DNA of 64,000 bases, from assembly GCA_951406725.2 (NCBI GenBank), contig OX597820.1, forward strand, positions 868,001-932,000, written 5' to 3'. The translations under genes and the position numbers were made by a program. The DNA comes from Octopus vulgaris. Lineage: Eukaryota. Positions 1 through 64,000 of the stretch are shown here, piece after piece. Each line of letters starts with the position of its first letter. Positions within the stretch are counted from its first letter, which is position 1. Under the pieces are notes generated by a model that did not search any database, was not told where the DNA came from, and saw only the letters and a list, made by a program, of their open reading frames with translations.

Positions 1-306
1 TGCAAGTTTTAAGTCTTGGTGTTGTGTTTTCTTCAGGAGAAATAAAAGAAATTGGTAGGCATGAACTCCCGGAAGAGTACAGTTTCATCAAAACTGTATA
101 TTTACCCTGGCGTGTATCCTCATTAGCGTAATTTTTTTTCAACTGCTCAAGCTAATTAGCAGCAGTAATTGTATAAGCATTGGTAACTTCACCGGTCATT
201 TTTAAGTCGTGCAAATTCAAACCAGCTTTTTCTTGCCAGAAAAACTTTTTTTAACAGAAATCCACTTTCGTTTTTCTGCAAATCGCTATAAAAACTTCTG
301 ACTTTA

Positions 307-390
307 GTGGTGGTTGCGGTGGCGGCGGCGGCGGCGGTGGTGGTGGTGGTGGTAGTGGTGGTGGCAGCGGCGACGGCGGTGGTGGTGGTG
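307..390. repeat. (GGT/GGC)n microsatellite
   Basis: Direct trinucleotide repeat; explains the poly-V/A ORF at 307-498. Confidence 0.9.
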
Positions 391-1288
391 AAAGTTGTAC
401 AGAATTATCTCCCTTGCCTTTTTTTTTTTTGCAAGAATTATCATCCGCGCCGATTATTCTTTTCAGAGACAGGAAAACAATCGCAAGATGAAAAATAAAT
501 GAAGACTAAAGGAAGGAAGGAATACATAAAATGAGAGGAAACAATATCTGATGATAGAAAAGCAAGCGAGTGGGTTTTCGGAATATTTAGCATAAATTGT
601 GGAAAACTGATTGCGAAGACATCATCGTCTCATTTTTTTTTCTATTGATTTGACGGAAAGAATTGCGTTACCTCATATTTGGTCCCTCCTTAATTATTTC
701 AACCAGTGTTGGTATGATGACGGGGGGGTGATGGGGGGGTGATGGGGGTTGATGGTGGGGGATGATGGTGGTGATGGTGATGAACATTCAAGGAGGATGG
801 GGAGGAAACGGAGGAGGAGAACGAACACGATGACGATGAAAGTAACGGTGGTGGTGGTGGCCATGAAGAGGAAGAGGGGAAGAAGTTGGTGATGATGATG
901 ATGATAAACAGTAAAAGCACACGAGAGCAGAAATATACACACACATACGCACACGTACCCATACATATATTCATACGTACTCATACACACACACACACGC
1001 ACGCACGTACACACACATACACGCACATACATACACAATACACACACACACACACCATCGCCTCTTCATTTCATTGAGTTCACAGCAGCAACCAATTGTT
1101 TGACAAAATACAATTGTAACAACAACAACAGCAACAACAACAACAGCAGCAGCAGCTGACTCCATGGCCGGCCGGTAATGCGAAGAGAACCTATTAACCC
1201 AGATACTTATGCGAGCAGTTTACGAAAACTTACTGACATTTCCAGGCTTTCCTCTTCATTTCTGATTGTTCATGCAGCCATCCGCCAT

Positions 1289-1663
<375 letters not shown>

Positions 1664-1664
1664 A

Positions 1665-1895
1665 GGCGGCGAGCTGGCAGAAACGTTAGCACACCGGGCG
1701 AAATACATAGTCGCATTTCGTCTGTCGTTACGTTCCGAGTTCAAATTCCGCCGAGGTCGACTTTGCCTTTCAACCCTTCAGGGTCGATAAACTAAGTACC
1801 AGCTACGCACTGGGGTCGATGTAATCGACTTAATCCCTTTGTCTGACCTTGTTTGTCCCCTCTGTGTTTGGCCCCTTGTGGGTAGTAAAGAAATA
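1665..1895 (+). mobile_element. tRNA-derived SINE, family A (GGCGGCGAGCTGGCAGAA head)
   Basis: A-box-like TGGCAGAAACG and B-box GAGTTCAAATTC, body GGTCGACTTTGCCTTTCATCC...AAGTACCAG; about 20 full or partial copies in the window. Confidence 0.9.
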
Positions 1896-1901
1896 TAAAT
1901 A

Positions 1902-2004
<103 letters not shown>

Positions 2005-2139
2005 TTATCTATCTATCCCTGGCCTGGCAGTGCTACCGAGAAGCGCTACGCGTTCGGGATAAGCTCTACAGACACGGCTCGAGAAACACGGGGCCGACCT
2101 GCCCGATTTCTTTTCGGCAAATTATATTTCAGGTTATTT

Positions 2140-2640
2140 TACAAGTTCCTTTGGAGATGATGCTATGGAGAAAAATAGAAATCAAGGAGCTGTTCAAACA
2201 GTTCAAGATGGTCGCATCTCAGTGGACAGTGAGCCATGTTGTGGCAGACGATCAACTAGCAGAAACGACGAAATGATTGCAAAGGTTTGAGGAATAGTCT
2301 ATGAAGACCTTCTACGAAAACAACCCGACCTGTGGGCAGCAAAGAACTGGCAACTCCAGCATGACAACACACCTGCTTATTCCACTCACGTCATCCAATC
2401 ATTCCTCGTCATGCAAAACACACCACTTGCCCATCAGGCTTCCTACTCCCCAGACTTGGCTCTGTGTAACTTTTGGCTATTCCTAAAGCTTTAAAAAAAA
2501 AAACCACTCAAAGGGAGGAGATTGGAGTCAATAAAGGACATTAAGCAAATATTCGATGGCACAGCTCCACAGCATCTCAAAAAGTGATTTCTAGAAATGT
2601 TTCCAGCAGTGGCAGGAACGCTGGCAGAAGTGTGTAGACC
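2140..2640 (+). pseudogene. mariner transposase relic, internally deleted
   Basis: Frameshifted translation, approximately FGDDAM...FK..DGRISVDSEPCCGRRSTSRNDEMI, joined to WQLQHDNTPAY...YSPDLALCNFWLF...KCFQQWQERWQKCV. Confidence 0.85.
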
Positions 2641-2749
2641 CCACAAGGCCATGCTAGAGCACCGACTTTAGTCGAACAAATCGACCCCAGGACTTATTCT
2701 TTGTAAGCCTAGTACTTATTCTATCAGTCTCTTTTGCCGAACCGCTAAG

Positions 2750-4300
2750 TAGGAGCGAGGGCACAACCTTGCTTTACCCCGTTTTTTATTTGAAGGCGGC
2801 TGATGGTAAACCATTGTGCTGTATGGTGCCTTGCATATCATCATAGAAAGATTTGATGATCCTCAGCAGCTTTGGTGGACATCCGACTTTTTGGAGCAGG
2901 ATGAAGAGCCCTTTTCTACTTACAAAGTCAAAGGCCTTTGTCAGATCAATGAAGGCCATATATAATGGCATTTTCTGCTCTCTGGACTTCTCCTGAAGTT
3001 GGCGTATGGAGAATATCATGTCAATAGTTTATCTGCTTCTTCTAAAGCCACACTGCGATTCTGGATAAATTCGAGAAGCAAGCAGTTGCAGCCTGGACAG
3101 GATAATGCGAGCAGAGGCCTTTCCAACAGTGCTTAGAAGAGATATTCCACGGTAATTGTTACAATCACCACGTTCACCTTTGTTTTTGTAAAGCGTAATG
3201 ATGTTAGCATCTCGCATATCCTGAGGGACTGTACCCTCTTCCCAGCACTGACACAGAAGCTCATGAATGTGCCGAAGCAGGTTGGTGTTTTTGCCGGTTT
3301 TGATGATATCTAAGGGGATGCCGTCTTTCCCCGGAGCCTTGTTACTTGCTAGGGAGTCAATAGCCTTGGTGAGCTCTGCTATAGATGGCAGACTGTCAAG
3401 TTCACACATGATTGGCAAGATCTTGACACCCTCGATTGCAGCCTCAGATACTGTGGTCTCCCGTGAGTAGAGATCCTGGTAGTACTCCACCCATCTATCC
3501 ATTTGCTTGCTTTGGTCCTTGATGAGATCCCTAGTAGTTGATTTCAGAGGGGCTGACTGGGTTGCGGATGGACCGAGGGCCTTCTTCAAACCGGCATACA
3601 TCCCACGGGTGTCGCCACTGTCAGCAGCTGACTGGATACTCTGACAGATTTCCTGCCAATACCTATTTGTGCAGCGTCTGGCAGTCAGTTGGCTTTTATT
3701 TCTTGCCTTTCTGAGTTCTTCGAGTGACTTTATAGAAGAATCACTCTTGTATTACATCAGAGCTGCACGCTTTGTTTCGATAACTGTTTCCAGCTCTGAG
3801 ATCCCAGCACTGAACAAAATCTGGATTTCGCCTTTCTCTCATGACGAAAGTATCTATTGATGTGGTATACAAAGTTTCCCTGATATAATTCCACCTACTT
3901 TCAGCAGAGGAGGTTGGGCAGCTACTGAGGACAACCTTGATAGAAATAGCAAAACATTTTCGCAGTGTTGGGTCTGAGGTTCTGGCAGTGTTAATGCGTG
4001 GTCGGCCCATTTTCTTGGAGTGATGGACTTTTTAGACAGAATCCTCAACCTGCTTCTTATTAGTGAATGATCTGTTTCACAATCCACGCTGTGGTAACTA
4101 CGGGTCAGTTGAACAGAATTCAGAAAGGATCTTCATGTAATGATGAGATCCAGCTGATGCCAATGGTGAGATCTTGGATGTCTCTAAGATGCCTTGTGGG
4201 ATGTCTTGTTGGCAAAGAATGTGTTAGTGATGCACAGGTTATGGTATGTGCAAAATTCAAGTAGTCTCTGGCCATTGTCATTCATGTTGCCAATACCAAA
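2750..4300 (-). mobile_element. RTE-clade LINE fragment (end of endonuclease through RT N-terminal half), with stops and frameshifts
   Basis: ORFs 3029-3601 and 2786-3019 give KAPGKDGIP, LYKNKGERGDCNNYRGISLLS, PESQCGFR, MIFSIRQLQEK, AFIDLTKAFD; upstream NDNGQRLLEFC...HWHQLDLII...DCETDHSLI. Confidence 0.92.
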
Positions 4301-4330
4301 ACACATACACTTACATATATACATACGAGA

Positions 4331-5608
4331 CGAGGGACGTTCAATAAGTAACGCCTCTGACCCACTTGCAGTTGTTTGATCTAGCTGAAATTTTGCATGT
4401 GCAATTATTTATATCTCTATAGATGAAGTAGCAAATAACATCTTTGAACTAATTGTGGTTTCTGATTTACAGGTGTTTGAACCGAGTCAAGTGTTAAATG
4501 GAGCCTGTTGAGTGTCGAGCAGTGATCCGGTTTTTGTATTTGAAAGGACGCACACTACGGGAGACTTTTGATGAAATGAAAGTAACTTATGGTGATGATG
4601 CCCCATCATATGACCTTGTAAAACGCTGGCATCGTGAATTCAAACATGGTCGGAACTCTGTGGAAACAGCTCCCAGATCTGGTCGCCCCCTTTTGCCATT
4701 GATGAGGCATCTGTCCGTCAAGTTGAGGCTGCCATTTTGGAAGATCGACGCATAATTATTCGCTAAATAGCCCATGAGGTCAAGATTAGTACCGGGTCTG
4801 TGGAAACTATCATTCATGACCATTTGCATATGCAAAAGGTGTCTGCCAGATGGATTCCCAGGTTGCTCACGCCTTTCCAGAAGCAAGAACGCATCGAGTG
4901 CTCGAGGGTGAATTTGGAGATGTGCCAAGAAGATGAGTCAAAATTTTTCAAAAGACTGATTACACAGGATGAAACCTGGGTCCATCACGATGATCCAGAG
5001 ACCAAATCCCAGTCAATGCAGTGGAAGCACCGTGACTCACCCCCTCCAAAGAAGGCAAGGGTGCAGCACTCCGCTGGCAAGGTCAAGCTCACAGTCTTCT
5101 GGGACCAGGACGGAGTACTGATGACAGATTTCCTGGCAAAGGGTACCACAATTGCAGGAGCCTATTATGCTTCACTTTTGAGGTTATCAAAATCAAGAGG
5201 CGGGGCAAGATCAACAAAGGCATCCTCCTCCTGCAGGACAACGCTCCGGTCCACAACTCGCTTGTCGCCAGATCAGAAGCACAGGCGTATGGCTATGAAC
5301 TCCTCCCCATCCCTCCTACTTTCCTGACCTTGCACCCTCTGATTTTCACCTCTTCCCAATCATGAAGTTGTTTTTGAAAGGAAAGCGTTTCCCAGATGAT
5401 GCAGCCTTGATTTCTGAAGTCGCGTTCAGGTTGGAGGACCAAGCTGGGGTCTTCTATAAAAACGGTCTCCAGAGCTGCATCAAACAATGGTAGAAATGCG
5501 TAACTCTGGGTGGTTCCTATGTAGAAAAAGACTAATAACTGTGCCAAGTTTCGTTGCTCTACTGCTATGGGAAGTGGGTCAGGGGCATTACTTATTGAAC
5601 GCCCCTTG
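4331..5608 (+). mobile_element. Full-length mariner (DD34D-type) DNA transposon with both TIRs
   Basis: Left TIR CGAGGGACGTTCAATAAGTAACGCCTCTGACCCACTT (4331) matches the reverse complement of AAGTGGGTCAGGGGCATTACTTATTGAACGCCCCTTG (ends 5608), followed by TA; about 1.28 kb. Confidence 0.95.
4498..5535 (+). pseudogene. mariner transposase, frameshifted
   Basis: MEPVECRAVIRFL...PRSGRP; WIPRLL; ITQDETWVHH; LLQDNAPVH; YFPDLAPSDFHLF; ends GGSYVEKD*; several frameshifts and stops. Confidence 0.92.
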
Positions 5609-5799
5609 TATATACGATTGATTTGTTTCAGTTCCTGTCTACAAAATCCATATTTATATATATATATATGTATACACACACACACACACACACACTCACA
5701 CACACACACATAGATAAATTGATAGATACAACTGAGTGGGCAAACAAAAATATGAGACGCTGCGTAGTGCTTTTTTATCTCTTATGATAATATGTTGAT

Positions 5800-6105
5800 A
5801 AGCCTGGTACTTATTCTATCAGTTTCTTCTTGTGAAACCAGTAAGTTATGGGGATGTAAATAAACGAACACCAGTTGTGAAGCAGTGATGAGGGAGAAAC
5901 ACAAAGACACACACAAGACTTACATATATACATACATATACATACAATTGATTTCTTTCAGTTTCTGTCTACAGAACCCACTGACAAGGTTTTGGTTGGT
6001 CTGAGGCTTTAGCAGAAGACACATGCCAAGTTACCACACAGTGGGACTGAACTGAGGACCATGTGTTTTGGAACCAAGTTTGTTACCACACAGCCAAACC
6101 TGCAC
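5800..6105 (-). mobile_element. tRNA-derived CORE-like SINE, family B
   Basis: Matches family B body (GGTTCAGTCCCAC...CTTGGGCAAGTGTCTTCT...GAAACTGAAAGAA) on the minus strand. Confidence 0.8.
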
Positions 6106-6108
6106 CTA

Positions 6109-6151
<43 letters not shown>

Positions 6152-6399
6152 CTATGCATGTATATATGTATGCATGTATATATGTGAATATATATGTGTA
6201 CATATTACATGTACATCTATATATATATATATATATATATACATCTACACATATACATGTATACATATACATCTATATGTATAGAAATAAATGTATACAT
6301 ATACAGCTATACACACATACATACACACACATAGGTGTAGGTGTGGCTGTGTGGTAACAAACTTCGTTCCAAAACACATGGTCCTGGGTTTAAATTTAA

Positions 6400-6832
6400 A
6401 TTTTAAATAATAAGGGTGAGAAATTGAATATTAATTTGATTAATATGAATTAAAAACCAGTGGTGTATCATATAAGACCATAGCGGATCTTCTTCTAGCA
6501 AAATGGATGTCCACTGTTAATGGTTTATCCCTCTTATATTATAGTTTGACTTTAATAGTTTCAGTATTAAAGTGAAAGTATCTGACATTACAATAGAGAG
6601 ATTTTTTGTTTCACTTTTAACACGTAATACTGAAATAGTGGAGAAGATATGATATTGCTGTGGGCTCACCCTAGGCAAGAAGTTAGAAGTGTTTTTGCCC
6701 ATGACACACCCTGGACCCTAAGTAAGGCGTGTGTAAAATTTGAATGAAATTGGTTGTGTAGTTCTCAAGTTTTAGGGATTCACACAGAGAGACAGACAGA
6801 CAGACACACATTCTCAGTTTTATACATATAGA
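6400..6832 (-). mobile_element. Helitron-like non-autonomous element fragment (5' end at 6832)
   Basis: Minus strand starts TCTATATGTATAAAACTGAG followed by a (CTGT)n tract, the same architecture as the neighbouring copy; the left boundary is uncertain. Confidence 0.55.
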
Positions 6833-6919
6833 TTGTTGCATGTTATTGTAATAGTGAAAGATTGTCTTCGACATAAACGAGACGGGTTTTTTAAAATAAT
6901 TGTTTATGTTTATTTATAA

Positions 6920-7312
6920 CTAGCAGTATCATCCCGTTGTTAGTTGGGTTTGTTTCGACCCTTTAGAATTGGAATTTTTGAAAAGTAAAATTTTTGCATT
7001 GTGCAATTTGTTATTCTCTTCAAGTGAACATTTTTCCAGTTGAAATACACCGAAAAATGGTGACACAGCAGTCAAAAATCGTAAAAAAATAGGGATTTTC
7101 ATAGAAGAAAAGCACCTTTTTGATGTAAATAATTTTTGGTATTAACATGGTCCAATTTGAATTTTATCTTCTACAGAATGAAGAGCAAGCCTTCTTCTAT
7201 CATACTCTCAATTTTGGTCAACTTGCGCTGCAGGGTCTCGAAGGAGATAGTGTTAGTTGAAGGCTACAAAACCTGCCACACACAGACAACTTCAGCTTTA
7301 TACATATGTAGA
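6920..7312 (-). mobile_element. Non-autonomous Helitron
   Basis: Minus strand: 5'-TC start, 3'-CTAG end, degenerate subterminal hairpin (CCC...GGG near 6933-6948), inserted between A and T with no TSD. Confidence 0.75.
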
Positions 7313-7695
7313 TTTGCCACACACTACTTTCCATCCTTAATAATGAAACTTTGTAGATCCAAAAGTTAAACACACAGATACACACACACAGATGCACAAG
7401 TTGAGTTTTGTATATATAGATTTCTCAACGGGGATTTCAGGGGAGAGTTTCAGGGACTCGCTGGCGATGTATCGTGATGATCAAAAATCCGGCTTGCTAA
7501 AATTTGGTTAACGTGATTCAAACTGCAGACTCAACGCAAAATGGTCACATTTAATTCAAAGCTTTAAAATGTTATGAAAACAATTGGTATGTGTTCACAA
7601 AGTCCAAACGATTAATACGAAAAAACCCTCCAGGCTGCATCCCGAAAATTCATTTCTTTGCCGAATTTCTACAATGTTTACGGCGATTCGTTTTT

Positions 7696-8120
7696 ATACT
7701 CTTTACTCTCTTTTACTCTTTTACTTGTTTTAGTCATTTGACTGCGGCCATGCCGGAGCACCGCCTTTAGTCGAGCAAATCGACCCCGGGACTTATTCTT
7801 TGTAAGTCCAGTACTTATTCTATCGGTCTCTTTTGCCGAACCGCTAAGTGACGGGGACGTAAACACACCAGCATCGGTTGTCAAGCAATGCTAGGGAGAC
7901 AAACACAGACACACAAACACATACACACACACACATATATATACATATACATATATACGACAGGCTTCTTTCCGTTTCCGTCTACCAATTCCACTCACAA
8001 GGCATTGGTCGGCCCGGGGCTATAGCAGAAGACACTTGCCCAAGATGCCACGCCATGGGACTGAACCCGGAACCATGTGGTTGGTTAGCAAGCTACTTAC
8101 AACACAGTCACTCCTGCGCC
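7696..8120 (-). mobile_element. Complete CORE-like SINE, family B
   Basis: tRNA-like head with B-box GGTTCAGTCCC, CORE-like CTTGGGCAAGTGTCTT, internal (TG)n, tail GGTGCTCCGGCATGGCCGCAGTC...TAAAAGAG repeats. Confidence 0.9.
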
Positions 8121-8446
8121 TATATATCTTGATTTTTTAATTTTTCATGCAATTTACGCATGCTTGCACGCGTGGTAAACACAGTTCACGTCAAACAGCT
8201 GACTGAGTAAATTTCACTATTCAATGCATGGGATAAGGCCTAAACAAACACATTATCGATTATTGCACTTGCGAGATGAATTTCGGAACAGAAATAGCGC
8301 AGTTCAATTTTCATTCGCCTAAACTTTAAGTGACCCATTTTTGGTGGTTCTACGGTTTGTTGGCTAGGAGGAGATGTGCCGGGAAGTTAAACATACAGAC
8401 ACACACACAGATACACACACAGACACACAAGTTGAGTTTTATATAT

Positions 8447-9610
8447 GTTAGTTAGTTAGTTAATTTGGCTCAAAAGCAAATAGCAAGGCCATGTAGGGGG
8501 ACATGGAGTTAAGTACAGGGTGGTGTTCATGTAAAGAGTTCAGGCCACTTGAGGTCCAGGGAGGCTTTGAACAAAGCGGTCGTCGGCATCTTCACCTTCT
8601 CGTCTGGCAGCTTGTTCCACGGATCCGCAACCCGGACGGAGAAAGCTCCTCTCCTTCGATTGAGATGAAATCGTCGCAGGTAGAGCTTTTCGGAATGACC
8701 CCGCAGCCGACGCTCCGGAGCAGGAGTGAAGAACAGCTCTTTCGAGAGGTTACACTTCCCGCTTATGATGTTGTGGGCGAGAATGAGATCACCACGGCGG
8801 CGGCGTTTTTCAAGAGAACAAAGGTCGAGCGTCCTCAGCCTTTCTTCGTAGGACAAAGTTTTGAGACCATGAACCATGCGGGTAGCCAGCCTCTGGACGC
8901 TTTCGAGGTGCTGTATGTCTTTGAGGAGATAAGGAGAAGAGGCTTGAATCCCATACTCCAATATGGGTCTCACCAGCGTGACATAGAGTGGCAGGAATAT
9001 GGCTGCTGTGAGCATTCCGAATGACCGTCGAATCAAAAACAGAATTCCGCGCGCTTTGTTGGCAGCATGGACGCACTGGGCCGAAGGCGAAAAGGAGGAA
9101 TCCACCAAGATACCCAGGTCCTTTACCTGATCGGTCCTCTCCAGCAGCAGACGACCCGGCTCGAAATCAAGTTGAGTTGCAGGAGTAGAGCCGACAGGCA
9201 GATGACAGCACTTCGACACGTTCAGACACAGGTCCCAATCGTTAGACCACTTCCAAATTTGGTGGAGGCATCGACGAAGATCCTCTATACTACCGCGAGG
9301 AGCGACCAGTTTGATATCGTCGGCAAATAGAAGGGTGTGTTGCGTGATGTCGTCGGGCAAGTCATTTATGAAGACTAAGAACAACAAGGGCCCAAGCACT
9401 GAACCTTGAGGCACGCCACTGCTCGCACTGGAGACGTCGGACCGCGAACCATTAACTTGAACTTGGAAGGAGCGATCTGAGAGGAAGGCACCAACCCATC
9501 GTACAATATCCGGATGGAAACTATATGCTTGAAGCTTGACAAGTAGTAGGCGCTGGTTTACCGAGTCAAAAGCTTTGGCAAAGTCCAATAAAACGATGTC
9601 AACAGCATCA
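8447..9610 (-). mobile_element. CR1/L2-group LINE, 5'-truncated 3' end with (TAAC)n tail
   Basis: RT frame open to the stop at 8527; short 3' UTR; (GTTA)4 at 8447-8462 on the + strand. Confidence 0.93.
8527..9609 (-). CDS. LINE reverse transcriptase C-terminal part (uninterrupted ~360 codons, no true start)
   Basis: DAVDIVLLDFAKAFDSV, SGVPQGSVLGPLLFLVFINDL, LFADDIKL, KDLGI, LVRPILEY, LESVQRLATR, RRRRGDLI, WNKLP: CR1-type ORF2 motifs. Confidence 0.85.
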   Translation of the reverse strand, partial: DAVDIVLLDFAKAFDSVNQRLLLVKLQAYSFHPDIVRWVGAFLSDRSFQVQVNGSRSDVSSASSGVPQGSVLGPLLFLVFINDLPDDITQHTLLFADDIKLVAPRGSIEDLRRCLHQIWKWSNDWDLCLNVSKCCHLPVGSTPATQLDFEPGRLLLERTDQVKDLGILVDSSFSPSAQCVHAANKARGILFLIRRSFGMLTAAIFLPLYVTLVRPILEYGIQASSPYLLKDIQHLESVQRLATRMVHGLKTLSYEERLRTLDLCSLEKRRRRGDLILAHNIISGKCNLSKELFFTPAPERRLRGHSEKLYLRRFHLNRRRGAFSVRVADPWNKLPDEKVKMPTTALFKASLDLKWPELFT

Positions 9611-10360
9611 CATATAAATAGAAATATGTGCACACACACACACACGACAGTCTTCTTTCAGTTTCCGTCAACTAAATCCGCTCAAAAGGCTGTGATCGCT
9701 CTGTGGCTAAAGTAGAAATGCCACAGCCATGTTGTTGGGAAGCAAGCTGTTTAGGGTTTTTTTTTTTAATGTGAATAATGTAATTTGAACTGCAATAAAA
9801 CAAGGCACCAAAATAAAATAAACTCAAATCTAATCCCCATTGAAAGTCTCCAGTGACTTCCAAAGTATATTATGAATTTAGGGCTGAGAGTCTCCGGCAA
9901 ATCTCATTAAATAAGGAACTCATAAAACATTAAGGTCCCTGGAGAGCCCTTGATCAACGGTCTGCTCAATAAGGAATTATCTAGTGCCAAACGACGTCAG
10001 CAGCAAGAACATCTATATGAAGTGGTCTCGCCGGACAAGGATCGAGTTTGATAGGCACCCAGTTCTGCCTTGGGTTAGGGTTCGATCCAACCATTTTAAG
10101 GCGAGTAAATGCTCAAAGACCCCTGATTTCGTTTCAGGACAGCCCCAAGTGTAAGGACAATCGGAACTATCAGATGATCTTGTCCATGGATCGCACTGGA
10201 AGACGTTGGCCCCTGGTCGGCTTGAGAATCCCACATCAATTCAGTGTTGGAGTCATGGCATTGATTAGCATTTTCTTGATAATAAAAAAAATATAGCCTT
10301 TATTTATACGAGAATATGTAAGTGCAAGTAAACGTACGCGTTTATATATATATACAACAC

Positions 10361-10411
<51 letters not shown>

Positions 10412-10521
10412 TGATATGTATACAATATCACACTCACTCACACATATAGGTGCTGAGTGTCGTGTAACAGTGAAAGAAGAAAGAATTGAGAGAGAGAGAG
10501 AAAGACAAAGACAGAGACAGA

Positions 10522-10560
<39 letters not shown>

Positions 10561-10684
10561 GAGAGGAAGAGAGAGGTGCGTGCGAGTTTGTGTGCTTGCA
10601 TATATTAATTAACAGTTCTTGATATAATTAATAGCTGTCTCGTTTATATATCGACCAATAAAAGAAGTGAAAATGAATACGCAG

Positions 10685-10768
<84 letters not shown>

Positions 10769-11055
10769 ACACATACGCACATACATGTATAATAAACCCT
10801 ATAAAAAAAGCGCGCATACACACACCTTCGTGTATGCCTGTGTCGTGTGTGTGTGTTGCAACATGTTTGTCATCTCTATCCTCCTCCTCCTCCTCCTCCT
10901 CTCCAGGACACAGAATATTCACAACACAAACTCATCTACTATTTCAAACAACAACAACAACAACAACAAGACGACTGACAAAACAAGGCCACGACAACTA
11001 TTTTCTCAGACTCCAGAATGGCTTCTCATTAATACATGTCTAGATGCCAGGATAA

Positions 11056-11351
11056 TGGTGGTGGTGGTGGTGGTGGTGGTGGCGGCGGTGGTGGTGGTGG
11101 TGGTGGTGGTGGTGGTGGTGGTGGTGGTGGTGGTGGTGGTGGTGGAGGTGGTGGTAGTGGTGGTGGTGGTGGTGGTGGTGGTGGTGGTGGTGGTGGTGGT
11201 GGTGGTGGTGGTGGTGGTGGTGGTGGTGGTGGTGGTGGTAGTGGTGGTGGTGGTGGTGGTGGTGGTGATGATGGTGGTGGTGGTGGTGGTGGTGGCGGCG
11301 GTGGTGGAGGTGGAGGTGGTGGTGGTGGTGGAGGTGGTGGTGGTGGTGGTT
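11056..11351. repeat. (GGT)n microsatellite, ~300 bp
   Basis: Direct. Confidence 0.95.
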
Positions 11352-11467
11352 ATATTCTTATTGTCTTTCTTCAATAGAGCGGTCGGCATTGGTGACTTGT
11401 GATGAGGAAGAAGAGAAGAGGGAAAAAAGAAGAGGACGAAGAAAAGGAAAATAAGAGGAGGAAAACG

Positions 11468-11535
11468 AAGAAGAAGAAGAAGAAGAAGAAGAAGAAGAAG
11501 AAGAAGAAGAAGAAGAAGAAGAAGAAGAAGAAGAA
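11468..11535. repeat. (GAA)n microsatellite
   Basis: Direct. Confidence 0.95.
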
Positions 11536-11909
11536 GGGGAGTGGGTGGGGAGGAGGCTGGTGCGTTCGGTTCTTCTTCTTCTTCTCTGCAATGGTATATC
11601 GACTTCCTGTTTCGATTAATTTGATCTGAGTTTCAATATTTCAAAAAGTGAATGTGATGGTGATTGGAAGATATTGGAAGGCGGATGTGGTGTGGTGGTT
11701 CATCACATTGCCGGGGGGCGGGATAGCTGTTTAGGATGTCGTTAGTTGAGATGTGAGGTGAAGTGTGAGGTATAAGACATGAGGAGAGAGGAATAACGGG
11801 AGAAGGAGGAGGAGAGAGTTTAGAAGCGGTTTCTCTTGCTAAACTTCTTTGTTGCCTGCCAACGGCTTTTTGTTTTGTTTAGTTTTTGTTTGTTTTGTAG
11901 TTGTTGGCT

Positions 11910-12290
11910 GGAGGCGAAATGGCCCAGTGATTAGGGCAGCGGACTCGCGGTCATAGGATTGCGGTTTCGATTCCCAGACCGTGAGTATTTATTGAACGAA
12001 AACACTTAAAGCTCCACGAGGCTCCAGCAGGGGCTGGTGGCGAATCCTGTTGTACTCTTTCGCCACAACTTTCTCTCACCCTTTCTTCCTGTTCCTGTTG
12101 TATCTGTATTTCAAAGGGGCCAGCCTTGTCACGCGTTGTGTCACACTGAATCCTCCCCGAGTACTACGTTAAGGATAAACGTGTCTGTGGAGTGCTCAGC
12201 CACTTGCACGTTAATTTCACGAGCAGGCTGTTCCGTTGATCGGATCAACTTGATGCTTCGTCGTCGTCGTCGCAACCGACAGAGTGCCGC
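11910..12290 (+). mobile_element. tRNA(Arg-like)-derived SINE, head C with tail X
   Basis: A-box TGGCCCAGTGA, anticodon-like CTCGCGG, B-box GTTTCGATTCC; tail AAAGGGGCCAGCCTTGTCAC...GATCGGATCAAC. Confidence 0.88.
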
Positions 12291-12299
12291 CAGTTGTTG

Positions 12300-13400
12300 G
12301 TTATTGTTTTCTGTTTTATTCCTGGACAACCCCGAATCAACAGAACCAACATCAAGGACGTTCTACCTATGGTTACCCTCTTCCTTGCATACTTTCAGAC
12401 ATTCTTCCACTTTTGTTGACCATTTTTCCCATTCCTCCCACCTTGAACCTCCACTCACTTTAGTTGCTGTATCTCTCCCTTCGTGTGATCGATCCTCTGT
12501 CTCGTCAGCATACTTCTTTTTAGTATTTTTTTCTTTTTTTGGTCTTTGGGTGGTGATTCCACCCGTGTTCGCTTTCTATCCTCTTTTTCTTCTGTTCTTT
12601 CCTCTTCTTTCTCCTTCACTTACTCGTCGTCACTTTCCATATTATCTCCTAAATCCCCTGTCAAAGCCCCATTCCTTCCTCCGGGATGTTATACAAATCT
12701 GGCATGGTTATGTGGACTAAGGCTTCCACCGCATAACCCCACCAGTTTATTTCGTTCGACTTTTCCACCTTAAGTATATCCACGTTCTCCTTGCAGTTGT
12801 AGATTATTGCAGCTACTATTCTTTCAGCATAAAGTTCCGGTGGAATTTTGCTTATTCGTATCCTCGCCGCTCTTCTACCGCAATAAATAGGGAGTAGTAC
12901 TTATTTTTCCGATCTCAACACTCGTTGCGTTCCTTTTCGCTTCATCTTCATTTTCGAAACGAACGTCTACCGTAGCGTATTTTCTACCTCTATTGTAGAA
13001 GGTAGTTCTTCCTTTTATTTCTTGTAGACATTTTTCAATCTCTTCTACTTCTGCTACTTCTATTCTTTTTGAGACCACACTCCATGTTCTGTATGTTATG
13101 GGTTTTTTCTCCGCTTTTTTCACTTCGTCTTCAGGTGGTGTAACCCTCAGACAGTCTCCTTCCTTTTTGAAGCTGTCATAGTATTTCCTCAGATTTTCTT
13201 TCTCGATAATTATTTCTTTTAACTGTAATTCGTTCGCAGACAGGCTTTTGCCTGCTGCTTTCGAATAAGTCTGGGCTTGCATACCCAACAAAGTATTCAA
13301 CAATTCAACACGACGCAACAGTTTCAACAACAATAATCAACAAATCCAACGCACAACCGCAAATCCGAAAAACCGACACAAACACTTCCGAGCGACAATC
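12300..13400 (-). mobile_element. Probable LINE 5' end / ORF1-like relic
   Basis: Purine-rich minus-strand frame (12875-13333: KPITYRTWS...YATVDVRFENEDEAKR, continuing RIRISKIPPEL) resembles RRM-type non-LTR ORF1; followed by a low-complexity K/E/R tract; family not recognised. Confidence 0.5.
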
Positions 13401-13537
13401 ACCGGTTTTCGATGGGAAATGATTCTCAATGCAAATATATATACTTTTTCCAGTGGCGAAAAGTCATTAATCTCGAAAAAGTGGAAACAAGCAATAATAA
13501 ATCTCTGAACGAGGTATAAACAGTAGCTGCAACACAT

Positions 13538-13623
13538 TGTGAAGTATATTTGCCACTTAAATGTGGCTAACCACTAAGGGTGGGGGTTACTGTAGCTTGT
13601 AGCCCCAGGGAAAGGCATTACAA
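13538..13623 (-). repeat. Terminal fragment of the hammerhead-associated repeat at 54.7-55.0 kb
   Basis: AAGTATATTTGCCACTTAAATGTGGC...TAGCCCCAGG is the reverse-complement homologue of about 54890-54962. Confidence 0.65.
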
Positions 13624-13888
13624 GTGAGAAAGTCAAAATTAATTGTACTTCATATTCGAGGCTTGGTTGAAGATGTAAGGTGTTAGTCAGGCACTCAACT
13701 ATGAATCCACAGCATCTTATAACAGAAACAGCTTTCAGATGATGGAGTTCATAAGAAAATCATTTATTTCTTTGCCATCTCTCTTTCTTGTTACCGTTAT
13801 ATACTCGGCTAACACTTCGTTCAGAAGCATTTGTATATTGAGTTCTACACCGACTTTTGAGTCTTGAAGTACCTAAGCGATATATATT

Positions 13889-14023
13889 GACAGACAGACA
13901 AACAAACAGACAGACAGATAGACAGATAGACAGATAGACAGACAGATAGACAGATAGACAGACAGATAGACAGATAGACAGACAGATAGATAGATAGACA
14001 GACAGATAGACAGATAGACAGAC

Positions 14024-14099
<76 letters not shown>
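13889..14099. repeat. (GACA/GATA)n microsatellite
   Basis: Direct. Confidence 0.95.
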
Positions 14100-14139
14100 G
14101 TGTTTAAAATGGTCGCCTCTTTCGTGTACAGGTCGCGGA

Positions 14140-14790
14140 TCAGACTCGACGTAATGTGCCAAGAAGCCCGATAGTAATTCTAGAAAAAATCCAAATGTAT
14201 GTCCTACGATTGTACAGAAAATGCAAAGTGAATCTTCTCCAAAAATACCTTTTCTGATTAGTAAGGAGTGGTTTAACAGATTTAAGAAGTGCTTGAATTT
14301 GCACAGCATAAAAGTATCTGTTGCAGCTGTCAGTGGTGATGCAGAGGCTGCCACTAATGATCCAGTGTAGCTAAAGAGAATGATGGGGGTTACGCAATGT
14401 TGATGAAACTGCCCTTTTCTGGAAGCGCATGGCTGCTACATCTTTTATTTCTCGAGGAGAAAATCAACACCATGATTTAAAGATTTCAAAAATCGTCTGA
14501 CGCTTCTTCTAGGAGGAAAATGCCGTTGATGATGCGAAATTAATAACCAGCGAAAATCCAAGAGCGTTCGAGAGTTAGGCAAAGTTTAATCTCCCTGTGA
14601 TTCAAATAAGAATATGCAGACGACTAAGAGGCTTTTCGAAAGGGTGTTTGCAAACAATTTCTGCCCTGCTGTAGAAAGATACAATGCCAGACAATGTCTC
14701 CTTTAAGCAATGCACTAAGTCAAGCCATCCAGTGAAATTAAACGAGCTTTCTGACAATGTGAGAGCAGAATATATTACAATACCTTATTG
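14140..14790 (+). pseudogene. Tigger/pogo-type (CENP-B HTH + DDE_1) transposase relic
   Basis: SKEWFNRFKKCLNLHSIKV...NVDETALFWKRM...FKNRLTLLLGG...SENPRAF...NLPVI...FCPAVERY, with stops and frameshifts. Confidence 0.85.
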
Positions 14791-16027
14791 CGCCTTAGTA
14801 ATATTTTCACGAATTAGAGTTCAAATCCCGCCAGAGTTGGCTTTGACTTTTATCGTCCTGGGATTGGGTAGGTCGACAGAATATGTATCAGTCATGTACT
14901 GAGGTAGATGTCATCGACTTAGATAATCCCCCCCCGCCACCTTCAATACAGTTGCATACATACACACACTTGTGCTATCTTGTGTCTATGTTAGAAATCA
15001 ATATCTTCACGAGTTCGTAGTCAACGTGTCTGGCAATCGTGGGACGAGATATCGCCAGACTGTTGCTGGTAGTTTCTATTGTTGTTGATATAGTTGTTGT
15101 TGTTGTTGTTGTTGTTGTTGTGTTGTTTTTGTTTAGCCCAGTGTCAGCCCTGACTGAACGGACATATAATCAAAAGAATTCCAGTGATGACCACCCCCAT
15201 CTTTTCGGGAGTGTTTCATCTAGCACTACAATATCCAATGTGTCGTTCCTTGTTTAAGACAGGCTTTTCCTTGTTTTGGTTGAATGTGAGGGAGATTCGG
15301 CCGCTCTTTCTTGCATATCTGTCGCCTTGTCGTCATTGTCATTGTTAGTGATGTTACTTACCTTTGGAGAAAATTCCGGCGATTCTCAGAGCTTCTTTGT
15401 AAATCGATAAATTTCTTGAGGAAAACAGCAGCCATCTAACAACAATATCCAACTGTGTTCCAAGATCGAAATCTATGTCAAATGCTGAGAATTTATTTTC
15501 CAGATTCTTTGAACAGCATGCCATTAACAAATAGCTTAATGGTTCAATGGTTCACCTCTTGTAAAAATAGCGTTATCTCTTTTCTCTTCGACGGAATTTT
15601 TTATAAATCCAACATACCAAATTCAAAATTGCTGGAATTGATCAATCGAAAATCGAGGTTGGTCGGGTCATTTGGATGTCAGACTTCCGACCAAACAGCG
15701 AATGATTTTGAATCAGGAGTGCAATATCTATTCTAGGGCAAAAATGCAGCTTCAACATCGATTTTCCGGACATCGATGGTCCGGAACTTCATAATCTGCA
15801 TTAATTTACGAGCAGAAACTTCAAATTACTGCGACTACTACACTAGTTTCCTGATCAGCCCTGTTTACTGCTGTGTATCTGGCACACAATGGTATTTATA
15901 AACGTGTGTCATTAACACCTGGGGTTCTCAACCATTTTTTTTTATCTATAGACCCCTTTGATTACTATCTTATTCTGATGGGACCCATAACCATCGATGT
16001 TTAAAGACTAGATTTATAGAACCTTTT

Positions 16028-16149
16028 TTACATTCGACAGATATTTGTCCTCATCTTGTTTGTTGTTAACACAACGTTTCGGCTGATGTACTCTCCAGCC
16101 TTCATCAGGTGTCTTGGGGAAATTTCGAACCTGGGTTCTCATTCCTAAG
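16028..16149 (-). mobile_element. 3' fragment of the hammerhead-tailed element (same family as 28.0-28.6 kb)
   Basis: Near-identical to about 28055-28177. Confidence 0.85.
16068..16113 (-). ncRNA. Minimal type-I hammerhead ribozyme motif
   Basis: Minus strand GACAC-CUGAUGA-A-GGCUG(gagaguacau)CAGCC-GAAA-CG-UU-GUGUU: stems I and II pair, and the stem III region is palindromic (AACGUU). Confidence 0.72.
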
Positions 16150-16714
16150 TTCATAATTTCAATGAAGATAATTTTTATAACCTGAAGGCGCGTGCCCTAG
16201 TGGTTAGCATGTTACACTCACGAACGCTGGATCACGGGTTCAGTCCCCGGCCCAAGTGGCACGTTGTGTTCTTAAGCAAAACACTTCATTTCACGCTGTT
16301 CTTTGGCCGGGAGAGTGGCAAAACCATTGATGCATCGACAGAAATACTTTACGGCTCTCTACATTCTTAGTTCAAATCCCACCTGCCTAGAGAAAGCAAC
16401 GAGAAACCACTCCAATATTCATCCCAAATCTAGTCATGGTAGCCAAAGTTACAGCAATCTATTCAGCGGGGGCAGAGGAGGGGACGGAGCCTCCTAGCTC
16501 GTGCAGAGAGTGCTAGACATGATTCACACGCACAGCACCGGCTTAAGGACAGACCACCGCTAGTCTAGAAACCATTGCGAATGCCATTGCTTCCTGTTGT
16601 CTATTTTCTTTGGTCGCTTCTCTTTGGGGTCATTAATCTTCTGATTTACTGTGTCTGATGCCAAAGGAAGTGAGCAGGAAAGGAAGAACAAATAATACAT
16701 GAAATACAACTAAC

Positions 16715-16927
16715 CTTTCTACTATTGGCACAAGGTCTGAAATTTGGTGGGAGGGGTCCAGTCGATTAGATCGACCCCAGTACGCAACTGGTACTTAACT
16801 TATCGACCCCGAAAGGATGAAAGGCAAAGTCGACCTCGAAGGAAATTAAACTCAGAACGTAAAGACAGACGAAATACCGCTAAGCATCACGCCTGGCGTG
16901 CTAACGTTTCTGCCAGCTCGCCGCCTT
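16715..16927 (-). mobile_element. SINE family A
   Basis: Reverse-complement match to 1665-1895. Confidence 0.85.
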
Positions 16928-18102
16928 ATGAAATACAACTGAATATCAAGTTAGCAACTAGGAGCACTCAACCAGCATGGCTGACTTATATAGATGAAAG
17001 TATTTATAACCCTGGCAGCTGTATATGCTGATCGACAAAGTGGAACCGCGGCAAAGGTCAGGTTGCAGTTAGTGCAACGAAAATTTTGGCGCAAAATACT
17101 AAATATTTAACTGAAGCTTACAGGTTTTGTGCATCTTGAAATGGTTAACACGGGTCTCTCATGATATACTTGTTTTTGTTTGCAAACAAGATATCAGACG
17201 AAATCAGTTGCCAGACATGTTCGTTAGTGGGATTAACGAAATAGAGTTGGGCACAAAAGGTTGCCTTGACGGAGACCACTTTCAAGTAGAAGATATGGAA
17301 AAGAACTATTTTCAATATAAACAAATTAAGTCTTATTGGTGAAATAGTTCTTTACCGAATTGATTATTTGTTTACTGAAATAAGATTGCATTATTTCGAG
17401 AGCTTCTGTGACTAATTGAATGGAAAGCGTTTGCGAAGTCTGTACAAAGTAAACCCACCATATTGTTATGAGATCCTTTTGTTTTCATATCAATATATAA
17501 AGTAGCTGAGTGAGAGTTGAATGATTTGTTTGGAAGCCATGGTGATTAATTAATAAAAGGTTCTGTGTTAAATGATTTAAAATGTTTTCTTTAATTATAG
17601 AATCTAGGTTTTACTAAATGTATTTAATAAAGTCATTAGTTCATAGTTTGTTTGTTTTTTACATCAGAAATTAATTATTTGTTTGGTGTAGAGGAAACAC
17701 TTTGGCGATTTTCCAAGCGGAAGGTAAAGTCTATTTAGTAAAAGACAAAGAGTAAATGAACGATAAGGGTTTATACCCCACGTGGCTCTACATTGCCCTT
17801 GGGGGTCCACATAACTGTTGGGTGTCTATGTAAGATTTATTTACAATATATTCGTTATACTTTTGTAATAAACAAAATATATTCACAATGTTTTTATACA
17901 ATTTCTAATAATATTTAATTATAAAAATATAATAGGATTATTTTAAACATCAAATGGCTGTTGGAGCCCATCTGAGTACAATAGGAATCAAAGGGGTCCA
18001 CAGACAAAAAAGGGGTTGAGAACCACTGGTTTAGACGGTTTAAATCTAAATCTTTTAACGACATTGCGTAGAATTCCTCCCGGATCAAGAAATGGTCTCC
18101 AG

Positions 18103-18318
18103 CAGTGGTTCTCAACCATTTTTTTTACCTATAGATCCCCTTAATTCTTATTTTACTCTAATGGACCAAAAGCTATTTGATGTATATTTTTAAAAACCCT
18201 TCTGTATTTTAATAATTAAATATTATCAGAAATTATATAATAAAAAAAATCAAAAGATTTTATGTATTGTAGAACGGACCCCTCTCAGGGCCATTTGGGC
18301 CCCGGTCGAGAGCCACTG
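18103..18318. mobile_element. hAT-type MITE
   Basis: TIRs CAGTGGTTCTCAACC / GGTCGAGAGCCACTG; imperfect 8-bp TSD GTCTCCAG/ATCACCAG; a sibling end lies at 18013-18028. Confidence 0.8.
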
Positions 18319-18454
18319 ATCACCAGCAATAATAGCGAACCTATACACGCCTTTCTTAGCTGTAACATAATGCAAGTTTTAAATGACCCACGGTGGACTA
18401 TGAAACAAAGAAACCATCACATGTTATAAAAAGCTAAGTTATAAACCTTTCTTT

Positions 18455-18930
18455 TCCTTCTTAAGCCTTTCGTTCCCTTTGAAGCGTTGGCCATCGTCAG
18501 CTTTCCTCCTCTCTTTTCGACTCTAGACTGTTTTTTCCTGTTTTTTTTTTTTTTCCAGTTGCATCCCTACCTTTTCAGTTCTGCTTCAACTCCTACAACC
18601 GGTTATTTTTAGGGCGTCTTCTCTTCCTCTTCCTTTGTGAGCTCCAGGTCGTGTGTTCCCCCGAGTGAAGGCCTTCCTCTCACAAGTCTGGGTGATTTTG
18701 AATTGTCATCCATACTTCTGCAACTTTGCTTCTTTCCTAGGTAAGGGTGTTGTCTCTACGCAGACCCCTTTCTACTTCTAGAAAGATGTGGTTCATATTA
18801 GCCTGGCCTGCATTCTTTGGCCTGTCCAGCATGGGAGGCCCTACCAGGAGCTTGTGATCTACTGGTATAGCTTTCGAGGTCACTGTGGCATAACAGCCAC
18901 CACATTGCAACAAGAACTGGACCTTGTGGT
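18455..18930 (-). mobile_element. Internally deleted (bipartite) RTE-derived retroelement
   Basis: Minus strand: RTE-like 5' UTR motif (CTCCTGGTAGGGCCTCCCATGCTGGACAGG) joined to a degenerate RTE ORF 3' end (KRKRRRPK...VEAELKR). Confidence 0.55.
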
Positions 18931-19832
18931 GGCATAAACAATTACCTGGAACTAAAAGTCATCAATTGACAAGAGAAACAAGGCTGCAAGCTGGCAGAAT
19001 CGTTGGTACGCCGAGCAGATTGCTTAGCCTTTTTTGACACGCGGAGGAAACCTTTGGGTCTATTCTTTGATATGGCGGTCCCTACATAGCACTAGAGCAA
19101 CGTGAAAAGAAGTGTTTTGGTCAAGAACATAACACACCGACCGACTCCTAAATCGAACCCACGACCTCTCGATCGAGAGCACAACACCCCAACACCTAGA
19201 CAACACGTCTTCACCATTCAGTAATTGCTGTGGTTCTGTTATTTCCATAATTCGTGCAATAGAAGTAAACAAAAACCGTAGAGGCTTATTTCTGATTTCT
19301 TAGCCATGGTGATAGAGTGACATCCTTTTCCGCCCTAGACAGGCCTCTTGGAGCTCAATTGTTGTTGTTGCTCGATAAACACTCACAATGCCCGGTCTAG
19401 GAATCGAAACTGCGTTCTTACGACCGCGAGTCCGCTGCCCTAACCACTGGACCATTGCGCTTCCACAGTTGCTGTTTTTGCAACTCAAGCAAACCGGCCA
19501 ACAAATTTTCCATAATTTTACGATATTTTTCGTAAAATTCGCACAACCCAAACTTTTGTGAGTTTCTTAACTCCTCGTGAGTTGTTAAAATCCCCGTCTC
19601 CACTGTTATAATCCTTAAAATGTTGCATTATTATAACACCCACTTCAGTATACAATATTCTTAGAAAAACCAGTAAAAGCACGACTATCTTTGACCGCCT
19701 ACTATGAACCCTCGTACGTCACGTGCTTCTCTTTACTTATAGTGACTAGGTTTTTCCATTCGTCACGTGGGAGTAGTGTACCATTATTATTAATTCTCTA
19801 CAATATATATATATATGTGTATATATATGTGT

Positions 19833-20138
19833 GGAGGCGCAATGGCCCAGTGGTTAGGGCAGCGGACTCGCGGTTGTAGGATCGCGGTTTTGATTCCCAG
19901 ACCGGGCGTTGTGAGTGTTTATTGAGCGAAAACACCTAAAGCTCCACGAGTCTCTGGCAAGGGGTGGTGGCGTTTCCTGCTGTACTCTTTCGCCACAACT
20001 TTCTCTCACTCTTTCTTCTGTTGGCCTGCTCTCTTAGCCAGCGGGGTGGCGTCATTTGAAGGCTAAAATAATGCGAAGCGCATTGTGACCAGCGATGTGT
20101 AGCAACATCTGATAGCCTAGTCGGTCACGGTGATTACG

Positions 20139-20143
<5 letters not shown>
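19833..20143 (+). mobile_element. tRNA(Arg-like) SINE, head C with tail Y
   Basis: Head GGAGGCGCAATGGCCCAGTGGTTAGGGCAGCGGACTCGCGG; tail GAAGCGCATTGTGACCAGCGATGTG...CACGGTGA. Confidence 0.88.
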
Positions 20144-20172
<29 letters not shown>

Positions 20173-20434
20173 TTGTAATAATGAAATCAAACAGTGATAG
20201 TTTGAAATAATTTAAAACAAGTGTTTGATGTTTGCGTAATAACTAATGGGAAATGCATCCATTACATTAACATTCCTCAGTTGAAACATTCCAAAATATG
20301 AAGGAATTGATGGAAATATTTCAAGACATATGCTCAAAGCAGTTGCACCATAGGCAAAGTACCGACCGTGCGCGCGCGCGCGTGTGTGTGTGTGCATGGC
20401 AAATTTAACTAGATTGAAACACAATGTGCACCAG

Positions 20435-20475
20435 CCACATTCAGTTTTCGAACCTTATTGAGATATCATCAGAGG
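20435..20475 (-). ncRNA. Degenerate hammerhead-like motif (copy 1)
   Basis: CCU-CUGAUGA-U-AUCU(caaua)AGGU-UC-GAAA-ACUGAA-UG-UGG; stem III and cleavage site decayed. Confidence 0.4.
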
Positions 20476-20480
20476 TGCTA

Positions 20481-20702
20481 CGGGGTGGGGCTAAAAAGTT
20501 CCTGGTTTTGGATAAAAGAAAATGCAGGAGAATCAATTGATTATAATTTTGTTCAGCATACTGCCCTCTCAGATTCACAGACTTCTGAGTTAGACGTAGC
20601 GGTCCATCAGTTTTTTTTTTTCTAGGCCCTATAAAAGAACTCGGAAGGTCGGGCCTCCTTTCACGATACCCTTAAAGCCAGCAACTTCTCAGCCCGTTCT
20701 CG
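20481..20702. mobile_element. mariner-derived MITE
   Basis: Degenerate TIRs (GCTAAAAAGTTCCTGGTTT / AAAGCCAGCAACTTCTCAGC), TA on the left; sibling of 58902-59128. Confidence 0.75.
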
Positions 20703-20943
20703 TCCATCGTTTGGCCAATCCCAAACGCACAAGAAGCCAGTCTGTTTCTATCACAACAGATCCAGTTGCTTCTGAGAACTAGAGTTACTAAATTGTATTC
20801 TATAAGAATTTAAGACTGTATTTAATATGAGAGGCCGTCAACGGGGATCTCTGTTCACATAAGTAATGTAAATCTGTGCGGCAGACAGACAAGCAGGGCA
20901 AATTGAACTGTTTCTCCCTGGACTGAAAAGAAATGAAGAACGG

Positions 20944-20984
20944 CTTCAATCGATTTTCGAAACTTATTGAACTCTCATCAGAGG
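20944..20984 (-). ncRNA. Degenerate hammerhead-like motif (copy 2)
   Basis: CCU-CUGAUGA-GAGUUcaauaAGUUUC-GAAA-AUCGAU(palindrome)-UG-AAG; G at the cleavage position suggests it is inactive. Confidence 0.48.
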
Positions 20985-21819
20985 AATCTACATTTCATGA
21001 GGTTGAGTTTGCCTTTCATCCTTTAGGAGTCGACAAAATAAACACCAGTTGAACACTGGTCAATCAGATCCACTTTTCTGCCCCTTCAAAATTGTGCCAA
21101 AATTAGAAATAAGTATTATTTTAACTTTCACCTGTTTCAGCCATTGGACTGCGATCATGCTGGGGCATCGCCTTGAACAACTTGAGCCCACCACTTATTT
21201 TAAAAGTCTGGTATTTATTCTATCGGCCTCTTTTAACGAACCGCTACGTTAAGGGCATGTAAACAAACCAACACCAGTTATCAAGCAATGGTGAAGGACA
21301 AACACAAACAGGGCACATATCCATCCATACACACACAGATATACGTGTGTGTGTGTGTGTGTGTGTATACAACGAGCTTTCCCACAGCTTCCGTCCTCCA
21401 AATTCACTCAGAAAAGCCATTGTTCGTTCCAAGTAGGAAACACTTGGCCAATCTATTGTGCAACGGGCGAAACGAGAGCCTGTCTCACTCACACAGCGAC
21501 GCCTACGCCGTTTATTTTGATTTTTGCTTTTCTCACACAGAACACATCAAACGGTGAATCCATCTTAATAATTGACAACCTCCTCCACTACTTCGCCCAT
21601 GGTATGGATAACCATGGATGGCTATGGAGGGATATACATGAATAATCATAGTCCGGCAACAATAAAGCCTGACCTGACGTCAAATAGTCACAAAGCAACA
21701 GCAACTTGGTCTGTACCTACGATCACCGCCATCGCCATCGCCTGGCTATTATACAAGTGCCACCGTCCAATCCACAACAGAGTTGTTGCCATCATTCGCC
21801 ATCGTTGTACAGCTACATA

Positions 21820-22020
21820 GCGGCCGAACGAACCGGCAGGAGACCAAGAAATGAGATGGTTGGATAATATCCACAGTCTTAGTTGGTCATGCTTGAGAGT
21901 CCAGTTGGAAAGAGTGATGACGGCTGCTTCTGATAGGACCCTATGGAAGAGGAGGGGCCTGGGGATTCTACAGCCACTACCCTCCCAGGAATAGCGGATG
22001 GCCAAGAAACCTGAGATCCT
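21820..22020 (+). mobile_element. RTE-like LINE 3' end relic
   Basis: PAGRPR..WLDNIHSLSWSCLRVQLERVMTAASDRTLWK...; a related decayed copy is on the minus strand near 32900-33080. Confidence 0.55.
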
Positions 22021-22691
22021 CTGGATTTTCAAAGAATAATGGCCGAAAGTACAAGACTTTTCCCTGAACGAGTCCGTTTCAAGATTAAACCCATTTTAAG
22101 CTGAGTATAGTGGAGTGCCATAAAATGAAGTGATTCTTAACGACACTTAAGGACCGACCGGCCCAAGTATCGAACCCAAGACCTAATGATAGTGAGCCCA
22201 AGACTCTAACCATTAAACCACGCACCTTCGTTATTTACCATTTACGCCATAGCGTAAATGGTAAATGGTAAATCCGGCACTGGTTGTTTAATCCGGACTT
22301 GGCTGAAAACCTTTCGATAAAAACTAAAGTTGTTAGAATGGCGATCCGACACATTGCTGTGCCTCAAGACGCTACGCCCTCTGGCGATCCTTGGAAGACT
22401 AAAAAAAAAATAGCAATCACTAAATATAAATAACCATAGTAACAGCAACAACGACAGCAACACCATTAAAAACAAGTATAAGAATAATGTTCTCGAGAGA
22501 ATCTGATTTTATTGAAAGTTCAATGTGATATGATGTCGGCAATATCCTGATATTGAATGAGATGTAGGTTAGAAGAGAGACGGACAGCGGTTCACCATTG
22601 GATATCAGACGAATATCAAATATCTTGCTATCGTTTCACTAGTCGACAAAGGTCACCGACGCTGCTCCCTCCCTCCCTCACTCACTCTCCT

Positions 22692-22692
<1 letters not shown>

Positions 22693-22760
<68 letters not shown>

Positions 22761-22831
22761 CGCTACTACAACTACTACTACTACTATTACTGCTACTGCT
22801 GCTACTACTACTACTAGTACTACTACTACTG

Positions 22832-22877
<46 letters not shown>

Positions 22878-22909
22878 AACTACTACTACTGCTGCTGCTG
22901 CTGCAGCCG

Positions 22910-22949
<40 letters not shown>

Positions 22950-22968
22950 AACTACTACTACTACTACT
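22693..22968. repeat. (TAC/TGC)n compound microsatellite
   Basis: Direct. Confidence 0.95.
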
Positions 22969-23349
22969 GTTCTTAGCAATATGAAAAATGACCCCAAAAC
23001 TTTTCTGACGACATTAACAACGAGAACGACACTGAAGGAGTAAAAGAGAAATCGGAGCGGGAGGAGAATGGAGAGGGGGGGATACAAGGGTGATAGGAGG
23101 CGTAGGAGGAGGAGGAGAGGCAGTAGTAGTAGGAGGAGGATAATGATGGTAATGGGAGGAATGAGGTGATGATGATAATAATAATAATCTTTTCCACTAT
23201 AGGCCAGAAATTTGAGGGAGGGGGATGAGTGGATTACATCGACCCCAGTATCTAACTGGTACTTCTTTTATCGAGCCCGAAAGGATAGGCAAAGTGGACC
23301 TCAGCGGTATTTGAACTCAGAAGGTAAGGCCGGACGAAATACAGTTAAG

Positions 23350-23975
23350 CTGTTGCAGAAGTTAGACAGTACTTCCGTGCTTGTAGAGCTTGTCTCGAAC
23401 CGGCAGAGCACCCTGGTGGCACTGCTAGGCCGGGGATTTCTGGAAATTGTCCATAGGCCCCGGCCCAAAAGAGCTCCTGAAAAGACTCAGATTTTCTCCC
23501 AGGATCTCGTCGCAGTTGCCCAGCATTAATCCTGTATAGAACTCCAGTATGGAACTTCTACCGACCGCATTGCACAAATGGGGGTGCTGTGAGCGCTTGC
23601 CGACATTCCAGGTGCTAAGCGCCCTTTCTTGATCTAGCTTCATCCAGGACTATAGGTTCGCCAATGAGACAAGCTGCAGAAAGTCATGTCTGACGAACGG
23701 CTACCACACTTGCTCAACGTCAAGGAAATGCTAGAGATGGATCAGCCTGAGGGCCTGTCTGCACATCATTATCCAATCATTACCCATGGCATGCCCAGTC
23801 CTCCACTCAGCGGAAAACGTCCCTTCCACAGAAAGCAGAAGAGCAAGTGCTCCGGCTTGATCTGCCACGAAAAAGAGCAAGGAATGATGGTCAAGAGGTA
23901 GTAGATGACGGAAGCGATGTACGCATTCACTACCTCCGCCCGCCCCTTCATGGACAGCTTCCCTTCGGCTCACTT
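23350..23975 (-). mobile_element. L1/Tx1-clade LINE ORF2 relic (post-RT region)
   Basis: LSMKGRAEVVNAYIASVIYY...LLFCFLWKGR...GGLGMP motifs typical of L1/Tx1 ORF2. Confidence 0.75.
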
Positions 23976-24184
23976 CTGAGTGAGACTTCTGAAGTGTACT
24001 TTTCGCAGTGGATTGTATCAAAGCATTTGTCTCTTAAGTCTAGCATTGATATTGCTAAATTTTTCCTTCATCTCCGCCGCATCCCCTTCATCTGATATAA
24101 TACGCTATGTATTCTATGCATCTTTGTACTTATTCCTTGATTTCAAATTCTAGTCCTGTCAAATATGAAGAAATGAAGGTACCA

Positions 24185-24487
24185 CTTTAGTCTGCGTTGT
24201 GAAATGACATGATCTGGATTTAGGAGTAAGGTTAGGGTTAAGGTTTAAAGTTAGAATGATGGTTATGGTTTAGGGCCAGGGTCAGGGTTTAGGGCTAGAG
24301 TTAAGTTTTAAGATTTAGGATTATGGTTAGGATTTAAGGCTAGGATTACGGCTTAAGGCTAGAGTTAGGGTTAGGAGTAAGGTATAGGGTTAAGGCTCAG
24401 GGTTAGGATTAAGTTTAGGGTTATCGTTAGGGTTAAGATTAGACTGCTCGCTAAAGTGAGAATGTCCAGGTAGAACGCACACTAAAG
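24185..24487. repeat. Degenerate (TTAGGG)n array bounded by inverted repeats
   Basis: About 35 degenerate hexamers at 24220-24440; CTTTAGTCTGCGTT (24185) and AACGCACACTAAAG (24474) match 13/14 as an inverted pair. Confidence 0.7.
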
Positions 24488-24620
24488 AAATGTCCGCTAG
24501 GAGACACCACATAATATTTGACCTATCTGGAAACTTTGATTTTTTCTTTTGTTCTATTCCATTCCACATGATCTCTGGCGTTTCATCTGTTCTTAATTTC
24601 TTTGATTAATTGCAAAGATC

Positions 24621-24707
<87 letters not shown>

Positions 24708-25273
24708 AACTTTATTTTATTAAGTGTTCCCCATCAAATATTAACCAAAGTATTTGCAATTACTTAATTAACCGCATCAATCTAATCTAATCATCACTTA
24801 TTGACCGACTTAACCCATTACATATAACAGCCATATCTTCCTTATATCGCATTTAAATAATGAAGGCCCTGATACACACACACACACACGCACGCACACA
24901 CACACGCACACACACGCACACACACACGCACACACACGATCACACACACACACAAGCGCACACACACACACACACACAAGCGCACACACACACGCACACA
25001 CACGCACACACACGATCACACGCACACACACACACGCACACACACGATCAACACACACACACACAAGCGCACACGCACAAACATACTTTCCAAATCTGAT
25101 TTGAAACCACTTTGATGAGCGCCAACGCATGAAACCCTCGGCCCTTCAGTCACTGTGACTTCTGCCGATTATTAATATTTAAAAAAAAGTACGTATACTC
25201 ACGTTTCGAGATCTATTTTCCTGCTTACATCACCAAACCTATATATGTATACATACATACATACATACATACA

Positions 25274-25308
<35 letters not shown>

Positions 25309-25648
25309 GTATATATATATATAAAATACAAAATGGGACAAGAACGCAAAACATCCAGATAACAAGGTGATACAAAAAAGGGACAACAAAAATCCAGTAG
25401 ACGATACAAAAACAAAAAAAAAACAAGGACGGGTCATTCGAAGCCTTTTATCTTCAGTCAAGAACCGGATCATCCTTGCAATTTCGGCTGATTAATCTTG
25501 AGATTGCTCCAATCTGGCCAGCCCCAAGGAAAAACTAGGCTAAGAGCATTAGATACCTTGGAAAAAAGCATCGAATGTATACGAGAACAAGGACGGAAAA
25601 TCGGACGATGTTACACGAATATAAATACAAAAATACAATAAAAATAAC

Positions 25649-25724
<76 letters not shown>

Positions 25725-26887
25725 GGACATAACAACAGGCGTCTTTCGACTGTGGACGAATTGAATTATATATAAAAACCAAAAATGCAAGTTCTGAAAT
25801 CTCTCGAAGAGATCACCATAGTAGTTGTAGTAACAAGTAATGTTCGTTGCCACTCTAACAAACCGGCGTTGGTTTGTTTGTGTCCTTGTGACTTGGCAGC
25901 TTGGCAACAGATCCGATAGAAAAAATACCGGTTTCGAAGTGATCGACTAAATCCCTTCACGGCGGCGCCCCCGGCACGCCCGCGCCGCAATAACTGAAAC
26001 AATTAAAACAAAAGATCTAAAATCAATATGGCCGAGAACTATAAGCCCCAAACCTACCTTAACTCTACACAAACTGACTGAACCAATTCCTCCAAGATCT
26101 TTGCAAATCTAATGACGTGGCCATTGGAAAGCGTTATGTGGAAAGTAAAGAAGTGTGAGGACGCGCTGAATAACTTTTATTTAATAAAGTTCTACTGTCT
26201 GAAATAAGACAACTCCGTAGAACTTTGTGACTGTTTGCTTTGATTACACGAAGTCACTTATGGAGGTCAGAAGTATCTGATGTTTTAAAGGCTGCCATAA
26301 GGCGGCGAGTTGGCAGAATCGTTAGCACGCCGGGCAAAACTCTTGGCGGCATTTCGTACGTCGTCTATACATTCAAATTCTACCGAGGTTGACTTTGCTT
26401 TCCGTCCGTTCAAGGACCATAAAATAAATACCAGTTGAGCACTGGGATCGATGTAATCGATAATCTCCCGTCTTCGGAACCGCTGGCCTTGTGCGAAAAT
26501 TTGATAGCAATATTGATATGAAGTGTAGACTCTCTTGAACTTGTGACCGTTGGGTCACGTCACATCTCGAAGATCAGGCTTTTTACTTCAAGAGCAAAAG
26601 GCGTCTATAAAATTTTCAATGGACAAATAAAAATCCCAAGATACGAACATAAAAATCAATGTTTGAAAATTACTATTTGTAAATCTCACAACAGAACTTT
26701 GGGGTAAAGATTTTTGCCAACATAAAATGGCAGTCCTGGTTTAGGATGAATGTTGCTGTAATTTAACCCCAGGAGACATCGTCTCCAGCTGGCTTTACGA
26801 CACGATCTGTGTCATAATTTCGAACAAGGGAATTTAGCACCCCCACTCAGCTCAAAACAATATCTGTGTATCTAACCGAACAATTAT

Positions 26888-26932
26888 TATATGCTGATGA
26901 AGAGAAATAACCCAGAAATCGCAATATACAGA
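26888..26932 (+). ncRNA. Minimal type-I hammerhead-like motif
   Basis: uauaug-CUGAUGA-A-GAG(aaauaa)CCC-A-GAAA-UCGCAA-UA-UACAGA; stem I is partly mutated relative to the twin copy. Confidence 0.55.
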
Positions 26933-27484
26933 TGTGGTTTTGAGCTGAATGGGGGTGCTAGATTCTCTCTGTTTTTAAAAATATAAGGACACAGATTATG
27001 TCGTATAGCCAACTGGAGACAATGTCTCCTGGGGCTAAATTACAGCAACATTCATCCTAAGCCAGGACTGCCATGTTATGTTGGCATATAATCTTAACTA
27101 CATTAGACTTGTTATGTTTGTACTTGTTGGAAGTTTTAATTAGAATGTTCCTATATATTCAATACCTGAGGTGTTTATATTTACCCAGGGACAGACAGGC
27201 TTTTCTGCGAATGGCATTGTATGTTGTAGCAACATCATGTCCCAATGGGAAGTAATATATCGATGGTAATATATGCTACTAACGTCCTCCAGAGAAGATT
27301 CACATAATTGATGTTTATGAAGTAAAGATTGTTTGCCAACATGACATGGCAGTCCTCGTTTAGGATGAATGTTGCTGTAATTTAGCCCCACGAGACATTG
27401 TCTCCAGCTGGCTATATGACACAATCTGTGTCTTTATATTTTCGAACAAGAAAATCTAGCACCCCCACTCAGCTCAAAACCACA

Positions 27485-27529
27485 TCTGTATATTGCGATT
27501 TCTGGGTTATTTCTCTTCATCAGCACAGA
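27485..27529 (-). ncRNA. Minimal type-I hammerhead-like motif
   Basis: UCUGUG-CUGAUGA-A-GAG(aaauaa)CCC-A-GAAA-U(CGCA)A-UA-UACAGA; 6-bp stem I, AUA cleavage triplet, weak stem II. Confidence 0.62.
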
Positions 27530-28044
27530 ATAATTGTTCGGTTAGATACACAGATATTGTTTTGAGCTGAGTGGGGGTGCTAGATTCCCTTGTTCGAAAT
27601 TATTGTTGAAATTAAGCCCCAGGAGACATCGTCTCCTGGGGCTAAATTACAGCAACTTTCGTCCTAAACCATGACTTCCATGTTATGTTGACAAATAACC
27701 TTTACTCCAAAGTACTGCTGCTGAATATCTCTCGTTGTGAGATTTACAAATAGTAATTTTTAAAGTCTGATATAGTTATTTGGGACAGAAACGAAAACAA
27801 AGTATAACTATAGGGGTCAGCTGCGCTGTAGATGTGAACATTTATTCCAAAATATTTTTAGGACAACGGCTTCGAAACCTGCACCCCCTCTAACCTGGTG
27901 GTTTTCAACCATTTTCCTACGTATGGAACCCCTTTAAATCTTATTCTACTCAACTGGATCCTCATAGCCAACTGATGTTTAAAATTCAATTATATTTTTA
28001 TAATTAAGTATAATTAAGTATCATTAGAAATTGTATTTTAAAAA

Positions 28045-28187
28045 TTTACATTATTTACATTTGACGGATATTTGTCCTTATCTTGTTTGTTGTTAACACA
28101 ACATTTCGGCTGATATACCCTCCAGCCTTCATCAGGTGTCTTGGGGAAATTTCGAACCTGGGTTCTCAATCCTAAGGTATTTTTCGA

Positions 28188-28257
<70 letters not shown>

Positions 28258-28277
28258 GCCATTATTACTATTACTAT
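28045..28277 (-). mobile_element. Inverted partial copy of the tRNA-(AAT)n-hammerhead element
   Basis: Reverse complement of about 28350-28600. Confidence 0.85.
28095..28140 (-). ncRNA. Minimal type-I hammerhead motif
   Basis: GACAC-CUGAUGA-A-GGCUG(gaggguauau)CAGCC-GAAA-UG-UU-GUGUU (CG>UG change in stem III). Confidence 0.66.
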
Positions 28278-28278
28278 T

Positions 28279-28350
28279 ATATGGTGTATTGTTTTAGAGC
28301 GCGGTCTACTAACTCCAAGATTCTTGGTTCGATTCCAAGCAGTGACCTGA

Positions 28351-28432
<82 letters not shown>

Positions 28433-28620
28433 CAAACACATCGAAAAATACTTTAGGAATGAGAACCCAGGTTCAAAATTTCCCCAAGACACCCGATGAA
28501 GGCTGGAGGGTATATATCAGCCGAAACGTTGTGTTAACAACAAACAGGATGAGGACAAATATCCATCAAATGTAATCAATATAAATAATGTACATAATTC
28601 CTCATCTCTTAAATACTGAA
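28279..28620 (+). mobile_element. SINE-like element: tRNA-derived head, (AAT)n linker, hammerhead-containing 3' module
   Basis: Degenerate A-box TGGTGTATTGT (28282); B-box GGTTCGATTCC (28326) within a T-arm CTTGG/CCAAG; (AAT)n 28350-28430; hammerhead at 28488. Confidence 0.75.
28488..28535 (+). ncRNA. Minimal type-I hammerhead motif (core variant CCGAUGA)
   Basis: GACAC-CCGAUGA-A-GGCUG...CAGCC-GAAA-CG-UU-GUGUU; U4>C substitution relative to the sibling copies. Confidence 0.62.
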
Positions 28621-29418
28621 AAGTGTACTTAAAAAATTGTTAAAATATTTTGTGCGTTGTAGAAATATAACCAATTTCTTGCAAGTAAACTTTAACGGAC
28701 CGTAAATCTGGCGTAGCATAGTAAATTCCATTGTCTCAAGCACGGGTCGAACAATGATGATGATGACACTTTAACGACAAAATCTTATATAGGACCCACT
28801 AAAACCTATATGGACCTCGGTTGAGAACCACTGATGATATTAATAAATTCACATTTATACCAACAAATATTAGCGCTTTCGGTTATATAAGTAAATTGTC
28901 TAAATGATAATCTGGAAACGTACATCGTGGCTGGAACCAAAATTCCAGCCGCGAAGCTTTGTTTCTTTGTTAGAAAGTAATTCCTTCTTTCGAGGAAGAG
29001 AACTAATGGAATAAATATAATATGCAGCCATTCATATACCCATACATACACACATACACTCTCTCTCACACACACACACGTGTGTGTGTGTGTGTGTGGT
29101 GAGTGATGGACGTTGGCTCTATAAGGAATATGATCGTTGATTATTAATGAGTTAACGATCCGCAAATGAAGATGACATTTTCTTTTTAGCCGAGTTGCTG
29201 GTTTGCAGCTTCCATTACACGACTTCTCGATTGTTTGGTTAATATTTGTATTCCATAAGCCATCCATGGCTGTTTAGTTACAACGCTCGCTTTGTAATCA
29301 CGGGATTTCGGGTTCAGTCCCACTATGTGGCAACTTGGGTAAGTGTCTTTTAGTGTAGCCCCGGGACTAACACCTTGTGAGTGAATTTGAAAGATGGAAA
29401 TCGTGCGAAAGCCTGTCG

Positions 29419-29723
<305 letters not shown>

Positions 29724-29991
29724 TAGAGAGAAAGATAGATAGATCTCAATTTCTATGGCGTATAAGTGACTGAGATTACAGCTATTTCCCCGACACCCTG
29801 AAAGGGCCGCTTGTCTGTGACTGGGTTAACTTCCCAGATCGAGTTTCAACTGCGAAGGAAATCCTTGATTGTGTCGAGGAAGACGAAAATGTTTTGCAAA
29901 CAGTCATAACCGGTGAGAAATCGGGGATCCTGGCAATGACTCTGAAACCTTGGTTCAGTCTTTGCAATGGATAAACCCCACCCACAACCAT

Positions 29992-30146
29992 TAGCGTAGC
30001 TAGAGGTCGGTAGGGGCGGTCCGCCCCGGGTGCCACTTTTAAAGGGGCACTACTTTTAGGTCTGGTGTAGGCAATATGTGTTTTTTTTTGTGGGGTCTGG
30101 GCACGGCAAACAGAAGGGCCACCCCAGGCGGCGCGAGCTACGTTAG
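29992..30146. mobile_element. GC-rich MITE inserted in the mariner relic
   Basis: Inverted ends TAGCGTAGCT / AGCTACGTTA; interrupts the transposase frame. Confidence 0.6.
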
Positions 30147-30231
30147 TGCCCCTAACCTCTCGGAGACTGAAGAAAGGACGAATGGGTCGAAATAATGTGA
30201 GAACAGTGTCGAGAGTTTTCTTCGATTATAA

Positions 30232-30625
30232 GGGCAGAATCGTTAGCCCACCGGGCGAAATGCTTAGCGGTTTTCGTCTGCCGCTACGTTCCGAGTTCAA
30301 ATTCCGCCGAGGTCGAGTTTGCCTTTCATCCTTTCGGGATCGATTAAATAAGTACCAGTTACGCACTGGGGTCGATGTAATCGACTTAATCCGTTTGTCT
30401 GTCCTTGTTTGTCCTCTCTGTGTGTAGCCCCTTGTGTGTAGTAAAGAAATAGGTATTTCGTCTGCCGCTACGTTCTGAGTTCAATTTCCACCGAGGTCGA
30501 CTTTGCCTTTCATCATTTCGGGGTCGATAAATTAAGTACCAGTTGTGTAATGGGGTCGATCTATCGACTGCCCCCCCCACCTCTCCAAAAATTTCGGGCA
30601 TTGTGCCTAGTGTAGAAAAGAATAT
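30232..30625 (+). mobile_element. Tandem dimer of SINE family A
   Basis: Two consecutive family A bodies, the second 5'-truncated at about 30452; the same dimer junction occurs on the minus strand at 46390-46782. Confidence 0.85.
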
Positions 30626-30648
30626 AAGGACATTATTCATTATGTAGT

Positions 30649-30950
30649 GAAGGCTCGTGGCTTAGTGGTTAGGGTATTCGGCTCACGATTGTAAGGTCGT
30701 GAGTTCAATTCCCGACGACGCGTTGTGTCCTTGAGCAAGACGCTTCATTTCACGCTGCTCCAGTCCACTCACCTGGCCAAAATGAGTTGTACCTGTATTT
30801 TAAAGGGCCAGCCTTGTCACACTCTGTGTCACGCTGAATCTCTCTAAGAACTATGTGAAGGGGTGCACGTGGAGTGGTCAGTTTCACGAGCAGGCTGTTC
30901 CGTTGATCGGATCAACTGTAACTGTTATTGACGTAAGCGACCAAGTGCCA
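30649..30950 (+). mobile_element. tRNA-derived SINE, head D with tail X
   Basis: GTGGCTTAGTGG A-box, GAGTTCAATTCC B-box, CORE-like TGTGTCCTTGAGCAAGAC; tail as in 11910-12290. Confidence 0.85.
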
Positions 30951-31392
30951 GTTCATCATGAGTATGCTCCAGCTGGGTCAGTCAGTCAACAAGGAGTACT
31001 GCCGGGACCCGTTGCGGCGTTTGCGGGATGCAGTTCGTCAGCATTACATGCATCAAGTGAGTGGCAACTCCACCAGGACAACCGATATGCCCATTAGGCA
31101 CAGCTCCTGCAGCGGTTTTTGGCCAAGCACAACATTTCCTGGGTCCCACAACCACCATATTCCCCAGATCTTGTCCCTTGCGACTTTCAAAAATCCCTCT
31201 GTTCAAAAATCAAATCCCACTTGATGGAACTCGTTTTACAGTTGAGTGGAGAAGAACATCGCTGAAAGGAAGTGTCTTGCTCAAGAACTCAACGCAGCGC
31301 ACGGTCGGGGGAACTGAAACTATAACCGTTACAATGGGGAGTAGAACACCCTAACCACTAAGCCACGCGCCTTCACTGATTACGATCTATGT

Positions 31393-31662
31393 TTGTTCCT
31401 TCTCGAGCCATGCCTGGCTCATAAGGGCCGGTTTCCCGGTTTCCTTGGCGGTCCGTCGCAGGTGAGCTGCAGGATGCAAGAGGAAAGAGTGAGAGAAAGT
31501 TGTGGCAAAAGAGTCAGCAGAAGTTCGCCATTACCTTCTGCCGGAGCCGCGTGGAGCTTACTTGTTTCGCTCATAAACACACACATCACCCGGTCTGAGA
31601 TTCGAACCCGCGACCCCTCGACCGCGAGTTCGCTGCTCTAATCACTAGGCCATGTGCCTCCA
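31393..31662 (-). mobile_element. tRNA SINE, head C with tail Z
   Basis: Head GGAGGCACATGGCCTAGTGA...GGTTCGAATCTC; tail GGAAACCGGGAAACCGGCCCTTATGAGCC. Confidence 0.82.
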
Positions 31663-32002
31663 CATGCACAGACTTATACTGAATCAAAATCTTCCTCTCG
31701 ATGCTGCTGATGTGATTCAAAAGCAAGCACAGCAATCTCGTGACAATAGCAGACGAAAATAATAGACACAATTAAACGAGAGTCAGGTATTTCCTTCATT
31801 TTACTCAAACACATCGATTTTATTGATTCAAAGGAGGCAGAAGATTGCCAGAGCGTTGGAGAAAATGCTTTCTGGTAAATATAGAGTTACAGTTCAAATC
31901 CCGTTAAGGTTAACTTCACATTTCTCTTTTCTAGGAACAAGAAAATAAAATATAGATACCAGGAGTGGTAAGAGACTCATGACCATATTCAGACGCACCC
32001 GA

Positions 32003-32222
32003 GGGTGGCGATCTGGCAGGAGCGTTAGCACACCGGGCCTGATGCTTAGTGGTATTTCGTCTGCCGTTACGTTCTGAGTTCAAATTCCGCCGAGGTCGAC
32101 TTTGCCTTTCATCCTTTCGGGGTCGATAAATTAAGTACCAGTTACGCACTGGGGTCGATATAATCAACTTAATCCCTGTGTTTGTCCCCTCTATGTTTTG
32201 CCCCCTGTGGACAATGGAATAA
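32003..32222 (+). mobile_element. SINE family A
   Basis: Match to 1665-1895. Confidence 0.87.
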
Positions 32223-32324
32223 ATATTTAGACGCACCCTATTTCACCAGCTCATTAACGCATTAAAGCATTTAATATGTAAAGGCATTTTGTTCGACGCA
32301 CTAAAAACTCAGCCAACTTATATA

Positions 32325-32730
32325 AGCGCTGGTGTGGCTGTGTGGTAAGGAACTTGCTTCCCAACCACATGGTCCTGGGTTCAGTCCCACTGTGTGGCAC
32401 CTTGAGCAAGTGTCTCAGACCGACCAAAGCCTTATGAGTGGATTTAGTAGACAGAAACTGAAAGAAGCCCATCGTATATGTGTGCGTGTGTCTGTATGTG
32501 TGTGTGTGTTTGTGTATGTATTTGTCACTCACCGTCGCTTGAGAACCAGTGCGGGTGTGTTAACGTCCCCGTAACTTAACGGTTCGACAAGATAGTCCGA
32601 TGGAATAAATACCAGGCTCAACAAAGAAAAGAAAGCCCTGGGATAATTTCCTTCAATTAAAAATTCCCCAAGGCGGTGCCCCAGCATGGCCGCAGTCTAA
32701 TGACTAAAACAAGCAAAAGATAAAAGATAA
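32325..32730 (+). mobile_element. SINE family B (CORE-like)
   Basis: Head, CORE-like segment, (TG)n and tail as in 7696-8120. Confidence 0.87.
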
Positions 32731-33371
32731 TCAAGGTGTAAGTTGTAGTGGTGGCTGTCGTGGTTGGATTGGTACAAAATTCAGTGCTAAATATTTCTAG
32801 GTCTGAAAAATAATCTTTAATCCTATTTTAATAATGCAAAGAATATGGAGGAAATGTACATCTAAGTGGATTCCCTCTACAATATGGAGATGTCCGCCCC
32901 TCTCGCCATCTTCTCCAGCCACCTGTGAGGGTCACGGGAATAGAATCCTCAGACACTTCCTCCATAGGATCCTATGAGAAGTCCCCTTTTTAAGTCTTTC
33001 CATATCCTCAATCCTTAACGGTTGTTCCCTCCTGGGCCGGCATCGGGGTCTGGGACATACGTCCTTTGTGCTCCCACCCCAGGCCTCACACAACATGCTA
33101 CAAGCTTACTGCTGCTTGTACTGTTATTGGATGGAAACTGCTATAAATTTTTTCGGAAAGACCCCTCTACCTAATTCCCGAATTTGTCCCCTGTTAACCG
33201 GCGCGACGGACGATGCAGTATGGTTGTCCTTTTGAACTCTTTTCATATTGCAGATTTTGGTGGTCTTATTAGCGCCAGACACCAAGTTGGTATTCGTACT
33301 TGATGTGCGAAAAACAAGGGAATGTACAAGTGCTAAAATCTCTTCAACAACATACGCCGTCGACCATAGGT

Positions 33372-33602
33372 GGAGGCGTGTGGTTTAGTGGTCAGGGGTG
33401 TGAGACGCCTGATTGTAAGGTTGTGGTTTCGATCCCTGGGCCGGGTGAACCGATGTGTTCTTGAGCAAAACACTTCATTTCACGTTGCTCCAGTCCAGTC
33501 AGCTGGCAAAAATGACCGGCGTTCGGTCCCGGGGGAAATATATGCACCACAGAAACTAGGAAACAGACCCTTTGAGCCTATGTGACTCAGGATGGGACTT
33601 TT
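33372..33602 (+). mobile_element. tRNA SINE, head D with tail Z
   Basis: D body TGTGTTCTTGAGCAAAACACTTCATTTCACGTTGCTCCAGTCCA; tail GAAACTAGGAAACAGACCCTTTGAGCC. Confidence 0.75.
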
Positions 33603-33822
33603 TATCCAATATCCCAACAACCTAACCCTAAACGAACCAGTGCGGGAGCAGAAGGGTAACAACCGATGCCGTTGAATGCTCGAAATGAGGAGAAGAGAGA
33701 CAGTCGACAACTGATGAAGGGTCCTTTCTCTGTGATTACTCGTCCTTTTTCAATTTTCTCTCTCGTTGTTTGAGTATTTAATGTTGTTTACACAGTCGGT
33801 AACACCCCGTACCCATATAAGC

Positions 33823-33882
<60 letters not shown>

Positions 33883-34489
33883 AATATATATATGACGGAC
33901 TTCTTTCAGTTTCCGTCTACCAAATCCACTCAAAAGGCTTTGGTCGGCCCGAGGCTGTAGTAGAAGACACTTGCCCAAGGTGCTCACGCAGTGGGACTGA
34001 ACCCGGAAGCATGTAGTTGGTAAGCAAGCTACTTATCACACAGGGTTTGTTATTTGTGTCTGTGTTTGCCCCCCCCCCACCATCACTTGACAACCGGTGT
34101 TAATGTGTTTACGTCCGCGTAACTTAGCGGTTCGGCACAAAGAGACCGATAGAATAAGTACCAGGCTTACAGCGAATAAATCCTGGGGTCGATTTGTCCG
34201 ACTAAAGGTGGTGCTCCAGCACGGCCGTAGTCAAATGACTGAAACAAACATAAGAATATATACGACAGGCTTCTTTCAGTTTCCGCTTTGGTCGGCCCGA
34301 GGCTATAGTAGAAGACACTTGCCCAAGGTGCCACGCAATAATTTGCGAATGTCCATAGGTCTGCCGTACTCAGGGGCACCAGCTCACGATAGCAAAGCGT
34401 TTTTTTTTTTCTTTTATCACGCTATCATACCACTGACTTACGGTATGGACTCATTGGACCGCTGCTTGGAGGCCCCACGAATCAGTTCT

Positions 34490-34830
34490 GTAGCCTGTTG
34501 TCAAGAAATAGGGCCCAGTTATTAATTTACCCAGGAGTCCACACGGGTCTAGGGGCTTAGTTTTGATCCCTGTATGCTGCAGTTTGCTATCAATAAATAA
34601 ATACACTAGGGCCCAGTTCATAAATTTACTAAGGGTCTCACGGGTCTGGCAGTCCAATGCTAACTTATGTATGCTGCGGTTTGCTGTCCACAAATAGGGC
34701 CCAGTGCAATCATTTTCCCCGGGGGTCTCATAGGTCTGCAGGCCCATTTCTGATCTATACCGCCTGTTGTCAATAAATAAATGCTAGGGAACTCAATGCA
34801 TTGATTTGCCCAAGACGGCCCCGCAAGGTG
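34490..34830. repeat. Degenerate ~90-bp tandem repeat, about 4 units
   Basis: TAGGGCCCAG at 34509, 34607 and 34695, and TAGGGAACTC at 34785, with shared GGTCT and AATAAATAAAT segments. Confidence 0.7.
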
Positions 34831-35159
34831 CCTCAACTTTTGCAGCGCTTTGGGGATATTCATTGGGTCTGCTGTACTCAGGTGCCTCGAGACCATCTGC
34901 TTACAATGACAAAACGGTTATGTCTGCCACAGAATCCTAATTATTTTCATAAGCAACAACCATCGCATCTCTTCTCCATATCTTGGTGTGAAAGGAGAAC
35001 CAGAAGAGACGGGTTCACAGTTCCATTGTTTTTCTTTACATGTTTTCGGTTTTTCTTTCTTTTTCTTTTCTCTTTTTTTTTTTTTTTTTTTCTAGAAAGA
35101 TGCGGATATGTTCAACAATAAGAAAAGAAAACAAAAACAAAAGCAAAACAAAATTCAAC

Positions 35160-35330
35160 AAAACCCGGGGGTGAAAATGCCATCGCATCGCTGGAAAAAA
35201 TAGAAGAAATTGCGTTGAGAGAAGCGATCGCGCGCATGCGCTGTGGAGTGAGAATCGAGAGCAACTTTCTAATATCGCGAACCGTGTTTTCGCTTTGTTG
35301 GTCAGGGGGGACTGCGCCCTCCTTCTCTCT
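35160..35330 (+). promoter_or_regulatory. Candidate CpG-rich promoter with an NRF1/ewg-type site
   Basis: GCGCATGCGC at 35232-35241 in locally CpG-dense, non-repetitive sequence. Confidence 0.5.
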
Positions 35331-35820
35331 GCTACTATTACCACCACTATCATCACTATAAGCAGCAGCAGTAGTAGTAGTAGTAGTAAGGCAGCTACTA
35401 TAAAGCTCCGTCATCGCTGCTGCTTCGTGTTCGACAACTACCACCACCACCACCACCACCACCACCTCCACTACAATTACTACTAGCACCGCCGCCGCCG
35501 CCACCACAACACTAAGCGTTGGTTGGATCTGCTCTTAGCTTTTTGTGGAAGCTGCCTACGACAACCACTGTCACACACACACACACACACACACACACGC
35601 AGTCAGATAGTCACGCGCACGCACGCACGCACACACACACACACACACACGCAATTTTCACTTTCCTCAGCCAGTGAAGAAGCTTTCACATCGGTAGTCA
35701 ACTAATTCTGCTTCGCTTTTCCCTTCTCTCCTCTTTAACTACTGCTGCTGTTGTATACAGATACATATCCACACACACACACACACACATATATACACCT
35801 ACACTTATACACACATACTC

Positions 35821-35851
<31 letters not shown>

Positions 35852-36100
35852 CACATTTATATTATATAGTACTGTGTATCTGTCTATTCGTCATTCGCTC
35901 TCTCATTTCTCATACACACACACACACCTGACGACTGTTTAGCGAACAACTATTCATACAACACATATTACAATATCACAATATTACAATATTACAATAT
36001 ATAGCAGTCTTTTTTCAAAACCGGCAAATATCTGCAAATAGCAGAAAAAAATTATATATTTTCCTTATATTCCTCAAAGTCGGAGATTTTGTCTTTAAAA

Positions 36101-36112
36101 CAGGAGGTAAGT
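36101..36112 (+). other. Consensus 5' splice donor (possible end of a non-coding first exon)
   Basis: CAGGAG|GTAAGT; exon would end at 36106, about 0.85 kb downstream of the promoter-like region. Confidence 0.45.
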
Positions 36113-37684
36113 TTCAAACACCCTTTATTATTAGAAACAATTATTATTAAAGCATTATTATTATTATTGTTGTTGTTAAGAAAGCATTATTATGTTAATA
36201 ATTTAACAAACGTTATTATTGGCCTTGTACTGTTATTATTATTATTATTATTGGCTTTGTTTTGGGGGTCAGTTTGTTGTTGTTTTTGTTTAGGAGGGTG
36301 TTGCATACTCTTATTTGTAGAATTCCAACTGGTGTTGCTGTCACAGACATTCTTCCAAATCGCGTCATTCATTATTTCGGTGGAATCACAGAGAAAGGAT
36401 TATCGCTGGAATTTTTCAAATCTCATACGTTGGGAAAGAGGGCTATTACAACATTCCATGTTTCTGCCCCTCAAAAAAGAAAAGAAAGCCAAAAATGCAA
36501 GTAAACCTCACAAGGTTTAAGCTTTCGAATCGACAAAAAGGGGACTCCTTCCCCATAAAAATTCAATGAAATCATTCCCTGAATTTGGTTTTCCCCATTC
36601 TTGGGACTGCTTTCGTTCTAATTCCTTTGCTTCTCTAAAAATGAATGAATGACTTAATTTTTTTATTAATCCACGGCTTTTTGCAACAATCTTCCTTTTT
36701 CTCTTTCATTCTCCACCACCCATTTTTTTTTTTCCATTTCGAAATCTAACATTACAAGAATTTTGTTCCCACCAAAATTATATACATCGAAGCCTTCTGC
36801 TTTCTTTGCTTCTTTCACACACAAATATATTTTACAATTTTTCCTTCAGCACATCTTTCCCCTCTCTTTCATTCTCTCTCCTAGTTCCCTATTGTCCCCT
36901 TAAATAAAATTCTTTACAATGTCTTACTTTGCCCTACGTTTTCTTTCTCCGATGGTCGCTTTCGGTAATTTTTCGTTTTTCCCCCACTATTTTCGGTGAT
37001 TCCATCACTGGTGCCTTTATTGTATATTCTTCCCTTTCGTCTATTTTTCTCCGTATTGTAACCAGTATGGTTGATGTGAAGCTGTTAGATTCAAAGCCAG
37101 GAAAGAGAAATACGAGGGGGTCGGGAGAGCCATTCGATAGATTTAGATATCGAGAAATGGCGACAGATAGAGATACAAAAAGATGCAAAGATACATGCAC
37201 GTAGCTAGATAGTCAGATAAATTGACTGCAATATAGATGAATAGATAGATTGGTGGACGGATGGATAGACGGACAAATGCAGAGCTAACTAGATGACAGA
37301 GAGATGGATAGAGAGAGAGAGAGAGAGAGAGAGCAACATAGATGGATAGACTGAGAGTAAGGAAGAGAGAGAGAAAGCAAGATAGAGAGAGGGATAGAAT
37401 GATAGACAGATAGAAAGATAGATAGACAGGGATTGTCAGAGAATTAGATTGTCAATTAGATCGATAGACAGATAGATTTGAGAAGGTGATAGATGGAGAA
37501 ATGATTGGCTGGTCTTTAATGCAAGAGTCGATAAAGAAAACGAAGCGAACGGAGATCGATACGTAACGAGTGAATTTGTAGGATGGAGAGAAGAAGAGGC
37601 AAGAGAAGAAGATATGGAAGGGCGGGGGGGGGGAGCGCAAACTCCGAAAAGGAAAGCGATTACAAGAACAGCAGGTGCCCGTTG

Positions 37685-37720
<36 letters not shown>

Positions 37721-38026
37721 GAGAGAGAGATTGCGTGATAATAGAACTGGGTCGCTCACCAATATGGGGGGGGGAGGAACTAAAGCTGCATCTCGTACGT
37801 TCATTTCATTTCCACTTTGCTGGTTCTACATATTTGACATTTACCTGGGGGGGCGGGGGTTGGGATGTGTGGTGGGGGAGGGGTGGTGACGCTTACCGAA
37901 TTAGAGTTTGTACAGGATGACCCTTTCTCCAGTTTTTTACTGCATCAACACCCTCTCCCTACACACACACACATTCATAAATACACATATATGTCATGCA
38001 TTTATATAGACATACGTGTGTGCGTG

Positions 38027-38058
<32 letters not shown>

Positions 38059-38605
38059 CGTGTGTTGGATCCTGGATCCAGTTCCGTTAGGATGTCTTAA
38101 AAACGGTTGCAATTCTTACATATATTTATTTGTTCATTCAATCCTTTTCATTACCACCACTACCACCACCACTACTAATACTACCACCACCACTACTAAT
38201 ACTACCACCACCACTACTAATACTATCACCACCACTACTAATACTACTACTACCGAACGAATGTTATGATTACGATGACAACCGTCACTGCGATCATTAC
38301 TACAACATTCATCGTCATCATCATCATCATCATCACCATCACAACTGAACGTATTCTCGTGCCTTGCCGGACTTTGGTGGTGGTGTTTGATGGACGAGTT
38401 GGTGTTGCTGGTGTTGAGCTTCAGGTCAACATGAATTCAGTGAAACTATGATCAAAAATATTCCAGCCGTGACCATTGCGCAGTTTTAAGGGCACCGAAT
38501 GCGTCCGACTTTTTCTAAAGACAGCAGAATGAAATCTGCTGGGTTTGGCTGCTCTTACTAGCATCTCATCGAACGACTGCGAAGATGTACCCATTGTGTG
38601 TCGAT

Positions 38606-38805
38606 CAGTGGTTCCCAGCATTTTTAAATATCCGGACCAGATCCAAAACCTGAATTTTTCTTTAGGGGGCCGCACCGGGAAAAGGGAAACCCAAGTCAAT
38701 TAAAGAGAAATTAATTATATTTATAGAAGGAAAACTGTCGAGGGCCGCCGGAAGGATGCTTGCGGGCCACATTGCACCCTTGGGAGCTGCGGTTGAAAAC
38801 CGCTG
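38606..38805. mobile_element. hAT-type MITE
   Basis: Inverted ends CAGTGGTTCCCAGC / GGTTGAAAACCGCTG. Confidence 0.65.
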
Positions 38806-38909
38806 GCCTTAATAGATTAATACCTAGGGAGACAGACAGACAGAAAGAGACTTAGCGAACATGTTCACACAATCGGTACCACAGTCTCATGTATATACGA
38901 TGACATACG

Positions 38910-38941
<32 letters not shown>

Positions 38942-39004
38942 CATATACCAATATATTGAACTACTGAGAGGATCCATTTACAATCCATACCTGCACAGAT
39001 ATTA

Positions 39005-39058
<54 letters not shown>

Positions 39059-39554
39059 GTGCAGCCTTTTCTGCAAACGCAGACATCCTCGTTTCGTGCG
39101 GAACCATTCACTCGCAGCCACACAGAATGATCAACGCATGCAAGAATACGCATTCCGAAGTCACATGCTTCACTCCCCCCCACCTCTCTCTCTCTCTCTC
39201 TTACACAAACGACAGTCGCTTATAAATACATGTTCAAGAGCCTCTCTGTGTGTGCATGTATTTATACATGTGTATGTATGTATATATATACATGTGTATG
39301 TATGTATATATATATATACATATATATATACATGTATATATATATGTATGTATATATATATACACATGTATGTATCTTATATGTTTATACGATCAATGTA
39401 TGACTATACACACGCACACATCCACAAAACCTGCGTATATATTTGTGTGTGTGTGTGGGGGTTGTTCCATTCTTCTTAAGTCAACAACTGGTTTCCATGT
39501 TGGATCTCTTGAGTTTTACCTGTTTAATGTTCAATTTTCCATATATATATCTAC

Positions 39555-39805
39555 GGACCAGACTACCGGATGTTGTCACGCATTGCTGGTCACAGTGCGC
39601 TTCTTCCAGTTGTTGTGGCTTTCGTATGATGCCATCGAAGCGGGTCGGGCCAACGTTTCCCCGTCACTACAACGCCAATCCGTTTACTCAGTTACAACGG
39701 AGTGGAGTGTCTTGTTCAAGAACACAATGCATCACCGGTTTGGGAATCGAAACCACAATCTGGCGATCGTGAGTGCAACGCCTTAATCGCTGGGCCACAC
39801 GCCTT
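39555..39805 (-). mobile_element. tRNA SINE, head D with tail Y
   Basis: Minus strand GAAGGCGTGTGGCCCAGCG...GTTTCGATTCCC...TGTGTTCTTGAACAAGACAC...GAAGCGCACTGTGACCAGC. Confidence 0.78.
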
Positions 39806-39911
39806 CTCTCTCTCTCTCTCTCACACACACGCACACACACACGCACGTGTATGTGTATGTATATATTTGATGCTTCTCTGTATGTGTGTGTGTTTTTTCT
39901 GTATCTGTAAA

Positions 39912-39942
<31 letters not shown>

Positions 39943-39943
39943 C

Positions 39944-40098
39944 AGGGGCGGACTGAGAGTATTAAGGGCCCTCGGGCATAACTGTTTACCGGACCCGTTG
40001 AATGTATGATTTAGTAGAGTTAACATGTAGAGTGCGGGCCCCTCAGACCTCCGGGCCCTCGGGTAGTGCCCGATTGACCGACAGCTCAGTCCGCCGCT
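39944..40098. mobile_element. PIF/Harbinger-like MITE
   Basis: TIRs AGGGGCGGACTGAG / CTCAGTCCGCCGCT (13/14); TCA/TTA-like flanks. Confidence 0.7.
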
Positions 40099-40427
40099 TA
40101 TATATATATATACGTGTATTTAGTTCGTTTTGCGATATTTATTTTAGCTCACTTGGCTCTGAGTTCGATTCTCGCCGAGGGTGGCGTTACTCTTCATAAT
40201 TTCGGGATCGATGAAGGGTAAAACAAATGCTGGGTTAGAATTTTATCATTTTTTTAAAGGATTCTTTCACCTTGTTTCTTTCCTTCTGGAAGAAACCTTC
40301 TCAGGTCCTACATGCACACGGGTATCACTGATGTATTATGCAACATGGACCTAATAGTATCCAAATTCATACAAACACAGACAGATTGTGTGTTGTTGTT
40401 GTTATTATTATTATTATTATGTTATAA

Positions 40428-41100
40428 GGCGGCGAGCTGGCAGAGTCGTTAGCGCGCTGGACGAAATGCTTAGCGGTATTTTGTGCATCTTTATGTTCTG
40501 AGTTCAAATTCCGCCGAGGTCGACTTTGTCTTTCATCCTTTCGGGGTCGATGAAATAAGTACCAGTTACGCACTGGGCTCGATATAGTCTACTAACCCCC
40601 TCCCCCAAAGGCCTTTATACCTAGAGCAGAAATAATTGTCATTATGTTACCCAAAAGGGTGAGCAGGCAGAATCGTTAGCATGCCGGACAAAAGGCGTAG
40701 CGACATTTCGTCCGTCTTTACGTTCTGAAATCAAATTTTGCCGAGGTTGACGTCGTCTTTGATCCTTTCGGGGTCGATAAGTTAAGTACAGGTTGAACAC
40801 TGGGGTTGAGGTTATCGACTGTCTCCCACCCCTAAAAATGAGTGACCCTGAGCTAAAATCTGAGCCAATATTATTATGATACATAAGGAGACGACGTGGA
40901 AAAATTGTTACCATGCCGGACAAAATGCTTAACGGCGTTTCGTCCGTCTTTACGCTCTGAGTTCAAATTCCGCCGAAGATGACTTTGATTTTCATCCTTT
41001 GGGGGTTAGTAAAAGAAGTGCCTGTTGAGGTCTGGGGTTAATGCAACGTTCTGACCCTTCACCCCAAATTGTAGGCCTTTTAACTTATAATAGAAAGAGT
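40428..41100 (+). mobile_element. Three head-to-tail SINE family A copies
   Basis: Copies start near 40428, 40657 and 40900. Confidence 0.8.
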
Positions 41101-41219
41101 TATGATAGATAGATATAAACATGCGTGCGTATATGTGTGTGTTTGTGTAGTAAATATATTTGCATATATGTGTATAGGTATTTAACTTCTGGTTTCAGCC
41201 AGAGGCTGAGGTCATGTGT

Positions 41220-41232
41220 AGATGACAGATAG

Positions 41233-41263
<31 letters not shown>

Positions 41264-41286
41264 GAGATAGAAAGATAGAAAGATAA

Positions 41287-41384
<98 letters not shown>

Positions 41385-41480
41385 TAGATAGATAGATAGA
41401 TTAGATAGATAGATATAAATAGATAGACAGAGATAGATAGATATAGATAGATATTAATAGAGATAGATATAGATAGATAC
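41220..41480. repeat. (GATA)n microsatellite
   Basis: Direct. Confidence 0.93.
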
Positions 41481-41867
41481 ATATATATAAGCAACAGACG
41501 TGACTGTTGTAACGCCAACCACTGTGCTATAAAAATGGTTGTAGTAGTAGTAGTAGTATGTGGTGACGATAGTGGAGCGATAGTACTTGTTGTGGTAGTA
41601 ATAGTGTCTCTGTCGTGGTAGTCATGGTAGTGATTGTGCAGTCGAGTGGAAACAGTAATTAACGGCGGCGGTGGTGTAGTAATATGCATTTATAGTAGCG
41701 GTGTCTGTAGTGGTGCAATAGGGTGTAGATAGTAGTAGTAGTAGTAGTAGTAGTAGCGGTGGTAGTGGTGGTGGTGGTGGTGGTGGAGGTGGTGCAGTAA
41801 TGTAGTAGTATGATATAGTAGGGTTGTTTCAACTATAGCTGTTGCAGAAACGGTAGCAGTAGCACCT

Positions 41868-41915
<48 letters not shown>

Positions 41916-42308
41916 ATCATAGTTGCGGTAGCAACAGTGGCAGTGGTGGTGGTAGTAGTAATCGGGGCGGCGAAGGTGATGGTGGTAGTTGTGGCGGGAG
42001 ATGGTAATGGTTGTAGCGGCAGCAGTGGTTGTGGTGGTACTAGTGATAATAGTTGTGGCTGCGGCGGCAGTAGTGGTGGTGGTGGTGGTGGTTGTGATGG
42101 CAGCAATACTAGTATCGGTAGTAGTAGTTGTAGCTGTTGTTGTGATAGTAGGCTTGTTAGTAGCTGTAGTACTATTAGTATTAGTCGGTGTCTTGCTATA
42201 ATAGCAGTTTTCAAGAAGCAGCAGAAATTTGTCTGCCATCTGTGCTGCAGGTGGTACGTGCCTATATAAATAGGTGTGTGCATACATGTATGTGTATATG
42301 CGCGCGCA

Positions 42309-42361
<53 letters not shown>

Positions 42362-42574
42362 GTGCGTGTGTGTGTGTGTGCGCATGTGTGTGTGAAAGCA
42401 AGGCTGAGAGGGAACAGATGAAGCAAGGAAGCCAAGATGGAGGTTGCAGCCCCGTTTTTGAAAACCCATGACAGAACAGAAAAGGGGCTGGCGACTAGAT
42501 TTCGTTCTGTTTCAAAACTGATGGGGACCAATAGGGGTCTCCTTTTCTTTTCCATTTAAAAATTTTCTTTTATA

Positions 42575-42643
<69 letters not shown>

Positions 42644-42810
42644 TTCACTCTCTTTTCCCCACCAAATATAGACGAATATTTTTTTGTGGGAAAAAGGTGG
42701 ACGATGGAGGATGATAAAAATAAGGAAAAGTTTCTGCCGAAATTTATTTCTATTTTGTGTTTTGTGTTTTGTAGAGATCTACAACATGCAGGGTTTGTTT
42801 GTTTTTCTCT

Positions 42811-42854
<44 letters not shown>

Positions 42855-43196
42855 ATACACATATATGCATACGTATGTATACACACACATATGCATACAT
42901 AAATGTGTGTATATGTGTATGTATATATACACACCAATGTATGTATGCATATATATATTATATATGCATACATTTATGCTTATATATATATATATGTACA
43001 TATGAATATATGTATACATATATATATACGCACATATATTTACATGTATATTATACACACACACACACACATATAATATATATGTTATATACACACACAT
43101 GTATATGTGTGTGTGTAGGTGTGTGTTTTAACCATTATGTATATATGTAAATAAATACAATGAAATTCTTTCTCTCTCACACTCATTCTCTTTCTT

Positions 43197-43233
<37 letters not shown>

Positions 43234-43335
43234 CTCTGTCTCTCTCTCTCCAACAGATTGATTGCGAGATAGACTGAAATAGATACGAACTTCACATGAA
43301 CATATGTGAAAATACATAGATGTGTACATGAATGA

Positions 43336-43377
<42 letters not shown>

Positions 43378-43698
43378 CATACATACATGCATGTGTACTT
43401 GTGTGTAAACTGCAGACCTATAAATGAGCATTGCTTACACAAGAAACCTACTGCACCTCCAAAGACCACAGGCCCATTTGACATCACCACCACCACCACC
43501 ACCACCACCATCATCATCATCATTCGTAACTACAAAACCACCTGCCTTTCGCACCATCATCACCACAATCACCATAATCAACAGAGACTTTGTCGTCATC
43601 GTCGTCGACATCCTCACCGTCACCATGACAACCATCAACGCCGCCAGCCCCACCGCCGCCGCTCATCAAACAACGAACCGATAAAGGAGCCTTTACAT

Positions 43699-44095
43699 CA
43701 GTGCTTGTCAACCCTTTTTTTACCCTATGGACCCCTTCTGGTTCCTTTTTTTAATCCGGGTGGATCTTCAAAGCCATTCGATGTTTAAAAAGAAAAAAAC
43801 TATTGTATTTTTTTATAATTAAATGTTTTTAGGAATTGTAATTAAAACAGTGGATTGTGGAATTAATTACTCATTAACCTGTTTCAGTCGTTTGACTGCG
43901 GCCATGCTGGAGCACCGCCTTTAGTCGAACAAATCGACCCCAGAACTTATTCATTGTAAGCCTCGTACTTATTCTATCGGCCTCTTTTGCCGAACCGCTA
44001 GTTACGGGGACGTAAACACACCAACATCGGTTGTCAATCGATGATAGGGGGACAAACACAAACATACAAGCACACACACATATATATTTATACTT

Positions 44096-44143
<48 letters not shown>

Positions 44144-44309
44144 ACATATACATATTTATAGTTATATATATATTTATTTATAGTTATATATATATAGTTG
44201 GAATTTACAAAAAACAAAAGACGAAGACAGGTGTGTAAACAACAAACAGTTGTATTAGTTTAACGCTTGGGAAGGTGAGAAAGTCTTTTACGTTTCGAGC
44301 CTACGCTCG

Positions 44310-44369
<60 letters not shown>

Positions 44370-44431
44370 CACACATATTTATATATGATTGGATTCTTAA
44401 GGGTCATTTGGACCCAGGTTGAGAACCACTG
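43699..44431. mobile_element. hAT-type MITE with nested SINE B and a hammerhead-like repeat fragment
   Basis: Ends CAGTGCTTGTCAACC / GGTTGAGAACCACTG; SINE B on the minus strand at about 43875-44060. Confidence 0.7.
44285..44312 (-). ncRNA. Truncated hammerhead-like motif
   Basis: UGAC-GAGC(guag)GCUC-GAAA-CG-UA-AAAG; the 5' part is replaced by (TA)n. Confidence 0.4.
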
Positions 44432-44502
44432 TTCTACCTTGTTCGATCTGCTAGAACTAGAAGCTAAATCTCTAGATCATATCCTATCTCTTTAAATGAG
44501 AA

Positions 44503-44537
<35 letters not shown>

Positions 44538-45794
44538 TTAACGGTGGAAAAGTAGATATTATGAATTATGGAATGGGCATGGCTAGAAAGCTTTTAATCA
44601 TAATCAGAGCTGAGCTGGGGCTAAACAACAACATTCTCGTTGTTATTATCATCTTCACGTTCTGAGTTCAAATCCCGCCGAGGTCAACTTTACCTTTCGT
44701 CCTTTTCGGGGTCGATAAAAGAAGTACCAGTTAAATACTAGGGTCGATGTTATCGGTTAAGTCCCTCCCGCAAAATTTGAGGCGTTGCGCCTGTAGTAGA
44801 AAGGATCATCATCATCATCATCATCGTCATCATCGTCATCATCGTCATCATCGTCATCATCGTCATCGTCGTCGTCGTCTGAGATGTCCGTCCAACTTTA
44901 GCTGCTGCAACGCCATCATCATCATGTCTCCTATGGCAACAGCCATGACAACTGCAATCATTGCAACCACCACCACCACCACCATCACATCGACTACCTT
45001 CATTACCAGCGCCACTATCACCATAACAATGACCAGTAGCATCACCACCACCACCACCACCACCACCATTTTTGTGGCCGTCATCACAGCCATCACATCC
45101 ACTTTTTCACAACAAACTACCACTCAACACCATCGCAACTACAACCACCACTATCGACCACCACCCATACCCCGGGGTTATTCCTTTTCTTTGCCTAGTG
45201 CCTGCGTTTATGGGATGGGGGTACGGTGGGGTGTAGTAGGGGTAGCGGACACACAGACAAAAAGAAGTGGGGTACAGCAAAGTAGTTTGTCCCCACCTCG
45301 CTTGTATTTGTTAAACTTTCTCGGTGCCCTACCCGAGCTCACACCCTGAACAGGGGCGTACACACACACACACACACACATACGCGTCTACATGTAACCC
45401 CAGCAGCGTGTACACATGATCTGCTGTCAACCAGTCGCTTAAGATAATGAAAATAACTTTCATAATATGATTCCTCCACTCCGTCCCCTTTTCATATGTC
45501 CCCCCATCTTTCTTCTTCTCCTCATCCTCCTCCTCTTTCACCTCCTACCTCCGTCCCCCCACCCCACTCTATCCTTTCCAAGTGTTTCGTTGTCTGTCTG
45601 ATGTGACCTGAATTTCTTCTCTACTCCACACACACACACACACACACACATGCACAGACAAACAGACAGACATTATCCACCCCTTTCTACCTTCATAATC
45701 CCATCACTCCACCCGAAAATCTACTCCTCTCTAGCATTCTTATTATGACACCCCTTACAACAACCTATACGCCATTATTTGTATTATTGGGTTT

Positions 45795-46782
45795 TACACT
45801 CTGAGTTCAAATCCCGACGAGGTCGAATTTGCCTTTCATCCTTTCGGGGTCGATAAATTAAGTACCAGTTGCGTACTGGGGTCGATTTAATTGACTGGCC
45901 CCCCTCCCCCAAAATTTCTGGCCTTGTACCTAGAGTAGAAAAAAAATATTCGTATTTTTAGATTTTTAAGGTCTGAGTTCAAATCCCGCTGAGGTTGACT
46001 TTGCTTCTCATCCTTTTGGGCTCGGCAAATTAAGTACCAGTTACGTTCCGGGGTTCGATGTAATCGACTTAGCCCTCTCACTTCAAAATTGCTAGTCTTG
46101 TGCCAAAAATTACCAGGAATTTAGTATAATTATTGCTGCTGTTATTGTTATTAAGGCCTCGGGTTGGCACAATTGTTAGTTCGCCGGACAAAACTGCTTA
46201 GGGGCACTTCAACCGACTTTCTGTTCTGAGTTCCGATTCCGATGAGATCGACTTTGCTGCTCACCCTTTCGGGGTCGGTAAAATAAGTTCCAGTCGAGTA
46301 CTTATTTATCCTCCTCTCCGCAAAAGTTTCAGGCCTTGTGCCTATAGTAGAAAGGATTATTATTATTAATATACGATAATACTATTATTCTTTTCTACTC
46401 GATGCACAAAGCCCGAAATTTTGGTGGGGAGAGGGCCAGTCGATGAGATCGACCCCAGTATGCAACTGGTACTTAATTTATTGACTCCGAAAGGACGAAA
46501 AGCAAAGTCGATCTCGGTGGAATTTGAACTCAGAACATAACGGCAGACGAAATACCTATTTCTTTATTACCCACAAGGGGCTAAACACAGAGGGAACAAA
46601 CAAGGACAGACATAGGTATTAAGTCGATTACATCGACCCAGTTCGTAACTGGTACTTAATTTATCGACCCCGAAAGGATGAAAGGCAAAGTCAACCTCGG
46701 CGGAATTTGAACTCACAACGTAACGCAGACGAAATACGGCTAAGCATTTCGCCCTAACCTGTCTGCCAGCCCGTCGCCGCCT
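45795..46782. mobile_element. Cluster of five SINE family A copies (three +, then a - dimer)
   Basis: Repeated CTGAGTTCAAAT...GGGGTCGATAAATTAAGTACCAG blocks in both orientations. Confidence 0.82.
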
Positions 46783-47381
46783 TACCACACTACTCCTATT
46801 CCACCACTCTTCTCAAAATCATTGCTGTCAACACTTTCAACTGACACTGCCTTCCTATCGCTAACGGTAGCCATCATCGCTATTATTGCCACAACAACCA
46901 TTTTCCATAACCACCCAAGCAACCCGAGTGTGTTCACTCGCCCTTCTAGAAATAGCAGCCGAATCTTCGCTCTCCCACCCCTTACTCCTCAAAATCACAG
47001 CTTAATGCTTAAAAAGAAAACGAAAAAGAAAGGCCATATTACTGACGGTAGTTTTCTTTTTTTTTTTAGATATAGTCTGAAAAAAAAAGGACGAGATGGT
47101 CACGGTTAGAATATCTTTGATCAGAGGTGTAATCAAAATAAACATCACTACTTCTGTCACTGTGAGTTAACGAGGCAGCCCCTACGTAGTCGGTTTGTCT
47201 GCTAGAAATAGTAGCACTCAAATCATAACATCTTTTTTTTAAAAAAAAGACATAACAGTGTTTATACTGTAGTTTCAGACAGGATTGTGTGGCATCTTGG
47301 GCAATGGCCCCCGGGTCGACCAATGCTCTCTTTGTCGGTGAAGTTGGTTGATGCAAACTGTGTAGAAGCACGTTGTGTGTG

Positions 47382-47513
47382 ATTTGTTTCTAACAGTTGA
47401 ACTCGAAGTAGGTAGAGCTATAAATAAAAACGTGTAAATATTGGGCTAAAGATGCCTTTGACTTTTCTCATTTATAGCTTTATCTACCTCGAGTTCAACC
47501 GTTAAAAACAAAT
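47382..47513. repeat. Fold-back with ~44-bp arms (probable MITE) inside a SINE B copy
   Basis: ATTTGTTTCTAACAGTTGAACTCGAAGTAGGTAGAGCTATAAAT / ATTTATAGCTTTATCTACCTCGAGTTCAACCGTTAAAAACAAAT. Confidence 0.8.
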
Positions 47514-48400
47514 TATGTCACGTTCGCTCGAAGTTTCTAAATTCTTATGACGTAAACATGGTTGCGTGTCTTTATGTTTGTGCCCCTTCCACCGCTTGAC
47601 AACCAATGTGGACTTGACGTCCCTATAACTTAGTAGTTCGACACAAGGAACCGATAGAATAAGTAAGACTTTAAAAACCTTTCAAGGCGGTGCTCCAGCA
47701 TGGCTGTAGCCAAAGGACTGAAACAGGCAAAAGTTAAACAAAACGAGGCTGAAAGGTTTTTGGTCCTCAGTCTACATGGACCATAGCTGCCCTAAGTAAA
47801 ACGACATCATTCTTAATTACGATCGCAAGTGAAGGAGTCTCTAGGCTTGCTCGACTTGTTAAAAAGAGCAGCCGAATCTTTCAATCAGTACCTTACCGCC
47901 TTTATAAAAATACATTAGATATTGTGATGCTTAAAATGGTCATAGGTCTGCTCTATCAGAGCTGGCTTGAGGGTTAAAAAAGGGAAGGAAAAAAAAACGA
48001 AGGAAAACAAAAGAACACCGCCTCCATCACCACCATTACGACCGCCGCCGCCGCCGCCACCACCCCGTCTACTGTCATCAACGCTGCGGTACAATCTCAC
48101 ATATATGTAATATAGTATAGTGAGTCGAAAAACCTCGATTAAACTGGGTCTATGCATTTCATAAACAAAGCCCTTTCAGCAAGTGTGTTTGATACTTAAA
48201 ACCAACAACAAGCAAGGGAGATAATTACAATAAGATCAGATAACTGTAGTAATTTGGGGGGAATATATAAGCTAAGCAATTGGGAGAGGAGCTCGTATTT
48301 AAGGGCAACGAATGAAATAGAAGAAACAGAAGTGTATTGGTCTTATTAGATCTCTAATACTCATAATCATCGTAATATATTCCTTCAATTTCCGTTTGCG

Positions 48401-48434
48401 TATACATACATACATACATACATACATACATACA

Positions 48435-48466
<32 letters not shown>

Positions 48467-48526
48467 CGTACATACATATACATACATATATATACATACA
48501 TACATACATACATACATACATACACA

Positions 48527-48558
<32 letters not shown>

Positions 48559-48618
48559 CATACATACATATACATACATACATATATATATACATACATA
48601 CATACATACATATATATA

Positions 48619-48650
<32 letters not shown>

Positions 48651-48789
48651 CATACATACATACATACATATACATACATACATATACATACATACATATA
48701 CATACATACATATATATATATACATACATACATATACATACATACATATACATACATATACATACATACATATATATATACATACATAT
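48401..48789. repeat. (TACA)n/(TA)n compound microsatellite
   Basis: Direct. Confidence 0.95.
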
Positions 48790-49863
48790 CGTTTTTGTAT
48801 CTGGTTGGAAAGATTCTTTATGTGAGTCAACAACTATTGAAAAGGTTGCAAGACGCAACGAAAATTAAATTTAAAAAATAACCTCACCGGTGAATGTGTT
48901 AAATTATGAGGCACTGAAAGAGAATGACTCTCCTCAGACACAACAGCATATATATATCCTCCATCGTAGGTTTACTCTTTCACAGCTGAGTGGACTGAAC
49001 CAACGTAAAATGAAGTGTCTTACTTGAGAACCCAACAACTGCCCAGTCCAGGAACCGAAACCACGACCTTGAGTATAGATCGTACTATCTTTTACTTGAT
49101 TCTAACAAGTGGAGTCCGACTTACGCACGGGGCAAAGCTAAAACTCTGAAGGGGGGGAAACAATTTAATTACCAAAATTTAACACTAAATTAGAGGTGCG
49201 ACTTATACACGAGTAAATACGATATGCCTTTTGAGGACTCTTTGGGCTGTGAGACACCCAAGCTGGAGCATGTTTAGCTTACGTCAAAATGCAGCGTGGT
49301 TTTGATCAGAGGTTTACCTGGTTAGTGTTGTCCTGGTGTTAAACAACGATACCACCAACTGCTGCTTTTACACGCTTCAGCTCCTCGCTGTTAGACTTAT
49401 TGCTTGCACCGTTACAACCGTGACCTTAGATTCGAAAAGCGTGGAAAGGTTTTGTTTAGTGTCGTGTCTCTCTTCCTCATCTCTGTGATTCCAGTTGGCC
49501 AACGTGCAATCGCTAAGTTCTGCAGTTCGAAACCACCAACAGCAGCGCAATCCTCGTCGTGCGGCCGCTTTTCCTCACTTTCTGATGCTCACATTTTTTT
49601 TTATCTCTCAAACTCACAAACATATTCTCCAACACATACACACACACACACACACATACTTAGATAGAGGGATACATGCATACATGCGGATGTTCGTGTA
49701 TACATACACATTTATACTAAGTCTGTATACATCAGCAGATGCACCTCAGTCAAGAGCATAGTTTCGTACCTTCACACATATCAACCCCCCCCCCACCCAC
49801 ACACACACAAGCTTCATAAGTATCAATAACAAAACTCTCGGTCCTTGAGTCGCTCTGCCGATT

Positions 49864-50232
49864 GCTGTGTGGTAAGTAGCTTGCTTACCAACCACATGGT
49901 TCCGGGTTCAGTCCCACTGCATGGCAATTTGGGCAAGTGTCTTCTATAGCCTCGGGCCGACCAAAGCCTTGTGAGTGGATTTGGTAGACGGAAACTGAAA
50001 GAAGCCCTTCGCATATATATATGTATATTTGTGTGTCTATGTTTGTCTCCTCATCATCGCTTGACAACCGATGTTGGTGTGTTTATGTCCCCGTAACTTA
50101 GCGGTTCGACAAAAGAGACCGATAGAATAAGTACTAGGCTTACAAAGAATACGTCCTGGGGATCGATTTGTTCGACTAAGGGCGGTGCTCCAGCATGGCC
50201 GCAGTCAAATGACTGAAACAAGTAAAAGAATA
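49864..50232 (+). mobile_element. SINE family B, nearly complete
   Basis: Match to 7696-8120. Confidence 0.88.
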
Positions 50233-50619
50233 AAACAAAATACATACGCATTTATGTGTATATGTCTCTCCCCCTCCCTCTCCTCTCTCTCCCCCCTCTT
50301 CACACACACACACACTCAATTGCATGCTTGACTGGTCACAGGACACAATATTTTTGCATGAGTGAGTGCACACACAAAAACACACGCATGCACACACACA
50401 CTTGTTAGACCAACAGCTTTGCATTTACACAAATACGCACTGAAGCGTGAAACATTTTCATAGAAAACCAAGCACACACACACACACACTCACCCTGATG
50501 TTTGTATATACCACCCCACCTCTCCTGTACCCTCTTCATAGTGCAATCTAGCATAAATTAACATGCAATATGCACACAACCACTTTACACATTAGCTAAG
50601 CAGGCTCTGGAATCATATA

Positions 50620-50837
50620 CAGTAATCCGTCGACTATCGCGGGTGTTACGTTCCAAAAACCCCCGCGATAGGTGAAAATCCGCGAAGTAGAAACAGTACT
50701 GCACTGTATATATAGTTTAATTATTATTTAATTTGCATATATTTTATTATAAATTCAAAACAACACCATGTAGGAATCGATGTAAGCTTAAATAATAAAC
50801 CGCGATAAGTGAACCGCGATATGGTGAGGGATTATTG
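50620..50837. mobile_element. Tigger/pogo-type MITE
   Basis: TA|CAGTAATCCGTCGACTATCGCGG ... CCGCGATATGGTGAGGGATTATTG|TA; TA TSD. Confidence 0.82.
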
Positions 50838-51001
50838 TAAATATTTTTTTTCTTGTTTCAGTCGAGCAAATTGGCCATAGGAATTATTCTTTGTAAGACT
50901 AGTACTTTTCTATCGGGCCCTTTTGCCGGATCACTAGGTTACGGGGACATAAACACACCAGCATCGGTTGCCAACCGATGGGGTGGGGACAAACACAGAC
51001 G

Positions 51002-51056
<55 letters not shown>

Positions 51057-51068
51057 GTATATATATAT

Positions 51069-51412
51069 GGCACTCCGTCGGTTACTATCAACGGAACTGC
51101 CTGTTCGTGAAATTAACGAGCAAGTGGCTGAGCACTCCACAGACACGTGTACCCTTCACGTAGTTCTCGGGGAGATTCAGCATAACACAGAGTGTGACAA
51201 GGCTGGCCCCTTTGAAATACGGGGGCAACAGAAACAGGAAGAAAGGGTGAGAGAAAGTTGTGGTGAAAGAGTACAGCAGGGTTTGCCCCCCCCCCCTGCC
51301 GGAACCTTGTGGAACTCTGGGTGTTTTTGCTCGATGAACATTCACAACGCTCGGTCTGGGAATCGAAATCGCGATCCTCCGAGCACGAGTCCGCTGCCCT
51401 AACCACTGGGCC

Positions 51413-51413
<1 letters not shown>
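51069..51413 (-). mobile_element. tRNA SINE, head C with tail X
   Basis: Reverse-complement homologue of 11910-12290. Confidence 0.85.
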
Positions 51414-51466
<53 letters not shown>

Positions 51467-52052
51467 ATATATATGTGTGTGTGTGTGTGTATATATGTGT
51501 GTGTGTATATATATATATGTATGTGTGTGTGTATATATATATGTGTGTGTGTGTGTGTATATATATATGTGTGTGTGTGTGTATATATATATGTGTGTGT
51601 GTGTGTATATATGTGTGTGTGTGTGTGTATATATATATATGTGTGTGTGTGTGTGCATGCATGTATAACTGCATGTACATGCATGTATGACAGCATGCAT
51701 GAACTTGCATCTAGCAGTATCTAAGTGAAATACTACAATAAGGGAACTAATAGTGGTGTGTGTGTGTGTGTGTGTGTGCATATGTGTATATAGTGTGACA
51801 ATGAGGTAATGTGCATGCGGGCATCGTGCACGCACGCATACAAAGCGTTTTGTAGAAATGCGTGTGGACGTGTTGTGTAGATACGGGTGGCTGTTTGGCT
51901 CTTTTGTGTTAGTCTTGTGTGTATGTGTGTGTGTGTGTGTGTACATACCCGAGAATACATGTAATTGTGTATATAGCTTCTATTTTCAGTGTATTTCGCA
52001 TGATTTCAGATCTCATTCTGTCTGTTTGTCTATCTATCTATCTATCTATCTA

Positions 52053-52109
<57 letters not shown>

Positions 52110-52118
52110 ATCTATCTC

Positions 52119-52161
<43 letters not shown>

Positions 52162-52164
52162 CTA

Positions 52165-52200
<36 letters not shown>

Positions 52201-52217
52201 CCTCTCTCTCTCTCTCT

Positions 52218-52258
<41 letters not shown>

Positions 52259-52662
52259 GGGCGGGTTGGAGAGGTAAGACACGAGACAAAAGTTTGCAGA
52301 AAATGATGTAACGAATCAATGAAATCGATCCGAGGAAAATGACAGGTATAAATATTTTATTGATGTCGACTGAACAGATGGCGGACGTCCGTGTTGCAGT
52401 CAATACGGGAGAGTGCAATACTCGGCAGGTTTTTTCTTTTTTCATGCAACATTTTTAGAAGTTAGTGATAAGATGAAGACAGAGAAGGCATGAGTACACG
52501 GAAGGACCCCAGAGACGGATACACGGGAAGCAGGGGATGATGTGTGGCCATTAAGTCTATAATCCAAGCAGAGGCTTTCGGTTACACGTTCAGCCTTTGT
52601 TGCAAAAAAAAGTAGTCCATTAGAGTACGAGATACGAACAAGAGCAAACGGACGTATATCGG

Positions 52663-52727
<65 letters not shown>

Positions 52728-52988
52728 CATACATACAAACACAATCACACACAAATAGACACACACATACACAAACACATAAACACACACACACACACAC
52801 ACACACATACACACTTAAACACACACACACACACACAAACAAAAACACACGCAGACACACACAAACATACACTCACATACACATACACGAACACACATAA
52901 ACACACACACATACACAAACGCACACATAAACACACACATTTACAAACAAAAACACAAGCATACACACACACACACAGTACGTGCATG

Positions 52989-53220
52989 TGAAGTCGCATA
53001 GCCTGTTGGTTAAGATGTTGCTTTCATGCTCACGAGATCGCGGTTTCGGTTTCCATACCAGCACTTCATTTCGCGTTGCTCCACAGTCTACTCGGCTGTA
53101 AGTCGGTAACCCTGTTAACTGACTGGTGTTCCATTAAGTAGGGATGTTTTCCTTCCCGACGACTAACCAGCTATAACAATGCGAGGAAGCGCATTGTGAC
53201 CAGCGGGATATAACGTCCGT
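52989..53220 (+). mobile_element. Decayed tRNA SINE, head D with tail Y
   Basis: CACTTCATTTCGCGTTGCTCC body and GAAGCGCATTGTGACCAGCG tail. Confidence 0.65.
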
Positions 53221-53249
53221 TAATCTGTTTGATACAGTTTATATATATT

Positions 53250-53397
53250 TGTGTGGTAAGTAGCTTGCTTACCAACCACATGCTTCCAGGTTCTGTCCCA
53301 CTGCGTAGCACCTTCGGGAAGTGTCTTCTACTATAGCTTCGGGCCTACCAAAGCCTTGTGAGTGGATGTGGTAGACGGAAACTGAAAGAAGCCTATC

Positions 53398-53447
<50 letters not shown>

Positions 53448-53632
53448 TATATACATATGTGCTTGTGTGTCCCCTCATCAGCGATGTTGGTGTATTCACG
53501 TCCCCTCTAACTAAGCGGTTCGGCAATGAGTTCGATAGAATAAGTACTAGGGTTGATTTGTTCGAGTAAAACCCTTCGAGGCGGTGCTCCAGCATAGCCG
53601 CTGTCAAATGGCTGAAACAAGCAAAAAGAAAA
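53250..53632 (+). mobile_element. SINE family B
   Basis: Match to 49864-50232. Confidence 0.85.
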
Positions 53633-53637
53633 AAAAG

Positions 53638-53685
<48 letters not shown>

Positions 53686-54699
53686 TAACTAGAACTCTGG
53701 TTGAACGTCCGGTCATGGACTTCCACTCGCTCCATCAAGTGTACTAACCACAGACGTCTGTTGAATTAGCGTGGAGCTGAGAACTAAAATCGCTGTGACC
53801 CAGTTAGATATACGACAAGGTGAAACATTTGAAATGCAAGTACAACACATCCAGTTTCTGAAACATGGGTCGATCCGTGACTGTTTTAGTAAAAAGCATT
53901 TGGCCGAGCCATCGCATTGAACTCTGTACCTCGTGATACTAACCTATAGAATCTCCCTCGTTTTTCCTTTTCCATATATTGTTAAAATGTGTTTCGTTTG
54001 CAGCATCCTATGACCGCTGCTTCATTTTGGGCTCCGAAATGATGCTAAAAACAGGATCTGAATCCAGAAGGTAATTTGGTGTATAAGATGTACCCCACCC
54101 CCCATTTCAGCAGCGCATATTGAGGGAAAATTTTTTTTGATGCATTAAAACATGTGATAGGGGCCCAACTTCGCACCCCCCACCACCACCACATCCGCCG
54201 CCGCCCAAATGTTAAAAAAATTGAGACATTTTTGTGGGGGAAGTGTCAGATATTTGATTTGATTTTGATTTTCCAGTTTCAGCTAATGAGCTGTGGCCAT
54301 GCTGGGGCACCGCCATTGGTTAATTTCCGGAAGATATTTCTTGGGTGTTTTATCGATCTCAACCAATCCGCACAGTCAGTATTTTACACTGTTGTGGCGA
54401 ACTGGTAGAATCGTTAACACGCCGGAGAAAAATGCATAGCGGTATTTCGTCCGGCTTCACAGTCTGAGATCAAATTCTCTCAAGATTGACTTAACCTTTC
54501 GTCCTTGGGGGAGGGGTGATAAATAAGTAGCAGTTGAGCCCTGGGGTCGATGTAATCGACTTATTCCCCCCCCCCCCCACCTGCCAAAATTTGATGTCGC
54601 TATTTATTACGTGCTTTCAGAATCCAGGTTCAAATCCTCGGAGGTAAATAAAATAAGCAAGAATAAATCAGAGATTTTATTGTTTTTCACTGGAAAAAA

Positions 54700-54969
54700 C
54701 GAAGAGTATTTAGCGTCTGGAATGAGTTTTCGTCGCCAGCTGCTGATTGCCAGACGCTGATGACGGGTTACTATGCAGAAACCCGGGTCCGTGTGTATCA
54801 CGTAAGGCTAGAGATGGGAACGATGATTTCCCTTCGCAAATACTGATCGGGCACAGACGGTGTGTCGTTAGCGAGCTGGAGGAGATGTCTTCCTGGGGCT
54901 ATAAACAACAGTAGCATCGTTCCATATGGGTCTGCCACATTTAGGTGGCAAATATACTTTACGATTACA
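54700..54969 (+). mobile_element. Hammerhead-bearing short repeat related to the 26.7-27.8 kb element
   Basis: Downstream block CACAGACGGTGTGTCGTTAGCGAGCTGGAGGAGATGTCTTCCTGGGGCTA is homologous to CACAGATTATGTCGTATAGCCAACTGGAGACAATGTCTCCTGGGGCTA (about 26990-27037). Confidence 0.7.
54751..54795 (+). ncRNA. Minimal type-I hammerhead motif, GUC cleavage triplet
   Basis: CAGACG-CUGAUGA-cggguuacuaugca-GAAA-CCCGGG(palindrome)-UC-CGUGUG; stem I pairs 5/6, stem II weak. Confidence 0.62.
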
Positions 54970-55228
54970 ATAAAATAATTATCGCTCAAATACAAGAGTA
55001 ATTTCATTCAACTGAGCCAACTTTACGAATCATTCTTTCCTGTCTTTAAAGTCAAGTTTGCTTTTTACTGTTAGTAAATATGTACCAGTAATATATGTGT
55101 GTGTGTTTGTGAGTGTGCAACGCAGCCTAGGGTCATCATGTAATGTCACAGCATAGCAGAATATAATCAACAGAAACCAAGAATCCTTAAACAAGTTCAA
55201 CCCTATGAGAATGAAGGACGATCTAGGG

Positions 55229-55537
55229 CAGTGGTTCCCAAAGTGGGCAGTATTGCCCCCCTGGGAGCAGTGGAAAGTTCCAAGGGGGTGTCGAAGAAAA
55301 GTGGGGAGATAACGGGGTAGCGATTCATGTAAAATGGGGGGAGATAATGGGGTAGTGACTCATGCAAAAACAACAAAATAATAGGTTCATTAGGTTAAGT
55401 TTTATTTGTGAAAATCAGTTGCTTTGAATTTGCTTCAGAAAAAGGTCTCTGTTCGTGATGGTTAGTTGGGGTGAAGTGTTAGGAATGTGGCCTGGGTAAC
55501 AAGGGGGTGGCAGGCCGAAAAAGTTTGGTAACCACTG
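55229..55537. mobile_element. hAT (Charlie-like) MITE
   Basis: TIRs CAGTGGTTCCCAAA / TTTGGTAACCACTG; 8-bp TSD ATCTAGGG/ATCTAGAA. Confidence 0.85.
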
Positions 55538-56323
55538 ATCTAGAACAACGAAACCACAAGATGTAAAAAAAATATCACTGGTAACAAGCATATCAAACAT
55601 ACAGTCCCATCATCAGCTACCTAATGGTTATCATTATGGTTTCGACACCTTTGCAGTGGTTCAGATCTGATGCAGTCTACAACGTATTTTTATATCTTTC
55701 CCAGATCGATAAAATAAAAGTACCGATCAAGTACTGAGATCAGTTTGTACTTTTATAATGTATCTTATTTTCGAATGAAATCATAAATCATTAAATATTT
55801 CTTGTGAATGAAACCGCAAGAAACCAAATGTTTTTATTTCAAATTCATTCATTAATCTGCTTGTAGATAAGAAAAATTGCCATTTGGCATTATACCTGTA
55901 ATATTTTGGGATCGATTTAATTAAGTGTTCAAAATTATTTCCCCACCAAGGGAAATAATTTTTCAATGATGAATTTTATAATTATCAAATATAAATATTA
56001 TTGTAAACCCCAACAGGTATTGTAGTGGCTGCAGAAAGTCATGTGATGGGCCTGAATGTTTTCGACGTATCTGGTACCTTCTGGCTCCATTTTTCTATGT
56101 TCTGAATTCAATTACAATAAAGGTTGACTTAATTTTTTTTTATATCCCCACGAAATTAATAAAATAAATGAGTCTCACTCTTGATGCAATTAACTCAATG
56201 GGCCTATAATAAAGCGTATGGCCTCGTGCCAATGTAGGACATTTCAGATTGCCATTATCCCCATTATCACTATTATCTTCATCAATTCCCCAATCACAAT
56301 TATCGGCATAAGATCGTAATCAC

Positions 56324-56346
56324 CGCTGCTGCTGCTGCTGCTGCTG

Positions 56347-56419
<73 letters not shown>
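56324..56419. repeat. (GCT)n(ACT)n microsatellite
   Basis: Direct. Confidence 0.95.
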
Positions 56420-56579
56420 AGATATTGTTTCCCCACTAGTCTAATGAAATTGAATTGGTCCAGGGGAAAGCAATCTCTTGACTCTCGTCTGATTCCGACA
56501 ATTTTCTTGGATTTCATTCTTCATCATATTTCTCTCTCCCCCCTCTCTCTCTCTCTTTCTCTCTCACCTCACTCTCCAA

Positions 56580-58200
56580 AAGCTCCTTCCATCTTTTGCA
56601 TCTTATGTCTTCCGCTTCAAATATCTTGCTTCTTATTCCTGTCATTCACTGGAAACTTTCGTTTGCTAACATTGTTCAATTTTTCAATAAAATGGAAGTC
56701 ATCTTTCGCTCTTTATTTATTTAGTTTTTCTCTTTCCTTCCCTTCAAGAATATTATTTTGGTATTTTTCGATCATAATAATAATGATTGCTTTCTCGGTA
56801 AGATCTCCAGTTTTTCATTAAAAAACCTGCTCCTCTCACAGACAAAACAAAAATGAATTCTTATTCACTGTCATACTTTAATGGTGGACGGTTCTTCTTC
56901 CATGTTTAACATGTAATCCGCCTCTCAACGAAAATTATGGCCCCATTTTCTCTTTCGCTGGTAAACTCTATGTTTTCACTGTAAACGATAACTACATGCC
57001 CACAAGAGCCAGTATGAAAGAAATTCTACGAGGTCGCCGTTAATAGCAGCCAAACCTCCCTCAAATCACACGCTTTCTTCTAAAAGTAAGGACACATTTT
57101 TTTAACGTAATCCTAGATACACTGTCGGGAAAAGAAAGATGGGAGGGTTACGGTTGGAATAGCGCTGTCCCAGTTCTCTTGGATTAGTGATGATCTGGAG
57201 CTAAATCGACAACAACTCCCTACCGCAATCTTCAGTAATATTCTTCGACATTTCTATGAAAATTGTACATCTATGTTCCAGATCCAATTTCTAATTTATT
57301 AATTTTCTCCAATTTCGCTACAATTTTTTCGTACACCTTTTTACTGGTTGTCTTTCGTTGACCAATGGTCTTCGCTCCATTTTCTCGTTCGATTGCATTT
57401 AACCGATCTTTGAACGAAAATGATTGTTCACTTCTTAGCAACTGTTCATCTTCAGTTTTTCAATGAAAATATAGGTTACATTAATATTTTTCTTTCTCTA
57501 AAAGTATTACGTCATTTCCCTTCCTGGCTAAGGTTTCTCTCGTTTCCCACTGAAGTCTGGGGATCAACTATCGTCCCTAAATTTCTTCATAGTAACTCTA
57601 CTCTCCCCCACACGCGATTATGCTTTCAGTATTCCTACGGTGCCTGATTTCTAATGGTCTATAACATAAAGGATTAAATCGTTGAAACCCTGTAATGAAA
57701 AAAATATGCTTGTACGTTCACAATTAACCCCTAAATATTTATATATGTAAGAAATATGATGCTTCAACACAGTTAGAAATTACACAGAAATGTAACAAGA
57801 TTCAAATTGTCCGAAAACCTCAGACTTCTCCAATTCATTCCTTGTAATTCTTTACTTCCGTTCTCATATTTTGTAATAAGAAATGCCTTTTTCCCTCTTG
57901 TGTTCTTTCAGTTAAATTCCAATCTTCTTTACACTGATTCTGTTCTTTGATTCAGTTGAATTTCTCAGTCTCTGAAAAAATATCAGTTCTATTTTGTCGT
58001 TCTTTGAATATATTCCTACATTCACCAATATTCGTTAGTTTTGCAAAGAAAACATAAATTCGATTGTTGCATTCCTTGTCATTTCTTTAATTTGCCTCTC
58101 TGTAAAATGGCTCCATTTTCTCATTCATTTCTATATTTCTTTTACTTTCGTCTTTCCCTCAAAGAATCTTTGCTCTTCTCATAATCTTCAATGGCTGTTT
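56580..58200 (-). mobile_element. Possible very old LINE relic
   Basis: Long strand-biased tract (purine-rich on minus) with many stops; no clear motif recovered. Confidence 0.25.
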
Positions 58201-58624
58201 CTTTTCTTTGCTACGTAAATAGGCTGAAATCCCTAGTTTTGCTGAAACCAATACGAGTGATTGATTGGTTAAATAAAGTCAATTGGTTATTCCTCTGTTC
58301 TCTATCACAAATCGATATTTTCCTACTCTTTTCTCCAACGATAGCCCCCCTCCCCATTTTAAAATTTATAAACTTCCAAATTAACATTCAAAACGAAACA
58401 TTATCGAACTTTATTTTTCATTTTAACCATGTTCGAAGTTTTTGTTCGCTGTTGTAAATGTGATGTTTCTCAAATTTGAAATACTTTTCGGTTGGATCCC
58501 CAGGTGTGACCAACTGAGACGATGGATACCACCATACCATCTCGTTCTTTGTTTAACTTCACACCCCCCCTCCCAAAAAAAAAGACAAAAACTGCATTTC
58601 CGGCCACAAAAGGAGTCTCTATGT

Positions 58625-58822
58625 GGTTGCTTGGCTTGTTAGAAATAGCAGCCAAATTTCCCTCAGCTCGCACACTCCACCATCTTAGAAAAGGAGACGT
58701 TGGGCAATGTAATCCTGGATTAACTCTACCCATACGAACAAAGAGGTGGGATGGCCACGTTTAGAATGCCTTTGATGATACGTCTGCTCGATCAGGACTA
58801 ATCTGGGGCTAAGCAACAACAA
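58625..58822 (+). mobile_element. Retroposon 3' module ending GGGGCTAA(RCA)n (family E)
   Basis: TAGAAATAGCAGCCAAAT...GGGATGGCCACG...GATCAGG...GGGGCTAAGCAACAAC; siblings near 15131 (-), 44440, 46945, 47845, 57030 and 62590. Confidence 0.65.
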
Positions 58823-58901
58823 TCACTACGGCCCTTAATATTCTATCTCACAGTCATTCACTTCTTTCATATGTCGTGTGTGTGTGTGTGTGGGGAGGTT
58901 A

Positions 58902-59128
58902 CGAAGGTGTGCTGAAAAGTTCCTGGTTTTGGGTAAAAGAAAATAAAAAGAGGATCAGTTAATTAGGATTTTATTCAACATATTCCCCTCTTAGACTCAC
59001 GCAATTATTGCAGCGGTCCTTCAGTTTTTCTAAGCCCTGTAAAAAAAAAGAAAAACCCTCGGGAGTTGGGCCTCCAACCATGCCTTTCACGACACCCTTT
59101 AAGCCAAGGACTTTTCGGTACCTCCCTG
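58902..59128. mobile_element. mariner-derived MITE retaining the transposase C-terminus
   Basis: TA-flanked degenerate TIRs; the minus strand encodes FFLQGLEKLKDRCNNCVSLRGEYVE*. Confidence 0.82.
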
Positions 59129-59208
59129 TATGTGTGTCTGCGCGCGCATGTTTCACTGTGTATTTGTGTATGTATCTCATCGTGGTCGGCATAAAAGGCT
59201 TTTTTTAA

Positions 59209-59435
59209 GGCGGCGAGGGCAGAAACGTTAGCGCGCCGGGCGAAATGCGTAGCCGTATTTCGTCTGCCGTTACGTTCCGAGTTCAAATTCCACCGAGGTC
59301 GACCTTGCCTTTCATCCTTTCGGGGTTGATAAATTAAGTACCAGTTACACAGTGGAGTCAATGTAATCGATTTAATCCGTTTGTCTGTCCTTGTTTGTCC
59401 TCTCTGTGTTTAGCCCCTTGTGGGTAGTAAAGAAA
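59209..59435 (+). mobile_element. SINE family A
   Basis: Match to 1665-1895. Confidence 0.88.
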
Positions 59436-59773
59436 TATATTTGTGCATGTATCCACGTATGTGGCTAGTTTATCAAAAGTGAATTTCATTAGTCGGTGTA
59501 TTGATTGTTTTCTAAACAATTGGTTGAAGTTAATTGCATAAAATATATTTATACTTTGGTGTATGGGTACAAAGTGTTGATCTTTAACGAAAAGATTCAA
59601 GCCTTTCTTGTTTTTTCGTTTTGTGCTCCAGCATGGCCGCAGTCAAATGCCTGAAACAAGTAAAAGAGAGTAAAAGTGTATAAAATAAATTGTAAATATG
59701 TGTATATGTTACACACGCGCCTATGTATGTGTCTGAGTGTGTCTGTGCGCGCGTTTGCCTCTATGTGTATACG

Positions 59774-59804
<31 letters not shown>

Positions 59805-60667
59805 TTAGAAAGCGAAGGGTGGGGGAAGATAAGAAAAAAGAATGTGAGGAACGGTGAGAGTAGACAGGAGAATGGTTGCTACAGAAAAGGGGCAGACAAC
59901 ATGTCATGTGACCATCAGACAAGAAACTGATGTAGGTTTGTCTAATGGCTTTTTGGTGTCTTGTCGCGATTATAATTCAATATTTATCATAGTTATATAT
60001 ATATATATATGTGTGTGTGTATATATATAACAGTTTGTTTTTATGTTATAATAAAAAAAAACAATTTTACATTTAAGTTAAATGATTACTCAATAAATTC
60101 GGTGAAGTACAAATTTGCTAATTCATTACTAAAGATAGTTTTGACAGTGACTTCGAAGTTCCGTCGGATGAAGCATAAACATCAATGCGCACACATACGT
60201 GTCATGGCACGAAATTCTTGGCCCTCGAGTCACTTTGTAACTTCTGTCGGTTATTTAAGCAGACAGACAGACAGACAGACACTGTTTTCCTGTTTGTATA
60301 AAACGAAACATATACATCCTTTTTCTAGTTTTATTATTTGGACTGCGGCCATGCTGGAGTACTGCCTTCTGGTGCTTTTACACTATTATATCGATCACAG
60401 TAATAATATCAATCATTTTGCCTGTTTCATCGATCTCTATTTATCGAATGGTTCAGTTAACATTTATCGACTCAACGGTAAACATGCAGAGTCAATGACA
60501 CAACTACATATACACACACATTACATATATACATACACGTACACACACACATGCATACATATATGCACGCACGCACGCACGCACATACATATATATTTGT
60601 GCATGCACACATGCATACATATATATGCGCACACGTACATATATATATATACACACGCACGCACACA

Positions 60668-60704
<37 letters not shown>

Positions 60705-61427
60705 GCACGCACACCTGCATACGTACATGCACACATATATACAAACATGTAAGCACACTTACATACATACACACACACACTTATACATGTATGCATGCAT
60801 ACTTAAATATATACATGCACGCACATGCACACATGCAGATGCACACGCAAATATATGCACGTACACATACATGCACACATACACACACATGCATACATTT
60901 ACAAGCGATGGGTTTCCGTACAGTTTCTTTCTACCGAATTTTACTTAAAAGAAAACGTTTTGAACTGAGACCTATGGTGGACCTATGCGCCGAGTGGAAT
61001 CGAACACAGAACCATTTGGCTGCAAGAACGAGCTCACTGGCGACAACGGCTCGGCTGCACTCTGCTGCATGCATGCGCGTGAGCGACGCGCACGCGTGCG
61101 TACACGTTCGTGCATATTATGTTAATCGCTTGTTCTGTAATGGAAAAAGATGACGTAATATCGCCGTTGAAGAAGAAAAACTAGAGTCGCTCGACTTTTT
61201 ATGAAGTGTCGCAGCGAAATTGTCAAGCGGCCCCCATAATGTGCGTCTCACACTATAAAGAAACCCTTGTGTTTTCTCTTCGTCTCTATCAATCTTTCTG
61301 TCTGTCTGTCTGTCAGTCTGTGTTTGTCAACTCTTGCAGAGAAAGAGAGAGAGAGAGACGTGTGAGAAACGGCCATCTGATACTAGAAAGGCAGGCAAGG
61401 AACTAACAGGGATCTTAGGGATGATTA

Positions 61428-61469
<42 letters not shown>

Positions 61470-62126
61470 CACATGATAGGCTTCCATGTAGTTTCCGTTT
61501 ACTAAATCCACACACAAGGCATTAATCGGCCCGGGGCTATAGTGTGTGTTTGTATACACACATCCATACTCGCGCGCGTGCACACACGCACACAAGCGTT
61601 CTATTCCGTGCATCAACATTACATCGATCCGTTTTTTGCCCGCCATGTTGTCTGAGGTTTTTTTCTTTTTTCGTAGGAGTGCAAAGGGTTTTCGTCTACA
61701 AGATGATAAAAGTTCGGTAGCTTCTCCCCATCACCCCACTCGCTCAAACTTCCTCCGTCTCTTGGAGGGGGACCCCCCACCCCACTGTGAGAGGCTTTGC
61801 TCCCTCACCATTTCCCATTACCCGATTGAAGACAGAAAGAGACCGAAGTGAAGGGAATAATCTTGTACAAAAAGATGGTTTTTAAGCGTTGGCACAAGGC
61901 CGGCACTTTTAGGCGAAGCAGGTAAATAGATTACATCAACTCCCACTGCTCTATTGGTATTGATTTTATTGACCCTGAAAGGTAAAGTAGATCTCTATGG
62001 AAGTCGAACTCAGTACGTAAAGTGCCCGAAGTATTTGGTCCGACATGTTAACGATTCTGCCACCACGCCATCTTATCTTGTATGAGATATAAATATATTA
62101 TTATATTAGATTTTAAAGTCTATTAG

Positions 62127-62340
62127 GGCGGCGAGCGGGCAGAATCATTAGCACGCCGGACAAAATGCTTAACCGCATTTCGTCCGTCTTGACTTTCTGA
62201 GTTCAAATTCCGCCGAAGTCGATTTTACTTTTTATCATTTTGAGGTCGATAAAATAAGTACCAGTTGTGTACTGGGGTCGAGGCAATTGACTTGCCCCCT
62301 CTCCCGAACTTGGTGGCCTAATGCCAGAATTTGACACACA
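62127..62340 (+). mobile_element. SINE family A
   Basis: Match to the family A consensus; an opposite-strand decayed copy lies at about 61890-62070. Confidence 0.82.
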
Positions 62341-62726
62341 ATATTTTAAAGTCTATTGCTTCTGTCCATGATTTGGAACCAATAACTGGATCCCTCTAGA
62401 ACTCCAGTCTTTGTCTGTTTATCCTCCAACCAGGAGATTTCCAAGCAGAACATTATTATTTAGAACAACCTCAGCTAATTTATAGAATTGGGCTAAATCC
62501 TGAATGCACTAAAATACCAGGTCAAACCGAAAAACAAAATAACTTGGAGCTGGTCCTGACATCTCAGCCAACAAATAGACATCTATGATTGCTCGAAATG
62601 GCAATCAAATGTCCTTATTTATAAATAACATCACCTTAAAATAAGTATACTTGTTAACTAATGGGGTCTGAAATATTTCTAGTTCTCTAAAAAGGCGGGA
62701 TGGCTATGGCTGGAATGCTTTTGATG

Positions 62727-62875
62727 CAGTGACGTATCGTGGGAAGTGTGACCCGTATAGGGCGGTGGAAAAGGGAATGGTGATAAACTTATGTTGAGGA
62801 CATGTTACGTTTAAAGGAAGAGGGCAGCTAATTTGGCTCCGACATAGGTCGACCAAAACCCACGCTAAGCCACTG
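62727..62875. mobile_element. Short MITE
   Basis: TIRs CAGTGACGTATCGTGGG / CCCACGCTAAGCCACTG; interrupts a family E copy. Confidence 0.72.
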
Positions 62876-63059
62876 CTTTAGGGATTGGATAGTTTAATCC
62901 CAAGCTGGACCCACAGGCTCTAAACAACAACAACAACCTCACTGACTTGGAAAATCCTCAACCCTAACTTTCTGTCTCTGTCTATTTATCTCTATCTCTC
63001 TGTCTGTATCTCTTTCCCTTTCTTTCTATCTCTTTCTATCTTTATCTTTCTATCTCTCT

Positions 63060-63240
63060 TTCTACTATCGCTTAGGCTTCTCTCTCTCTCTCTCTCTCTT
63101 TCTATTTATCTCTTAGGCTTCTCTCTCTCTCTCTTTCTATTTATCGCTTAGGCTTCTCTCTCTCTCTCTCTCTCTCTCTTTCTACTATCGCTTAGGCTTC
63201 TCTCTCTCTCTCTCTCTCTATTTATCGCTTAGGCTTCTAT
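63060..63240. repeat. Minisatellite: five copies of TATCGCTTAGGCTT+(CT)n
   Basis: Direct; unit about 34-44 bp, varying in CT count. Confidence 0.85.
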
Positions 63241-63618
63241 TTCTGTAGACTTCTTCTTCCCAGTAACAAATGAAATGAAATCGAGTAAACAAAAGCCACG
63301 CCATTACATCAGGTTGTCACCTGAGCACGACATTGTCATCCATTGTCCAGTGAAAGACGAAGGATGCGGCCACGGTTTGCAGGTGGATAAAATGTTTTAT
63401 CTCAGTCGATTGTTATTGACAATTTGATGGTTTCAATCAATCCCCACCACCGCCTCTTCCCCTTTAATCTTTCCTTCTCTCTCTCCCCCCCCCTCTCTCT
63501 CTCTCTCTCTTTCGTAGTCCTTTTATCTTCATCTTTCTCCTTTTCTCTTTGTATGTCTTTTATCTCTCTTTTTCTCTCTGTCTCTCTCTTCCCCCACTAT
63601 CCATCTATCTATCTATCC

Positions 63619-63653
<35 letters not shown>

Positions 63654-63729
63654 CATCTACCTATCTATCTATCTAAAACCTTTTTATCTTTCGTTATCTT
63701 ATTGATTGCTTGTCCGATTGTATCTTTTA

Positions 63730-63777
<48 letters not shown>

Positions 63778-64000
63778 TCTCCCTCTCCCTCTCTCTCCCC
63801 CTCTCTCTCCTCCTCCTCTCTGCTTCTCTTCAGCCATACTCTGGCTTTCTCCTACGCTCTCTCTCTCTCTCTCTCTCTCTCAATCTCTCCCTCTCCCATA
63901 TTCTTTGTCTCCCTCCCCTCCCCACACGTAACCCCTCAAATAAATCAACACCCTTCATTTTTTTTGTGGTCTCATCTACCTTCCGCTCCACCTGTTAGAA

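What the first reader, a model, noticed from the sequence alone, without database searches (positions are those of the whole stretch)
26668..27760. 1.1-kb palindrome of palindromes with a hammerhead in each hairpin loop
Seen: a ~155-bp unit occurs four times as > < > <. Each pair encloses the same ~78-bp spacer, in opposite orientations, and the whole is closed by a 25-bp outer inverted repeat around a ~220-bp unique centre. Each spacer holds a hammerhead-like motif (UCUGUG-CUGAUGA-A-stem II-A-GAAA-UCGCAA-UA-UACAGA). A transcript from either strand would therefore carry one sense ribozyme at the tip of a ~150-bp dsRNA stem. Inference: this arose by two successive fold-back or template-switch events during Penelope-type reverse transcription, or it is a composite element mobilised as a unit. 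It is also a potential ADAR/Dicer substrate if transcribed.
Basis: partly seen in the sequence, partly recalled or inferred. Interest (0 to 1): 0.8.

Follow-up and report, generated by a model that had tools for sequence, protein, structure and literature searches.

The report
Two Penelope stubs flank flipped DNA
This 1.1-kb nested palindrome is real, but it is likely two separate insertions of an abundant Penelope-like jumping-gene stub, each already a head-to-head hairpin, that likely recombined and flipped the 200 bases of host DNA between them; their hammerhead ribozyme motifs are damaged and predicted not to fold.

Summary
The nested palindrome is real, but it is probably not one element. 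Each half is a head-to-head pair of a very abundant repeat with a hammerhead motif in a 52-nt loop and a 53-59-nt extension on the outer arm only, the known 'inverted pLTR plus tail' form of Penelope-like elements (PLEs); no link to a PLE protein was found. The '25-bp outer IR' is part of that extension. No direct target duplication frames the whole or either half. Instead two 13- and 16-bp duplications are exchanged: left flank with centre end (12/13), right flank with centre start (14/16), each reached by 4 of 5000 control pairs. That is the signature of two insertions whose interval was later inverted. A 155-bp tract round the loops is homogenised (5/155 differences against 27/247), as expected from conversion. 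Only the right copy fits a hammerhead descriptor, its stem II is broken, and the fold-back is predicted to sequester the cut site. The short arm ends 0-3 nt from the cut site, but 3-nt microhomology explains that as well. The scan noted PLE breakpoints at hammerheads before in other genomes. Transcription is untested.

The parts
26648..26660 (+). Target-site duplication T1, outer copy (13 bp)
   Evidence: 12 of 13 identical to the reverse complement of 27307-27319; score reached by 4 of 5000 local control pairs
26666..26871 (-). Arm A1: inverted short copy with the 3' extension (tail, about 26666-26701, lacking 17 nt); inner end at the hammerhead cut site plus 3 nt of possible microhomology
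   Evidence: table 5c for the missing 17 nt
26872..26923 (+). 52-nt loop of the left hairpin with hammerhead core (CUGAUGA at 26894, GAAA at 26915); stem I 5' strand changed at two places, stem II broken
26924..27094 (+). Arm A2: direct copy without tail; predicted cut site between 26926 and 26927
26814..26968 (.). Homogenised tract, partner of 27449-27603 (inferred conversion or crossover tract)
   Evidence: 5 of 155 differences against 27 of 247 outside, Fisher p 0.0045, permutation 295 of 20000; 5 of 6 listed sites share a non-majority base against 3 of 15 outside
27095..27110 (+). Target-site duplication T2, inner copy, in inverted orientation (16 bp)
   Evidence: 14 of 16 identical to the reverse complement of 27763-27778; 4 of 5000 control pairs
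27111..27306 (.). 196-bp host segment, inferred to be inverted relative to the flanks
   Evidence: exchanged duplications; no other match in window; low summed depth in 4 runs
27307..27319 (-). Target-site duplication T1, inner copy, inverted
27320..27493 (-). Arm A3: direct copy without tail; predicted cut site between 27491 and 27490; 3' end about 6 nt further out than A2's
27494..27545 (-). 52-nt loop of the right hairpin with the better hammerhead (core 27523-27517, 6-pair stem I, near-palindromic stem III, broken stem II)
   Evidence: descriptor hit; hammerhead-shaped fold +3.5 kcal/mol against -12.3 for the control hammerhead at 28135
27546..27760 (+). Arm A4: inverted short copy with full tail (about 27708-27760); a local 53-nt hairpin at 27603-27655 replaces part of the arm
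27763..27778 (+). Target-site duplication T2, outer copy

Best explanation
This is likely two separate insertions of one abundant non-coding Penelope-like repeat, about 210 bases apart and facing opposite ways, whose intervening host DNA was likely flipped later by recombination between them. Step 1 (inferred): a PLE protein supplied in trans made a staggered cut 13-16 nt wide and both 3' ends primed reverse transcription on the element's RNA, one at the end of the tail and one 53-59 nt inside; the two cDNAs joined head to head, the long one reaching about 22 nt upstream of the hammerhead core and the short one stopping at or 3 nt past the cut site. Step 2 (inferred): the same happened at a second site. 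Step 3 (shown pattern, inferred cause): a crossover near the loops inverted the centre, exchanged the two target duplications and left a 155-bp homogenised tract. The hammerheads are now passengers: damaged (shown) and predicted to be locked in the fold-back.
For: Exchanged duplications 12/13 and 14/16 next to the four element ends, each reached by 4 of 5000 local control pairs, while the two un-exchanged pairings (4313 and 1542 of 5000) and a direct duplication round the whole (score 3) are at background. Duplication copies differ at 3 of 29 places, like the arms (9-15% pairwise, star-like outside the tract). Inner ends differ by about 6 nt, outer arms alone have the tail. Tract: 5/155 against 27/247; shared non-majority bases 5 of 6 against 3 of 15. 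Arms are a high-depth repeat, centre is not. Another head-to-head junction of the family at 27472/27542 in 3 of 4 runs (table 5). Inverted 5'-truncated pLTR, tail on one end, 8-10-bp TSD are described for PLEs (PMC3846280; PMC8557442); a PLE protein cuts and extends both strands and starts at two sites that bound the tail (PMC11167929); exchanged TSDs mark inversion by recombination between opposed copies (PMC2775673; PMC2603318).
Against: The duplications were seen by eye first and the boundaries set afterwards; the first, unanchored test of 12 pairings gave shuffle p 0.0014 for T1 but only 0.061 for a clipped T2, and one unrelated pairing reached 0.043. T1 is separated from the shared arm end by 5 nt and T2 by 2 nt. 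No empty or un-flipped allele was seen. No site groups A1 with A3 and A2 with A4, as different source copies might give (0 of 8 two-by-two sites). Both halves have the same junction, which the model must ascribe to conversion or to a preferred breakpoint. No tie to a PLE protein was found. The tail (53-59 nt) and duplications (13-16 bp) are longer than those in the papers read (30-40 nt; 8-10 bp). A neighbouring hammerhead-bearing palindrome at 28044-28599 shows no duplication.
Confidence: 0.68

Rival explanations
1. One concerted integration: the PLE machinery cut twice about 210 bp apart, all four ends primed cDNA, and the cDNAs were joined crosswise, so the host fragment was flipped during insertion rather than later.
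For: Same exchanged duplications; four arms and both duplications of similar age; no other copy of the family in 64 kb, so two neighbours are unlikely to be independent; same junction in both halves; protein predicted as a dimer that acts on both strands (PMC11167929).
Against: The homogenised tract with shared non-majority bases shows exchange between the halves well after insertion, which is by itself enough to flip the centre; no precedent in the searches run.
Confidence: 0.13
2. One reading: one hairpin unit was duplicated by a second fold-back or template switch, or the 1.1-kb composite moves as a unit.
For: Halves are 84% alike end to end with the same junction and loop; 7 of 8 two-by-two sites group A1 with A4 and A2 with A3; both outer ends are tail ends, as twin priming on an antisense read-through RNA would give.
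Against: All 7 of those sites lie in or at the edge of the 155-bp tract; outside it A1/A4 differ at 11 of 75 and A2/A3 at 10 of 107, no closer than other pairs; no duplication round the whole, and exchanged duplications are not predicted; centre depth is low.
Confidence: 0.07
3. Two insertions as in the best explanation, but the flip of the centre is an assembly or polishing error at the near-identical tract.
For: Identical runs of 54 and 57 nt between halves; no contig shown bridges an inner junction or spans a half.
Against: The window has no N in 64 kb despite 141 tandem-repeat rows, which suggests long reads (inference); the halves still differ at 5 places in the tract.
Confidence: 0.06
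4. An ordinary fold-back or MITE-type DNA transposon whose long inverted repeats enclose a chance hammerhead-like loop.
For: Each half is a long hairpin; Rfam finds no hammerhead; stem II is broken; no PLE protein link.
Against: The two ends of each half are unequal by 53-59 nt and ragged, duplications are 13-16 bp, the descriptor is not met by chance, the read-majority base at the cut site restores a Watson-Crick pair in stem I (site 26927), and other contigs leave the alignment at 27540-27546 instead of folding back (4 pieces table 8).
Confidence: 0.06

Closest known systems
Endonuclease-bearing Penelope-like elements with an inverted 5'-truncated pLTR, e.g. Pen2a_Av of Adineta vaga (PMC3846280; scheme in PMC8557442 Fig. 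2)
   Same: Direct pLTR-like copy with a shorter inverted copy joined head to head, a tail on one end only, a target duplication, a hammerhead in the repeat.
   Different: No ORF between repeats: each insertion is only the inverted pair. Tail 53-59 nt and duplications 13-16 bp, longer than the 30-40 nt and 8-10 bp described. No autonomous partner identified.
Minimal hammerheads of metazoan PLEs (PMC4209133)
   Same: Type I layout, extra nucleotide after A9, G at 10.1, short near-palindromic stem III (6 of 8 self-pairs); that paper also reports pairs 100-700 bp apart on opposite strands.
   Different: Stem II is 3 bp with one mismatch and an extra A before GAAA, against the 6-8 bp described; 6-bp stem I against 4-5.
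Inversions by recombination between opposed mobile elements: Galileo inversion 2z3 (PMC2775673) and Alu/L1-mediated inversions (PMC2603318)
   Same: Two opposed copies of one family with exchanged target duplications round an inverted segment.
   Different: The elements are PLE-type hairpins, the inverted segment is 196 bp, and the ancestral state was not seen.
Non-LTR retrozymes (bioRxiv 10.64898/2026.07.22.740005)
   Same: Non-coding, type I hammerhead, PLE-related.
   Different: Retrozymes are head-to-tail tandem repeats; here no tandem array is found and the hammerheads face away on opposite strands.

Membership tests
Penelope-like element (EN+), non-autonomous stub | Hammerhead motif inside the terminal repeat | tested here: met
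   Descriptor hit in the right copy, 0 hits with 6-pair stem I in 6.3 million null bases; left copy fails; Rfam silent
Penelope-like element (EN+), non-autonomous stub | Inverted 5'-truncated copy joined head to head to the direct copy | tested here: met
Penelope-like element (EN+), non-autonomous stub | 3' tail present at one end only | tested here: met
   53-59 nt on A1 and A4 only; longer than the 30-40 nt in PMC8557442
Penelope-like element (EN+), non-autonomous stub | Target-site duplication | tested here: met
   13 and 16 bp, in exchanged arrangement
Penelope-like element (EN+), non-autonomous stub | Match to the pLTR or ORF start of an element coding PLE reverse transcriptase and GIY-YIG nuclease | tested here: inconclusive
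   A frame starts at the AUG in the hammerhead core and runs 65-67 codons with one internal stop, as in PAc where the ORF starts at stem II, but searches found no real homologue; no genome is held
Active hammerhead ribozyme | Paired stem II with G10.1-C11.1 next to the core | tested here: not met
   2 of 3 pairs, extra A before GAAA; hammerhead-shaped fold +3.5 kcal/mol
Active hammerhead ribozyme | Stem I free to form in the transcript | tested here: not met
   Predicted pair probability 0.000 in both units, the whole element and five growing transcripts
Active hammerhead ribozyme | Self-cleavage | not testable with these tools
   needs an in vitro assay
TE-mediated inversion by ectopic recombination | Two opposed copies with exchanged target duplications | tested here: met
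TE-mediated inversion by ectopic recombination | Un-inverted ancestral state, chimeric copies | tested here: inconclusive
   No such allele among the 15 joints shown of 809; arms are star-like so chimerism cannot be read
Non-LTR retrozyme | Head-to-tail tandem units each with a hammerhead | tested here: not met
   No tandem array at 26668-27760; copies are inverted
MITE / fold-back DNA transposon | Equal terminal inverted repeats with a short direct duplication | tested here: not met
   Ends unequal by 53-59 nt; no direct duplication round either half or the whole

The most novel reading that the evidence does not exclude
A Penelope-like element cut twice 210 bp apart, primed four cDNAs and flipped the host fragment in one integration, with each short cDNA running off an RNA cut by its own hammerhead: a fossil showing both that PLE integration makes micro-inversions directly and that ribozyme-cut RNA is used as template in vivo.
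Probability: 0.1. Interest if true: 0.65.

Novelty: new member of a known kind. Interest (0 to 1): 0.3.

Why it matters
As read here it is a tidy example of two known processes stacked: head-to-head PLE insertion and inversion between opposed repeat copies. It matters mainly as a handle. The tail on one arm only and the 13-16-bp duplications fit priming from both target strands, which would explain the inverted PLE structures that PMC8557442 calls still undefined; and a family this abundant lets one count, genome-wide, whether short arms end at the hammerhead cut site, a point left open by PMC11167929 (cleavage not needed in vitro). One locus cannot settle either.

Tried and rejected
No whole genome is held, so copies could not be counted or aligned. 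Exact-pattern scans for the arm found 0 loci in metagenome, viral and prokaryote collections, and a degenerate hammerhead pattern 0 in metagenomes. Rfam: 0 at gathering score in the window, 26 weak matches in 26400-28000, mostly miRNA-precursor models that fit any long hairpin, none a hammerhead. No RNA holder listed with a useful share of words; the four runs laid were contigs of DNA or unknown kind, so expression, small RNAs and editing were not tested. Frame from the hammerhead AUG: no candidates, no Pfam family, and the 3 HMMER hits are tandem-repeat sequences whose scores come from 4-11 weak stretches each; rejected. An extended stem I in the read-majority state (6+7 pairs, -11.7 against -7.6 kcal/mol) is not significant: 803 of 3000 shuffles reach it. 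The monomer sense RNA folds no better than shuffles (z -0.20). Cut-site footprint: not separable from 3-nt microhomology; 7-9 such trinucleotides lie in loop plus arm, and the neighbouring family's three copies all run well past their cut sites. No tRNA gene in the window. The bacterial promoter scan is at chance and not apt for this host. Earlier scan notes by sequence and by place: none. A 2017 paper on dimeric PLE hammerhead variants is not held.

Full report
Observation. The region holds four copies of one arm, A1 (26666-26871), A2 (26924-27094), A3 (27320-27493) and A4 (27546-27760), in the order > < > <. A1/A2 and A3/A4 each close a 52-nt loop, and the two halves match each other in inverted orientation at 84% over 460 columns. 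No other copy of the arm, and no other copy of the centre, lies in the 64-kb window. A contig in run X1 carries those 17 nt (table 5c), so the extension is family sequence.

Independent data. No genome is held. Twenty of 24 listed runs hold part of the stretch, one of them half of the words, none on record as RNA. Laying contigs of four runs at 80% likeness gave summed depth of about 5,500 to 496,000 over the bins that lie within arms and loops and 12-95 over the two bins wholly inside the centre, close to the depth of the contigs that cross unique flank (8-59). The tool warns that this is no copy number; I take from it only that the arm is a very abundant repeat and the centre is not. The left outer junction is bridged by 31 or more letters on each side in X1 and X2, the right in X2 and X6 (X3 is borderline on the right, short on the left). 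No inner junction is bridged among the 32 pieces shown of about 279,300, so the centre's orientation rests on the assembly. One of the 15 joints shown of 809 is another head-to-head junction of this family (27472 to 27542, opposite strands; 3 of 4 runs), and four pieces leave the alignment at 27540-27546 instead of folding back. The host is an animal with a microsatellite-rich genome; the repeat at 26300-26510 reminds me of octopus SINEs, which is recalled and was not tested. PLEs are an annotated and partly recent part of the Octopus vulgaris genome (PMC13282606, passages).

The hammerhead. A type I descriptor hits three places in the window: the right loop (core at 27523, minus strand, 6-pair stem I) and two copies of another family at 28135 and 16108; in 6.3 million null bases it hit 3, 1 and 0 times at 4, 5 and 6 pairs. 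The left loop has two changes in the 5' strand of stem I and fails. The layout follows the PLE minimal hammerhead of PMC4209133 (parts 1-2 of 4 read): an extra base after A9, G at 10.1, a short near-palindromic stem III (6 of 8 self-pairs). But stem II has only 2 of 3 pairs and an extra A before GAAA; the hammerhead-shaped fold scores +3.5 kcal/mol against -12.3 for the control at 28135. Rfam finds none. The read-majority base at the cut site turns the first pair of stem I from G-U into G-C, so the family may be sounder than these copies; the stem II positions are not among the 40 of 185 rows shown. The inverted arm reaches over the cut site, and in each unit, in the whole element on both strands and in five growing transcripts the predicted stem I pair probability is 0.000. 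The ribozyme is therefore predicted to be locked, not presented at the tip of the stem.

First level: each half is a PLE-type head-to-head insertion. PMC8557442 (passages) describes an inverted 5'-truncated copy next to the upstream pLTR and a 30-40-bp tail often at one end only; PMC3846280 (passages and Discussion) shows Pen2a_Av with that form and a 9-bp TSD, and calls head-to-head the most frequent arrangement. PMC11167929 (parts 1-2 of 4; three supplementary text files searched without a hit, figures not held) shows a PLE protein cutting and extending both target strands and starting at two sites that bound the tail. My inference is that both ends of a staggered cut primed cDNA, one from the tail end and one from inside. 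A simple fold-back of one cDNA cannot give this, because the short arm has family sequence that the long arm lacks. A frame opens at the AUG in the hammerhead core and runs 65-67 codons with one internal stop, as in PAc, but no homologue was found, so the tie to an autonomous PLE is not shown.

Second level: exchanged target duplications. The 13 nt at 26648-26660 match the reverse complement of 27307-27319 at 12 places, and 27095-27110 match the reverse complement of 27763-27778 at 14 of 16. In a junction-anchored test each score was reached by 4 of 5000 local control pairs; the un-exchanged pairings were reached by 4313 and 1542 of 5000, and a direct duplication round the whole scored at the latter level. 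I saw the matches by eye first. An earlier unanchored test of 12 pairings gave shuffle p 0.0014 for T1, 0.061 for a clipped T2 and 0.043 for one unrelated pairing; an anchored test with the clipped window gave 5 and 28 of 6000. Exchanged duplications round opposed copies are the accepted sign of inversion by ectopic recombination (PMC2775673, passages, which also notes that an aberrant single event is not excluded by them; PMC2603318, passages). So the original insertions were A1...A3 in target T1 and A2...A4 in target T2. In line with this A2 and A3 end about 6 nt apart, and outside the central tract the arms are star-like: 10/102, 10/102, 11/75, 10/107, 9/75 and 11/75 differences for the six pairs, about the same as the 3 of 29 differences between duplication copies.

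The tract. Between 26814-26968 and 27449-27603 the halves differ at 5 of 155 places against 27 of 247 outside (A4's rearranged stretch left out; Fisher p 0.0045; 295 of 20000 permutations give so clean a window). Of the 26 listed variant rows inside the element, 25 have a partner and collapse to 21 sites: 5 of 6 in the tract carry the same non-majority base in both halves against 3 of 15 outside (p 0.014; one of the 3 is in the rearranged stretch). This explains why 7 of 8 two-by-two sites group A1 with A4 and A2 with A3, the pattern that makes the whole look like a duplicate. It shows exchange between the halves at roughly a third of the insertions' age (inference from the differences), and such exchange can flip the centre. 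Whether both junctions were alike from the start cannot be told.

The cut-site coincidence. The short arm ends exactly at the predicted cut site or 3 nt past it, the 3 nt being assignable to either side (in two runs the contigs with a variant at 27542 end 6 letters on). After conversion this is one event, not two. With 7-9 such trinucleotides in loop plus arm, joining by microhomology explains it about as well as run-off from a cleaved RNA. The other family's copies in the window run past their cut sites.

Rivals and novelty. Searches of the held library turned up no listing that describes a PLE pair with exchanged duplications or hammerheads in octopus, but most subscription papers and bioRxiv supplements are not searched, and I read only the papers named. 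The retrozyme preprint (part 1 of 5) concerns tandem arrays, absent here. Verdict: a real, well-explained stack of two known processes; interest 0.3.

Noticed in passing
window 28044-28599: Second head-to-head palindrome from a different hammerhead-bearing family: intact motif on the minus strand at 28135, a copy with a changed core near 28494, (ATT)n/(AAT)n arrays and a 71-nt spacer in the middle; no target duplication found.
   Followed up: partly
window 16021-16149 and 27886-28040: A third copy of that family (hammerhead at 16108) lies beside the same repeat family (matching 17867-18268) as the 28044 palindrome does, hinting at a shared target.
   Followed up: no
window 27603-27655: A local 53-nt hairpin replaces part of arm A4, apparently a template switch at a small hairpin already in the arm.
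   Followed up: partly
window 26642-26652 and 27112-27122: An 11-nt match (10 of 11, inverted) lies next to both inferred target sites in the pre-inversion orientation; shuffle p 0.043 among 12 pairings, so it may be chance.
   Followed up: no
window 6055-6385, 17867-18268, 46219-46540, 47382-47513: Four more self-inverted repeat structures; hairpin-forming repeats are common in this window.
   Followed up: no
window 8527-9654 (-), 3032-3751 (-), 4767-5324 (+): Reverse-transcriptase frames (PF00078, E 1e-21 and 0.002) and a transposase fragment (PF01359, E 7e-18); 3 of 14 frames scanned had a family. Their clade was not determined.
   Followed up: no
window 20445-20475 and 20954-20984: Two related minus-strand CUGAUGA...GAAA motifs 509 nt apart in direct orientation that fail the full descriptor; possibly decayed hammerheads of a third family.
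   Followed up: no
window 26300-26510: Very abundant SINE-like repeat with a dozen or more partial copies in the window; resemblance to octopus SINEs is recalled only.
   Followed up: no
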